Shown here: piece by piece, positions 1 to 64,000 of the stretch
How positions within the stretch are numbered: position 1 is the first letter of the stretch
Layout of the letters: each line of letters opens with the position of its first letter
NCBI GenBank assembly: GCA_021613535.1
Contig: CP075493.1
Location: 9,424,001 to 9,488,000, forward strand
Length of the DNA: 64,000 bases
Reading direction: 5' to 3'
DNA from: Adineta vaga
Lineage: Eukaryota; Animalia; Rotifera
The notes under the pieces: model-generated
What the model was told of the DNA's origin: nothing
Database searches by the model: none
What the model saw: only the letters and a program-made list of their open reading frames with translations
Made by a program: the position numbers and the translations under genes

Positions 1-321
1 CTGCTGCTCAAGACAACAGTTCAGGTAAATGAAATATTTATAGAAAATATTCGTTTATAATCTGATATCTTTACAATAGAGAATAATGATGATGATAAGA
101 AACAAAAACCATACGATCATGAACATGATTCTCATCATGATCATGACGCGACAATTTCTGTTGATGTTCATAATGTTCTCGATTTATTCAAACAAGAATT
201 ACAAGAAGTTGAAGAACGTATTATTCATGCAATTCATCATGGACATGATGATCATGATCATGCTCATCATAATTCAACTGCTGCTCCAGTTCTCAAATCA
301 TATCGCACAGCTTCACGTTAA
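1..321 (+). CDS. 3' end of a gene entering from the left; His/Asp-rich C-terminus, unknown product
   Basis: GT-AG intron 25-79; spliced frame reads ..AAQDNSSENNDDDKKQKPYDHEHDSHHDHDATISVDVHNVLDLFKQELQEVEERIIHAIHHGHDDHDHAHHNSTAAPVLKSYRTASR*, TAA at 319-321. Confidence 0.7.
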
Positions 322-396
322 AAACAAATCTCTTCAAAATATGTATATTGCAATAAGAAAAAGACAAAACAAAAGAACTTCAAGACATTTTTTTAG

Positions 397-3300
397 TCAA
401 TTCTCTATTTGATATTTAATATGATTTAAATTCATTTTAGCTTGATTTAGTTCTTGTTTTAGTAGTTGACATTCTTTTTCAGCTTGATTTCGTAACTAGA
501 ATAAAGACAAGTTTTAAAATAGAATTATTTTATCTTTTCTCCAACTTTTACTTTGATATCAGTTGATAATCGTAATTTAGCTTGATCAAGTTGAGAATGA
601 ATATTTTGCATCTCATGCTCCATGCGTGTCAATTGTAATAAAGATTTCTACAAGAAGAAAAATGAAAATGAAATTTTCAAAAAAGAAACTTATTTCCTAC
701 ACCAAGTTCTGCTTCTTTAGTATAACCCATTTCAATTGCATGTTTATATTCAGTCTCAATAGTTTGTTCAGTTTTCTTATGTAATCTCTCAAGTTCAGCA
801 GTGGATTGTGTGGATTGTAGTTCAATAGGGCCAGTTCGTTTCTTTTCTTGATAGTATTTTTTCTTCCATAAATCACGAGCTACGAACAACAATCAATAGA
901 ATCTTGAGAACAACAAACACAAAAAGAAACCTTCTTGTCGTCGTGACGTTAATCGATGATGAAGAGATTTTAATTGATGCACTGAGTCATCACGAGCTTT
1001 TTCAAGATCAATACGTCTTGTACGTGCATCATGAAGACGGATACGAAGACTTTTCGCTAAAGAAAAAATACATTAGTAAAGTACTTTTAACAACTAAAAT
1101 GTTTTCGTTGAAGAACTTTGAAAAAGAATTTCGATGGATGCAAAAAATGTTTACTATGTTAGAAAAATAAAGAATGTATGTAAATAGAATTTCAAGAATA
1201 AATGGTGCTTAATATACTTGTCGATGAAAAGATTTTATGAACAACTCCTCTCGATATGTCGATCAACATATGTAGAACAGATGTTTAATGGAAAATATCA
1301 AAGGTCATCGAGAAAGATTATGACTACAAGTACTCATTTATCCTTCAGAATCATAGTTAAACATCGAGAATGAAGAAAAGAAGCAGATCAGTTGAGTCAA
1401 AAGAAATACATACGATCATCACGGGATAATTCTAATTCTCGTCGTTGTCGTTCTTTTATTTCTTTTAAGTTTTGTTTCTCTTCTCGAGCTTGTTGACGTC
1501 GTTGTACTTCACCGGCTCGTCGTTCCAATTCATACCTTATTTTTTGAAATTAAAAAAAGTAGAAATTCATTCCAGAATAAGAAATGATCAATTTTGCACT
1601 TACACAACATACAAACATCAATACAACTATACATTTATATTACTCACGTCTTCTCGTTATCATTTATATCCGGTGTTGAAATCTGTACTAACTCGTCTTC
1701 AGGAGGACGAATTTTAGTTACGGTTGCAGTTCGATTATTCTCAATATCAGATTTTCTTGATGAACAAATCTTTTCATCTATTTTTTGAGATTTTGATGAA
1801 AGTTTTCCTTCTGATTTCATTGATGATAATAATGATGATGAATTAGACTGTATACTATGTCGATGTTCTTTGATTAAAATTCTTGTTTCAGCTCGAGATA
1901 TATGAACCTCATCTTCTGATGTCGATCCAATTGATGATGATCGCGATAAAATTTCACTATTGAAAGATATTCGGAAGATAAGAAAAGGCAAACAAGAATG
2001 AAGTTCAACGAAACATCACAACATCTATGTATTGATTTTAGACGAACAAATACAATATGAACATGAATAACAAACCCATCAGATAATTCATCATCATTAA
2101 TATCAATTTTTTTCTCATTTTCTATAGATTTTTCAATGATTGTATTACTATTTGCTGATGAGTTTCGAGAATCATTCTTAATCAAACTGAACAAAGACAT
2201 ATTGAGATTAATTTAAATTAGTTTTAAATGAACAATTAGATCACTCTTTACTTTATTTGACGTTCTCGAAATGCTTGTCGTTCTGTAAAAGTACGATATG
2301 TAGTTTGACTTTTCGTTGCTATTGCATCATGACTAGCACGACGTTGTTGTTCTATTTCAATTTTTGCTGGTTCACGACGTTCAGATTGAACCTTTTCTCG
2401 GCGAACTGGTACAGACTGCACTTTCTCTTGACGACGTGGCTCGTAAGATATCTTCTCTTGTGGACGAGATTCATTTATTCTACGTTCTGATTGTATTTTT
2501 TCTTGTCGATAACGTTCAATTGGTATTTTTTCTTGACGGCGAGGCTCAAAGGGTATCTTCTCTTGACGACGAGGCTCAGAGAGTACTTTCTCTTGACGAC
2601 GAGGCTCAGAGAGTACTTTCTCTTGACGACGAGGCTCAGGTAGTAGTTTTTCGTGACGACGAGGTTCGTTCTCTTTACGTTCTGATTGTATTTTCTCTTG
2701 ACGACGAGGATGTTGATTTGTTTTATCACGTTTCAACTGAAGTTTTTTCTCTTCTGCATTTCGACGCATTTGCTCTAATTCAGCTTGACGTTTACGAAGA
2801 CGTTCTTGTTCGTCTTTCAATTTGGATAAGCTCCTAAATAACAAGAAAATAGTATTTATTTCCTCTCTGACATGCAGCAATCTAAGAAATAAAAAGTTTA
2901 CCTAGATGTCGTATGCGTTGTAATAGATACTCTATACAAACAAAGTGCTAATAGATATTATTAGTTAGCCCATTTTTTCTTACTTTGAAGCTGACGAATC
3001 ATCTGAATCTAAAAAGAATGAAATGAAATGTTTTTATACGATGATATAAGTTTTATTTGAAATTACCTGAATCGATTTTTGGATTTCTTTCCCGACTGTT
3101 CTTCCGTGGTAATCGATGGTAAGATCTTGAACTATGTGTTTTAATTTTTGGTAGTTTACTTCTATCTGTACGTCGTGGTTTTCGTTGATATCGATGAGAA
3201 TATGTCAATGGTGATTGAACATCATTATTCAAATGAAAACGATTACCAAATACATAACTTACAGAAGAAACGATTGGCGAAGGAGATGGAAGATACGTAT

Positions 3301-3992
3301 AATCATCATGACGACCTTCGAGAAGATAGATCTATGAAAATCAAGTGTTCAGATTAGTGTTAGTGTATGTTTTTCTTTAGAATACATTGAAGATTGTTTA
3401 CCTCAGGTGCAGATGTCTAAAAATAATAAATGATCTTATTGTTAAAATTTAATCGAACAAAAAACAAGAAAGATTATCACCTCAGGTGGTCGATAATTTT
3501 TAACTTTTAATTCATTTTCTTGATTAGATTTAACTTTGGTAAAACATCGTCCAACAGATCGTAGAAAAATAAAATCCTGTGGAAAATATGCCTCAATTCC
3601 ACATGCTTTCTTAATCGAGTTTCGTAAATGATGTAATTTCGTTTCCGGTTGAACACTGAATTTAACATAATTAATTAAATTCAACAAAACAAAAAGATCA
3701 AATTTATTTACCGAACAAAACCAGCAGATACGGCATCACTAACCGCATCATTCTCTGCTAAATGTTGAATATTTCTCCATATCGATTTTGGAATCAGATA
3801 TATATGTAAATCAACTAGCTAGATATATACGAAAGAAGAAGTATGAAATATACGTGTTTTCTCCATGTAGATACAAAATACTTTTGAAGAATCTGGACGA
3901 GTTGTTATGATATAACTATCTTCGGAATGGTTCATTTGAAAAGAATTTGATAATAAATTGAGGTGCTCATTTTCTAAACGTGTTTGCAGCAT
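397..3992 (-). CDS. SPATA1: Spermatogenesis-associated protein 1-like, multi-exon
   Basis: N-terminal exons read RPDSSK|LVDLHIYLIPKSIW..VSAGFVR..VQPETKLHHLR..FIFLRSVGRCFTKVKSNQENELKVKNYRPP; C-terminal exons read RDLWKKKYYQEKKRT..LRNQAEKECQLLKQEL. Both ends resemble the conserved SPATA1 blocks as I recall them. Central exons are low-complexity/coiled-coil and their boundaries are not resolved. Confidence 0.75.
2420..2710 (-). repeat. Coding ~33-bp tandem repeat (EPRRQEKVLS-type units) inside the SPATA1-like gene
   Basis: Repeated tctcttgacgacgaggctcagagagtactt on the + strand; ORF 2248..2880 shows about 8 RRQEK-like units. Confidence 0.9.
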
Positions 3993-4674
3993 AATAGTTG
4001 TTTTTTTTCTCACTCACTAGTCAATTTGTTTTACTCAATTATAAACGAACAATGATTTATATATTTCTATGCGTGATTAGTTTCTTCAATTCTTTTCTTT
4101 TTCTTTACTTCGAGTTTTTCTTTCTTTTAACAAACTTCTAATGAATGCCATGTTTCTTTTCTTCATGACAACTTAATGTATTGACATACACATAAATAAA
4201 TTTCTTCTTTTTTCCTTTCTTTTCTTTTATTTAAACGATTTAAATACTTTTAATAGGAATTGTGTTCTTATTCATTTGCATTTTGTCTTCTTCAATTATT
4301 TGTACTAGTCAATTTTCTTTTTCGTCTTTCCTTTTAAATTTATCGTCATCAATGATTGTTTTCTACACAAACAATTCAATCTCAAAATCACTACACTTCA
4401 AGTAAAAATAGTAAAGAGAAAGATTTTGTTTGATTCAAGTGATGAGTTTATCGACCCAAAAGATGAATTCAACAAAACAGTTTATTTGTTGATCAATACG
4501 ACATTGAGTGGGCGAACATATCTGTAAGATAAGAGATTCTAAGTGGATGAGAGGCGAACAACAGCAGAACAGAAAGATAAATTCATTTGTATTTATACAT
4601 ATGCGTATAAAGACAAAACGTTACTTATCATATTTGTCCTTCGATTGTACAAAACAACAGTTACAATATATCAA

Positions 4675-4969
4675 ATGGCAAACAATCGTATTTTTGGTAG
4701 AAAGTTTAAAATGATCGTAAAATTTATATTCATGATTCTTTTTTTTCTTCTTCTTAGTATATTTAACAATGTTATTAATGATGTGTATTTTGATTGAACA
4801 ATCGTCTGGAATTTATGTCGATTGTCAAGCACGTTGTATGTTAACTTCACGACGTGAACGAAATCGTGAGACTTTACAAATGTGCCGTGATGAATGTGAA
4901 TTAATTGAATTACTTCAACAAGAAGATACACGAGAAGGCAAACATCATCGATATAGACTATACAATTAA
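4675..4969 (+). CDS. Small secreted Cys-motif peptide (signal peptide + CX3C-X15-CX3C)
   Basis: ATG 4675, intron 4697-4757; spliced MANNRIFVYLTMLLMMCILIEQSSG-IYVDCQARCMLTSRRERNRETLQMCRDECELIELLQQEDTREGKHHRYRLYN*. Confidence 0.7.
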
Positions 4970-5741
4970 AAAAGAAAATTATGTTTTGTCGAAACAATAT
5001 TCTTTTTCTTTTGTTTATAATCTATTCATATAGAGTTCAAAGTCTGCCTATGTGTGTGTGTGTGTGTATTTGTAAAACCAGCCAGCCGGTTTGTAATTGT
5101 AATTTCATTGTATGCACGTAAGATTCACCTAATAAAGAATTTGCAAAAAATTGTATGTTTAAATTATTGATTGAATTTTATAATTGTAATAGGACATTCA
5201 AAGGTTAAAGATAAGTTTATCTATCGAGGTGACGAAATGAAATTTCCAGATTGTTAATTAATAGACAGTCCAGTCTAATTTGATTTAGTTGAGAGATTCT
5301 ATCCAAAGGTTTCATCACGAATTATCTTTAATTGATTACTTATATATGCGTAGAAGTCGTATGAAAAAGAAAACAGTACTTTTTTTTGCAAAGACAATTA
5401 GAACTAAATGACAGATTCTATTTATTAAAGAGTAAACATCTGTTTTTGCATTAAGCAAATATACCAGAATAGAAATCCATTTTCTTCCATATAGATGAAA
5501 AACATATGATGATATGGTACCAAGAAAACTCGATTAGATTGCGCATCTCATATGACAGATCTTATGAGTTTTATCCATGGCAAAACTGTTGAATATTCTT
5601 CATTGTTGACATCAATAGATAGATATAGTCGACTTTTGCTTGAATAAGATTAGTCATGTTCATTTCGAATGTAAATAACAATCTCGACAATCGATTACAT
5701 TTAATCATACAGCAAATGTTCGATTTCATGATTATAATACG

Positions 5742-6178
5742 ATGATCGTTAAACAATTATCTGAACCATGGTTTTCTTTGATTTATTGTGGAAAAAAGAC
5801 AATAGAAATTCGTCTTGATAAAGGTTATTTTCATGAATTAAAACCTTATGATAAAAGTAAATAAAACTTTCTTTTCATCTAGAAAATTTATTTTGTTTTT
5901 CTAGTTGAATTTTTCAATGATGAACTTGGTTTTAATATTCGTCGAAAATTGTGTGACGTGTGCTGTCGATTGAACAGTTTGATACACTTGAATTTGCATT
6001 AGAAAAACATCTTACACATGCTTTACCAACGATTAAATCAATTGAATTTGGTTGTGAAATCTTGAAAAAATTATTTTCAATTGATAGTACTACAGAGAAA
6101 TATTCTATTTTAGCTATAAATATTCAACGAATTAGTGCATTAATCAATGAATTATGTACGTCTACAACTTCCTGTTAG
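5742..6178 (+). pseudogene. ASCH-domain protein with a 1-nt frameshift (pseudogene or assembly indel)
   Basis: MIVKQLSEPWFSLIYCGKKTIEIRLDKGYFHELKPYDK|IEFFNDELGFNIRRKLC / RVLSIEQFDTLEFALEKHLTHALPTIKSIEFGCEIL..KYSILAINI; GxKxxExR ASCH motif; intron 5857-5904; frame change near 5955. Confidence 0.75.
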
Positions 6179-6282
6179 TTCTTTTCTGGGTTTTTTTAAA
6201 CGAAAGAAATGAATTTTCTTTTTTCGAATATGAAATAAAAGTATCGATAACTAATAAGTTCGATTAATATGTTATATATTTT

Positions 6283-6318
6283 ATGAATGAATGAATGAAT
6301 GAATGAATGAATGAATGA
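6283..6318 (+). repeat. (ATGA)n microsatellite
   Basis: atgaatgaatga... about 9 units. Confidence 0.95.
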
Positions 6319-6534
6319 TTCAGACTCCTATATACTTCCGCTGTTCATCTTAGAATTCAACTGAATACTTGGTTTCAAATCTATAAGCAAACATCGCGTA
6401 GAATAGTTTATGTTATTCTTTTATTCGCTGCTTAGATCGGTGATTGAATTCAAAAGCAACAACAAACAATCTATGATGATGGTAACAAAATACTTTTCTT
6501 TTTTTCTATAAACATTCGTTTGGTATTATTCATT

Positions 6535-7523
6535 CTAATATCCGAAGTTTCCTGGCATTCCACCTTGTATTGGTGGCTGTTGCATATGTTGTTGTGGTTG
6601 TTGTTGTTGTTGTTGAGGTGGTAATTGTTGTGGATGACCAATTTGTGGAGGTAACTATCAGAGAAAAGACAATAGAATTGAATTATTTTAAATTGAAATT
6701 TCATTTTACTGGTTCAACTTTTCGTTCTTTTGGTTCAGAATATGGAGTAACAATAGGTGTTTCATCTTTTGGTTGAACAATTGAAATATGATCTGGTAAT
6801 GGTTTTTTCGCGCCTTTGCCTTCTTTGGTATCGTAGGGTAACATAATTTTAACCTTAATACCAAGTACACCTTGACGTAAGAGAACGTGTCGAACAGCAT
6901 ATTGCACATAATCATTAACCGGATCACCAGAATGAATCATTAAACCATCGATAAATTTCATTGCTTTAGCACGTTGACCACGTAATTTACCTGAGACGAT
7001 AATTTCGCAACCTTGGGCACCGGATTCCATAATAAAACGTAAAACACCATAGCATGCACTATGAAATGAAAAGAAACGAACGAATTATTTTTCTTTTCAG
7101 TTTATGTTAATCTTACCGTCGTACTGGAAGTCCACCCATAAGTTTATAACGTAATGATTCGGCTTGTGCGATTGCACATAAACCACGTGAGACAACTTTT
7201 TGTGCGAACAATTCAATGGAATTTTCTGGGTAACCAAAACGTTTTTGAATAACTGAGGTTAATTCTCGAATACGGCGACCTTTTTCACCAAGGACTTGTT
7301 GAGTTTTCGTGGCCATAATGATAATTTCTGTTCGTTGTGGTGTTACACGAACTTCAAGACCAGAATAACCATCTTCAGCTAATTCACGGGTGAAGAATTC
7401 ATTCAATTCAGCATGGAAAACACCTTCGCGAATAAACTAAAATAAAATATATCAAAAAAGATTATATTGCAATTCAAACAAATTTACTTTGCGTTTTTTC
7501 GAGATATTAGCTGTTGTAGCCAT
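6535..7523 (-). CDS. RPS3: 40S ribosomal protein S3 (uS3), 4 coding exons
   Basis: [12 protein letters not shown]|[88 protein letters not shown]; last exon [39 protein letters not shown]. Confidence 0.98.
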
Positions 7524-8449
7524 ATTTTTATGATCTAAATTTTGATCTAAAAAACACACCACAAGTAGAAGTAGGTATTAATGCTAGGGAAAAAAGAGAG
7601 ATTTATATTATAAACAATACAAAATAATGATGAAGAAGGATTGGAATTATATTATTGGTAATTAAACAGAACAAATGATGGATTCATAAGTCTGATGAAC
7701 CACTCTTGGAAAATATTTATTTCATAGTTCTAAACATGATTGTATTTTAATAATAAAATATTCAAGAAAATAAAATAGATTAACGTACAAGGGAGGACAA
7801 ACAAACATCTGAAATTCAAAGATTCTATCGATAGAGTATGACATCTATCGTCGAAATTGTCATCACTATTTTATATTCAATACGGTCAATGACTTTTTCA
7901 TCATTTTCTTGAATATATATTGCGTCATGAACGAAAGATATCTTCAACAATAATTCGAAATACAACGAAACATTCTTCTTGTAAAGAGGAAAAGACCACA
8001 ATTGTTTATTCTCATTCGGAGAAAGAATGTTTAATACATTCAATAAAACTTGATAGAATAGATTTTTCTCTATTGAAATTTACAGGTAGAAATATTATTT
8101 TATGACAAGCATAAATCGGAAGTATTGGTCTTTCAAAATATTTTATAATATGACACATCGTAGTTATTTATTTGATATTATTGGAAATATCTGACAAAAA
8201 CTAGTAGTGTTACAATGATTCATAATGTCATCAGTAAAAATAAATATTGAATCACTCGTGTAACCTTCAGTAGATAAAACGCTACTTTTCAATTTCATTC
8301 TTAATCTTTTCGCGCTAATAAGAAGCTCACACCTGAAACAAACTGGAAACAGTGAATCGTATACGTATTGATTTTGTATACTAATAACGACTTATTGAAC
8401 AACTACAGGAGAAACCAATATATTCACTGCAGAATCCAATACAAATTTG

Positions 8450-9031
8450 ATGTCTGTGATTGCTGAAGATTGTCTGCTGCCACCTATTCTTTCTGATAAT
8501 CATCAATTATATCCATGGCGTGTGATAAGTAAAGGTTTAAACATTGAAGGCCCTTGTATAAATGCTGATTGTCTCGCTTATAATCAAATGGTAATTATCA
8601 ATATAGGCTTTGGTGAATATGATCTTTCACGTTTGATTCTTCAGCGACAAAATCGATGTTCTATGTGTGATCAGAAAATTCATCCAGTTCAATATGCTTT
8701 AAATCAATGTCAATGGTGGTATGTAGATCATTATAGTACTTGTACATATGCTTTACATACAGTTAATGATACTTATGAACTAAATGAAATGAAATGTGAA
8801 TATAGAATTATGGAAATCATGCCATTATCAACTATTTATTGTCGACCCATATCATCACCAGAACTAACATGTCCTATTTGCTTGAATACTGTTGGAAATG
8901 ATCATGAAATAATTTATCTTCGTTGTTCACATAGTTTCCATCGAGATTGTATCAATGAATGGTTAAAATCGAATCGATCAATGGCAAATACATGTCCAAT
9001 TTGTCGAGAATACATTGCAGAAAGATATTGA
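8450..9031 (+). CDS. Intronless RING-H2 finger protein with an N-terminal Cys-rich domain (putative E3 ligase)
   Basis: C-terminal CPIC..CSHSFHRDCINEW..CPIC fits C3H2C3; N-terminal WRVISKGLNIEGPCINADCLAYNQMVIINIG..CSMC. Confidence 0.85.
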   Translation: MSVIAEDCLLPPILSDNHQLYPWRVISKGLNIEGPCINADCLAYNQMVIINIGFGEYDLSRLILQRQNRCSMCDQKIHPVQYALNQCQWWYVDHYSTCTYALHTVNDTYELNEMKCEYRIMEIMPLSTIYCRPISSPELTCPICLNTVGNDHEIIYLRCSHSFHRDCINEWLKSNRSMANTCPICREYIAERY

Positions 9032-9511
9032 ACGTGTTCATTGTGATTTGTTCTATCACATTTCAATAGTTTCATCTAGTCAGACAGATTATTTCACAAT
9101 ATTACATGAAGTAAAAATGACAATCTAAACACTATAATGTATAAATAATTCAAATGTATTCCAGAGAAATTTTCTAATAGTAAATATTACGATGGAATCC
9201 CGCTTTTATTTGACTTCAAAGTCAAATGATTTATCTTATTTACTATAATAAAATGCAGTTGTCTCAATTTTAATCTTGAACTCTAACATCTCCGCATTCA
9301 GATACAAAAAATCTAAGATACATTTGTGGATATAATCAGGATGTTAGCTATACATTTAGAAGACATATAGACATATGTGAATATATTTTTTATTACTTCA
9401 AACAATCAAGATCTACAGTTAAGATGGATCAGCAATTGTAATATATGTTTTGTACGACCAATTTCGTTTTTATACAAAAGTTTAGCAGACAAAATAGGTA
9501 CGCTGCATGTA

Positions 9512-12500
9512 TCACCAAGCGATTTTTGCGGCAATACCTCGAGGGTATTTTCTAATACACCATTTTCTAAATTCATCAAGCAGTAGCCATAACATGCCAA
9601 ATCCTAGTGTTGGCATCACATATTTCACAGGCACTGGTGCCGTATGAAAAACACGATTGAACCAACCAATTTGAGTTACTAATATTTGAATAACGATTGA
9701 AATAAATATAGCACCAAAAGCGTACCAATTTCGTCCTTTACCCCAAAATGGATTATGTTGCAGAATCGATGTGTATCGAGTACGAGTAGCAAAATAATTG
9801 AAAAATTGAAACAAACAAACTGAACAATAATATATTGATTGAGCAACAAATGACATCTCTGTCAATTGTGCAACCGAATAGGGTGTCACAGGATCGATAC
9901 CAAATTTCTCATAAGTGAACATAAATGAATAGAATGGAACATGATTATCAATCCAATAATAACAGAAACAGAAGAAACCTGTAAAACATTCTAGATTACC
10001 AACAAACATGTAAGCATGAAAGAGTAGTTTTATGTTGAGTAAATGATCTTTTGATCGAATAGCAGGTGGACGAGACATGATATCACGTTCAGGTTTCTCT
10101 GTTACCATAGCCAGTGACAGAAACACATCTGTGAGATAAAACAAATAGGACTTTGTAGATAAAAGTAAATATACAATTCACACGATACATACCGTTGAGC
10201 ATACAAAATACAATAGCAAGGAAAGCAGATAACGCCAGAGGCATGCCAAACCATAAACTAAAAAATACTGGCCAAATTTGTGACCAAGAACCTAGAGACA
10301 AAGTGAAAACATTTCAAATAAACCAAAAAGAGACGATAATAAAGGTACCTCCAGGTAGAAGATAAACAGCAACTTTCTTCAAATTATCACTTAACAAACG
10401 ACCTGTTTCAATTCCTTGGATAATCGATGCAAAATTATTGTCTAACAATATCATATCACCAGCTTCTTTCGATACTTCAGTTCCCGATTGCATTGCAACA
10501 CCAAGATGAGCACATTTCAATGCAGGTGCATCATTTGTACCATCACCTGTCACTGCAACAATCTCAGCACGTCGTTGAAACTCACTGACAATACGAAGCT
10601 TTTGTTCTGGTGTTGTTCGTGCAAAGACTAGTTCTTGATGTGATAATACCCAGTCCCACATGAAATCGTCCATATAATTGATATCAGCACCAGCAACAAC
10701 AATTGCATATGGAATATATTCCATTTTGTCCGTTGGTTCGATGTCAGTTTCTGGTTCTTTGAATTGATTTCGAATCGATTGCCATGCACGACGATACCAT
10801 GGCAAAACTTCAGGAACGATTTCACCAGCCGCAATTGATGCTCGTCGCTGTATTTCACGTGCATTTTTTGACAACGAATCGGTTCGTTTGACTTCGCCTG
10901 GTTCATGTTGTTGGATGAGTTTGTCATTTCGATAAAGATTGAGCATGGATTTTCCGTTTGCATCTCTTTCAAGTTTGAATGTGTCGACTCCGTTCATGTC
11001 AGCGATTTCCGGTGTGAGAATGTTAACTTGTTTTGCGATGGCTTTGGCAGTTGTTGGATGATCACCAGTGACCATGGCAACTCGAATGTGAGCTTGTCGA
11101 GCTTTGATGACAGCGTCGGGTACTTCGGGTCGTGGTGGGTCGAGTAATGAAAAGAGACCGATGAAACAATAATTGTTGGAAGCGAAACCATTAAAATCTT
11201 CATCTTGACCGGAAGGATTTGCACGTTGTTGATCTTTATATTTTTGCATCATAGTATCATATTCTTCACGTGTGTATCGTAATTGACACATAGCAATAAC
11301 ACGATACCCGTTCTTACCTAATATTTCTTGTCGACTAAATAATGTCTTCTTCATCTCATTATCTAATGGAACAATCTCATTAGTACTTTTTTTATATGTT
11401 GAACAGCGTTGAATGATAATATCTGGTGCACCTTTCATTGTTACTAGAACAGTGCGATCTTTTTCGGATTTCGAACCATCTAATATCTCCAATTGATTAG
11501 CGGTAATCATAAATTTATTTGTTGAATTAAATGGTAAAACTTTCAAACGTGGATTAATATTTCGTACTTTCTCAATATGAACAGAGCATTGATCCGCACA
11601 AAGATTATACAGAGCAGTATCAGCTGCATCCCCGACAAGCTGTAGCTTTGATTTCGTTTCTACATTATCATGATCTAATTCAATATCTTTAACGGTTCGT
11701 TTTTCAGCATTATTACAGAGTACAGCACCAAGTAAAAGGTCACGAAATGGTTGAATTGTAATATCATTTGGTTTTTCATCTTCCTCAACTTTTTCAGCAA
11801 TTTTATCGACCAAAGGCATCCGTTCCGATTCATCACGACTGCCCGTAGATAGTTTACGTACGAATTCCATTGTACTATCAGAAAGACGACGAACTAAATT
11901 GATAGCATCAGTGGATATACGACGTAATACGTGAAAAACACTATTTTCTTCTTCTTCAAGTTTTCGTTTTGACAGTGGTGCTTTGTAAACTCCATCAATA
12001 TCCCATAAGAGATGTGTAACAGTCATTTTATTTTGTGTTAATGTGCCAGTTTTATCGGTAGCAATTACAGAAACAGCATTGAATGTTTCAACTATTTGTA
12101 AACTTTTCACTAACACACGTTGTCGATACATTTGCTGAGCAACAACAGTTAATGCTAATCAAGGAAAATGAAAGAATATACTATATCGTGTAGAATACTG
12201 TCTATTCATGCTCGATAGGAACTGAAAAAATAATATATAAATCTATTCTCTCTTACCTAATGTAACAGCCGATGGTAAACCCATTGGTAAAAATGCAACG
12301 ATCATACCAATAGAATTTACAATGTTCGCATTGAAAGTGACAAATCCATGATGCGTACGATTTAACCATACTGCCCATGTTATCCATAGAATTATAATGG
12401 CTACAATGGTGGAAAGAACCACAAACAGTACGAATCGATTCACTTCACGATGTAGACCTGTCACTTCATCACCTGAACTTCCACGCGTTAATTTCGACAT

Positions 12501-13367
12501 CTTTCCCAACACTGTATTGTCACCAATTGCAATCACTACAGCTTCACCTGTTCCTTGTTCAACCATTGTCGAGTAAAATCCTATGTTTGTTGATTCCATA
12601 AATGTGGCACTGCTACATCGAATTGTGATTGAAACTGGTTTTGATTCACCTGTCAACTCGGATGTATTTACCTAACATAAACAAACAAACGAATAACAGT
12701 CAAGTGAAAAGGTAGCGGAAAGATGAGTGTGCATTACTTTGAGACCATCACAAGCAATGAATCGACAATCAGCAGGTAGTTTATCACCCATTCGAATGAG
12801 AATAATATCACCTGGAACGAGTTCATCTGTGACAACTTGTTGTTCTCGTCCATCTCGTCGAACAGTTGCGAGAGTTGGTAGGAGTTTAGAAAATGCGGCG
12901 ACAATTTTGATTGATTTGAGTTGTTGATAAACATTCAGAATTGAATTGCAAGTAATGACAATAAATATAACGATGCTTAATGCTAGATTTGACTTGGAAG
13001 ATTTTGAATCACCTAAAGGTTTATATGCAAGAAAGGCGAGAATACCTGCAAACCAGAGAATACTATTGAATCCTGAAAATAATTGTTTTAGGAGAAGTAA
13101 AAAATAGTTTGGTGGATCAGGAGGTGTAAGTTTATTATCGCCATAATAATAATGGGCCTCGGCTACGATATCAGTAGACAGGCCGGTTTTCGGATCGGTT
13201 TGAAAACGATCATAGAGTTCGTCAAGAGGAATCGTATGGAGATCCTGTTCAGATGAGGATTTTTCGTTTGAGGACCATAATGTAACGTTGGAATCTTTTG
13301 GGATAGACACTTGTTCCTTAGTATTATTATCGGATTTCAGATCGCTTTGAAAACTTGCATTATCCAT
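9512..13367 (-). CDS. P-type ATPase, P2C (Na+/K+, H+/K+)-like scaffold, copy 1; atypical cation site
   Basis: TGES, DKTGTLTQN, KGAPD, DPPR, MVTGDHPTTAKAIA, FARTTPEQK and TGDGTNDAPAL all intact; exons joined across short GT-AG introns; M4 reads AFLPMGLP. Confidence 0.95.
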
Positions 13368-16003
13368 TGTGAAGAATAAAATCAGAACGTAACTTTTCTT
13401 TGATTCATTTTGAAAAATTATAAATAAATGTAGTATACAATTAGATGTACCATGATAATACAATCATATTTAGAAATATTCTGAAACAATTAGAATTCAA
13501 AATAAGCAAACAATATGATTGTCAATATTATTATCTTTCATCGTCAATTTCTCAATGCAAAATTGAAAAAGAAAACTTTTGAAGAAGTTAGCAATATAAA
13601 GAGCAATTTGTTTACACTATCCATTCGTTTAAAGATTCTATGGTTAAAGCAATACAACATAAAAATAAATGATTGTACAAGAAAACGTGTTCACCGTGCG
13701 ATGCGTTCTGCTTGATTGCATTCATATAAGCGTAATGTCAAAATGGTTTGCTTATATTAGTCAACGAAAATAATATTCGAAATAAATATGTAGATGCCTC
13801 TCAAATCCTGTTCTTTGAAAAAGTCATTTTTGCAAGATTGATTTTGAATTAAAAAAGAAACAACATTAAATAATACTGAATCAATTTTTATCATTAGTTA
13901 TTTTTTCTTGTAAATACTTCCTTATCGATTTTATATATTCTCGAAATTCTTTATTTAATTATTTCATTATTATATGTATCGTACTGTTCTGGGCATGCTA
14001 CGGTTTTTTAAAAATATCTTTCAGTGACTGTGAATGTAAGAATGTGAATGGCCTAGCCGCACTCTTACGACCGTACTCTACTGAAAGGGATAATTCAGGA
14101 AAATACTGTCACATATTTAATATAATATTCTATATGAAGTTAAGGGAAAGTGCAAGATTTTCTAGAAGACAGACAATCAAATAGATCAACCCAAGATATT
14201 TCTTGTTTAACGCAAAATTAATTATGAATAAAATTATTAATATAATTGCTATACACTTCAAAGATGTAAAATATAAAGCATGATGACTAATAATACAGTT
14301 ATAATATGATATAATCGAATCGAGTAAAATTCTTGTAAATACATTTAACAAACATTCAATCATGATCAAATATATCGAATAATTGTACAGAAAAATACTT
14401 AGATTTGTTCGAATAAGCCATTTTGTTTTTGCTTTGATCATATAAAGAACATATTGCATTGTTTACACCATTTCTAGAGAGAAGAAAAAATGACTGACAT
14501 GCCCGACAATAACAGATGAAAGGATCGTAACTGTACAATTTTTTCTAGCTTCTTTTTCTCAATGATAGAAAAGGAAAGGAATACTTCAAAACGAAAATCA
14601 CGTTTTTCTGTCAATGTAAGTAGAAAAAAAACGGTTGAATTTTCTCCAATAATATCTATTTCACAGCCATACAATGACCTATTAAAATTCTTTCTGAATA
14701 AAAATAACCGAATTGATTTTCAGACTGGAATCATAGGTGTCTCAATCTACGGATAGATGAAGGTACATCTACATCCATACTTTTTGAAGACATTCTAATG
14801 ATGGTTAGTTCAATGTATAGGTCAAAATTTCAAATGGCAAGTCTTCCGGCGATTTTAACTCTCGATTAACACGACATATACTGAACTGTTCTTTTTCTGA
14901 CTAATTCTTTACAAATCTAGTGCTAGCGAACAGATCCAGATGAACCGTGTATCTGATAATATTTGTTTTATACTGATTTCTATTCATTAGATAAAATCAC
15001 TTCATCAAATTGATTAATCATTGGAAATGTGTAATGTTGAAGATTTTTGCATAGACTTCGTACAGTAGGCAATTACTCGATTTGAAATATGTTTCATTCT
15101 ATATGTTCATATCATTTTGTTTCCCGTCTAGAATTTGAGGACAGTTGTATGAATGACCATTTAATCGATCATTTCGATTTCGATATTCGTCGCGAAAACT
15201 TCAAATATAGCTCTCATTATCTATCAGTTCTGATAGAAAACACTTATTGTAAACATTTCCAGTGGATAAATATAATACTACAGCCGTAAGATATTTAGCT
15301 TGAAAGAGCTTTTATAACAACACTTAGTATCAAACAAAATGTTGTTTCTTTGTGAGTGATATGTTAAAGTATTGTTTTCGGATAGACTAGTTTGATATAT
15401 GGAAATATTCGAATAATTACAAAGTTTAACAAAAGAAAGATGAATCTCTCAAATGTACATTGGTGAGATTACTGATGTCATTAATATGTATAAGATTCGA
15501 TCAGTTTCTTAATTGGATTATTTTATATTATTATAAATAATTCTTGATCAGTTTTTCACACTCTTGTTATGGACAAATGCAATAAATATGATGCTATGTC
15601 AGCTTTGAGCATATAACCCATGATTTTGAACTTGAAATATCATGGAATAAGTTTCAATAAAGAAAGATTTTTCATAGTTCTAATCTTGATGTAGAGTTTT
15701 ATTCATTCTAATCATTGTCGGTCATTTTCATGAGTGTGGATTGAATTCAAGTCTAATTCATTTTAAAACTTTGTTTTTACATCGAATATAATTGATTTAC
15801 AATATTCCTACTAAACACAAACTTTATTATATTGATTTAATGAATATGATTATATTTGGAAGATACTTAGAAGAACTGAAGAAAAAATGCACAAAGAAAG
15901 AATCACAATAATACAAAAAATTCAAGTGGATACATATTTCGTTGTAATACCGCACCAGTCGATTTTCTTCAAGTATGTATCTTGACAATATATCGAACTT
16001 CTT

Positions 16004-19000
16004 TTACCAAGCGGTTCTTGCGGCAATACCTCGAGGGTATTTTCTAATACACCATTTTCTAAATTCATCAAGCAGTAGCCATAACATGCCAAATCCTAGT
16101 GTTGGCATCACATATTTCACAGGCACTGGTCCTGTTTGAAAAACACGATTGAACCAACCAACTTGAGTTATAAGCAATTGAACACCAGCAGATATGATCA
16201 TCGCAGCAAAAACATACCAATTTCGTCCTTTACCCCACAATGGATTATGTTGTAGAATCGATGTGTATCGGGTACGAGTAGCAAAATAGTTGAAAAATTG
16301 AAACAAACAAACTGAACAATAATACACTGATTGAGAAACAAATGACATCTCTGTCAATTGTGCAACCGAATAGGGTGTCACAGGATCGATACCAAAGTTT
16401 TCAAAAGTGAACATAAATGAATAGAATGGAACATGATTATCAATCCAATAATAACAGAAACAGAAGAAGCCAGTAAAACATTCTAGATTACCAACAAACA
16501 TGTAAGCATGAAAGAGTAGTTTTATGTTGAGTAAGTGATCTTTTGAGCGAATAGCAGGTGGACGAGACATGATATCACGTTCAGGTTTCTCTGTTACCAT
16601 AGCCAGTGACATAAAAACATCTATAACAAGCATGATAATGATCGAAGTCTAGGGAAATTCAAACATACCATTAACCATACAAAAAATTGTTGCCAAGAAA
16701 GCAGTCAATGCTAGAGGCATACCAAACCAGAGATTGAAGAAAACAGGCCAAATTTGTGACCAAGAACCTAGCATACAAGAAATAATAAAAGGATTCAAGA
16801 TTTGTTCTTTAATAATTTAATTACCTCCAGGTAGAAGATAAACAGCAACTTTCTTCAAATTATCACTTAACAAACGACCTGTTTCAATGGCTTGAATGAT
16901 CGATGCAAAATTATTGTCTAACAATATCATATCACCAGCTTCTTTCGATACTTCAGTTCCCGATTGCATTGCAACACCAAGATGAGCACATTTCAATGCA
17001 GGTGCATCATTTGTACCATCACCTGTCACTGCAACAATTTCAGCACGTCGTTGAAACTCACTGACAATACGAAGCTTTTGTTCTGGTGTTGTTCGTGCAA
17101 AGACTAGTTCTTGATGTGATAATACCCAGTCCCACATGAAATCGTCCATATAATTGATATCAGCACCAGCAACAACAATTGCATATGGAATATATTCCAT
17201 TTTGTCAGTTGGTTCGATGTCAGTATCTGGCTCTTTGAATTGATTTCGAATCGATTGCCATGCACGACGATACCATGGCAAAACTTCAGGAACAATTTCA
17301 CCAGCTGCAATTGATGCTCGTCGCTGTATCTCACGTGCATTTTTCGACAACGAATCGGTTCGTTTGACTTCGCCCGGTTCATGTTGTTGAATGAGTTTGT
17401 CATTTCGATAAAGATTGAGCATAGATTTTCCGTTTGCATCTCTTTCAAGTTTGAATGTGTCGACGCCGTTCATGTCAGCGATTTCCGGTGTGAGAATGTT
17501 AACTTGTTTAGCGATGGCTTTGGCAGTTGTTGGATGATCACCAGTGACCATGGCAACTCGAATTTGAGCTCGTCGAGCTTTGATGACAGCGTCAGGTACT
17601 TCGGGTCGTGGTGGATCGAGTAATGAAAAGAGACCGATGAAACAGTAATTGTTGGAAGCGAAACCATTAAGATCTTCACCTTGACCGGAAGGATTTGCAC
17701 GTTGTTGATCTTTATATTTTTGCATCATAGTATCATATTCTTCACGTGTGTATCGTGATTGACACATAGCAATAACACGATACCCATTCTTACCTAATTC
17801 TTCTTGTCGTTTGAATAATGTATTCTTCATCTCGGCATCTAGTGGCGAAATATCGTCATTATTCATTTTATATGTTGAACAGCGTTGAATGATAATATCT
17901 GGTGCACCTTTTAACATTACTAAGACAGTTCGATCTCGTTCTGGTACGGAGGAATCTAGTGTTTCAAGTTGATTTGCTGTAATCATAAATTTATTAGCTG
18001 AATTAAATGGCAATGCTTTCAAACGTGGATTGACACTACGAACTCTTTCAATATCAACAAAGCATCGGTCAACACAAAGATTGTATAATGCTGTATCGGC
18101 TGCATCTCCAACAACACGTAATTCAGATTTCATTTCTGAAATATCTTGACCAATTTGTGCATCCTGTACGAGTTGTTTTTCAGCATTATTACAGAGTGCA
18201 GCACCGAGCAACAGATCACGAAACGCTTGAATTTGTACTTCACTTGCTTCATTAGGTATGTTATTTTTGTCATTATCGTCGCTTAAAGACGGCATTCGTT
18301 GTGGTTGATTGATATTTCCCGACGATAACTTTCGCACCATTGTTGAGCACCAACAGACAAACGACGAGCTGTATCAATAACACCTGATGAAAGTCGACGA
18401 ATTGTTTGAATAATCGACTCTGGTTGGGCTGGTTCAGAATGAGGTAATGGTACCTTGTAAATACCTTGTGTATCCCATAACAGATGAGTAATAGTCATTT
18501 TATTTTGTGTTAATGTACCAGTTTTATCAGTAGCAATTACAGAAACAGCATTGAATGTTTCAACTATTTGTAAACTTTTGACTAACACACGTTGTCGATA
18601 CATTTGTTTAGCAACAATAGTCAATACTGAAACGAAATAAATACAAGAAAAGTTAATAATTCACATAGATATGATTAATTTTTATTTACCAAGAGTTACG
18701 GCAGATGGTAGACCTACTGGTAAAAAACCAACAATCATACCGATTGAATTAATGATATTTGCATTATATGTAACGAATCCAGAATGGTCACGATTCAACC
18801 ATGCTGCCCATGTTATCCATAGAATTATAATGGCTACAATGGTGGAAAGAACCACAAACAGTACGAATCGATTCACTTCACGATGTAGACCTGTCACTTC
18901 ATCACCTGAACTTCCACGCGTTAATTTCGACATCTTTCCCAACACTGTATTGTCACCAATTGCAATCACTACAGCTTCACCTGTTCCTTGTTCAACCATT

Positions 19001-19821
19001 GTCGAGTAAAATCCTATGTTTGTTGATTCCATAAATGTGGCACTGCTACATCGAATTGTGGTTGAGACTGGTTTTGATTCACCTGTCAACTCGGATGTAT
19101 TTACCTAACATAAACAAATAAATAAACAAACAAACGAATGACAGTCAAGTGAAAAGGTAGCGGAAAGATGAGTGTGCATTACTTTGAGACCATCACAAGC
19201 AATGAATCGACAATCAGCAGGTAGTTTATCACCCATTCGAATGAGAATAATGTCACCTGGAACGAGTTCATCTGTGACAACTTGTTGTTCTCGTCCATCT
19301 CGTCGAACAGTTGCGAGAGTTGGTAGGAGTTTAGAAAATGCGGCGACAATCTTGATTGATTTGAGTTGTTGATAAACATTCAAAATTGAATTGCAAATGA
19401 TGACCAACATAAGTACAACACCCAAGGCCAAGTTTGATATCGATGGATTTGGTTCACCAAATGGTTTATAGGCAAGAAAAGCGAGAATACCTGCAATCCA
19501 AAGAATATTATTGAATCCCATAAACAATTCTTTAAATAGTAGCCAAGTATAAGTTGGCTTTTTTGGTGGTGTAAGTTTATTAGCACCATACTCAGCACGA
19601 GCGTCTTGTACATAACTGCTAGATAAACCAGTACGGGGTTCCGTATGAAAACGCTTGTAAAGATCATCAAGTGGAATAATATGGACATCTTGTTCTAGAC
19701 GAGATTTATCAACAGTAGCCCATAGATCAACAGTTGAATCTTGTCTTGTTTTTGAGTGTTCTCCATTCGGAGCAATAATATGCACCGAAGGTTCATCATG
19801 TTGCAAGGCACGATTATCCAT
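16004..19821 (-). CDS. P-type ATPase, P2C-like scaffold, copy 2 (tandem paralogue); one apparent 1-nt frameshift near 18342
   Basis: Same motifs and intron positions as copy 1; M4 reads GFLPVGLP; ORFs 18283..18624 and 16817..18340 join if one A is restored in gctcaa[a]caatggtg. Confidence 0.93.
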
Positions 19822-21917
19822 TTGAAATTTCGACCTTACAACAGGCGTATTCTGTTGCTTCACTAAAAGTCTAGAAAGATATATACCAAGCAATCTTTTA
19901 TCTAGAATTGAACAGTAGAATTAAATCATGGCGAGATATTAATTACATATAGAATTCTGCAATCAATAATAGAATCTTATAATGATGACAATTTTGCTAT
20001 CTATTTTTCTGCATTTTACTAATGATCAGATAAGAAAATAAAAATATGTACCTAACAATTTATCAAATGATTTGATTGTTTCATGTTGTTGCGTTGATTT
20101 ATATAATGAAAGATAACTATAAAACAGAAAGAAGACTCATATTTTGAAAAGTACGCTTTAACTATCACGATCATTATTATGTCCCTAATATCGACCATCT
20201 ATACGATGAATAATCAACATAAAACATCGTGATACACTTAATATTCATCATTATCATTGTATTTTCTTATCCATCAATCAATAGAAAGAAAACAAAGAAA
20301 AAAAATAAATCACCTTATAGTTGAATTAGTCCTTGGAAAAAGAAATATAATCGATTCATTACTTATTGCACTGATGTCGTACAATTCTTTGCATTAATTG
20401 GGACTCACCGTATAATCGAACTCGTCTCATAGACAATGTTACGAGTTTCAATCAACCGCTGTATAAGTCCAGAAGTAAACATATATTTGTAAAAACTAAT
20501 TTTTCAAACTAAAGAAAAAATATACGATTGAAATAATCTGATGAGAAATACATTCTTCCTCTTGTTAAATATGCGTTTATTTACTGTATGTTTGCTTCAA
20601 TGTACCCTATAGTCTTCTGTGATAGTTTTTTTTTCTCCAACATTTTTTTTTCTCATATAGATCGTTACGTATTAACGATAATGTTCTGGTTGACTGAACT
20701 ATCGAATCAATATACAAGTACATAAAACTATACTTTAATATAATATTTCATCATTTGCAAACATATGTGATGAGATATTTTTCGTTTACTGAATGAGTTA
20801 TAACTATATCTTCTGTCTTTTTCTATTTCATTGACAAGCATGCATATTATAAAAACGTTGTTACGTATGGATAGATATAGGAGTATTGTACTCTACGGGT
20901 TTTCGCAAAAAAATAAAAGAAACGTATATCAGATGAAGTGATTTTATTGATGACGAATTTTGTTTTTGTAAATCATAATTGCATTCATTCTGCTGATGAA
21001 TGTAATATTAAAAAGACATTTATCATTGTCATTACAGTGATTAAAAAAATAGATAGACGTAGAACGTCAAATAAATATTGATCGAGGTTTACTTGAAGTC
21101 TAGCAAAAGTATTAAGAAAACGAATACTATTACACATAATTAAAAATGTATACAAACAGAAAGCAAGAAATTAACAATAATGTTTCAATATATCTCTCAA
21201 AAAGTAGTTCTTATCAATTGAACACAATGAATTAACGTTGTATTGAATCATATCGTTTATTTAGAGGCAGTGATAGAGTTCTTTCATTTATTTAAACATA
21301 TGTGAAATGTACCTTTGACATTTCTTTGTGTTCTCTTTCATTGATTTCATCATCATCATCATTAGCGTAAGTAAAATCTTTCAAATAATCTCTATGACAG
21401 AAAATGTTTTTTCGCATAAAATTGATATAATCACCAATATATTAGAACTCGAGATGTACCAACGTTAATATTCAATACTTTTCATACTTTTTAACTCTGG
21501 GTACATTTTCAATATTACATCATTATAAAGATACACTCTTCATTTTTGTTTCAAGGCAAACTCATTGTATTTTCAAATGATTTCTTATTATCTTTCATTT
21601 ATCATGGGAAAACAAAATACTTCTAAAAAAACTTGAATCGAACAAACTATAATTGAGGAAAGGAAATTTCATATTATCATATGCTATATAACTGTTCAAT
21701 TAATTATTAATATGAAGTTATGATACGTACGAAAATTTATTTTAATTATTAAAAAGACGTCAGAAGAAAAGTACAATATTTAAATCAATTTCGTTTTCTC
21801 TCTCGCAATAGATACAGATAAACAATCTGTGAAATGAAGGACATTTTGTTTGCTTTTTTTGTTGCTCATTTTTCTCACCTTGAATCATTATAATAATTAC
21901 AGTTAATTAGTTTGCAT

Positions 21918-22893
21918 TTAATAATACGTTCTTTGAGGAAGATAGGAATATGGTTGCATAGGTTGAATAGATAATGGTGCATAAGGATTGATTAAATTTG
22001 AAAAAAGATTTTTAGTATTATCATCAAAATAAGCATAATCATCACGATCAAATTCTCCATCACGAAATGTTTGAACAATAAGATTATAAAATTCATCAAG
22101 TAAACGTTGAATTGTTTCATCAAATAATTGTTCACGATTAGGTGTCCATTCAAATGAATTAAAATCATCAGTTGATTTATGTTTTAAAAAATTTGGTATG
22201 CCTAAATAAGGCATTCGGCCACGATCTTGTCGACGTTTATTAAATAATTGTTCAATTTCACCTAGTTTATATAAATATTGTTTTTTCGTTGTTTGAGATA
22301 ATTCTTCAACATCAACGTGTGTACCAATTGGAATTGTTAACCAATCTTTATTCATATAAAGTGAAACAAGAACAATTTCAACAAGTTTTTGTTCTGTTGG
22401 ATGCATTGGTGCTGTATGATCCGATGAATTCGGTCGCCAACGCATACAATCAGTCATTTGTCCTTGACCATTAAATGTAAAGACAAGACCAACGAGATTA
22501 ATACGATGTGTACCAAATAAAGTACGTATTAAATCACGATAAACATCTTCTTGTCCTGCAAACGTATTATGAATTTGATGAATAAGAATATCACCCGTTT
22601 TAATACGTAACATTGCATCATTAAGAACAAAATCTGTTTGCCCATCCACAGAATAAATTAATAGACCAGCATGTACACGTGATGGATGATATTTATTTGA
22701 CATTGGAAGTATTCGTACTTGATTAATATCAAGCATAGCTTGATTACTATTGGAATCTGTATCGGGTGCTATGACTGCAAAATTAAGACCTAAAAATGTC
22801 GCAAATTTGTGATTATTTATAAGAAATAACATATTCTTCAATGATTGGATATATTATTTATTACTAACCTTCGGTAACAATATTCGAATACAT
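21918..22893 (-). CDS. Hypothetical ~295-aa protein, unknown family
   Basis: Short exon MYSNIVTE (ATG 22893) spliced to a long open exon GLNFAVIAPDTD..LPQRTYY*; globular-looking composition; no domain recognised. Confidence 0.75.
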
Positions 22894-23856
22894 TCGATAT
22901 GTATTATGATCAGCTAGTGTATCTTGAAGTAGCTGAAGATTTTGCATAAGACGTAACAACATGATGTTTGTTTATTTTCGTTTTGACAAAAACTATCGTG
23001 CCGATAGAAAATGTATGAAATATATTTTCGTTTTCTATTTTTCTTATTCACCCGTGACAATAATGATATGGATAGAAATATGCAATAATTGGTCAATTTA
23101 TATTCGAGAAGAAAAAAAAAACTGAGACGAAGATACCCAATAAAGATTACAAAGAAAAAAAAGAAATAAAAAGCCAATGAATACAGCAGTAGAATACAAC
23201 ATAAAATATAAGACGTTAAACAAAAACCAGTCTTGATCTTAAGAATTTCCTCTGTGTTTTTTTCTTTCTTCGGAGATCATGGCATTTTCGTAATTAATTC
23301 AGTGAAATAAATAGAAAAGAGAGAGAGAGTGTGTGTGAAGGAGAAAAGAAGATCACATTTGAGATTTTGTTTTTCTTTATTTTAAATAATGATTAGAATG
23401 ATAATAAGGAAGAATAAAATAGTTATGATGATAATACATATGGAACATTGGCAATGAGTTCGAGTGCGATGTCTCTAAATAAAGAAAAATATAACTTCGA
23501 AGAACGTTAATTCACTTTGAGATTATCTTAATTAAAAAAGTTTGTATTCGAGAAAGATTGAGAGGGAGAATATCAATGATCAAGAACGGATAAAAACCTA
23601 AGCTAAGTTGTTTAGTAAAAGAGAGAGATCTTATTCATAGTAGATTATTAAACATTCAATCCTGCATACACATGATTAATCGATCAAAAGAAAGTTTGGA
23701 AATGATTGTATAAATTCTTCTTTTCGTGTTTTAATAACAGTGAGAAATAGAATTTCTGCAAAGGTTTAAGTTCACGGGATTATTGTCAAGGATAACAGAA
23801 ATGATTCTATGAATAGAACTATTCAAATATACAAAAGCATTTTTGATACTAACCCA

Positions 23857-25338
23857 TTAATCGTATCTTTCACTTTTTCAATGTTAAAACCAAAACCAAT
23901 ATAATAATAGCAAGAATAACCAGTAGAACTGTAACTAATATGAACTTTTTACGTCTTGCAGAACTCTTCAAATATAGAATAAAAGAGAAAAATATAAATG
24001 CAAAATATGAATAAAGCTTTTTAAACTAAAAAAAAAGCAACCTGATAAGTTATAGCTTTTGTTAAATGTTGATTGCCTTGTGTGACATTCACTTCAGTAC
24101 TGATTATATGTTGATCAATAGAGTCTAGAAATATGCAGCAAGGTTTCATTAGTTAGTTTGTAAATAATATGCACCAATTCCTTTCTTTTTATGTATATTA
24201 ACTTTTCGAACTCCAATTAATAAAACATTCTCTATATCTTTTCGAAATCAGTTTAGCAGATTAATAGCAGTAAGATAGAATGAAAAATGACACCTGAAAG
24301 GTCTGAGCTTGTGCAACTTCCTGTGCACCGCGATGTGTATGATCAACGGCTACTTCAACATGATTTTGAATGGAATCTTAATAAATATGTTCTGTTTTAT
24401 TCATATCTATAGCTTGTTTAGTGTTTTATTTTGTTAATCTACTTACCAATAACACCACCTTGTTCATGAACAAGTTTAGCAACGTCTTTGAATAATTCGT
24501 TTACTTCAACAATATTTGTCTAAATGATAAAGTGAATCATTAAGTATTTCGAAATCTTTTCACAGAAGAATCAATGAATTACCTCAAGTTCTCGTAATTG
24601 TTCATCACGTTCTCTCAATGCTCTCATGTCTACTTCTTGTTCAATTGGTAGAACAGCTTGTTGCTGTAATGGATCATATGTTGGTGTTGAAACGAAATTG
24701 TCTGTAAATGGTGAATCTGATATTCCTTGTTGACGAAATGAAATAGCTCGTGCACGATCAAGACTTTCTTTTTCTTTTCGTGCTCCAATACGTTGTGCTT
24801 CTTGAAAACGATTTAATGTTGCTAAATATTGTTTTGGTAAATTTTCTGTTAATTGTTTTTTACGTCTCTACACAAGAAAGAAAACAATTCAATAGTTCTT
24901 TTCATCAAATGAGTTAAACCTGATCGGCTTCAGTTAACACACGAGTATTATTGAGTTCTTGTAATGCATCATTGGTTTGTTGCATTAAAGTTTTGGTTTC
25001 ATTTTGTAGACGATGACTAAAAGAAAAAGAAAAAAAGAATTCTTAGTTACTTTTCTATTCTTTCTTTTATTGATTTACTAGCGTTCACGTAATTGTTCAC
25101 TATCTTCTGGAGTACCTAATTTATGGACGAGTTTTTCAAGATCCGTTGCTATGAATAAATAAATAAATAAACAATAATAATAAAAAGATTGATTAGTTTA
25201 TTTAACTGACCATTATTACTAATCTTTGTGAGATTAGTTGAAATTGCATTGTGTAAACGTTGAAAATCACTTGCACTTGCCACTAAAATAAACGAATATG
25301 ATAAAAGAAAAATATCGTATTTAAATCCTATTCTAACT
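23857..25338 (-). CDS. Syntaxin-7/12-like endosomal Qa-SNARE with two alternative SNARE exons
   Basis: Habc region (DFQRLHNAISTNLTKISNN..KLGTPEDSEQLRER), SNARE motif (RERDEQLRELETNIVEVNELFKDVAKLVHEQGGVIDSI), C-terminal TM anchor (RRKKFILVTVLLVILAIIILVLVL). Confidence 0.92.
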
Positions 25339-26393
25339 TCTTGTGGACCAAGTATCAATACAATCGTCGATCTAGAAGAAAATGACCAAATTTCATTGAA
25401 GTTATTTCAAATATTATTCAATCATCATTCTTCATGGATTTAAGTATTCAACACAAGATAAATTAATTATAAAATCAAAAGAAAAAGCAAGCAACCAAAA
25501 TAAGCAATAAAAGGAAATAATGGAAAGATTGAGTCACACTTAGGCATGTTTCATAATCTCACTTTTATTAATTCGTCATCCGTTGTATCAAACATTATAT
25601 TTTTTCCTACAAATGATCAAATGCGTCAGTTAGTTTATAGAAAAAAATCTTTATGAGTCATGTTGTGTATTGAAACATGACTTATATAATGATCTAAGAC
25701 GAACAAACAAATGTTTGTTTTTCAATACTCACTCTCGTAGCTGTGTAATAAATATATAGAAATAAAAAGAAAATGATCTGTTTAGTGTCTTTTTTTGTCC
25801 AATGACTCATTCAGTTACATATTTACGAGGGAGCCACAAGACTTATTTACCTGTCAACATCGAATCTAGGATTTGTTTGAATAGAATTTGTAAAATTAGA
25901 CAGAGAAGAAATGAGTTTTATTTGATAGATTCAAGAAAAACAACTCCCTAATCTTTAGTTATGCTCGAATCAGTGACATCTATATCATTAGTATGATGAA
26001 TGTAGATGAAAGATGGCGTTTATTTTCTATTAAGAATTTAAAAAAAGGAATCGAAAGTATGTTTTAATATTGAATAAAAAAAGAAAGCATTTCTTTTCGT
26101 TAAAAACAAAAATGACTTTAAACCAATGAAAACGAAAATGGTTATCCCAACTAAAATACAAGTAACTTTCTTGATGAAAAAATAATATTTCCTATTTCAA
26201 AATGTAGATACAATATAATTGATTTATATCTATTAATTCAGTTCAGAAAAAAAAACAATTACATCCTTTCGATAACACCCGCTGATTATTGTTTATCGTC
26301 GAAATAGGATGATACGACTCGATATTCTAAATAGTCACATTTTCTTTTAGATTTTCTCTTTGTGTGAAAAATAACGACGATTATAGATCAAAC

Positions 26394-28664
26394 ATGCAAA
26401 ATATTCGTCAGTTAATTGCCACACAACGTTCTGTATCCGTTTGGAAGATTAATTATTTATTAAGACGATGTCTTACACTCTCCACTTCAACAAGTTTTAA
26501 TCCAGCCAATTTCACTATCAACTCGTAAATATACGAAGTTTTTCAAAATTAAAAACTCATCTATCTTTCGATATTTCAGTTCATCATTAACTCTAGTCGA
26601 TTCAAACTTCTCATCTTGTATAAATGGTCGATTATTATCAGGAACAAAATGTGGTCTAACCACTATTCATCGACATCAACCTATTCGTTATGCTTCATCT
26701 GGTAGTTTACCGGCTCATACAAAAATAAACCTACCTGCATTATCACCTACCATGGAAACTGGAACTTTACGTTCGTGGTCGAAAAAAGAAGGAGATAAAA
26801 TAGTGGAAGGTAAATATCACTCGTCAATGTTACTTTGAAATCTATGTATGAATTCATTTTTCAGGAGATATATTAGCCGAAATTGAAACCGATAAAGCAA
26901 CATTAGGATTTGAATCAGGAGATGAAGGATTTTTGGCAAAAATTCTTATTCCTGGTGGTAGTAAAGATGTCCCTGTTGGTAAAGTAAGTGACAATGAAAC
27001 ATTATTATTATCTTGATTGTTAGCAATGCATTCTACATTTAGTTATGTGCGATTATTGTGGAGAAAGAAGAAGATGTAGCTGCATTTAAAGATTTCAAAG
27101 ATGATGCTAGTGATGCACCAACCAAAGAAAAATCTTCCGATGAAAAACCAGCTCCAGTTGAAAAGAAAGAAAAAGAAACGACGAAAAAAGATGATTCAAC
27201 CAGTAAAACAGAGGAACAACCAAGCAAGCAGAAAACGAAAACAACTAGTTCAACTCAAGGTGATCGAGTAGTTGCTTCTCCTCTCGCTCGTAAACTTGCC
27301 GAAGAAAAAGGCATTGATTTAACAGTAAATAATCATTCTCATAGTGATATGTCATATTATAATTAATACATATATATATGTATCGTCTAGTCTGTTCAAG
27401 GATCTGGTCCAAATGGTCGCATTATTGCTGAAGATGTTGAGAAATTTCTTAAAGACGGTGGTGCAAAAGCAGGTGTTAAAAAAGTCACAGATCAACAAGC
27501 TACTTCAGCTAGAAGCGGAGGAAGAAGAGAGAAAGAAACGTCAGCACGTACAGGTGGTTATGATGATGAACAAGTATCCGATATTCGAGCGGTAATTTTA
27601 TATTATGAAAAAATAAGAACCGAACTGTTTCATATTTATTTTTCTCAAGGAACATGCGCGTCGTGTCACTGAATCTAAGACAACTATTCCTCATTATTAT
27701 TTAACAATTGAAATTGAAGTCGATGAAATACTTAAGTATAAAAAGTTCTATCTACGAAATTTCTTAATGATAAACGATTGTTTTAGATTACGCGGAAAAT
27801 TGAATGATTTACTTGCACCAAAAACAAAAACCACTAAAGATAAATCTCTTGGTATTACATTAAATGATTTTATTATAAAAGCAGCTGCTCTTGCTTGTAA
27901 AAAACGACCAGAAACAAATAGCATCTGGATGGAAAAATCTATACGACAGTAAGATATTTTGTTCTTTTTTTTATCTACTTTTTATTTCTACATTTAAAAC
28001 ATCTATTAGATATGAAACAGTTGATATCAATGTAGCAATAAATACAGATGCTGGCATCCTTCTAACACCTATTTTATATAATGCTGATCAAAAGGTAATT
28101 TTGAAGTTTGCTATTAAACATATACAACAATCATCATTGGTTTTAATTTAGGGTGTTTCAACAATTAATAAAGAAATATCGCAATTGAATGAAAAAGCTA
28201 ATGGTGGAAAACTAAACGATAATGAACTTGAAGTAAAGAGAGATATTAAAATATTGATTTTAATGATATATGGTATTGATTTTTAGATGGGAACATTTAC
28301 AATTTCAAATCTAGGAATGTATGGTGTAACTAATTTTAGTCCTATTATTTATCCTCAACAAGTAAATTTGAGTTTAATGAAATGAATAAATATTTCAACG
28401 TTTTTATTTAGTCAGCGAATTTAGCCATTGGTAATATAGAAACAAGAATTTTACCTTCACCAGATGCACTTAAAGGGTAAAAATTCGAATTTTTTTATGG
28501 TAATAATGATTTGTTTTTATTCCTTATTGATTAGTTATCGTCAAGTATCTATTCTTAATGTGACATTAGCATGTGATCATCGTGTTATTGATGGTGCAAT
28601 TGGTGCACAATGGTTACAAGAATTTAAACAATTTCTTGAAAATCCAGGCTCGATGATCTTATAG
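26394..28664 (+). CDS. DLAT: Pyruvate dehydrogenase E2 (dihydrolipoamide acetyltransferase), single lipoyl domain
   Basis: [19 protein letters not shown] (lipoyl Lys), [24 protein letters not shown] (subunit-binding domain), [19 protein letters not shown] catalytic motif. Confidence 0.92.
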
Positions 28665-28879
28665 ACTCTTTTTTAGGTTATATTTTGTCTTGTATTCTCT
28701 CCTTATATACCTTTTCCTAAACATTATGATTCTCTAACTTAGTTTCATGATAAATCCAACTTATTATTATTATTTTTGTCGATTTTAGTCAAGCAAATCT
28801 AACAAAATACTTCACTTTTGTCCGGATAATATTTCTCCTTTGGAAGTTCGTTTTTAGATTTTGTTTTTTTTTCGTTGAT

Positions 28880-29470
28880 ATGGTTTTAAATCATCTTTCA
28901 CGTAGTCTTTATACTAAACTACATCCTTTATTAACTGCAAATATTCAGACACGCTGTTTATTAGCACGAAATTATCATGAAAAAGTAATTGATCATTATG
29001 AAAATCCACGAAATGTTGGTTCATTCGATAAATCTAATGATGATATTGGTACTGGTCTTGTCGGCGCACCAGCATGTGGTGATGTGATGAAATTACAAGT
29101 AAGTTTATTTTTTCACTGCGATTTGTTTGTTTTTCATTTTCAATTGTTGACTAGATTAAAGTTGATGAAAATGGAAAAATCACTGATGCAAAATTTAAAA
29201 CATTTGGTTGTGGTTCTGCAATTGCTTCATCTTCATTAGCAACAGAATGGATTAAAGGAAAGTCAATTAAAGAAGCAAATTCAATTAAAAATCAAGATAT
29301 TGCGAAAGAACTATGTTTACCACCAGTTAAACTTCATTGTTCAAGTAAAAGAAACTTACGTAGTTTATTTGTACACTAAGTATTTGTTTTTAGTGCTTGC
29401 TGAAGATGCAATCAAAGCAGCAATCAACGATTACAATACAAAAAAGAATAAACAACATAAAGATAAATGA
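28880..29470 (+). CDS. ISCU: Mitochondrial Fe-S cluster scaffold ISCU
   Basis: [32 protein letters not shown]|[47 protein letters not shown]. Confidence 0.97.
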
Positions 29471-29828
29471 ATAGTTGTTTGACTTCTTTTTCGTTATGAT
29501 ATGTATCTCATTAATGGCTTCTATATTTAAACTTTGTAATGACTATCTAAAAGCAGATAGAAAACGACTTCCTACATGTTTATATATATATATATGATTT
29601 ACTTGTTTTGATTTGTGCTTCTTTTTTCTCTCTCCATTAATAAACGAAAGATTGTCGAATGATTACATGAAATCTATTGTGAAAGTAGCTTTTAATTAGA
29701 TTCAAAGATTTGAGAATTGATCTACTTTATCTGATACATGGAATTCTCGCATGACCGTTATTACGATTGTTTAAAGAATAGATGTGATAAACAATGAAAG
29801 AACTAATTTTACTTGTCATATTTTAGAT

Positions 29829-30538
29829 ATGCGTGTAACAGAAAAACATCTTCGTGATGAAGTGTACAATCGTTGTATTGAATTTCTTGACGTGACTATC
29901 AATTTTATTCTCTACATTGAACAAATTTATTCCAAAGGTGGAAATCTATCTTAAACAAAATTTTTCTTTCTCTATACAAAAAAATCTTCTTCTTTTCAAT
30001 AGATATCTTCGAAAAACGATTCAAATACAATCAAATAGTTTATGAATGTCAAGATGTTGATGTACAACATTATATTTATGAGTTTCTCAATCAAATCAAA
30101 CCATTATTTCGCAAACAATTAGTCGATCAAATTGGTTTTGTAATAACAACAACGAATGAAAAAGAGATTTTACGACGATATTTGATTGAATTACATCCTA
30201 TTCTTGAGCATTCATCCAACACAATTCATACGAATGGAAATCATCAACTTGCAGAACTCGACTCAATGTTTTCAACATGTTTAATTGAATTAATGAAACA
30301 AATGCCAATTAGTCCACTATCTTTATTCGTAGAGAATGATAACGATGATGAACTTCGATGGAAATTACAGATGCGTTTGTGTCATCATGGAAATAATAAA
30401 TTTGAAATCGATGAAACGTTTTATGAACAATTTAAATTAACTATAAATTCGTCATTATCTCTAAGACAAATCAAATCTACTCATGCACAAAGACTTAATA
30501 TTCAATTCATGTGTCAAGAGAATAAAACTGAAAAATAA
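29829..30538 (+). CDS. MAD2L2: HORMA-domain protein, REV7/MAD2L2-like
   Basis: CIEFLDVTINFILYIEQIYSK|DIFEKRFKYNQIVYECQDVDVQHYIYEFLNQIKPLF follows the REV7 N-terminal pattern (EFLEVAVHLILYVREVYP..IFQKRKKYN). Confidence 0.75.
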
Positions 30539-31062
30539 ATAATGAATTTTGATATATATTTCTTCTTTATATTATCAAACATACTAGAAGACTCTTTTTA
30601 ACGTTCAATGATTTCTTATATAGCAAAGAATAGATTAGAAGATAATGGAAGTATTTAATTGTAATCGTAAACATATTTAGTGGTTGAAATAATCAGCCAT
30701 TCAGATGTATGGATATTCGACATTGATTGATATTGAATCTATAATGAAGAAATATTAATTTTAGTTCAAAATCAATCAATCGTATATATCCTTTTGAATT
30801 GCTAAGTTCTCTTGTAAGAAACGACATCTATTGATCATTAGTCATATTATCGCTTTTCGATTCGATGACTTACTCCTATCTATATATGGTAGATTGTATT
30901 CCAAAGTCTACCACTTCTATTTCTCGGTACATTGAACTACGATTCAATAAATATCAGTACATTGCTGTTTTCGTTAATTCATATCTCAAAACACTTCGAA
31001 CATATGATCAATAACAACCATCGTACATAATACAACTCATTCTTGTTTAGTTTTCTGATACT

Positions 31063-32159
31063 ATGACTTCAGTTATTGCCGCTTCGAATTCGACATCAAT
31101 AATGAATGACAATCTCATTCCAAAATTTAATGATTATCGTTCTCGCGTATGTTCATAAGATTGTTTTCTTTCGTAGAGAAAAAGTTTTCTCATTTAAAAA
31201 GGTTATGCTTGGTGAACTTCCGTCAGATTTTCTTCGTATTCAATTTGTTGAATCTCAAATCTATGAGCAATTAAATACTCAACTCGATGTTAGTCAAAAT
31301 CCAAATTTTCTTGGTTATTTTACTTTAACGATTGCTGAGGTATTTATTTATCTTATCTATTGATACATGTTTTTATTTGACATGATTTTATTAGGCAAAA
31401 TTAATCAAAAATTCTGGTCCATTAGGTTTACTTCGTATGGATCCTTATGTTCGTTTTCAATTAGGTCATGTGTCCAATGAAACTCCGACAGCTACTGGTG
31501 GTGGTAAAAATCCACAATGGAAAGTTTCATATCGAATGTAAGAAGAAAAGTTTTTAAAACGTTTCTCTTTCATAGTCTTTCTATTTAGTAATCTTTTCAA
31601 AGGCATGAATCAGATACATATAGAAATCTTCGATCAGGTACTTGTTTTCTACATCAATGATAAAACTGATTTTGATCTATCTTAAAATTATTTTAGCGAA
31701 GTTTTACAGAAGATAGTTTTATCGCAGAATGTGATATAGAAATACCAAGTGAAGTCTTAGAAGGTCAAACGTATCAAAATTGGTATCCATTACTGGGACG
31801 TGATGCAAATGCACATGAAAACCAAGGAGATATTCTTATTGTAATGAGTTTTGCAGTAAGTAGATATTAAATAAATCATCAAATGCATTGATATATCTCA
31901 TGTTTTATAGTCCACGACAGTAGACAATTTATCAGCAATGGAAAATCCAAGTTTTTCCAATAGTCCAACAATGTCTTCACTATCATCTCAATCGAATAGT
32001 CTCACTGAATCTAATCCGCCCTATTCAGCAGATGATATTAAAACAATTGAAGAAATGTTTCCAACAATTGATCATCAGATTATCATTGATTTAATGGATA
32101 AATACGGTGGAAATAAAGATATTGTTGTTAATTATCTTTTACAAAATCATCAAGCATAG
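31063..32159 (+). CDS. TOLLIP: Toll-interacting protein-like (TBD-C2-CUE)
   Basis: [13 protein letters not shown] (TBD), [33 protein letters not shown] (C2), [29 protein letters not shown] (CUE). Confidence 0.9.
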
Positions 32160-32267
32160 TTTTTCTTTCTATTTTCTTTTTATTTGTAAACAAATGTACA
32201 ATCTTCGTCATATTTATATGTTGTAAGTCATTAATTGTGTATAGAATGTCGTATTGTAGATATAAAG

Positions 32268-32740
32268 ATGTCGGATTCACGTACACCAGCAAAATCAAAT
32301 AATACCCTTAGTGATTTTGAAAGTGCTAGTAGTGGTGAATCGAAATTTTGGCGTAAAGTCAAAGAAGATCCTGTTGTTCCAATTGGTTTGTGGATATTTA
32401 TTCAAATTCATTTTTATTTTTGATGACTTTTTTATGTTTTCAGGTATGACAGGATTTGGTTTAATTGTTATTGGCGCTATCATTGGTTTCAATAGACGCG
32501 ATAGAACTAAACCCACTTCTACATATTGGTAAATAAAAAAGACGGATTTTATCATAGTGTTTTTACGAACTTTGTTTTGTTTCACATAGGATCCGTACTC
32601 GTGTTTTTGCACAAGGATTTGTTGTATCTCTTCTGACTGCAGCGGCTGTCTATCATGCAGTTAAAGATCGTGCAGAGCCACATGATATTAATGGTCATAA
32701 GTTACGTGGTGGAGGAGCATCAACTTCCAATCGTCATTGA
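32268..32740 (+). CDS. HIG1 (hypoxia-induced gene) domain protein
   Basis: KFWRKVKEDPVVPIG|MTGFGLIVIGAIIGF..STYW|IRTRVFAQGFVVSLL. Confidence 0.9.
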
Positions 32741-34612
32741 TATAATGAACTAATGCAACAGTATTCATTATTTGAATATTTATATTTACTTAGATCCTTT
32801 TCTCATTTTCCGTAGGTGATCATATGTTTTATTTAATATACTGTTGCTATTTAAATTTGCTAACCAGAATAAATCTAGGTCTTTTGAATATATTTTCATT
32901 GTATAAACTAAACAAGAATATCAATGCATCCATATAGATGCAAGTTCAGCTGATATAGTAAAAGTTCTATGAATAAAAATAGATATGAAATTTAATGAAA
33001 TGATATATTGTCCTAAATATTTTATTATATTTGTTCACAGTTTACATAAAACATAATTATTAGTTCATAATATGATGCTTATTTTGTCCGTCACTTAAGT
33101 AAAATACAATAAATATTCGAAGATAAATTGGAAAATCATGTTTTACTATTCTTCATATTAGAAATTCCATATTGTTCAATAACTGTTTTTTTTCAATTAC
33201 ACCTATTTAACGTATTGGCATACCATATTATTTACTATCATTTTCATCCGTTGTTGATGTTGTTGTTGTTGTCACGAAATCATCCCACGGTTGAGCATGA
33301 CATCGATATGATATACAATTGACTTGTGATTTTATCTTATAAGCATACATTCTGTTTCGTATAGATATATATATCTACCTTTGTCATCTATCGTCTATGA
33401 TATGCTCGTTGTGTTGTCGTAGGTTGTTGTAAATACGAAAAACAACCCTTTTTATATGGTCACTGTTATGATGCAATAGTAAAACAACGGCACGAAAAGA
33501 ATCGAATAAGTGTACTGTACAATGATATGTACTGGATGGGAATGGACTTTGATTTCAAGAGGTGTGCACTAAAGAATAACAATAGAATAGAAAAAGAAGA
33601 AAAATAAATAATTACGTCAAAAAATGAAGCTGGTAACCAATGATATTCGGCTGTTAATCACAGTTATCATGTTGTGAAAAAATGAAATTTCACTTTCGAA
33701 GAGTGCATCCCCTGGCATTTGAATGCATGCAGTCAGCTGATGTCCGTTCGATCGAACATGATTGCGGTTCGATAGATAGTAATCTTTGCTCCTCAATATT
33801 TGTATTAGTTCGAAAAGTACAATATTATAATCTGTGAAGTACTATTAATGTACTACATTTTTGTTCCATATACTTCATTGTTCTAGTCTCTACACGTGGT
33901 AACGGCATGTTTTTCGAAAGATAAGGTCTCCATGAATTACAAACGAAAGCAAAAAAACTTGTTGTTATTATCAACCATCTGTTTTTTTTCCTACGCTTTC
34001 CATCAATCCCTAGATATACTTGAAGTAAAATATTCTCATAAATGATATGGGAGAAAACAGGTCATGCTGAGATTAATAAATTGAGTGAATAGACTACTTA
34101 TAAAACAAAAGTCGATGATTTTCGTTAGTTAACGAATTTATAATATACACTCATTGTTATCAATGACATTGCAAAAAAATCGGGTCATGCATTTTTAGAA
34201 TTATTATCATGAATATTACAAGAGAATATTTTAATACACAAACAATCATGAAGAATCGATAGTTATCAGATATCATCACGACTATGAAAACAGATACTCT
34301 ATTTATTAGAGGTCAATTTATTTACTGTTGATTATCCTTGAGATATGCATGACATTTTTCTTCCGAAAAATACTGTTTAAACTATTGTGAATGAATTGAG
34401 TCTAACTCTGATCATTGTTATTCTGTTCATTATTATCGAACTCTTCGCTTTTATGATGAGAAAACAGAATGATACACTACTTCTTTATTTGCATTGTCAT
34501 TCTTAACATCATATAATATTTGTTTGTCTTATCTCTATTTTGACTTTAACATGCTGACATGACGTAAAAACTTCATACTACATCTTTGATGTTACAATTC
34601 AATACAGAAGTA

Positions 34613-36329
34613 ATGACAGAAACAAGAGTAATCGAAATCTTTGGTTTTATACATTGTATTAACATTTCTCATTTATTAGACATTCACAAACGAATTGATT
34701 CTTACTGTTCTAGCAACTGGTTCAGGTTTAATTTCATTTGGTTGGAACACAGGTTGTTTAAATAATGCTCAAGAATCAATTAAAGCATGGATCGTTCAAT
34801 CCTATCAATATCGTACAGGACATACACTTTCGCATAGTATATTGACACTTTTATGGAGTACAACTGTGGCTATTTTTGCTATTGGAGGAGCGATTGGTGC
34901 ATTTTCTGCGAGTAGTGTCAGTCGTCGATACGGTCGACGAGGTGGTCTTCTTCGAGGAAATCTATTTGGAATCATTGCTGCAATCTGCATGTGTGCGTTC
35001 TATATGAATAGTTTTGTTTTGAATATAATTTTAAATGAACATTATCTATTGTAGCTTTATCAAAATTTGCTCATTCACCAGAATTACTAATTCTCGGTCG
35101 ATTAATTATTGGAATTGAATGTGGTTTGTATACTGGTTTGTGTACAATGTATTTGAGTGAAGTTAGTCCGAAACGTGTTCGTGGTATGATTGGATCGTTA
35201 ACTGGTCTCTCGGCTTATACGGGTTTAATGTCAGCAGAAATTATTTCGACACCTGCTATGCTTGGAACAGATACACGTTGGCCTTTGATTATGGTTATAG
35301 CCGGTGTGCCAAGTGTGTTACAATTTATACTTCTTCAATTTTGTTATGAAAGTCCAAGATATTTATTGATGAATCGAGGCGATGAACAAAGTGCTCGTCA
35401 AGCATTGAGTGCATTAAGAAAACGATTTGATATCGAAGATGAAATTAATGAAATGAAACAAGAAGCAGAACATTTAAAAGGAGAATGTCATGTATCACTC
35501 AAAGAATTATTTAGTCAATCAGTATTTCGGTAAAATATTTTCATTGTATTTTTCTAATATACATCATCATCTCATATTCTTTGACGAATAGATTACCACT
35601 TGCTGTTGCTATTGTTGTTCATTTTTCTATGCGTTTTTGTGGTATAAATGCAATTATGTATTATTCAACTGCACTATTTAAACATGCAAATCTTGGTTCA
35701 GTCGGTCCTTATGCTACTATTGGTGTAGGTATTATACTCGTTCTCATTACATTAGTGTCCGGTTCATTGATGGATCGAGCTGGTCGACGAACATTACATC
35801 TTTTCGGTTTATTTGGTACATGGTTATGTAGCCTACTGTTGACAATTACTTTTATTTTCACAGTAAATAATTCTCGAATTTTATTTTTCAGAAAAAAAAA
35901 CTTTCAAATTGCTTTTCTTTGTTAGTCTCATGCGCCATGGTTAAAATTTCTTTCCATCGCTTTTGTTTATATGTTTGTCGTATTCTTTGCTATTGGACCT
36001 GGTACTGTTCCATGGGTTATTCTTCCTGAAATTTTTGCTCAAGGTGCACGTCCAGCAGCTACAAGTGTAGCGGTCGTCACTAATTGGATGTCAAACTTTG
36101 CGGTTGGACTTTTGTTTCCACTCTTAGCGGTAAATTTTATTTGTTATAGAATTTTCTAATCTAATCTTTTTCTCGTTTCATTTAGGAAAGCGATAAAATA
36201 TCGGATTATTCATTTATTCCATTTGCTGTATTGACAACATTTTGTTTTGCATTTCTTTACAGATATATGCCAGAAACGAAAAAACGTACCTTTGAAGAGA
36301 TTACTATGGCTTTTCGAAGAACTCAATAA
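34613..36329 (+). CDS. SLC2/GLUT-family sugar-porter MFS transporter
   Basis: FGWNTGCLN, RRYGRR, GRLIIG, MYLSEVSPKRVRG, YESPRYL, GINAIMYYS, DRAGRRTL, GPGTVPW, EIFAQGARP, PETKKRTFEEI. Confidence 0.95.
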
Positions 36330-36879
36330 AACAAAGAAAAAAAATGTGATTTGTTTTTCTTATTTTTTATAATACAATACTAAATAGTATATTTCTTGTC
36401 ACATTTTTATACATTAAAGATATTTTTGAAAAGATTTTTGAACTATATCAATGACAGTTAAATATTCTTAACAGCAATCTATACTACTGACGCCTACTTG
36501 TCACTGCCGCGTTTTGATTTACATTTCACTGGCAATAATTAACTGTGTTAAAACATAAATTTTTTGAGAAGAGAACAACTCTATAATATTGATATATTTG
36601 TAAAACTTATGCCAATTACATTACTTTTTACCATCGACGCATCATGTATATGATTTGCTCTTTTATATAAAAAGAAAGGTTGGAATATTCCAAGTGATCT
36701 GTTCTAAATTGAGTTAAGATTTTTGAATTTTACTCAAAGCATTATTTACAGAGTGACACAGTAAAGGAAGGAAACATTGAAAAAAGGTACGCACTTTGTT
36801 TTTTCACTTCACTTTTCAATGAATGATTTATCATATACGCAGAAAATGTTTTCAGTGTCTACCATATGTGATATGTATC

Positions 36880-38555
36880 GCATGATGATTGACACTCATT
36901 TTTATAAATTTGTTCAAGGAATACTACTGTGTAATTACTTATTCACTTTCTTTGTGTGTCTTAGATTTATTACAAGAAATAAGTGTTACCAACAAAAATC
37001 TAATTCAATTATTATTTGGTACTAAAATAAATTTGGCATATGTCACGCATTCAAATATAAATGAAACATTATCTATAAAACATGCTAAATTATGTTCGAA
37101 CAGCTCAAATGAATGGATTTTATTCACCGCTTTTGACAGAGGTATTATTATTTGATTAATATTAACGTCAGTTATAGATCGTTTTTCTTTTTTCTTAATA
37201 GAAACGTTATCACAAGCTATTGATAACAGTGTTTATGCAATAGAACCTTTATCTAATCCATCGAAAACTGTTAATCACTGTCAATCGTTGGATTTTAATG
37301 AATGTTCAGTTTGTAACTTACAGAATGATAATCCAAGATTATTTCAATTCACGTATGAACAACATATGTATATATATATATATATATCGATTTATAAGTT
37401 GCATATATTTCAATTATACTGTATAGAAAAGAAATTCGCAAGAGACATCAATCACTGTGAATCGTTGAATTTTAATGAATGTTCATTTCGTATACGTTAT
37501 TTATCATTATATACGTCGCAAAGCTGCTGATTATATTGATATATATATAAATCGCTGAGAAAACATCATTTCCGAAGTATATTTCAATTAATTGTAATCG
37601 TTAATATATCTTTATTTTAGCCTTTTAATTTAACAATCATGCCTGCATTGATCACATGTCAACATATAGCTATTACAGTTGAACTATATCAAAGTCAATC
37701 ATCTATATTAACGACAGATTGTTTAGCAAATTTACGAAACGAAAATACCAATGAACTCGTGTAAGTACATAATGTTTCACAATCGAGTCTATATCAGTAT
37801 GATTCAAATAGACTTTTCCGATGAGTAATCCAACAATAATATTTGATTCTTTACAACCATTAACTATCTATAATATTTGTATCAATTGTCAAACAGCAAC
37901 TATAATCTGCAGACAAATCACGACTTTAAGTCAAGTAAAGTTATTTCAACTGATAAAAATCAAATATTCCTTTTTTTTATTATAGCAACCGTCTTTTCAT
38001 TTGGAATCTCACCCATGTAATTAATATAGTTTGTAAATTTCAAAGAAACAATATTATCTTCTTTTTTCCTAAAGATTCAACATCGACAGATATCATTACA
38101 ATAATTTCTATAATCCTTACATTGATTACGTTTACGTAAATTATGAAAAAATTGATTCGTATACATTCTCTTGTGTTAATTTATAGAATTATCGCAATAA
38201 AATTAGGACTATACACGTTTGTTTATATTTGTCGTCGATTAAGAAATTTGAATGAACCTCTCCCTAACGAAGTAATAGATTTTATTTATTGAATAATATC
38301 AAATTTGTATTTTCTAGAATAATGAAAATAATATCCCTTTCTTAAGACCTTCAGAAAATCAAGAGATAAATGATAATGCAGAAGAAATTCCTGGACGTAA
38401 CTTAGCAAACGCAACGAATGTTTCATCGATTTCAACAATAGTAATAGTTTTACAATATCAGATAGATATTGAGTTTTCTTTTTTCTAGACTGTTCAAAGT
38501 GCTCAAGAAGTATTTGGTTCCACATCATCCATCGGTTCTCGATATTGTAATCAGT
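36880..38555 (+). CDS. Probable multi-exon single-pass membrane protein, possibly with an FN3-like segment; model uncertain or degraded
   Basis: Series of GT-AG flanked open exons (DLLQEISVTNK.., ..FDSLQPLTIYNICINC.., hydrophobic IITIISIILTLITF..); start and some junctions not resolved. Confidence 0.35.
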
Positions 38556-39109
38556 AAAACTACAACATAAGTTTTGTCTCTTTTATTATATAGACACGAA
38601 TGTTTTTCAATTTGTAAAGTCCTTTTTATTCATTCAAGATTGGAAATATTTGACTTTTTTTGATAGTTGAAATCCGTCCGATAGTTACACAATAGAATCA
38701 TCTGTCATTGTGTGTTCGTATTTGACATTTTTTCGATTCTGTCTATATGTTTTATGAAAAGAATTCAAGATGTCAGTAGAGATCGATGAAATGAAATAAA
38801 TTTTCTAGTAGAAAAAACTCAATTATCATATCGTTGAAAATCACTATATGAAATAAAAATCAATAAATTTTCCTTTCATTTCCTAGAAAAATCTATTTCA
38901 AGAAAAAAATTATTGGTTATCCGTTATTTATAAGCGATTCGTTGGATATGATCATATGCTTGTGTATGTATGTATGTGTGTATGCTTCTTCATTTTTTTT
39001 TTGCTTTCTGTCATTTGTCTTTCTATTCTTTCTTTTCACCTATAAACAATTGTCAATGATTGATTTTATCGAAATATGTTTTTAGATCGGTAAAAATCAA
39101 ATAGACAAA

Positions 39110-42100
39110 ATGACCGATCGTGATGATATTAATGAGGTCTGTCGATTTATCTTCAAATATCATTTGTTTATTTTTCTTTTGAAATAATCTTCTAAATAGA
39201 TTGTTGAAATCGATTTTGAAGTTGGTCATATATCGACAATTCGAGCCGAACCAACGACAAATCATTATCCCCCACGTACACATGATTGGAAAGTATATTT
39301 ACGTTCTGCTGATGTTCATGGTGATTTAAGTTGTCTTATACAACGTTGTGTTTTCTATTTACATCCAGAATTTCCGAATAATAAACGAGGTAAAATCGAA
39401 AGTATGGGTTCAATGATTCCAAAATATAATATGTTTTAGAATTAAAATCAACCCCATTCGCTATTCAAGAATCAGGTTATGCTGGTTTTCATTTGGTATG
39501 TCTTTGTTTAATTGATAAATCTGTATTTGATACATATAGATATATCAATTGTTTTGTTTTTACTTTTAGCCAATTGAAATATATTTTAAAACGAAAAAAG
39601 AACCGAAAAAATTTCGTATTGAATACGATCTTGATTTACATACAAATATTGATGGTCGTCCATTTCGACAGAAAGAAAGTTATGTACGAAAGTATCGATG
39701 CACATTCTATGATCCTGATCCAGAATTTCGACAAAAAATCTTAGCAGCTGGCGGGGTAAGAGAACATTCGACTTTTTTTCTCGGTTAAACATCTGTATTA
39801 TTAACCTTTTCAAGGCGTTAGTCTTTGTTAACAAACCGTAACGAATATTATTTTTTTTTCTCTATAGAAATCAAAAAACAAATTTCTTCGTTTTTGTAAT
39901 TCAAGGACATTGAATTATTTTCATTGTAGAATATTCTTTTTGCTTTTGTAATCTTATCTCTATCAATTGCGATTGATATCGTAATTATACATTTCATTTT
40001 TGATCAAATTTGACTTTGAGTACAAATATTGTTTGATAAAATCGTCTGTTGAACTGTAAGATGCTTCGTCATCGTATTCATCTTTCGTTGATTTGCTTTT
40101 ATTTTATCTTTATGTATATGTATATATATATACATGTACATATCATCAATCGACTGATTTTGTACATTCGATGAATATAGACAATTTATATTTCTACGCA
40201 TCACATAATTTTATCATGAAGTTAAAACAAAACGATTTCTTTTGCTTAAGTATTAGAGAGAAAGACCTTGACGGACTCATCGAATGAACAAAAGATAAAC
40301 GATCGATTATTCTTCGAAAAAAATAATAAATTAGATAGTGTAAATCATTTAGATTGAATAAAAAGTTCTCTTTTTTTATTTTTATGAATAGAAAATTAAG
40401 GATTCAAGTACAATATCGACGAATAATAATGAAAGTGATGAGAGTGATGGCGAAGAAAAACAATTACTAGCTCCTCCACCGCCACCACCACCACCACCAC
40501 CACCGCCACCATTATCTGAACCAGCTGTTCGACATTCATCACCTCCACAAAAACGACCTTTTTCACCTGTTCCAACAGTAAATTCAACAACAAATAATAA
40601 AAAAGTTAAAACTGAATCATCAATTATTAATCCAAAGAAAAAGCAATCTCAACAGTCAATAGTTAAGAATGAAAATTCCACGAAATTAACAGTGAATAAT
40701 ATAAATCCCACGAAAAAATCCCAATTTGCACCCTCAAATAAATCATCACCATCACTTGTTGAAGAAAAATCGACTAAAATTTCCATATCTAAAGATTTGA
40801 ATTCAACTGCATCGTTGGTATCGACAACTAATGCATCTTCTGAAGGTAACGTGAAATCTTTCCTTTTTGTCTTTTTGTTCTTCTATCATTCTATATTATT
40901 TAGATGCATCATTATCTAAACCTCGTCCATCGACAACAAAAGTGAAACTAGAAAATGATAATAAACCTGCAATTCAATCAACGACAACTGTAACTACAAA
41001 GAAAAAAGAATCTGTACCATCTCCATCAAAAGCTACTAGTACTCCACAAGTTTCATTGAAAAAACCAATACAAATGCCAATTAATAAGCCTATACAGAAA
41101 ATTCCTATCAAAATTGAACAAACACCTACTACTACTACTACTACCACTGCCAACACCACCACCACCACCACCACCACAATAAAATCACCGTCAAATGTGA
41201 ATATAAAACGAGAATCATCACCGAATATGCATTCTTCGAACAGTACAACTTCAACAGTTTCAATTAGTAGTTTAAAGAAAATTCCGAAAAAAGTTGCTCC
41301 ACCACTTCCACCACCACCGCCAATCGTTGAGAAACGTGTCCGTTCACCAATGACTCCTCCACCATCAAATCGCAATTCTGATCGAGTAAGAATACTTTCT
41401 AATTTTTTGATACTTCAATTGAGTTGTTTTTTTTAAAGGATTCTCATCGACATCAATCTTCTTCATCGAAAAATCATTCCAATTCTAAACGAGATCGTTC
41501 TTCAACATCAAGAACAACCCCACCATCTTCATCTATCAATAATTCTACCAGTAGTCGAAGTAGCAGTAGCAGTAATCGATCAGGAAAACGTAGTGGAAGT
41601 AGTCGAGGTAAAATACAAGAAAAAAAACTATGTTCAAACAAAATAGAACTAATTCAAATTTCTTTTATTTTACGTTCAGGTCGTTCGCGTTCTCGAAGTC
41701 GTTCTCGATCACGTTCGCGTAATCGTTCAAGTCATCAAACGCATCATAATAGTCGTTCACACCATTCATCTACATCATCTCGTCATTCGTCCCAACAAAA
41801 AGATCGATCCAATCGTCATACTCCGCCGCATCTACATCAATCATCTATGTCAAAATCTTCTTCCTCACATCATAAAAGTCGTTGTACACCTACTCCACCA
41901 AAATCAACCCGAAGTCCTTTACGATCAGCTCAAACACATCAGGATCTTCCTGCATCTTCGAATGAATCATCAGTACCATTAATTCCATCGTCCATCAATA
42001 CTCCACAATCTCGACCAGATAGTGTTGAACCACAAGTAGCTGCTTCAACAGCTGGTTCACCTGTTACACATATTTTCCATAGTGAAGATGACCATACTCA

Positions 42101-42590
42101 AACTCCAATGGATATTGATGGACAAAGTGATGATGATACAAATGCTAATCGACAACTTCCATTATCTGATGAACATGATCAAATATCTCCTTCCTCATTA
42201 ACCTTTGTTCCGAATGAATCCCAAAAATTGTTAACAAATCGAAATTCTCAATCTGATCATTCCTATTCATCATTGGATACAAATGAAAGTAATGATGAAA
42301 GTAATTTATCTTTAGAAGATGATGATGATGATTTACCAACAGTTTTAACCGATGATAATTTACGTTCAAAATTAATCTATATTTATAATCGTTTTACATC
42401 TAATTCTACTAATGATTTGCCAACTTTTGTGACATTCTTTAAACGACATCGTCTAATTGATACTTCATCGAAATCAACCAATGGAATGTTTACTTATGAT
42501 CTTTTCTCATTGAATCCATTATTAATTGATGAATTAGCTACAGATCTTGGCTATTTAACAAATCCTCTTATCAATAGAACAGAACAGTGA
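39110..42590 (+). CDS. ENL/AF9-family YEATS-domain transcription elongation factor
   Basis: FEVGH..THDWKVY..VFYLHPEFPNNKR..PFAIQESGYAGF..IEIYFK (YEATS); long S/T/P-rich linker; C-terminal FTYDLFSLNPLLIDEL resembling the AHD. Confidence 0.9.
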
Positions 42591-45500
42591 TCTCTTATTT
42601 CCCAAAATTAAAATCTATATATTATACATGTACACATTTAAATTGTATGCAAATCTTTCTTTTTTTTCATTTCTTCTTGTTTATTTATGAGAATATATCT
42701 GTTGAAATATGATGTCTTTTCATTTTCTTTTCTCTTACTTGTATAATTTGTTTTTGTTCGTTTTATCTATTCTTTCTCTCTCGTTGGTTTCTTACGTTGT
42801 TCATTATCACATTGTCTTTCAAGCATGTGCACTATATTATATATGAGTGTGTACAAATGGTGCCTGACAGAGAGTTGTTTTCTTTCTTTCTTTCTTTCTT
42901 TTTTGTTAATTTGGATCTTATTTGTTCAGTATAACAAAAGAATAAAGAATAGTTGATGCTAAATTTATTTCATCGCAATTTCAAAGATTGACTCAACGTA
43001 TTCAATTGCACTTAATTCACATCGAAATTTGTAATTGACATACAGAGTATGGTTTCCTCACAAATATATATCCAAAAGTAGAATAAATAGTCTAAAAAAT
43101 TTGATCGCTAACGACAGCTTATTTACGGTTCATTGAAAACGCCGGACTATGGAAATTAAAACTGTTGTTATATACTCTTATTGTAACTAGTAGTCAAAAT
43201 CTGTTACTTATTCACCCTAAAAATGTTCATATCTGAGATTTTTCTTCTCTTGAATCTTTTATTGTATTTGATTTTTTATTTCAATTTTGAAAGTAAAACT
43301 AGAAGAAAATCTGCTTTTGAACCAATTTGAATTATGCCATCATACATAGATGTGTTTATACTCATACAGTGGAAGAATACAAATAAATTCATCAATTATA
43401 GACGCCTGTCGACTATTTGCTTCACGATTAGCTTATGAATTTCGGTTTTAATTTAAGAAGAAAAAAAGAATCGTTGTTAAAACCACTAAAATGTTTTGTT
43501 CGGCATTTGTACTCGAAAATAAAATCGATCCGTTACAAAATTCTTGACTTTTGATTCATTTGTATACACAATTCAATGCAGTATTGTATAGAGTGTGAAT
43601 ATGAGTAAAAAAAAGGATTATGATACCTCCTTCTACAATCCTGATATAACAACGAAAGTATGAAAGATAGTCGATGCTGAATCTATATGATGTGAATGAA
43701 TAACCCAGATTCAATTTTCAAGATAAACTTTCAAATATTTAATTTCCTTTGTTTCGTTTACTTGAGAAATGAACTAAATATAGTTTGGAATTTATTTTAA
43801 TTGTACATCATATAATCATTCGTTTTTAAATCACTGCAAAGCATAGAAAAAATGTATTTATTCTTTTCGATTTTCCTCCTATGTCTTGTTTTTTTCTTTT
43901 TGACCAAGTTTAAACAGCATAATGCTTTGAAAAGTGAAGCCATGACTTACAATCATAACATATCATCTGACTTTACATCGAAATTTGTAATTAGCATGCG
44001 GATTATGTTTTCATCACACATCGATATGAGGACAAAAAAAGGCGTTTTGTCTGCTGTGTTTTATTTGGTTGTCAATGACAAAGTGATATCATATACATAT
44101 TCAGTTCGGTTCGTTTTTTTTCCTCTTCAGACGATTATTATATGTGCATAGAAATTCACATACAACAACTACTATTTTTGAAGTACATCTGAAGAAGTTT
44201 TGTATCTGGGAAGAAGAAAAGCAACGAACATCGAGGACGTATGTACCAAATCGAATCAAGAAGGAAATGATGTTTTTTCTTCATTGAAATGGAAGATCTT
44301 CACTTGTAAGTCTCGGTTTAGAATAATTGTTTTCTTTCGCTGAAGTAAAATTGTTTATTTAGCTTACTATTTGTTTTCTTTATTTCGCTAGATTCGATCA
44401 ATTTCAAATAAATAATAAGTTGTACATTTGATATTCTTGTTTCTATTGTTGAACGACTCCTTTTTTTTCTACTTCTATCTAATTTTTTCTGTCATCTTAA
44501 CATTGACAACCGAAAACAAATAAGTCTATACATGTTAGAAATTGGAAAGAATAAGACAAAGGAAAAAAAGAAAAAAAGAAAGAAAGAAAAAATGAAAATC
44601 ATATTAGCGTTCCTTTTCAGAACCGTTCTCAATACACAAGAGCTGCGAACACCATAATAAAAGAAGAAAAAGAAGAAGAAGAAGTCTCTATTGTGCCGTA
44701 TGTATGCATTGTAGGCATCCATTTAAAAAAACATACATTTTTTTTATTCAATTTAATGTTTGCAGAACATATATTTGCGCGAAGTCAAACTTATACATTT
44801 AAGGGTGTGAGTTTATTTTTATCCAGATCGTTCAGTTTACAAATGATGATCACTATGGGTACGAAATGAATATAGGTGTAAGTTGTCAATAGAAAAGAAG
44901 GAATTGTGCTAGCACTTCATTGTCAAGGACATACGTGTTAATTTAGTGTTTAATTTCCTTTATGAATGTCTACTATTTAGTTAGTTTTCCTTTTTGCATT
45001 GTTAATTCTCTGAAAAGAATTTAAGACTTTTCTATTTGCATGACTGATAAGATAAAACCTTATTTTTCTTAATAAACCTCAAACAATCTTAACTGAGAAT
45101 CATTGAAGATGCTTGTCTAATTGAGCATGATCTAATCAAGTTTTTCTTTTCCTAATTGGAAGAAATGAAAATTTCAAACAGTTATAACAATAAGTTCTTC
45201 GTTGTCGTCATCATCATCGTCATTTTGTTTTCTTTCCTTTCTCTTGACAACAGTCTGTCACTAAATTACTACACCATACATCTTTTATTGAATTGCGGCG
45301 CTCTTGAGAACTTTCTTTCCACCGATCACACAAGTGACTATTGTGCTTTCGCCTATGCGTAATTATCAGAACAATATACATATACAATGTTGCTACGCGA
45401 CTGAGCCTTTCCGTTGTTATCAAAAGAACAAATAACGGCGCATATAATTGTACAATACTTGTGAATGACATCTTTTTTTCTGATTTTACTTATTGAGTTA

Positions 45501-46161
45501 AAGCGTAGAAAAACAGAACAACAAATTTGAAGTAAGTGTACAAGATATAATCATTAAACAAACAAATCGACTGTTAAGTGGCAAATCGAAATACTTCGAT
45601 TTTGCAGCAGACGCAGGCGTCAACTTTTCTTTTAAATTAATCATTTGCTGAATCTTTTTTTAGCTTTAAAAATTCGAAATATTGATTTTCTTTTTCTTTT
45701 CGTACTTAACAATTATCGGTACTTACGTGTCACCGATTGAAAGAAGTTTCATTTCTCATTTGATTATTTTTCTTTCTACATCACACACATACATACATAC
45801 ATACACACAATCGTATGTTGATCGATAGTATTGGTTACCACATTTATTTGGTAACCTTACTAATGCTTTTTATTAAACTAATTGACAAATCAAGTTTATT
45901 TCGTTGAGATTTTTCCTTTTCACATTATCAACCATGAAGGTAGTTCACAAAAAAAGTCAAAATTATGAGAAAAAATAAAACTATAAAAATTGTTCGAAAC
46001 CAGTTTTTTCTTCTTCTTTTAGATATATATTTTTGCAATGTTCAAAGCAACAATGGGTATTATTTTACATTTAGTCTTATCTTTCGAATGTAATTTTTCT
46101 AATTGCTGCTAATTGATTTCTTATTTTCTTATTTTAATTTTCCAAATATACAATATAATAA

Positions 46162-49100
46162 ATGACAACTGAATATGAGCAACCCCATAGCCAACGTGGC
46201 TACCAACAGTATGAACCTCGCGGTCATCAGCAGTATGAACCTCGCGGTCATCAGCAGTATGAACCTCGCGGTCATGAACAGTACGAACCGCGTGGCCATC
46301 AACAGTACGAACCGCGTAGTCATCAGCAGTATGAACCTCGCGGTCGTGAACAGTATGAGCAACAGCCTTATCAAGAATATGAACAACGTAGTCATCAGCA
46401 ATATGATCAACGTGAAACACAACAACGTGCGACAATTCCTGAACGTGGTCGTGCTATTCGATTGATGAGAAATGGTGATCCGTATTTTACAGGCCGTACA
46501 TTTGTAATTAATCAACGAAAATACCCATTATTTGATGTCTTTTTGGATGATGCATCACAAGCCTTACGTGCTAATTTTGGAGCTGTTCGATGTATCTATA
46601 CACCAAAATATGGTACAAGACTAAAAGATATCTCTGAACTTGAAGATCATCGTACCTATGTCGCCGGTGGCGGAGAAAGATTCAAAAAAATCCAGTAAAT
46701 AACATTTATATATATGTTGATTTTAACATCTCTTCCTTTCTAGCTATTTAGATATTGCAGAAGGTAAACGAATTGCTACGAAAGGACAAACTATGCCTAA
46801 AGTAAGTTCATATATAAATATATATATATTAGATTAGCTTTATCCTATATAACATTGTGTACATATGTATAAAAATAGCTGCCTCTTTCAAATGTTCTTA
46901 ACAGTTATTTAAAGTTTTGTATGATATGTTGACGACCGAAGTTTACGCGCAATGTTGAATATTTCTACTAGTTTCTTCGATGTAACAATTCTTTCATATA
47001 CTTCAGGTTCAACTTCCACCGGTTCGACGTATTGATGTCGAAGGACGAGCATTAAAATTATCTCGCTCAGAAAATGTTATAATCTAGTAAATCTTTATTT
47101 ATATTTTTTTAATTTCAACTAATTTTCTTTTACAAGTGTTTATCGTAATGGTGATCCCTTAACATTACCTTCCAAAATTCTTCTTGTTAAATCAATATTA
47201 CAAAGTTGGGAATCTGTTCTCGATGAGATCACAAGAAAAGTATCTCTATCGCATACAGCTGTATTAAAGTTTGTATCGACATACTATCTCAATATTCTTT
47301 CAAATGACAGTATTGTTGTTTTAGATTATATTCCATGAATGGAGAGTTGATAATATCAGCACAACAACTTGAATACAATGGAATGTATGTTGCAGCGGGT
47401 AAAGAACGATTTAAACGTGTTGAATATCCAGATCCTAAATCATTCAGTGCAAATTCATCGCCAAAACTGTCGAGAAAATCGTAAGTAAAAATCAAATGAA
47501 ATAAAGTATTCTAATAATTCTATGTAACGAAAAAAATCGAAAACGATCTAAATACATGAGATATATTCCTTTGTTTCCATTAGATCCAAGCACCAGCTTT
47601 TCGTGTAAGTATCAAAGCGATCTCGATTATAAATCTACATTGCAAAGCAGATGTATTGGATGTTGATTTATATCAATTAATCTCTAACATTGACATGAGT
47701 TTCCTAACCAAGAAAAAAGAAGTTTTCTCAGATGTTATTTACCAAGGACAACTCTATCATCATTATTTTATAGTGTTCGTCCTCAAATAAGATTACCTCC
47801 ATTACACAAGAGAGTCGATGATTCTAGTACTGATCGTGAATATCGAACATCTTCATCTGAAAGACAACAAAGGTAGTTCTTTCGAATGCTACGATTAGGT
47901 CTAATCAATTGCAAGTTGCATAATTCTAAACATCATCTAACATAATGCTAGCTTGTACGTCTCTTGTTCTTCTCCTCCTCCTCCTCCTGTTATTCCTTTT
48001 TGTTTTATTTAAATCGTCAATCTATATTTCAATCGATCCTACTTTAGATATATCAAAAATGATGGAACATATACACATACGACTACAACAGCAACATCCT
48101 ATGGAAGTACAGAAACTGCAGGACAGTAAGTCACTATTAAGATGATTAATTCGAGTCTATAATGTTTGTTTAAAGTCGACGTCCTATTCGAGAAGAAAAT
48201 GATTTTTTTAATAATAAACCACAGCAACATCGACGTGGACCTGTTAAAGAAACGGATCTTGATCGAGGTTGTATGACAAACGCAACGAATTCTAAAAACA
48301 TCCAAAGATATTTCTTCTTTGCTCTTTAGATGATGGTGGTATTTATAAAAATCGATTGAATCATCGTGAACGTATTCGAGAAATTGATGAAACACGTGAT
48401 ACAAAAGTTGATTTGCCAGTGGAACATCGACAAGTTGAAACTGTAGAAGATGAAAACTTCTATGGAAATGCAGGAGTAAGCAAATTTCCTTCTTCTTATG
48501 TTCGAGTTATTCCAAACTGATAGTTGAATATCTATTCTAAATGTTTGTAAGTTTTACACTTTATCATTTTCGTATTATTATTTAAGAAAATTCCTCGTCG
48601 CCATGAACAACCACCGAATCAATCTATTTCTGACGTTCGTCAACGACCAACGAAAGTATGATATTTTTTCTTTCTATACTATAATTTAATTGACATGCAT
48701 CCATTTTTTTCTAGAGTCCTCCAATGAATTATCGCAATGAGGACAATCGTTTTCCAAACAGCAATCATCGTAATCATAGTTATAATAATGATTATGATCG
48801 TCGTACTCCGCCACAAATCGATGATGATCCTATTGAACGTCGACAATCATTTGTATCATCAAATACCTTGGTATGTTAGTTTTTTATTAAAAAAAAGACT
48901 TTTCCTATAAAATCTACTAACATGGGGTTAACATGTGTGCATGCTTGTTCGCTACAATAGGCTAACAGAGACAAAGAGGAACAAGCGGCAACAGTCATTC
49001 AATCTCATGTTCGTGGATATCTTACTCGCAAACAGACGCAAGAACCTTTACAAAAACGTCGAATGTATGATGAGGAACGTAATGGATATCAGTATTGTCA

Positions 49101-49485
49101 ACCATCGCAAACAACTGAGGTGAATGCTTTGCTTCTATACTAATGAAATTCGTGTTCGTAAAAATTTTCAAACTGATCTTAGTGCGTTTAACTCTTGCTT
49201 GTTTCTAATGAAGAAAAACGATGATTTACTTCCTCTTCTTCTAAATCGTTAAATTATTCTAGACTTCTTCGAAATCATCATTCTATCGTCAAAACTTCGT
49301 ATGAAAGACATGTACAAACTAGAGCTTAAAGTATGCAAATAATATACTTGACATTGTTAAGCATTCGATATGTTCCTAATGCTTTTTGAAAGAAACTAAT
49401 CTTCACAAATATTTGTTTTATCTATTCATTGATATTTGTTTTGTATTTTTAGCGTGGTCATAGCAAACAACATAATTATGCATGA
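46162..49485 (+). CDS. Tandem doublecortin (DCX) domain protein with N-terminal repeats and a C-terminal IQ motif
   Basis: IRLMRNGDPYFTG..FDVFLDD..GAVRCIYTP..YVAGGGERFKK (DCX1); VYRNGD..WESVLDEIT..LYSMNG..YVAAGKERFK (DCX2); AATVIQSHVRGYLTRK (IQ); terminal exon ambiguous. Confidence 0.85.
46198..46410 (+). repeat. Coding 24-bp tandem repeat (QQYEPRGH)
   Basis: cagcagtatgaacctcgcggtcat units, about 6 good copies plus degenerate ones, with synonymous variation. Confidence 0.95.
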
Positions 49486-50288
49486 TATATACATATACTT
49501 CGATGAAATTGTTTTTTGGTTAAAATATTTCTTTTTTACGATATGATACCTTTACATCATATACCTTATTTTCTATTTGAGAAAAAAAAGAAATATATAT
49601 TTATATATTGTGCTATTTATCCTTCTCTCTATTTTGATTTCATTCTTTGATATGTTACTTAGACACTGTCTTTGTTATAATCATTGTACGAATACTTTGA
49701 AACAGTAAATTATACCTCTCCAGCATATTTGAAAATAAAACCTTTATCATCAAATACTGCCTATTAAATTTTGATTAATATATGAAATTCACATATTTTT
49801 GAAAGAAAATGAACATATGATCGTGGAAATGACTAGTATTTTATTTACTAGATGTTAAATTTTTTTAAAATACTTCTTATCATCATCATCATAAGGTCAT
49901 ATTACATCATCTCTCTGTCTTCTTCCTTCAAAAATAAAAACAACTTTTTAGTCTAAACATGAATTTTAATTTCATCATGATGAGTAATAACACTAGGTGT
50001 CGTTAAGCAAACTCTATGTATGATGTTTATATTTCATCCTTCAAGTATGAGTATGATCAATGTCGTCATGTTTTGTTTATGATTCTTTCTGATTGAAAAA
50101 TCATTCGTGTAGGTGGATGTAATGAAAGAAATAGACTTTTGTTGAGAAAGAATACAAATATTTCACCTAATAACGAAGGTGATACTGTACACTCGATGAC
50201 GAAGTTATGAATGATAATATGATAAGTATCGAACTTAATATACAAACAAGAAGAAACGAGAACATTTATGATACTTTGTACCGTCACA

Positions 50289-50314
50289 GGGGGTGCACAT
50301 CTGTGTGCACCCCC
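50289..50314. repeat. GC-rich perfect inverted repeat (11-bp stem, 4-nt loop)
   Basis: gggggtgcaca-tctg-tgtgcaccccc. Confidence 0.9.
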
Positions 50315-50521
50315 AGTCGCCACATTCTATAAACTTGTGATGAAGTCGTTTTCATTCTTCATATGTCCCCCATTGAGTAAGTGACGTCGACAATTGGTTA
50401 CAACTTTTTTTTATTTCTTTTGCTCAAGCTACAGTTTGTTTTTCTTCATGCGAATGTATCTATATAAATAGAAATTCGTTTGTTATATTTTCTCAAGTTT
50501 CTTTTTTGTCTCAACAATCAA

Positions 50522-51641
50522 ATGGGTGCAAGCGAAAGTACTTCTATTGATGTTTCATTCAATCGACCGAATTTATTCTATTTTGCTGGTGAACAAATAA
50601 CTGGCAATATTTCCTTCAAAAATACTCGGGACAAACTAACATTAGACGGAATCTTTCTCGAATTTATTGGAGAAGCTGGTTATACAACACGAGAAGCAAG
50701 ACGTCGACATGATAGTAGTGGTCGATCAAATACAGAATACTATACCGAATATCATCAAATACCTTTTATAACTCATCGCATACCTGTTATAGAACCACAA
50801 CATGGACAGGTAAATATCAACTAGCACAATAATCTTCAATAAAATTCTTTCTTTCTAGCGTGAATTATATCTCTATCGTGGGCAACATTCTTGGCCATTT
50901 GAATTTGTTCTTCCTCAATGTTTACCACCATCCTCACTGCCATTACGAGTCTTATATCCATATATAAAATATTATGTACGCATCGTCCTCGATAAACCAT
51001 GGTATAAACCAAATGCTAAACAAGTACATACATTAACAATATTTCCACGTGTAAATATCAATCAAATTCCTAATGCTCAACAATCTGTTTTATCTACGCA
51101 ATCGAATCGAAAAAAAGTTAATTTACAAGGTCATTTAATACAAAATGGTGTTGTACCTGGTGAAAAACTCTCATTAAATATCAATCTTTTAAATCCTAAG
51201 CGTGCTGATATTAAACGAATTGAAGCAACATTGATTCAACATCGACAAATTGCTCTAAGTCAACAATCAGAAACTATTTTTCGTATGGAATTACCTGAAC
51301 TTCATGAATTTAACGGAACAAATTTTCATCAAATCTTTGAATTACCGATTCCATCCGATTATCTATCACCAACCTATACTTATACAACACAATGTTGTGG
51401 ACCATCACTCGGTATTGCTTTTAATTATGAATTAAAATTAGATGTTAAAGTTCGAGGTTTATTTACTGATTTTAAAGTCAGTATGCCCGTTCTCATTGGT
51501 ACAGATACATCATATGATGAACAACCACCATCGTTCATGAATAATTTTGATCATATACCAATTGCAAGTGCTCCTGCATATGATTATGAAGAAGTACCAC
51601 CACCAACTTATGAATCAATCATTACAAATGTAAAACAGTGA
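50522..51641 (+). CDS. Alpha-arrestin (arrestin N and C domains, PPxY), copy 1
   Basis: FYFAGEQITG.., GQHSWPFEFVLPQCLPPS..IKYYVRIVLDKPW, LSPT, YELKLDVKV, MPVLIGT, PPPTY; one intron near 50809-50858. Confidence 0.92.
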
Positions 51642-52089
51642 AATATGCATTAGAAACTATTTATTTTTATTTTGTTATTATATTTGTTATAATCGAAATG
51701 TATAGTAAATTTATAAACTCAATGCATTTATGATTGATTTTATATTCACATACAAATATACTGTATGTTTTTGCAAATCATAGTAAATATTCAATTGAAT
51801 CAGTTATGAATATTGATAAGAAATGTGACTTAATACTCGACAAAAACAAACAATCTACTTTTCTGTCATATCTTGATTCGCTCGATTGATTTCTATCCTC
51901 AAACTATCAATAGTTTTGACCTGTCTAGCAAAATAACTCCCCCGTTTATACCATTTCAAACGCATGAAAAAGTAATATAAACAAAACTTGTATATATATA
52001 ATCATAGAAAAAAAAACCCATCATGTGATACATATTAATAAGCTGAGAAATCATTTTAAATCCTTTGCTTTGCATTTTCTTACGTTGAT

Positions 52090-53205
52090 ATGGGATTAAA
52101 CAGTAGTGTTGGAATTAATGTAAATTTTGATCGTCAAAATGCATTGTATTATGCTGGTGAAAAGATAACTGGTTTAATTTCGTTTCAAAATAATTATAAA
52201 AGATTGAAATTAAAATCAATATCATTACAATTCATTGGCGAATTTGATTATATACAACCAGATTTATATCAAGAATATGATGGTCTTGATCATTCATATG
52301 CAGAATATCGAAGTATAAATAATCGAAAATCATTTATTACTATTCGTTATCCTATACTCTATCCAAAAGAAAATGAGGTAAAAATATATTAAAGTAAAGA
52401 TCATTTTTTTTAATTGATTTCAAATGTTATCTTCTAGAATTTAGTAGTTCTACATCAGGGTCAATATTCTTGGCCATTTGAATTTACTCTTCCTCAATTA
52501 TTACCACCATCGTCAAGTCCAACGACTGTTTTACATCCATGTATAAGATATTATACACGTATTATCGTAGATAAATCATGGTATCAACAAAATATCACGC
52601 GAGTTTATCCATTGATCATATTTCCCCATGTGAACATTTTCCATTGTGATATTAGACGACAATCAACATGTCAATGTCATATAAATCGTCAGAATTTTCA
52701 AATGAAAGTTTCTTTACAGCAACGTGCGATTTTACCTGGACAAACAGTTTGTCTTGATGTTGATCTTAATAATCCTAAACGATTACAAATTGAAAGAATT
52801 GATACAAAATTAATTCAACATCGTGTAATTAATACAGATCATCATAAAGAAATTCTTTTACATATTGATCTACCTGGTCTTTTAAATTTTGATCAAAGAC
52901 AATTACAACAAACTTTTCATTTCGATATACCATTCGATTATTTATCACCAACCTTTGATTGTAAAATCAAAGGTCGACATTCATCAATTTCTATTAGTAT
53001 TTATTATGAATTAAAATTTAAAGCAATAGTTCACGGAATATCGGATGATATCGATTTTAGTATGCCGATTATAATTGGAACTGAATCATCATCGGAACTA
53101 CATGATCATTACGACGATATACCAATTAGTTATATAGATGCTTTGAAAGAAACGGAATTACCACCTGATTATCAATCAGTGATGACAAATCTACTATTAG
53201 AATAA
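52090..53205 (+). CDS. Alpha-arrestin, tandem copy 2
   Basis: YYAGEKITG.., GQYSWPFEFTLPQLLPPS, LSPT, YELKFKA, MPIIIGT, LPPDY; intron at the same position as copy 1. Confidence 0.92.
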
Positions 53206-53426
53206 GTCTAAATCATTTATCAGTCATCGTTTATATCATATTTCTTTTCTCAGTAAAATATGTATTACGATATGATCACCTGTATCGTCTATTTTTGAAT
53301 TATCTATTTGTAAATTGACGCATCTATTCTTCTTGAATAAACTATTGAAAAACAAATTAATCCATATGGATTTATCGTTTCATATTACATATTTTTTTCA
53401 CATTGTGAAAAAACCTATTTGCAATA

Positions 53427-54663
53427 ATGTTGTTTTTCTTAGTGCTATATTCTCTTTTCAACGTTATATTCATACAAGCTATACCATCTGTTTCATTTTT
53501 CTATCCGAAAAATTTAACTGTATCAACTTGTACGAATACCTATTCGTGGACGAAATGGTTCAATTCAGCAAAACCAAAACATGAAAAAGATTTTGATCAA
53601 GAATTCCTTTCGATTATTCAAACAGAATTTGGTCGTAATATTTGTATAAATCCACAAGGGATGCAAGCACGAACGGTAACTGCATTACAAATGGATGTTA
53701 ACTATGAAGTTGCATGGAAAACTACCAATGGACTCATTTCTGCATTTGTTTCTCGAAGTGCTGGTGTTGATTTTGAAGTACGATTCTGTTGTGCTAATAC
53801 AGATTTTATTACAACAACAGCTAGACCTCCAAGACCTATTGATAATAAAACATGTGGTCGATCGAAAACTAAACCATCAATTCAATTTACACGTATTTTC
53901 GGTGGATCACGTGCTGTACCACATTCATGGCCATGGGTAAGTGATGAGAATATGAAAATGAATTTTTATTTCTTTTCTTAATTAGCAAGTTCTATACCAA
54001 GAAGTAAAACCATGTGAAATGAATAAATTTTGTATCGATACTTGTGGTGGTACTCTAATTGATTCGTCTCATGTGCTTACAGCAGCACATTGTATTCAAG
54101 GAAAAGATTTGACAAAAATTTCTATCACTGCTGGTATGCATAATCGACAAAATGATGAATCAAATAGCAGACAAGTAAGAAATGTTGATTGGATCTTTCT
54201 ACATCCTGATTGGAATAGTGAAACATTAGAAAATGATTTAGCTATTCTTCGATTAAGTAAACCTGTTCAATTCAATGATTATGTTCAAGCAGCATGTTTA
54301 CCTGGTCCTGATCCTCAATCGAATTCCAATGTTATTTTAATTGGCTGGGGTGCAGAACAAATAAAAGGTAAATCTTATGATGAACTAAAACAAGCACAAG
54401 TCAAAGTTATTGATGATTGTCAGAATTATTGGAATCTCTTCGATGAAGATACACAAATCTGTGTTCGTCATATGCTATCAGGTGATTCAGCATGTGATGG
54501 TGATAGTGGTGGTCCTTTATTACAAGAACATAATGGTCAATGGGTTGTTCAAGGTGTAGCAAGTTTTATTGATGATGTTTGTAAAACTAATGGAAACTTT
54601 TTACCTAATGTTTATGTTAAAGTTTCTACTTATTTACCTTGGATTTACAAAAATATCAAATAA
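53427..54663 (+). CDS. Secreted S1A serine protease with an N-terminal WxxW (mucin/CILP-type) domain
   Basis: Signal peptide; WTKWFN..C..DFEVRFCC; activation site R-IFGG; LTAAHC, NDLAIL and GDSGGP triad; one intron near 53937-53985. Confidence 0.93.
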
Positions 54664-54847
54664 ATCATGTGTAAGAACGAGTATCGAAAAAAGAAAATAA
54701 ACATGTAATTGACGATGAAACAATCTCTCTAATACTTGATTTTTTATTTATTTACAATCCGATAAACAACAAATAAATGGAAAAAACTAATATTTATACT
54801 TCTTCATTGTCCGATTGAATCTATCAGAACAATGGAATAATAATATT

Positions 54848-55928
54848 TTATTCTTGTGTATCTGAAAAGAACGAAAAATGCTATTTCGATTTGAATAATT
54901 TTTTTAAAATAAAAACTGTACCTTTTTTTGCAATTGAATGAATTTTACTCGTTCTTCGTGCTGGAAGACGAAATGATGGTGTGCGATTTTCTTTGTTCAA
55001 TGAAGATGTCTGATGAAACAAACAAAAAAATCAATGTTTGAATCGATGCAAAATCAAGCATTACTTTCGCTGTTGTGAAAGCAATTGATTCATTCGATGG
55101 TGATAATGGTGTTAATTCTTGATGATTCAGAAATTTCTCAAAACGTAATCGCCATGGACTTTTCGATTTTCCATCCGTATTCGTTGGTGTCATATGATTA
55201 CTCTAGAAGAAAAAAATAACTTAAAAAATGCGAAGATTTTAGAATAGAAACTAACCATCATTGATGAAGACATATCGACTTGTTTCGGTCGTGTTGGTGT
55301 ACGATGTTTTTCAAAATTTTTACATGTAGTCGGCATTGTAACCGTTCCTGATGGTAAAGCACATTTAATACCAGAAAATTTCTCTGCATTACGTAATGAC
55401 CGACGTTGAGTTGGAACATGTGATAGGTCTAAATTCGATTGTGTTAGTTGATCATGATGAGAATTCGATGTTTTAACAAATGACATGGAAAGATCTTGAC
55501 GATTCGTAATATGTAATGATGATGTTCGACGAACAGTAGCATTGATATGAGAAGCTTTATCTGGTGTTAATAAGCGTTCTGATCGTTTTACTATAGTTGA
55601 TAAGTTACTAAACAAAGAGAAACATTTCATGTCGACACAAAACAAATATAATTTTTATCATTTTATTTACTTGACAATCATGTGAAGATCATCTTGATTA
55701 GGAATTGAAGATAATGAAAGTTTTACTTCTGTTTTGTTCGTTGTAGAATTGACAATTGATCTATATTCAATTAAGAAAACATATCAGGTTAACGAAAAGT
55801 TCAATTGAAGAAAAATCAAAGTACTGTTTTGATGGTAAACGAGGTGGTAATTTAGGTAAAGTTGGTAGTGGTGGTTTAACTGCTGAAACACCATTATTCT
55901 TCGAAGATACTGGCCGTGTAAAACTCAT
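54848..55928 (-). CDS. Hypothetical S/T/P/basic, probably disordered protein, multi-exon
   Basis: In-frame joining of exons MSFTRPVSSK..PPLPTLPKLPPRLP, ..VRRTSSLH.., KSPWRLRFEKFL.., ..LNKENRTP across GT-AG introns. Confidence 0.65.
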
Positions 55929-58900
55929 GCTTAGCGAGAAAACAATATGATAATATTTATTCGCTTCGTTTCTTTCTTCTTCTTTTTTTATCTCTCGTTC
56001 GTTCGAGTTCAAAGATCTGAATAATAATAGTAATAACAGCGGTCTTTGTTCATAGAAGACGGATTAAATTCTGTAGAATCAAAAACTAATCGTGTTTCTT
56101 TTGATTATCATAATTCATTTCGGTAAAATAAAACGATAAAATTTATTCAAAAATGATTCCTATATTCTTTAGACAAATATTTGAATAGAGAGGGCGCTAT
56201 GAATCAATCAATATATTGATATTAAATTGATGTTGAAATCAGTTTCTCAAATAATTCTTTAAAGATTGAACCGTTTACATCGTAATATTTGTTGTCAGCA
56301 TTATTTTTATCTTGAGTTACGGAAATATTGAATTACTCTGTGTGTTTTGAAAGTAACAAAAGAAAAAGAATGTCGTGATTCTGAAAGAGAAAACTCACAA
56401 CAGCTTAACTTCTTAATGGAAGCTATATATCTTTTCATCTTTTTGTCAGAGATTAATCTTCTTTAAAATCTACTCTTGTTTACATAGGTGCTTTTATTTC
56501 TCCATGATAATGATTAGCAAGAAACGAATAGAGATGACAAATATGTATATATATGCATTCGTAATTGAAAGAACTTATAGAGATTTATTAATCTTGTTTT
56601 GCTTATCTATTATCCATAATTAAATTGTATTTTTTAAGCTGTTGTATTATTCCAACGACAGAATATAATATGGTTTGTACCTAGTTTAGGCACGTATTTA
56701 CAAAATTCTATTAAATATAATATAATCTAATTATCTCGAAGTAGTTTTTTTTTGCCTTTATTCACATCATAACATTATAAATATATATATATATATACAT
56801 TTTCTAATGTGTCGTTTATTCTCTGTCAAATAACCATAACCGTCTTTTTTTCCTACTTACATCTTATCAACTATAAGAAAAATGAAGAATAACTAATCAA
56901 TATGATACTCTTAATTATTAATCTATAGAATGAAATTTTTGTATTCATGAAAAAAAAACAATTTCTTCGTTTGATAAGATAGAAAATTTGAAATGTTCAA
57001 GTATATTTGAAATATTGTCAAAGGATCATTTGTTTTTTTTTCATATATCTGATTGTTATGCATTGAAACGAGAAGTCATTCGTGAATAAACAGATCAGAG
57101 AAAAAGAAACAAGTCCATTAACTCGACATCCTTGAATCATCTATAATTTGCAATTAGATACAGTTTCAAACCCATTGCTTGCTATAATTATGAAAACGAT
57201 TAGCTGTATTTAATCTCGAGAAGATCTATATTGATAAAAGTTCTGACTAGAATTTCGTAATTATGTTTATTGATCATAGACACAACGATATCGGATATGA
57301 TTTCACATTTTTTTTCTTCTTCTTTTGGCCAAGTGAATTCACTTTATTAGAATAACAAGCAATTGGTTAATCAATTAGAATAGAAATAGATTTCTTTTTT
57401 GAGTTTGTAATTTTATTACATTGAATCTAGCCGTTTGCTTTTCCCGTCGAGTTTTTCTGTCAAAGAAAGAATATTTTAATCAAAAAGTTACTTTTCTCTT
57501 CTCGTTTTTTTTATATAATAACACGAACGCAGTTCATTTCCTTTTTTGTATTTGACAGTTTCATTCAACATGCAAAGTTTTTTTTCTTTCTCATAAAGAG
57601 ATGAGGTCTTTTTTCTTCTTCTTCTTATCATTAGAAATTTCTTAATCTTCAATTAAGCATAGATGACTAGTAGGCCCTTTTTTTCTCTTTTTCCTAAACT
57701 ATAGATTTGTATTATTAGATCGGTCGTATAAATAGAAAGCAAGGTTATCGTGATAATCAATCAAGAAAGTAATCTTCAGGGATGTTCTTGCTATCTTTTT
57801 ACTCTTTCTTTTCTCTTCTATTTCCTTGGTGAATCTGATGTGTAATTTCAGAAAAAAAAACAGACAATTGTATCGTCATGAAAAAGAAAAACGAGAAGAA
57901 ACATCGAACATATTTCGTCGAGTTGTCGTTCAGATCAATTCGATTAAAGCGTTTTTTTTTTCATTTCCGTGGTAGTTTTCTTGCATTTATCGGCAATATT
58001 CACACATTTTAGTCTGATACGAACACTAGCAGTATTCAATTGAATTACAGCCGCAATACACATAAACAGTGTCATCATCATCGTTTTCTTCGAGAATAAA
58101 GCGACTAAGACATCCAGACTATTTTTTCATCCGTCCGCTTGAAAACATGTCTCGGCGTAACGGAAAGAAGAAGAAAAAACTCGAGATAGAAGAAGAAAAA
58201 AACTGAGCGCACATCTCATTTATCTTATGTTTGCTTCCTTGTTCGTCTATAGTCAGTCCAACAATGCTTGTCTGTTTTTAAAATCTATTAACAGATTTGC
58301 AAATGTAATAGAAGAAGTTCTGGGAGTTGAATAGAACAGAAAGAAAATCAGACACAATAACGAAAGAAAAATGCGGATAATTATGATGATGATGATGGTG
58401 ATGATGATGGAAAATAGAATGAGAACGAAGAAGATAACTCTTTTTTCTCTCTCTCTCTCTTGTGTTTTTGCTAGAAAAAGAATGATAACCTTGGAATTCA
58501 TACTCGTCCAGCTAGTTCAGCGAAAGCGAACGGGTTGCTCATGTCATATTTTTTTTTCTTTCTTTTTCCATGCGATTCCCCCAGTTTTTTTTATTATAGT
58601 GAAAAACGCACGGAAAGACATGGAACGAACGAGAGGCAAAACGAGAAAAAATGCGAGTTGTGTGAGATAGACAGACAGGCAGACTCATGCGAGCAAATGT
58701 CTTATTAAACAGAGTGAGCTAGCAGCAGAAACATACAAAAAAACAGACAAGCGTAGACGAATAGACGAGAAAAAGAAAAAGAAAAAGAAAAAAAATAGAG
58801 ACGGAACACAACAATTGTGTATGTTTCACCAGTTTTATTCACACATACACCTATTGTAAGTATCACATAAATGTTGACGAGAGTATTAGTATCTATAGTA

Positions 58901-59514
58901 ACAATAATAAATATAACTAATTTTTATTTTCAAAAGAAAATTATCCAAGAAATTTTCAAATTATTTTTTGAGCAAATAAGATTTTTATTTATGAGTTAAA
59001 TATTATTAATTTATTTATTGGAGAAAAACAGGTTTGGCTTCGATGAATTCGATTATTTAAAAAATTATTATTGCTCTATATATAGAAGAAACGAGACATG
59101 AAAGAAAAAATGCTTAAAATTATATCGCTAATCATGATTTTAGTTTCTCATCCATTTTTGTCAGACATCATTGATAAGCTTAGTCGTATTTGAGATTTTT
59201 CATAAGAATAGATCTTTATAAGAATTATTCATCATAAATGTGAAAAAGTTATCATTAATGAACAAATAAAGAGACAAATGAATCTATAATAACGAACTAA
59301 TTTTTTTTAACGTCACCCATTGCGCATCTACGCATGTCAATTACTGGTGACTTTTTATATACTATGGGTTATAATGACGAGTACCATTGTAAAGAGAAAT
59401 CATTACGAGTGCGCGCGCGTGTATGTGTGTATGTATGTATCTATGAATGAATACTTTAGTCTTGTGCGTTGTTCCTAGTTGTATTTCTTGTTCTTTAGAG
59501 ACATTGCTATCGGT

Positions 59515-59541
59515 CTGTGTGTGTGTGTGTCTCTCTCTCTC
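59515..59541 (+). repeat. (TG)n(TC)n microsatellite upstream of the globin gene
   Basis: tgtgtgtgtgtgtgtctctctctctc. Confidence 0.85.
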
Positions 59542-60069
59542 CGCATCGCTCTAATCAAATCTTTTTCTTAGTCTCTATCTCTTCTTTTTTTTTGCTGTGG
59601 TGCATCACCACTATTATAGAAGGATGACAATAAACAACAGCAAAACTGATTTGTCACCACTAACACTGGTTCCGTCGTTTAATCATCATTGCTTTGTCTC
59701 ATTCGGATCCACCGTTCCTTCAATCATCAATTTTACTTCATCTGCTATCTTCTCATCATTGTCGATGCTCCGACCGGACACTTATTCTTATTGCTTCTGC
59801 TAATCCTTATTTTGATATTCACGATTATTCTAAAGTTCTTAATCTCTTCTTCTTTAAAACAACAATATTATTCATTTACGAACAGACTTTTTATTAAACT
59901 GTGACAAAATATAAAACTTTTATGTAATTATTGATGACTATTTATTCAGCAATGTTTTTACTTCCTGATGATCTTCTTCTCCTTAATTCTTATTCAACAA
60001 TACGTTTGTGAACTTGTTAAAACGATCCTATCCAAATAGAAGAAACCTATCATCTAAGTATAACATATT

Positions 60070-61499
60070 ATGGGTTGTAGTCAAGCGAAGATCGAACCTG
60101 AAGCACTAACACCTGACGATGCAAGAATTATTCGAGAAACCTGGAAAATGGTTGGTAGAGAAGCCTATGGTGAATATGGTCAACGACTCATGCTCAGGTG
60201 AGCTAAACTTTGACATATCTATGGTTTATTATATGTATGAGAATCATTAAAATGTCATTGACTAATCTCGCATTTGTGCTTCAAAGTCATATATCATTTT
60301 TCTGATGCATGTCTCTACAGTAGAGAATAGAAATGAAAAATAGATCAATGATTAGTTTTTATATATTCTAATCTGCAAGACATAAAAGAGAAAGAAAATA
60401 TGCTTAGATCTATTTTATATTTCCTATAATTGACTATAAAAATTTATCTATTGATTCTTTTTTTTCTTCATTCCATTCTTTGAAAACTGAGTTATTATCA
60501 GAACCAATACTCAGCCTACTTCTATTTATTTGCATTACACTTGTGCATATTGAACATGGAAAACACTTGTCAAGTCGATTGTTTTCTCTACATCATCATC
60601 ATCGTTGTCATCATCAGTAGCAGCAGCGATACTTGCTTTGTTGTTTATACGTATATTACAAGTAAATGTCTATCATGTGCAACAGCTGGGAACTAATATC
60701 ATGCAGATTAATTCACACTTCGCGCGCTATCGAGCATGCGTGGTTATGTCTCATTCTCTGAAGCTTAGTTGGCTTGATAATACTAGTGAAAGAACAAAGA
60801 CGTAGCTGAAGAAGAAGAAGAAGAAGAAGAAAAAGAAAACTACTCCATAAACACAGCCGAAAACGATCACATTCGGAGTTCTAATTGATTTGCATTACGC
60901 GCATATCAAATAGATTATCTCTCGAGAAAAAAAAAGAAACAAAAGGTTAATCGTTTGATACCTGGAATGAGAAGAAAGAATATCGTTTAATTGATTTTCT
61001 TATTTATTTATTTTTGTTCAATAGGATTTTTCAAAAATGTCCAGATATAAAAGCCCTTTGGCAAAATCCCCGTATTATGAATAATAACGCAACGACAACC
61101 GCCGATGAAGGCGATGCTCCCAATACAGCTAATCGCTGGAAAATGGATTTAAGAAATCATGGTTCAAAATTTTTCAATTCCTTAGATGATCTAATCAGTG
61201 TTGTGGATAAACCCGAAGAACTCTTTAAAATGCTACATGATATTGGCATTCATCATAAAGGCTATGAAGTTAAGTCTGAACATATCCAAGTAAGTGTTTA
61301 TAAGCTAGAGTTTTGTTTTTTCGTCGATACATTCATTTTAATCTTTTATTTCATTTAGGCCATTGTTGATGGACTTAATCATACAATGGAATTCGGTTTA
61401 CGCGACAAATGGACGGATAATCGACAAAAATCCTTTCAACGTTTAATTAATATTATTGTATCTCGAACCAATCGAGCATTATCTGGTAACGAAAAATGA
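60070..61499 (+). CDS. Globin with predicted N-terminal acylation (globin X-like feature)
   Basis: MGCSQAK..LTPDDARIIRETWK (A helix), MLR|IFQKCP, LRNHGSKF (E7 His), IGIHHKGY (F8 His), W in the H helix; introns 60198-61024 (phase 2, B12.2) and 61290-61358 (phase 0, G7.0). Confidence 0.93.
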
Positions 61500-62858
61500 C
61501 GTTCTTTTTTTCCAGCAACTCGACATACTGCTGATCTTTCCGTCCGCTTGTTAATCCTTTCTTAAGTATGAAAATCTCTCGAGCGCATCCGAAATATCAA
61601 CGATTATCGCGTCCGGTGATGATAAAAGACAATAATATCGCAACTCCATGCTTCAAAGATTTCATCAAATGTCAATTGATGAATTTCATTTTATTCTCTC
61701 CTTTCTTCATCTTCATCTTCATCTTCTATTCTCGTTCTTTCTGTGCATCATCTTCACAATTTTTCGATCTCTTTTTTTTGTGTGTCTCTCTCTCTTTCTT
61801 TTTTTTTCTTTTGCTTTGTCATTTATGTCGTCATTGTCATTTTGAGTGCCTTTTGTATTCCTAAAAATTGTTTTTTGGCTTCTTTGTGTTTTATTTTCAA
61901 ACAAAAAAAAAGAATTTTATTAGACAAAGCTTTCTGCTCATCTATAGAAAGTTCGACATGACATCGAAATGTCTTATTACCAATTTAGTTTTTCTTCAAT
62001 CAATTGAAAATCAATTTCATGCTACATCTTCATATTAGTCTTACTATTATCATCCTTACTGACAAAGTATAATTATACTTCAATGAAATTGATACTATGT
62101 ATAAAATGAAAAGGATGTTTTTATCTAGAACAAATTCCGGACATTTGAATTTCAACTGTCGTGATCATATGAGAAAAAAAAATTTCATTTCCGGATAATT
62201 ATCTATTCATTTAAAGTAACACATTTTTTTATCATGGATGCTGAGAATGGTGTTAAAGTACTCAGGATACTAAGAAATTTGTTGTCTTTCCTCGAAATAA
62301 AAAAAACAACAACTATATTTGTCATTTAATTTACCTTTAAGGTCAATATATGTGATAATCTTTCTAATTGAATTACCATTTTTGAGATAATTATGTCAAC
62401 AATCTTTATTTTATAAATCGATTTGGTCGATGTTTGAAAATTATTATGAATACAAAATTTAACGACGTTAATCTCATGTAACCTATTTTATATACTTTAC
62501 TGATTGCTTAACTCATATGATATGCGTCATTACTTGATCCATTCTCTTGTATTAAATAAAACTAATTGATAAGAAAACTCTTTTGTCCTGTTGCTGTCAG
62601 TATTTTTATAATTCTATATCACTTATTGATCATGTAAAGAACTATTTATACAACATTAGACTTGAAATAGCACAGAAAACTTAAGAATTTCTAATCTAAC
62701 AGATTTTTTTATTTTGTTTATATACCGTAAAAGAACATGTGAAATTATTATCAAAACAAATATAGAATACTTTTCTATGCTCAAAATCATTTCAAATGTG
62801 AAGTTTATGCATGTTGATGAAAAATAAGTACAACATGTTCACACACTCATGTAGATAT

Positions 62859-63622
62859 TCAATGAGAAATAATAGTTGCAGAAGCTGATATTGATTGACC
62901 ACTATAGAAAACATAGAATTCTATGATATATTTGGTATTACTTTTGATATTTAAGATTTGTGTGAGATATTCTTGAGAACCAACACCAGGATCTTGTGAT
63001 TCATAAGAATATGCACCAGAATTGAAAGTATGAGCAACTACTTTTCCATCTACAATCCATGGGTATCGTGGATCGCAAACTTTCCATTCTGAGCCAAGAT
63101 TTCCTGTTTCAAAACCACCATCATAAATCATTTCTTGATTATTGCCACCACATTCTTTCATAGATACATCATCGAGATACCATGAACCCCAAACTGTATT
63201 GAATTCAAATAGTAGCATGGCATTAGTAACACTAGTTGGTGAAGTATATTCGATGCTATATTTGTTAAACGTTGTCATAGTAACTTTATCATTGATTGAC
63301 CATAGAGTTGCAGTGGACGACGGTGATGTCAGACTGGTGGACAACTTTCTACTAAAGGAATTGTTTTACTCGTTGTAATTACTGGAAATGATGAAGTTCT
63401 AGTTCGAGCAGTTGAATCTCCAGATATAGTTTCTATTGTAGATTGTGAAATACATAATGATGACTTATCTTTTTTGGTAAAATATCCAATAGTGAATCCT
63501 ATACCAAGAGAAATAAGTGTCAAAACAATTATCAATACAATATGTTTTATTCGAGGGTTGGAACAATATTTGCTACATTGATTTTCTTCAGTATTATTAT
63601 AGTAAAAATTTCGTCGAGCCAT
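62859..63622 (-). CDS. Type II membrane protein with an S/T stalk and a carbohydrate-binding-module-like (CBM4/9-like) domain; apparent 1-nt frameshift near 63338
   Basis: TM segment IVLIIVLTLISLGIGFTIGYF; T-rich stalk; WYLDDVSM..MIYDGGFETGNL..W..YLTQ..YIIEFY; the two ORFs join as ESCPTSLTS if one base is restored. Confidence 0.65.
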
Positions 63623-64000
63623 CTGGAAAATCGATTTCTACTAATTCATATAATTTACTAAATATATAGATATGTCTTACACCTAAAAATAATACGACAG
63701 TAATATAATTGAACTTGTAGTCTGAACACAGGATTGCCTGTTTTCATTTGATTATACTACCTATTTTTATATCTATTAACATGATGATAATGAAGTTCTT
63801 TTTCCGCCACTGACTCTCTTATCTCCATACGTTTGCGGCGAAAGTCATGTTCGGAATGATAGGTGATATCATCGAAAGTCAGGTTTTTTCGAGATATGAA
63901 TTCGTTAATATATTTCATTGTAAAAAAAATATCCGCGTTCTTTTTTCTTGAATTTTTGTCAAATACAAGTAGATGTTCTTTAATACCAATTTAGAATATA

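What the first reader, a model, noticed from the sequence alone, without database searches (positions are those of the whole stretch)
9512..19821. Pair of Na/K-type-scaffold P-ATPases whose ion site looks rebuilt into a proton-pump-like site (PMGL/PVGL)
Seen: both paralogues keep every catalytic motif (TGES, DKTGT, TGD, GDGxND). The M4 PEGL glutamate is replaced by Met (ATG at 12282-12284) in one copy and Val (GTA at 18715-18717) in the other, so this is not a single read error. The M5 acidic position reads SWSQ in both, M6 has one Asp (CMLND/CMVND), and M2 has Asn (CNSILNVYQ). Established: PEGL Glu and the M5 Glu bind cations in P2 pumps; fungal P3A H+-ATPase Pma1 has PVGL in M4 and relies on a single M6 Asp paired with an M2 Asn; P4 flippases also carry a hydrophobic residue here (PISL). 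Inference: these may be P2C-derived pumps that converged on H+ transport, or on another non-Na/K substrate, in an animal. Caveat: I see no equivalent of the P3A M5 Arg.
Basis: partly seen in the sequence, partly recalled or inferred. Interest (0 to 1): 0.9.

Follow-up and report, generated by a model that had tools for sequence, protein, structure and literature searches.

The report
Rotifer pumps with single-acid ion site
Two neighbouring, expressed genes of the rotifer Adineta vaga encode ATP-driven membrane pumps related to the sodium pump, in which all but one of the acidic residues that normally hold the ions have been replaced, so they must carry something other than the usual 3 Na+/2 K+; what they carry is still unknown.

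Summary
Two tandem minus-strand genes, A (9512-13367) and B (16004-19821), keep TGES, DKTGT, TGD and GDGTND. They read PMGL/PVGL in M4, SWSQ in M5 and CMLND/CMVND in M6.

They are not true Na,K-ATPase alpha orthologues. They belong to a bdelloid-only expansion (13 loci in A. vaga) inside a non-canonical sister clade of P2C, whose named members are fungi and an amoeba. In bdelloids the M4 Glu was lost once. The M5 Glu became Gln in the subgroup that includes this window. That subgroup is conserved in Adineta, Rotaria and Didymodactylos.

Both genes are transcribed and spliced. dN/dS is 0.14-0.31 overall and 0.04-0.10 in the membrane exons of copy A against L017. A frameshift in copy B is absent from every laid contig that covers the site, two RNA-type runs and one DNA-type run.

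The proton-pump reading is only partly supported. M4 and M6 resemble P3A pumps, but the M5 built-in cation is missing, the P3A family score fails, ENA sodium pumps also lack the M4 Glu, and this genome already has genuine P3A pumps.

My best reading is a single-site pump exchanging one monovalent cation for one proton. The scan noted this stretch, and the P3A pumps, before.

The parts
9512..13367 (-). Copy A, complete gene (5 exons, 1188 codons, PMGL). It is the fast-evolving, apparently less abundant tandem copy.
   Evidence: Splice sites read. Pfam Cation_ATPase_N, E1-E2_ATPase, Cation_ATPase, Hydrolase and Cation_ATPase_C on the exons. Intron 1 is spliced out in an RNA-type contig, and an A-specific exon 1 contig is present in X1 and X10. 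Copy A has 69 unique changes against 4 in copy B.
12738..13367 (-). A exon 1: N-terminus, M1, M2 and the start of the A domain. The M2 Asn codon is AAT at 12947-12945.
12257..12671 (-). A exon 2: TGES, M3 and M4. The M4 Met codon is ATG at 12284-12282 (PMGL).
10349..12154 (-). A exon 3: end of M4, DKTGT, N and P domains, TGD, GDGTND and the start of M5.
11847..11924 (-). Insert after DKTGT with three kinase-type motifs (RRIS, RRLS, RKLS). Found in the window's subgroup and absent from the PEGL group; groups III and outgroups were not scanned.
10193..10291 (-). A exon 4: M5 (GSWSQ, Gln codon 10280-10278) and M6 up to CMLN (Asn codon 10196-10194). The first base of the Asp codon is 10193.
9512..10128 (-). 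A exon 5: the rest of the M6 Asp codon (10128-10127), M7-M10 and the stop codon. M8 reads QFFNY (Asn in place of Asp926) and the C-terminus is ...KIAW.
16004..19821 (-). Copy B, complete gene (5 exons, PVGL). It is the slowly evolving copy and lies on the deeper RNA-type contigs.
   Evidence: Read. Introns 3 and 4 are spliced in X1, X10 and X5. Nearest relatives are A. steineri P0166 and P0162.
19183..19821 (-). B exon 1. The M2 Asn codon is at 19392-19390.
18690..19104 (-). B exon 2. The M4 Val codon is GTA at 18717-18715 (PVGL).
16825..18626 (-). B exon 3.
18345..18346 (-). One base is missing from this assembly in B exon 3, which shifts the frame. RNA-type contigs X1 and X10 insert C after 18345, and DNA-type contigs X8 insert T after 18346. 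Either base restores the frame, giving ...RRLSVGAATMVRKLS... or ...GASTM...
   Evidence: table 4. No spliced joint is seen across 18329-18381 (table 5).
16669..16767 (-). B exon 4: GSWSQ (Gln codon 16756-16754) and CMVN (Asn codon 16672-16670).
16004..16620 (-). B exon 5: M6 Asp (the codon is completed by 16620-16619), M7-M10 and the stop codon.
10349..11354 (-). The 3' half of A exon 3 is 92-100% identical in DNA to the matching part of B (about 16825-17830), while the 5' half is 53-77% identical. This is a likely gene-conversion tract.

Best explanation
Both genes encode working P-type ATPases of a bdelloid-specific subfamily inside a non-canonical, beta-subunit-independent sister clade of the Na,K/H,K pumps.

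The ancestral site of that clade had three carboxylates: M4 Glu, M5 Glu and M6 Asp. In this subfamily it has been reduced to the M6 Asp alone. That Asp is surrounded by amide and hydroxyl oxygens: M5 Ser and Gln, M6 Asn, M8 Asn.

Shown: gene structure, intact catalytic motifs, transcription and splicing, purifying selection that is strongest on the membrane exons, conservation across three bdelloid genera, and the residue equivalences.

Inferred: the enzymes still run the E1/E2 phosphorylation cycle, but with one charge-compensated site. They therefore cannot perform 3Na+/2K+ exchange. No Lys, Arg or His sits in M5 to act as a built-in counter-ion, so the return half-cycle should need a counter-transported ion. 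The mechanism I consider most likely is that the single Asp alternately carries one monovalent cation and one proton, a 1:1 cation/H+ exchange pump. The direction (H+ out with K+ in, or Na+ out with H+ in) is unresolved. The group-specific triple RRxS insert next to the phosphorylation site suggests control by a kinase.
For: - Scaffold: the best solved relatives are Na,K- and H,K-ATPase alpha chains (E = 2e-81 for exon 3; 1.5e-156 for the full-length orthologue P0166). The best NCBIfam model is IIC.
- Site: the alignment to 2zxe gives V/M, G, S, Q, C, N, D at Glu327, Ser775, Asn776, Glu779, Asp804, Thr807 and Asp808. M8 Asp926 is Asn and the M9 Glu is absent.
- Rarity: among 186 relatives carrying both motifs, this signature occurs in eleven proteins, ten named bdelloid and one unnamed ENA contig.
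- Order of changes: the M2 Asn and the M6 Thr-to-Asn change arose on the bdelloid stem. M4 Glu became Val once (SH-aLRT 99). M5 Glu became Gln later.
- Function: all catalytic motifs are intact in the four A. vaga loci of the subgroup. dN/dS is 0.14-0.18 against the ohnologue L017 and the other-species locus L016, and 0.31 between A and B. The membrane exons of copy A against L017 give 0.09, 0.04 and 0.10.
- Expression: spliced contigs without intergenic cover come from three studies.
- Counter-ion logic: P3A, P1B-2 and P4 pumps use a built-in M5 cation instead of counter-transport (PMC10654040; PMC5387105). No such residue is present here.
Against: - No ion flux, ATPase activity or localisation is known for any member of the whole non-canonical clade, so the ion identity is inference from ligands only.
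- Copy A evolves much faster than copy B (69 vs 4 unique changes) and lies on much shallower RNA-type contigs, so it may be drifting.
- The family contains decaying members: A. steineri P0267 without the catalytic Asp, and A. vaga L020 and L021 with TGER/TGET.
- Na,K-ATPase mutants with neutral residues at Glu327 or Glu779 are reported to keep some function (from memory, not checked here), so loss of these two residues alone need not change specificity completely.
- Expression rests on assembled contigs whose RNA status is inferred from splicing, not on raw stranded reads.
Confidence: 0.4

Rival explanations
1. Convergent P3A-like electrogenic proton pump. One H+ per ATP is carried on the M6 Asp (paired with the M2 or M6 Asn) and released outside, with no counter-ion.
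For: - The M4 residue is hydrophobic, as in P3A pumps. BLASTP puts the group's PVGL on the PIAM of A. vaga's own P3A pump.
- M6 reads Asn-Asp, as in AHA2 Asn683-Asp684 (PMC5387105) and in the A. vaga P3A pump (ILNDGT).
- Only one membrane carboxylate remains.
- The M2 Asn lies 7 residues before the YQ(E/Q) anchor, as AHA2 Asn106 lies 7 residues before Glu113 (PMC5387105).
Against: - The M5 position equivalent to AHA2 Arg655 (His701 in yeast Pma1) is Gln. AHA2 R655A and R655D do not complement (PMC5387105).
- TIGR01647 scores 299 bits against a cut-off of 615.5, while IIC scores 628.
- The M2 Asn and M6 Asn are also present in the PEGL/SWSE paralogues.
- BLASTP does not cover the M2 Asn position, and its local alignment is offset by 3 residues from the anchor-based one.
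- The isosteric Glu-to-Gln change keeps an oxygen ligand.
- The genome has at least four or five genuine P3A loci.
Confidence: 0.2
2. Single-site alkali-cation efflux pump that works like fungal ENA (P2D). Na+ or K+ is bound by the M6 Asp plus neutral oxygens and exported without obligatory counter-transport.
For: - ENA pumps are proven Na+/K+ exporters. They have a conserved IPAS motif (Ala at the PEGL Glu position) and use M5 Glu, Asn and Gln with an M6 Asp. The A343E mutant works less well (PMC10779151).
- The pocket here offers Ser, Gln, Asn, Asp and Asn oxygens.
- The M4 Glu is often replaced across uncharacterised P2C-like pumps (Q, T, S, C, N, M).
Against: - ENA keeps an M5 Glu that is essential (E818V is dead, PMC10779151). 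Here it is Gln.
- The TIGR01523 (IID) score is 268 bits against a cut-off of 645.
- No rationale is known for Na+ export in a freshwater or limno-terrestrial animal beyond desiccation stress.
Confidence: 0.2
3. Non-transporting or decaying copies. The ion site is degenerate, and the proteins are pseudo-pumps, regulators or genes on the way to loss.
For: - Two cation ligands have been lost.
- Copy A is accelerated.
- This assembly has a frameshift in copy B.
- Relatives with destroyed catalytic motifs exist (P0267, L020, L021).
Against: - The frameshift is absent from every laid contig that covers the site, two RNA-type runs and one DNA-type run.
- All catalytic motifs are kept in every complete subgroup model checked, across three genera.
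- The membrane exons have the lowest dN/dS, 0.04-0.10.
- Both genes are spliced and expressed.
Confidence: 0.08
4. Pump for a bulky or organic cation (a polyamine-like substrate, for example), by analogy with P4 (PISL) and P5B (PPALP) pumps, which have a hydrophobic residue at this M4 position.
For: M4 is hydrophobic. M5 is rich in aromatic residues (SWSQIWPVFF). A single Asp and a Gln remain. The analogy itself is from memory of the P5B literature.
Against: The aromatic M5 motif is shared by the whole non-canonical clade, including members with PEGL and SWSE. TIGR01657 (P5) and TIGR01652 (P4) score only 169 and 103 bits. No P4- or P5-type extra helices or subunits were seen.
Confidence: 0.05

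Closest known systems
Na,K-ATPase and H,K-ATPase alpha subunits (canonical P2C; for example shark 2zxe, pig alpha1, ATP4A, ATP12A)
   Same: They are the best solved relatives over the whole length. The domain order and all catalytic motifs match, the P-domain shows high local identity (TGDHPxTAKAIAK, VFARTxPxQKL, VAVTGDGxNDxPAL), and the M6 Asp808 equivalent is kept.
   Different: - The window's genes sit in a separate clade in the tree.
- The full-length orthologue is below the TIGR01106 cut-off (628 vs 946 bits).
- Glu327 is V/M, Ser775 is G, Asn776 is S, Glu779 is Q, Asp804 is C, Thr807 is N and Asp926 is N.
- There is no M9 Glu, no SYGQ beta-subunit motif and no C-terminal YY.
- M5 is one residue longer.
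- There are two large inserts, one after DKTGT and one in the P domain.
Fungal type IIC 'NK/PAT' ATPases and other non-canonical P2C-like pumps (Racocetra, chytrids, Colletotrichum 'Na,H/K antiporter P-type ATPase', Mastigamoeba)
   Same: They share the large clade with the window's genes. They also share the M5 YLLPxGSWSE-type motif with the extra residue, M6 with Cys/Ser at Asp804, M8 Q..N, and a C-terminus ending in ...AW. They are the nearest named non-rotifer hits.
   Different: Identity is only 31-36%. The fungal proteins keep the M5 Glu and the M6 Thr-Asp, and mostly keep the M4 Glu. The bdelloid family is a separate lineage whose nearest kin are unnamed, intron-poor eukaryotes from metagenomes. 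The function of the fungal pumps is itself barely known (PMC7588218).
P3A plasma-membrane H+-ATPases (AHA2, Pma1, and A. vaga's own copies at C2:11.24 Mb and elsewhere)
   Same: The residue at the PEGL Glu position is hydrophobic. M6 reads Asn-Asp, as in plant-type P3A pumps. There is a single transport carboxylate, and possibly an M2 Asn (PMC5387105).
   Different: There is no M5 Arg or His. The family model fails (299 vs 615.5 bits). The phylogenetic origin is P2C-like. BLASTP finds no M5-M6 similarity.
ENA (P2D) Na+/K+ efflux ATPases
   Same: This is a P2 pump family whose M4 lacks the Glu (IPAS) and that still moves alkali cations. M5 Gln and M6 Asp act as ligands (PMC10779151).
   Different: ENA keeps an essential M5 Glu and a TM7 Asp. 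The IID model scores 268 bits against a cut-off of 645. The clade is different.

Membership tests
P-type (E1-E2) ATPase superfamily | The catalytic motifs TGES, DKTGT, TGD and GDGxND, and the Pfam domain set | tested here: met
   All four motifs are present in both copies. PF00690, PF00122, PF13246, PF00702 and PF00689 lie on the exons.
Canonical P2C (Na,K/H,K-ATPase alpha, TIGR01106) | The whole protein scores above NCBIfam's curated cut-off | tested here: not met
   The full-length orthologue P0166 scores 628.3 bits against a cut-off of 946.1. It is still the best model by far. The window's own exons were scored separately (328, 61 and 57 bits), not joined.
Canonical P2C (Na,K/H,K-ATPase alpha, TIGR01106) | The cation ligands Glu327, Glu779, Asp804, Asp808 and Asp926 | tested here: not met
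   Only the Asp808 equivalent is kept. The others are V/M, Q, C and N.
Canonical P2C (Na,K/H,K-ATPase alpha, TIGR01106) | The beta-subunit contact motif SYGQ in the M7-M8 loop, and the C-terminal YY | tested here: not met
   The loop reads GIDPVTPYSVAQL and the C-terminus ends ...IAW. ATP12A in the same alignment has SYGQ and ...YY.
Canonical P2C (Na,K/H,K-ATPase alpha, TIGR01106) | Placement inside the clade that holds animal Na,K/H,K pumps | tested here: not met
   In a FastTree of 136 rows the window falls in the other of two large clades (local support 99 each). That tree is fast and midpoint-rooted.
Non-canonical P2C-like clade (fungal NK/PAT type and relatives) | Tree placement plus the shared motifs: M5 LLPxGSWS(E) with one extra residue, no Asp804, M8 Q..N, C-terminus ...AW | tested here: met
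   The clade has no curated model, and identity to the fungal proteins is only 31-36%.
Bdelloid subgroup with M4 V/M and M5 Gln | The signature V/M-G-S-Q-C-N-D, the triple RRxS insert, and monophyly with Adineta, Rotaria and Didymodactylos proteins | tested here: met
   The tree is an IQ-TREE quick search with SH-aLRT support of 96-100 on the relevant branches.
P3A H+-ATPase (TIGR01647) | The whole protein scores above the curated cut-off | tested here: not met
   299.4 bits against a cut-off of 615.5. The genome's real P3A gene gives 512 + 276 bits on two exons.
P3A H+-ATPase (TIGR01647) | A hydrophobic residue at the M4 position of the PEGL Glu | tested here: met
   BLASTP aligns LPVGL with LPIAM of the A. 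vaga P3A pump.
P3A H+-ATPase (TIGR01647) | A single M6 Asp as proton acceptor (AHA2 Asp684, overlapping SERCA Asp800) | tested here: met
   The Asp808/Asp800 equivalent is kept and preceded by Asn, as in AHA2 Asn683-Asp684 (PMC5387105).
P3A H+-ATPase (TIGR01647) | A built-in M5 cation (AHA2 Arg655; His701 in yeast Pma1), at the position of SERCA Glu771 | tested here: not met
   That position is Gln, and there is no Lys, Arg or His in M5 (PMC5387105).
P3A H+-ATPase (TIGR01647) | An M2 Asn pairing with the Asp (AHA2 Asn106) | tested here: inconclusive
   An Asn lies 7 residues before the YQ(E/Q) anchor, as Asn106 lies before Glu113. But BLASTP's alignment is offset by 3 residues and does not cover it. 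The Asn is also present in the PEGL paralogues. No coordinates were available to measure a pair.
ENA / P2D (TIGR01523) | The whole protein scores above the cut-off, and the essential M5 Glu is present | tested here: not met
   267.7 bits against a cut-off of 645.05. The M5 Glu is replaced by Gln.

The most novel reading that the evidence does not exclude
Bdelloid rotifers turned a Na/K-pump-like (P2C-like) scaffold step by step into a proton-carrying pump: first the M2 Asn and the M6 Asn-Asp, then a hydrophobic M4, then the M5 Glu to Gln. That would be an independent, animal-born route to P-type H+ transport (electrogenic or H+/K+), working beside horizontally acquired true P3A pumps.
Probability: 0.2. 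Interest if true: 0.85.

Novelty: new variant of a known kind. Interest (0 to 1): 0.6.

Why it matters
Ion specificity in P2 pumps is thought to be set by a handful of carboxylates in M4, M5, M6 and M8. This is a natural series within one animal genome: 13 loci carrying three, two or one carboxylate on the same scaffold. The one-carboxylate form is conserved across three bdelloid genera, expressed and under constraint. Characterising it would show what a P2C-type machine does with a single acidic ligand, and whether a built-in counter-ion is really needed for proton pumping. It would also open an uncharacterised clade of pumps found in fungi, amoebae and rotifers. For rotifer biology, it adds to an unusual set of membrane energisers (canonical Na/K pumps, true P3A proton pumps and this family) in animals that survive desiccation and ion-poor water.

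Tried and rejected
1. Copy B as a pseudogene. The assembly has a frameshift near 18345, but contigs from X1 and X10 (RNA-type) and X8 (DNA-type) each carry one extra base that restores the frame.
2. A 53-base intron (18381-18329) to rescue B's frame. No joint is seen there, and the RNA-type contigs run straight through (tables 5 and 8).
3. Membership of P3A, P2D, P2A, P2B, P4 or P5. All NCBIfam scores are far below the cut-offs.
4. Membership of canonical P2C. It fails on the cut-off, the ligands, the beta-subunit motif and the tree.
5. Naming the sister lineages. The listing of cluster members gave no names. Their contigs are intron-poor eukaryotic DNA from metagenomes. A WASH-7 neighbour gene has no close named kin. 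So horizontal or vertical origin stays open.
6. Literature on bdelloid P-type ATPases or on this substitution. Nothing relevant was found.
7. BLASTP of the P3A M5-M6 piece against the orthologue. No alignment resulted, so those equivalences rest on published superpositions.
8. Structure prediction was not run. The tools return no coordinates, so the Asp-Asn geometry could not be measured.
Exons were used one by one by reference, and the database orthologue P0166 served as the full-length stand-in.

Full report
**What is there.** The window is G000:C1:9424001-9488000 of a 100.8-Mb, six-contig genome. Database hits on contigs of the same lengths are labelled Adineta vaga. Two tandem genes lie on the minus strand. 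I read the splice sites directly from the sequence.
- Copy A has exons 13367-12738, 12671-12257, 12154-10349, 10291-10193 and 10128-9512. That gives 1188 codons in an open frame.
- Copy B has exons 19821-19183, 19104-18690, 18626-16825, 16767-16669 and 16620-16004.
- The exons carry the usual Pfam set of cation P-ATPases.
- Both copies have LTGES, ATDKTGT, MVTGDHP and TGDGTND.
ATG at 12284-12282 gives PMGL and GTA at 18717-18715 gives PVGL. M5 is GSWSQ in both. M6 is CMLN|D and CMVN|D, with the Asp codon split by an intron. M2 is CNSILNVYQQ.

I did not build or submit a joined protein from the window's exons. Exons were searched one by one by reference. The A. steineri orthologue P0166 served as the full-length stand-in; by tblastn it is 75-81% identical to copy B.

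**Residue equivalences.** The best solved relatives are Na,K- and H,K-ATPase alpha chains (E = 2e-81 for exon 3; 1.5e-156 for P0166).
- The HMMER alignment to shark Na,K-ATPase puts V on the PEGL Glu, G/S on Ser775/Asn776, Q on Glu779, C on Asp804, N on Thr807 and D on Asp808.
- A MAFFT alignment of the C-terminal part shows Asn in place of Asp926, no M9 Glu, no SYGQ motif in the M7-M8 loop, and a C-terminus ending ...IAW instead of ...YY.
- The M6 Asp is therefore the only survivor among the residues aligned to the canonical acidic ligands.

**Which family.**
- A search of 1.84 billion cluster representatives with exon 3, followed by a 136-row FastTree, splits the relatives into two large clades. 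One holds the canonical pumps. The other, which holds the window, has an M5 motif of the type YLLPAGSWSE (one residue longer), Cys or Ser at Asp804 and Asn at Asp926.
- Named members of this second clade are fungi (Racocetra, Thoreauomyces, Spinellus, Didymella, Termitomyces), the amoeba Mastigamoeba, the monogonont rotifer Brachionus, and many bdelloid proteins.
- Hits of 31-36% identity annotated as Colletotrichum 'Na,H/K antiporter P-type ATPase' point the same way. They correspond to the little-studied fungal type IIC NK/PAT pumps (PMC7588218).
- NCBIfam agrees. IIC is the best model, but at 628 bits it is below its cut-off of 946. P3A scores 299 against 615.5, and IID scores 268 against 645.

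**The bdelloid family.**
- A. vaga has 13 loci.
  - Four have PEGL with (S/T)WSE.
  - Four have PVGL with SWSE.
  - One has PFNL with TWSE.
  - Four have a hydrophobic M4 with SWSQ. These are A, B, L017 on contig C4 (probably the ohnologue of the A/B locus) and L027 on contig C3.
- An IQ-TREE of 42 rows (quick search) makes the bdelloid family monophyletic (support 100). It has a PEGL clade and a hydrophobic-M4 clade (support 99).
- The M4 Glu was lost once inside bdelloids. The M5 Glu/Gln state needs three changes on the tree.
- The window's subgroup includes A. steineri, A. ricciae, four Rotaria species or isolates (which read PMGL) and Didymodactylos (which has both PVGL and PMGL).
- Among 186 relatives carrying both motifs, the signature V/M-G-S-Q-C-N-D occurs in eleven proteins, ten named bdelloid and one unnamed ENA contig (P0183).
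- The M2 Asn and the M6 Thr-to-Asn change are shared by all bdelloid groups and absent from the outgroups. The changes therefore accumulated stepwise.
- The M4 Glu is also replaced in many other uncharacterised relatives: PMGM in Mastigamoeba, PTGL in a sister lineage, and a PQGL clade.

**Are the genes alive?**
- Nei-Gojobori dN/dS, summed exon by exon, is 0.31 for A against B. It is 0.17 and 0.18 for A against L017 and L016, and 0.14 and 0.15 for B. L016 is an orthologous locus from another bdelloid in a metagenome.
- For copy A against L017, the membrane exons give 0.09, 0.04 and 0.10.
- Contigs of four public runs were laid on 12401-18400.
  - X8 covers most of the intergenic DNA and shows no joints, so it behaves as DNA.
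  - X1, X10 and X5 come from three studies. They leave the intergenic stretch uncovered and carry exact GT..AG joints for B introns 3 and 4. X1 also carries the joint for A intron 1. These runs behave as RNA.
  - A contig specific to the divergent part of A exon 1 is present in X1 and X10, at much lower contig depth than B. Contig depth is a poor measure of expression.
- The assembly's copy B is out of frame near 18345. X1 and X10 insert a C there and X8 inserts a T. Either base restores the frame and gives ...RRLSVGA(A/S)TMVRKLS..., which matches the orthologues. No joint supports an alternative 53-base intron.
- The frameshift is thus absent from every laid contig that covers the site, in two RNA-type and one DNA-type run, and looks like an assembly or haplotype artefact.
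- Copy A is the fast copy. At sites invariant in four Adineta orthologues it has 69 unique changes against 4 in B (p = 2e-16).
- The 3' half of exon 3 is 92-100% identical between A and B in DNA, against 53-77% for the 5' half, so it was probably homogenised by gene conversion.

**How it may work.** The following points are shown:
- The catalytic machinery is intact.
- The membrane domain is under constraint.
- One carboxylate remains, surrounded by Ser, Gln, Asn and Asn oxygens.
- M5 has no Lys, Arg or His.

The inference follows from these. With a single charge-compensated site the pumps cannot do 3Na+/2K+ exchange. P-type pumps that need no counter-transport have a built-in positive residue in M5 (PMC10654040). 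In AHA2 this is Arg655, at the position of SERCA Glu771 (PMC5387105). Here that position is Gln. I therefore favour a cycle in which the Asp alternately carries one monovalent cation and one proton, with the direction open (confidence about 0.4).

**The proton-pump reading.** Several resemblances are real.
- BLASTP aligns PVGL with the PIAM of A. vaga's own P3A pump.
- M6 Asn-Asp matches AHA2 Asn683-Asp684.
- An M2 Asn lies at the same distance from the helix-end anchor as AHA2 Asn106.

The weaknesses are as follows.
- The missing M5 cation is a defining failure.
- The two Asn residues are also present in the PEGL paralogues.
- ENA sodium pumps show that a non-acidic M4 residue (IPAS) is compatible with alkali-cation transport (PMC10779151).
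- The genome has genuine P3A pumps on four contigs. One on C2 reads LINATIGYIE, LPIAM, TIRII and ILNDGTIMTISKD.

I give the electrogenic P3A-like pump about 0.2, an ENA-like alkali exporter about 0.2, a dead or decaying protein under 0.1, and an organic-cation pump about 0.05.

**Origin.**
- The best non-rotifer matches are unnamed eukaryote contigs from metagenomes, followed by fungi (about 640 bits). The best non-rotifer animal hit scores 488 bits.
- The sister lineages sit on intron-poor contigs that carry WASH-complex genes and have no close named kin.
It does not decide between transfer and loss in other animals.

**Verdict.** This is a new variant of a known kind of pump: conserved, expressed, and with an ion site not seen in any characterised P2 ATPase. 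Its substrate is open.

Noticed in passing
G000 C2:11237586-11241983 (L036); also C5:5.10 Mb (two tandem loci, L037 and L038), C1:8.56 Mb (L039) and C4:3.886 Mb: A. vaga carries genuine P3A plasma-membrane H+-ATPase genes. TIGR01647 exon hits score 512 + 276 bits at one locus. The motifs are LINATIGYIE (M2 Asn), LPIAM (M4), TIRII (M5 Arg) and ILNDGTIMTISKD (M6). This is unusual for an animal, and two first-stage findings of this scan also noted it.
   Followed up: partly
window 11847-11924 (copy A) and the matching part of copy B around 18330-18400: A group-specific insert right after DKTGT carries three RRxS/RKLS kinase-type motifs. It is conserved in Adineta, Rotaria and Didymodactylos orthologues and absent from the PEGL paralogues. 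It may be a regulatory phosphorylation cluster.
   Followed up: partly
window 18345-18346: This assembly lacks one base in copy B. RNA-type contigs (+C) and DNA-type contigs (+T) both restore the frame with different bases. That suggests two intact alleles and a consensus error at a heterozygous site.
   Followed up: yes
window 10349-11354 vs about 16825-17830: The 3' half of exon 3 is 92-100% identical in DNA between the tandem copies, while the 5' half is 53-77% identical. This looks like a gene-conversion tract.
   Followed up: partly
P0267 (A. steineri); L020 (C6:1.09 Mb) and L021 (C3:2.91 Mb) of A. vaga: Some family members have lost catalytic residues. P0267 reads GKTGT instead of DKTGT, TGEK, and has no GDGxND. 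L020 reads TGER and L021 reads TGET. The family shows birth and death of copies, or pseudo-enzymes.
   Followed up: no
L028 (ENA ERZ25067493 contig, 126.8 kb) and L029 (ERZ25067825): The nearest non-bdelloid relatives of the family lie on intron-poor eukaryotic contigs from metagenomes. Neighbouring genes include a WASH-7-type (SWIP, WASH complex subunit 7) gene, Laminin_G_3 genes and an NRPS-like gene. No closely related named organism was found.
   Followed up: partly
window 17238-17255 and 18018-18035: Very deep RNA-type contigs (depth up to 4352) share only these short stretches with copy B and then run on unlike it. They probably come from another, highly expressed P-ATPase paralogue that shares conserved motif words.
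   Followed up: no
window 8447-9031 (+): An ORF with a C-terminal RING-H2-like zinc finger (CPICL...CSHSFHRDCINEWL...CPICR) lies just beyond the 3' end of copy A.
   Followed up: no
G000 C6:1.47 Mb, C3:11.51 Mb, C6:3.49 Mb, C4:0.72 Mb (L030-L033): Loci 53-63% identical to a canonical Na,K-ATPase alpha also exist in the genome. The non-canonical family is therefore additional to them and does not replace them.
   Followed up: no

What the first reader, a model, noticed from the sequence alone, without database searches (positions are those of the whole stretch)
24042..24376. Mutually exclusive exons swap the C-terminal half of the syntaxin-7/12 SNARE motif
Seen: two tandem minus-strand exons of exactly 83 nt (24294-24376 and 24042-24124), each flanked by AG and GT, starting in phase 1 and ending in phase 0. 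They encode DSIQNHVEVAVDHTHRGAQEVAQAQTFQ and DSIDQHIISTEVNVTQGNQHLTKAITYQ. Including both, or neither, shifts the frame. The hydrophobic layer pattern is kept while nucleotide similarity is low, pointing to an old, maintained duplication. Established: comparable SNARE-motif exon swaps exist in SNAP-25a/b and syntaxin-3A/B. I know of none for an endosomal syntaxin. Inference: one gene gives two Qa-SNAREs with different partner or zippering properties. Neither exon appears in the ORF track.
Basis: partly seen in the sequence, partly recalled or inferred. Interest (0 to 1): 0.8.

Follow-up and report, generated by a model that had tools for sequence, protein, structure and literature searches.

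The report
Alternative SNARE exons in rotifer syntaxin
A bdelloid rotifer gene for an endosomal membrane-fusion protein (syntaxin 7/12 type) uses one or the other of two duplicated 83-base exons, never both, so it makes two proteins that differ only in the membrane-near half of the fusion helix; both exons are transcribed and are kept in at least six rotifer species.

Summary
On the minus strand, exons 24376-24294 (A) and 24124-24042 (B) are each 83 nt with AG/GT, start in phase 1 and end in phase 0. They encode layers +2 to +8 of the SNARE motif of a syntaxin-7/12/13-like Qa-SNARE of Adineta vaga.

Spliced RNA contigs from two independent studies contain either upstream exon-A-last exon or upstream exon-B-last exon. 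None joins A to B or skips both. By contig depth B is about 73% and A about 27%. A third study shows only B.

Both exons are intact at the syntenic gene in A. ricciae, A. steineri, Rotaria socialis and Rotaria sp. Silwood1, and both isoforms are modelled in R. magnacalcarata. Extra duplicates lost one exon each: A decayed in an R. sordida copy and in the diverged Rotaria paralogue, B decayed in an extra A. steineri copy. An acanthocephalan and a bryozoan have a single 83-nt exon.

Exon A changes amino acids 4-6 times faster than the rest of the gene but keeps its length, frame, splice sites and layer residues. A different function for each isoform is inferred, not shown.

This is a new member of a known kind (compare SNAP-25a/b and syntaxin-3A/B). 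I found no prior report. Two unchecked earlier notes of this scan mention exclusive exons in syntaxin-1 of the same genome.

The parts
24294..24376 (-). Alternative exon A (83 nt). It encodes SNARE layers +2..+8 in a divergent version and is the minor form.
   Evidence: AG/GT and frame. Spliced joints 24447>24376 and 24294>23965 in runs X1 and X5. Pfam SNARE 16.1 bits. Orthologous intact exons in L008, L010, L014, L015, L018.
24042..24124 (-). Alternative exon B (83 nt). It encodes SNARE layers +2..+8 in the canonical syntaxin-7-like version and is the major form.
   Evidence: AG/GT and frame. Joints 24447>24124 and 24042>23965 in X1, X5 and X6. Pfam SNARE 29.2 bits. Aligns to syntaxin-7 chain 1gl2_B.
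24125..24293 (-). 169-nt intron between A and B. It carries a CTAAC branch-like site about 25-30 nt before B and two conserved clusters of YGCY motifs.
   Evidence: Alignment of five species. YGCY count 3-5 against 0.6-1.1 expected in all five. No A-to-B joint seen in RNA contigs.
24447..24519 (-). Constitutive exon (73 nt) with SNARE layers up to +1, including the zero-layer Gln (HEQG). It ends in phase 1.
   Evidence: joints.
24583..24867 (-). Constitutive 285-nt exon (95 aa): end of the Habc domain, linker and N-terminal half of the SNARE motif.
   Evidence: Pfam Syntaxin_2 24.3 bits. Joints. 38 relatives found.
23854..23965 (-). Last coding exon: juxtamembrane basic stretch, transmembrane anchor, stop codon at 23872-23870.
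   Evidence: joints 23965 and 23854.
23475..23853 (-). 379-nt intron in the 3' UTR, starting 16 nt after the stop codon.
   Evidence: Joint 23474/23854 in X1, X5 and X6. A GT donor 11-16 nt after the stop is present in the other bdelloid loci.
24920..25595 (-). 5' coding exons: ATG 25595 to 25563; 25371-25338; 25282-25211; 25148-25079; 25016-24920. They encode the N-terminal extension and the Habc domain.
   Evidence: Reading. Joints 25563/25371, 25338/25282 and 24920/24867. The two joints at 25211/25148 and 25079/25016 fall in stretches the reads tool masked as repeats; they are inferred from contig record lengths. The CDS sums to 281 codons, matching the 280-aa orthologues.

Best explanation
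This is a genuine pair of mutually exclusive exons, made by a tandem duplication of an ancestral 83-nt exon, in the main syntaxin-7/12/13-type Qa-SNARE gene of the bdelloid rotifer Adineta vaga. Every mature mRNA carries A or B. [quoted passage not shown] They differ in the 28 residues that form layers +2 to +8, the membrane-proximal half that drives the last steps of zippering. Shown here: the exon anatomy, use of each exon in spliced RNA, absence of A+B or skipped forms in the contigs, and conservation in other species. Exclusivity is at least enforced by reading frame, because both or neither gives an early stop. Removal of those products by nonsense-mediated decay, helped by the conserved 3'-UTR intron that places a splice junction downstream of such stops, is inferred. 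B is the canonical, slowly evolving, dominant form. A is a minor form whose share differs between samples and whose surface residues evolve fast while its core layer residues stay fixed. [quoted passage not shown] That could change partner SNAREs or regulators, or the fusion step served. The duplication arose in the bdelloid lineage before the split of the two old paralogues. The syntenic main gene kept both exons, and extra copies each lost one.
For: Anatomy and frames. RNA: in X1 (2024 study) and X5 (2013 study) two separate short contigs bridge upstream exon-A-last exon and upstream exon-B-last exon. Depths are 33.8 against 92.5 in X1 and 5.2 against 13.4 in X5, and in X1 they sum to about the depth of the flanking contig (134). 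X6 has one 1142-nt contig with B only. There is no 24294>24124 joint and no 24447>23965 joint. There is only one main-type gene in the assembly. Conservation: both exons are 83 nt with AG/GT in Rotaria sp. Silwood1 L008, R. socialis L014, A. steineri L015 and A. ricciae L018. NCBI models of both isoforms exist in R. magnacalcarata, R. socialis and A. steineri. These loci are syntenic, next to an SMN-Tudor gene and a 2-oxoacid dehydrogenase E2 gene. What neutral decay looks like: the A exon in R. sordida L009 lost its AG and gained a TAA although L009 is only 17-19% diverged from L008 at the DNA level. The A remnant in L011 has a stop and no donor. The B exon in A. steineri L010 lost both splice sites and has a deletion. 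Constraint on A: non-synonymous change is 0.16-0.35 per site against 0.035-0.08 in constitutive exons, while synonymous change is like the baseline, so the ratio is below 1 in all ten pairs. Layer positions are 76% identical against 50% elsewhere, reached by 98 of 5000 random position sets. Both full-length isoforms pass Pfam's SNARE cut-off (53.8 and 45.4 bits). Age: the L011-type groups with the contig-4-type clade (SH-aLRT 93) and an AU test rejects it as a recent Rotaria duplicate (p 0.022). Single exon in an acanthocephalan and a bryozoan.
Against: All RNA evidence is from assembled contigs, not raw reads. Rare A+B or skipped forms would be dropped, depths are rough, and the absence of A in X6 may be an assembly effect. 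All 13 transcript-like ORFs of relatives in the protein collection carry B, although A forms could be hidden inside 90% clusters. Exon A evolves fast (dN/dS 0.3-0.9 on only 27 codons), scores below Pfam's cut-off on its own, and has been lost at least three times, so selection on it is weak or lineage-dependent. No functional difference between the isoforms has been tested. NMD in rotifers and any role for the YGCY motifs are assumptions. The placement of the L011-type rests on about 220 columns and moderate support.
Confidence: 0.8

Rival explanations
1. Exon A is a leftover of an old exon duplication that the spliceosome still picks up as noise. It makes a tolerated, in-frame protein with no function of its own and is on its way to being lost.
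For: A is the minor form and is not seen in run X6. All 13 transcript-like ORFs of relatives carry B. Amino-acid change in A is 4-6 times that of the rest of the gene and dN/dS reaches 0.9 in some pairs. A alone falls below Pfam's SNARE cut-off. A has decayed in R. sordida L009 and in the L011-type, and is gone from the Adineta contig-4-type genes.
Against: A keeps exactly 83 nt, an open frame, AG and GT in six loci from two families whose synonymous sites differ by 30-60%. Where it is unused it picked up a stop and lost a splice site within a much shorter divergence (L009 against L008). Its layer residues are conserved above its other positions. One duplicate (L010) kept A and let B decay, which is hard to explain if A were useless. 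About 27% usage in two studies is high for noise.
Confidence: 0.14
2. The A and B transcripts come from two different gene copies or haplotypes, each using only one exon, rather than from alternative splicing of one gene.
For: Bdelloids carry diverged gene copies. The assembly is a collapsed haploid representation, so the second haplotype was not inspected. Single-exon copies do exist in other species.
Against: The sequenced locus has both exons intact. The only other close copy in the assembly (contig 4) is 67% identical and has no A exon. The A and B contigs match the window without mismatches and share identical flanks (table 8). The depth ratio is about 1:3, not 1:1, and is similar in two studies.
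Confidence: 0.03
3. The two exons are not strictly exclusive. A+B and skipped mRNAs are made in quantity and yield truncated, anchor-less syntaxin fragments that act as regulators.
For: The 169-nt intron between A and B has a normal branch-like site and is long enough to be spliced, so nothing structural forbids joining A to B. Contigs drop rare variants (notes).
Against: No such joint appears in any of three runs with depth up to 139. Both products stop early, more than 55 nt before a downstream junction, which is the usual condition for decay.
Confidence: 0.03

Closest known systems
Syntaxin-3A/3B of vertebrates (alternative exons 9-10)
   Same: [quoted passage not shown] The idea that the swap changes SNARE partners is the same.
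   Different: Syntaxin-3 is a plasma-membrane, exocytic syntaxin, and its swap also replaces the transmembrane domain. Here only 28 residues (layers +2..+8) change and the anchor is shared. The duplication is independent, and bdelloid-specific among the genomes sampled.
SNAP-25a/b (duplicated exon 5, mutually exclusive)
   Same: Tandem duplication of one exon inside a SNARE motif, with mutually exclusive use, yields two proteins that differ in a few residues of the helix (PMC2581893).
   Different: SNAP-25 is a Qbc-SNARE of regulated exocytosis. Its two exons differ in only 9 residues, whereas here about two thirds of the 28 residues differ. It is a vertebrate event unrelated to this one.
unc-64 / syntaxin-1 and syntaxin-2 alternative last exons
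   Same: Alternative 3' exons of a syntaxin are chosen through an intronic RNA-binding-protein site (UNC-75/CELF) (PMC4946901). Conserved intronic motifs flank the alternative exons here too.
   Different: Those swaps change the membrane anchor, not the SNARE layers. The motif there is UGUGUG-like, while here the enriched motif is YGCY and no binding protein has been tested.
Syntaxin 7 and syntaxin 12/13 (Pep12-type endosomal Qa-SNAREs)
   Same: Domain order (Syntaxin_2 Habc, SNARE motif with zero-layer Gln, C-terminal anchor) and best matches to solved structures 2dnx, 1gl2 and 2nps. The 83-nt exon layout is shared with an acanthocephalan and a bryozoan orthologue.
   Different: I found no report of exclusive SNARE-motif exons in this family. 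Vertebrates cover early and late endosomal roles with separate genes.
Partitioning of alternative exons between gene duplicates (subfunctionalisation of isoforms)
   Same: Extra copies kept one of the two alternatives and let the other decay: B-only in R. sordida L009 and the L011-type, A-only in A. steineri L010.
   Different: The syntenic parent gene still keeps both exons, at least in A. steineri (L015), so the partition is not complete. Expression of the single-exon copies was not tested.

Membership tests
Syntaxin 7/12/13 (Pep12-type) Qa-SNARE | N-terminal three-helix Habc domain of the Syntaxin_2 type | tested here: met
   The window's 95-aa exon hits PF14523 at 24.3 bits, partial because it is one exon. 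Full-length orthologues P0068 and P0072 score 77.6 and 75.3 bits. The Habc part matches the syntaxin-12 structure 2dnx.
Syntaxin 7/12/13 (Pep12-type) Qa-SNARE | SNARE motif with glutamine in the zero layer | tested here: met
   The upstream exon reads ..HEQG.. at the position aligned to the zero-layer Gln of syntaxin 7. PF05739 is matched by each alternative exon and by both full-length isoforms.
Syntaxin 7/12/13 (Pep12-type) Qa-SNARE | C-terminal single transmembrane anchor after a basic juxtamembrane stretch | tested here: met
   The last exon encodes a basic stretch (ARRKK) followed by about 22 hydrophobic residues and a stop. This was read from the sequence only; no predictor was run.
Syntaxin 7/12/13 (Pep12-type) Qa-SNARE | Closer to syntaxin 7/12/13 than to other syntaxin subfamilies | tested here: met
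   For orthologue P0068 the top three solved chains are syntaxin-12, syntaxin-7 and syntaxin-13 (E 9e-14 to 2e-12). Syntaxin-1A, -17 and Tlg2 rank lower. This was tested on the orthologue, because the window's spliced model was not joined.
Syntaxin 7/12/13 (Pep12-type) Qa-SNARE | Endosomal or lysosomal localisation and partners (Vti1, syntaxin 6/8, VAMP4/7/8 types) | not testable with these tools
   No localisation or interaction data are available for rotifers.
Mutually exclusive exon pair from tandem exon duplication | Adjacent exons of the same length and phase with homologous sequence | tested here: met
   Both are 83 nt, phase 1 to phase 0. Both match the same Pfam SNARE profile positions, with 38 of 83 bases identical.
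Mutually exclusive exon pair from tandem exon duplication | Mature transcripts contain exactly one of the two | tested here: met
   Separate spliced contigs carry A or B in X1 and X5, and B in X6. There is no A-B joint and no skipping joint. Limit: these are assembled contigs, so rare forms cannot be excluded.
Mutually exclusive exon pair from tandem exon duplication | A mechanism that prevents double inclusion or skipping | tested here: inconclusive
   Frame incompatibility is shown. Steric hindrance is unlikely, given the 169-nt intron and a branch-like CTAAC near B. No convincing competing RNA pairing was found. NMD was not tested.
Mutually exclusive exon pair from tandem exon duplication | Both alternatives conserved in related species | tested here: met
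   Both are intact in four other species' loci, and both isoforms are modelled in a fifth.

The most novel reading that the evidence does not exclude
The two isoforms are distinct fusion machines. By splicing, bdelloids would give one endosomal Qa-SNARE two alternative C-terminal zippering halves that pair with different Qb/Qc/R partners or regulators, comparable to the syntaxin-7 versus syntaxin-12/13 division of labour in vertebrates. The choice would be regulated between physiological states (about 27% A in two studies, none detected in a third) through the conserved YGCY clusters flanking the A-B intron.
Probability: 0.2. Interest if true: 0.7.

Novelty: new member of a known kind. Interest (0 to 1): 0.5.

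Why it matters
Swapping part of a SNARE motif by exclusive exons is known for exocytic SNAREs (SNAP-25, syntaxin-3). In the literature I could search, it has not been described for an endosomal syntaxin. Here nature has isolated the variable very cleanly. Only layers +2 to +8 change, and the Habc domain, N-terminal half of the motif, linker and anchor are all shared. That makes the pair a ready-made experiment on what the membrane-proximal half of a Qa-SNARE contributes to partner choice and fusion. The reciprocal loss of A or B in extra gene copies is also a clear example of alternative exons being partitioned after gene duplication.

There is a practical point too. Public gene models of this gene are broken at exactly this spot in several bdelloid genomes. 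Some put both exons in series, some read into the intron, and the A. vaga GenBank model is a 69-aa fragment. The locus needs manual annotation.

Tried and rejected
1. Competing RNA structures (docking or selector type): a repeat search over 23966-24460 gave only weak AT-rich inverted repeats. The conserved intronic GC-containing elements are same-sense, not complementary.

2. Steric hindrance: the A-B intron is 109-174 nt in five species with a CTAAC-like site near B, so splicing A to B is not physically excluded.

3. Synonymous-site constraint on exon B looked striking against the neighbouring 73-nt exon. Against a larger baseline of three constitutive exons it is only marginal (Fisher p 0.014-0.26) and is absent in pairs with A. 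ricciae. I do not rely on it.

4. A solved-structure search with exon A alone returned only a designed repeat protein, which is noise.

5. The Didymodactylos carnosus contig ends before the SNARE exons, so it gives no information.

6. Run X12 (another organism label) gave only low-depth unspliced pieces and no cross-species RNA evidence.

7. P0093 and P0090 in the A-only paralogue's cluster turned out to be fusions with an unrelated gene, and I left P0093 out of the second tree.

8. Literature searches for exclusive exons in syntaxin 7/12, and for Adineta vaga plus syntaxin, found nothing relevant.

Exons were searched one by one by reference, and full-length database orthologues were used instead.

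Full report
**What is in the sequence**

The window is AT-rich (about 30% G+C) and is part of contig 1 of a 100.8-Mb, six-contig assembly. My own data agree: the GenBank protein I4U23_003035 labelled Adineta vaga (P0064, 69 aa, on an 18.1-Mb contig) is an exact fragment of the gene read here.

On the minus strand lies a ten-exon gene. The coding exons are:
- ATG 25595 to 25563
- 25371-25338
- 25282-25211
- 25148-25079
- 25016-24920
- 24867-24583
- 24519-24447
- then either 24376-24294 (A) or 24124-24042 (B)
- then 23965-23854, with the stop at 23872-23870
- a 3'-UTR exon follows a 379-nt intron

The coding parts sum to 281 codons, the same as the 280-aa orthologues.

**Is each exon used?**

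I laid assembled contigs of four public runs on 23200-26300. Introns are removed in these contigs, so they are RNA.

In X1 (study P1, 2024) and X5 (study P2, 2013) the assembly graph splits into two short contigs of 137-138 nt. One is 26 nt of the last exon plus exon B plus 28-29 nt of the upstream exon. The other is the same flanks with exon A. Depths are 92.5 (B) and 33.8 (A) in X1, which sum to about the 134 of the flanking contig. They are 13.4 and 5.2 in X5. That gives roughly 73% B and 27% A.

In X6 (study P3) a single 1142-nt contig runs through B only. No contig joins A to B and none skips both. Contigs cannot show rare forms, and depth is only a rough guide, so the ratios are estimates and the absence of A in X6 is only a hint that usage varies.

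Including both exons makes exon B stop at its 7th codon. Skipping both stops after five codons of the last exon. Both stops lie 62-95 nt before a downstream splice junction. The second case is covered only because of the 3'-UTR intron, whose donor position is conserved in the other bdelloid loci. Decay of such products is therefore plausible, but it is inferred.

**What the gene is**

Searched exon by exon, the 95-aa exon matches Pfam Syntaxin_2. Exon B alone passes the SNARE domain cut-off (29.2 bits) and exon A matches the same profile positions more weakly (16.1 bits). Exon B aligns to the syntaxin-7 chain of the endosomal SNARE complex 1gl2.

Instead I used full-length orthologues from the protein collection. 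R. socialis P0068 (B form) best matches the solved chains of syntaxin-12, syntaxin-7 and syntaxin-13. Both P0068 and its A-form sibling P0072 pass both Pfam domains.

The zero-layer glutamine and layer +1 lie in the shared upstream exon. The alternative exon supplies layers +2 to +8 and the last residues before the juxtamembrane basic stretch. Layer residues are I V A T G V A in A and I I T V G L A in B.

**Conservation**

An exhaustive profile-free search with the 95-aa exon and a word search with a full-length paralogue recovered bdelloid relatives. Several public models are broken exactly here. They read into the intron after the upstream exon (P0002), skip the SNARE exons (P0003), stop after A (P0014), or string A and B together with an invented bridge (P0046, P0071, P0073).

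Fetching the genomic loci and checking exons and splice sites gave the following pattern.

| Locus | Species / copy | Exon A | Exon B |
|---|---|---|---|
| L008 | Rotaria sp. Silwood1, main gene | intact | intact |
| L014 | R. socialis, main gene | intact | intact |
| L015 | A. steineri, main gene | intact | intact |
| L018 | A. ricciae, main gene | intact | intact |
| L009 | R. sordida copy | no AG acceptor, in-frame TAA | intact |
| L010 | extra A. steineri copy | intact | both splice sites lost, internal deletion |
| L011 | diverged Rotaria sp. Silwood1 paralogue | remnant with early stop, no donor | intact |
| L002 | A. vaga contig-4 paralogue | absent (47-nt intron) | B-like only |

Further points:
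- In the four loci with both exons intact, each exon is 83 nt with AG/GT. R. magnacalcarata has models of both isoforms.
- These loci share the neighbours SMN-Tudor and a 2-oxoacid dehydrogenase E2. The A. ricciae locus is collinear with the window from 28910 to 20174.
- L009 and L010 match the main genes only over the gene body, so they are dispersed duplicates.
- The 249-nt intron of L011 holds an 83-nt remnant that is 49 of 83 identical to A-type exons. The null mean is 25.6 and the null maximum is 41 in 2000 draws.
- The assembly has no other close copy besides contigs 1 and 4.
- The acanthocephalan Neoechinorhynchus agilis and the bryozoan Bugula neritina have the same exon layout with a single 83-nt exon and no detectable second copy.

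**Age**

In a tree of the constitutive part, the window's gene sits in a main clade with all loci that carry both exons. The L011-type groups with the contig-4-type clade (SH-aLRT 93). An AU test rejects placing it with the Rotaria main genes (p 0.022).

Since L011 keeps an A-type pseudo-exon, the duplication probably predates the split of the two old paralogue lineages. It certainly predates the Adineta-Rotaria divergence. Support is moderate (about 220 columns).

**Selection**

By Nei-Gojobori counting, exon B changes amino acids as slowly as the constitutive exons (0.03-0.08 per non-synonymous site). Exon A changes 4-6 times faster (0.16-0.35; Fisher p at most 5e-4 in all ten pairs), with synonymous change like the baseline. 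The ratio is below 1 in every pair (0.3-0.9), but on 27 codons and with non-independent pairs.

In A-type exons the seven layer positions are 76% identical against 50% for the other positions (98 of 5000 random position sets reach this). Thr at +5 and Ala at +8 are invariant. Taken with the rapid decay seen wherever an exon is unused, this argues that A is maintained as a working SNARE helix with a fast-changing surface. An apparent lack of synonymous change in B did not survive a larger baseline.

**Regulation (a lead only)**

The 35 nt before exon B and a stretch 20-40 nt after exon A are conserved between the two families. YGCY motifs are enriched in the A-B intron in all five species, with 3-5 observed against 0.6-1.1 expected. 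No binding factor was tested. No convincing competing RNA pairing was found.

**Comparison with what is known**

[quoted passage not shown] SNAP-25a/b arise from a duplicated, mutually exclusive exon 5 (PMC2581893). unc-64 and syntaxin-2 swap their anchors under CELF control (PMC4946901).

The present case works like these but is an independent event in an endosomal Qa-SNARE, and it changes only layers +2..+8. Searches of the paper library found no report of it. Two earlier first-reader notes of this scan mention exclusive exon clusters in syntaxin-1 of the same genome. I did not check them.

**Verdict**

This is a new member of a known kind, of moderate interest. What remains open is the functional difference between the isoforms, how the choice is regulated, and whether out-of-frame products are made and degraded.

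Noticed in passing
window 23475-23853 (minus strand): A 379-nt intron lies in the 3' UTR, starting 16 nt after the stop codon, and is spliced in three runs. A GT donor at the same distance from the stop is present in the other bdelloid loci. It would put a splice junction downstream of any premature stop in the last coding exon.
   Followed up: partly
window 25283-25595 (minus strand): The Met codon that starts the Habc part is split A|TG by the intron 25337-25283. Translation most likely starts at the upstream ATG 25595. That adds a 22-residue N-terminal extension with a conserved acidic motif (DDEL.xIDDCIDTWS) also found in Adineta and Rotaria orthologues. Its function is unknown.
   Followed up: partly
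L002:1523-1594 (contig 4 paralogue); also P0009, P0041, P0096, P0014: The contig-4-type paralogue, the diverged Rotaria paralogue and the A-only A. steineri copy have His instead of Gln at the zero layer of the SNARE motif (..HEHG.. / ..HSHG.. / ..SEHG..). That is unusual for a Qa-SNARE. The A. steineri contig-4-type protein keeps Gln.
   Followed up: no
window 24125-24293; L008, L014, L015, L018 equivalent introns: There are conserved clusters of YGCY motifs (UGCU/CGCU) 20-40 nt after exon A and just before exon B's pyrimidine tract. They are enriched 4-8 fold over shuffles in all five species and are candidate splicing-regulator sites.
   Followed up: partly
public models P0002, P0003, P0014, P0046, P0049, P0059, P0061, P0064, P0071, P0073: Gene models of this gene in NCBI bdelloid assemblies are often wrong at the alternative exons. 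Errors include both exons in series with an invented bridge, read-through into introns, skipped SNARE exons and fusions with neighbouring genes. The A. vaga GenBank entry is a 69-aa fragment.
   Followed up: yes
window 23619: Run X1 has a low-depth unspliced contig with an AGAGAG insertion in the 3'-UTR intron, probably a length polymorphism of a short AG repeat.
   Followed up: no
same genome, outside the window (earlier notes s1-489654, s1-502193): First-stage notes report clusters of mutually exclusive exons in the Habc domain of syntaxin-1 in this genome. If they are real, exon-swapping in SNARE genes may be common in A. vaga.
   Followed up: no
window 26359-28910 and 20174-23487: The neighbours of the syntaxin gene are collinear with the A. 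ricciae locus at 71-78% DNA identity, and the alignments run unbroken across the introns of the syntaxin gene. In the other bdelloid loci the upstream neighbours are a 2-oxoacid dehydrogenase E2 and an SMN-Tudor gene.
   Followed up: partly
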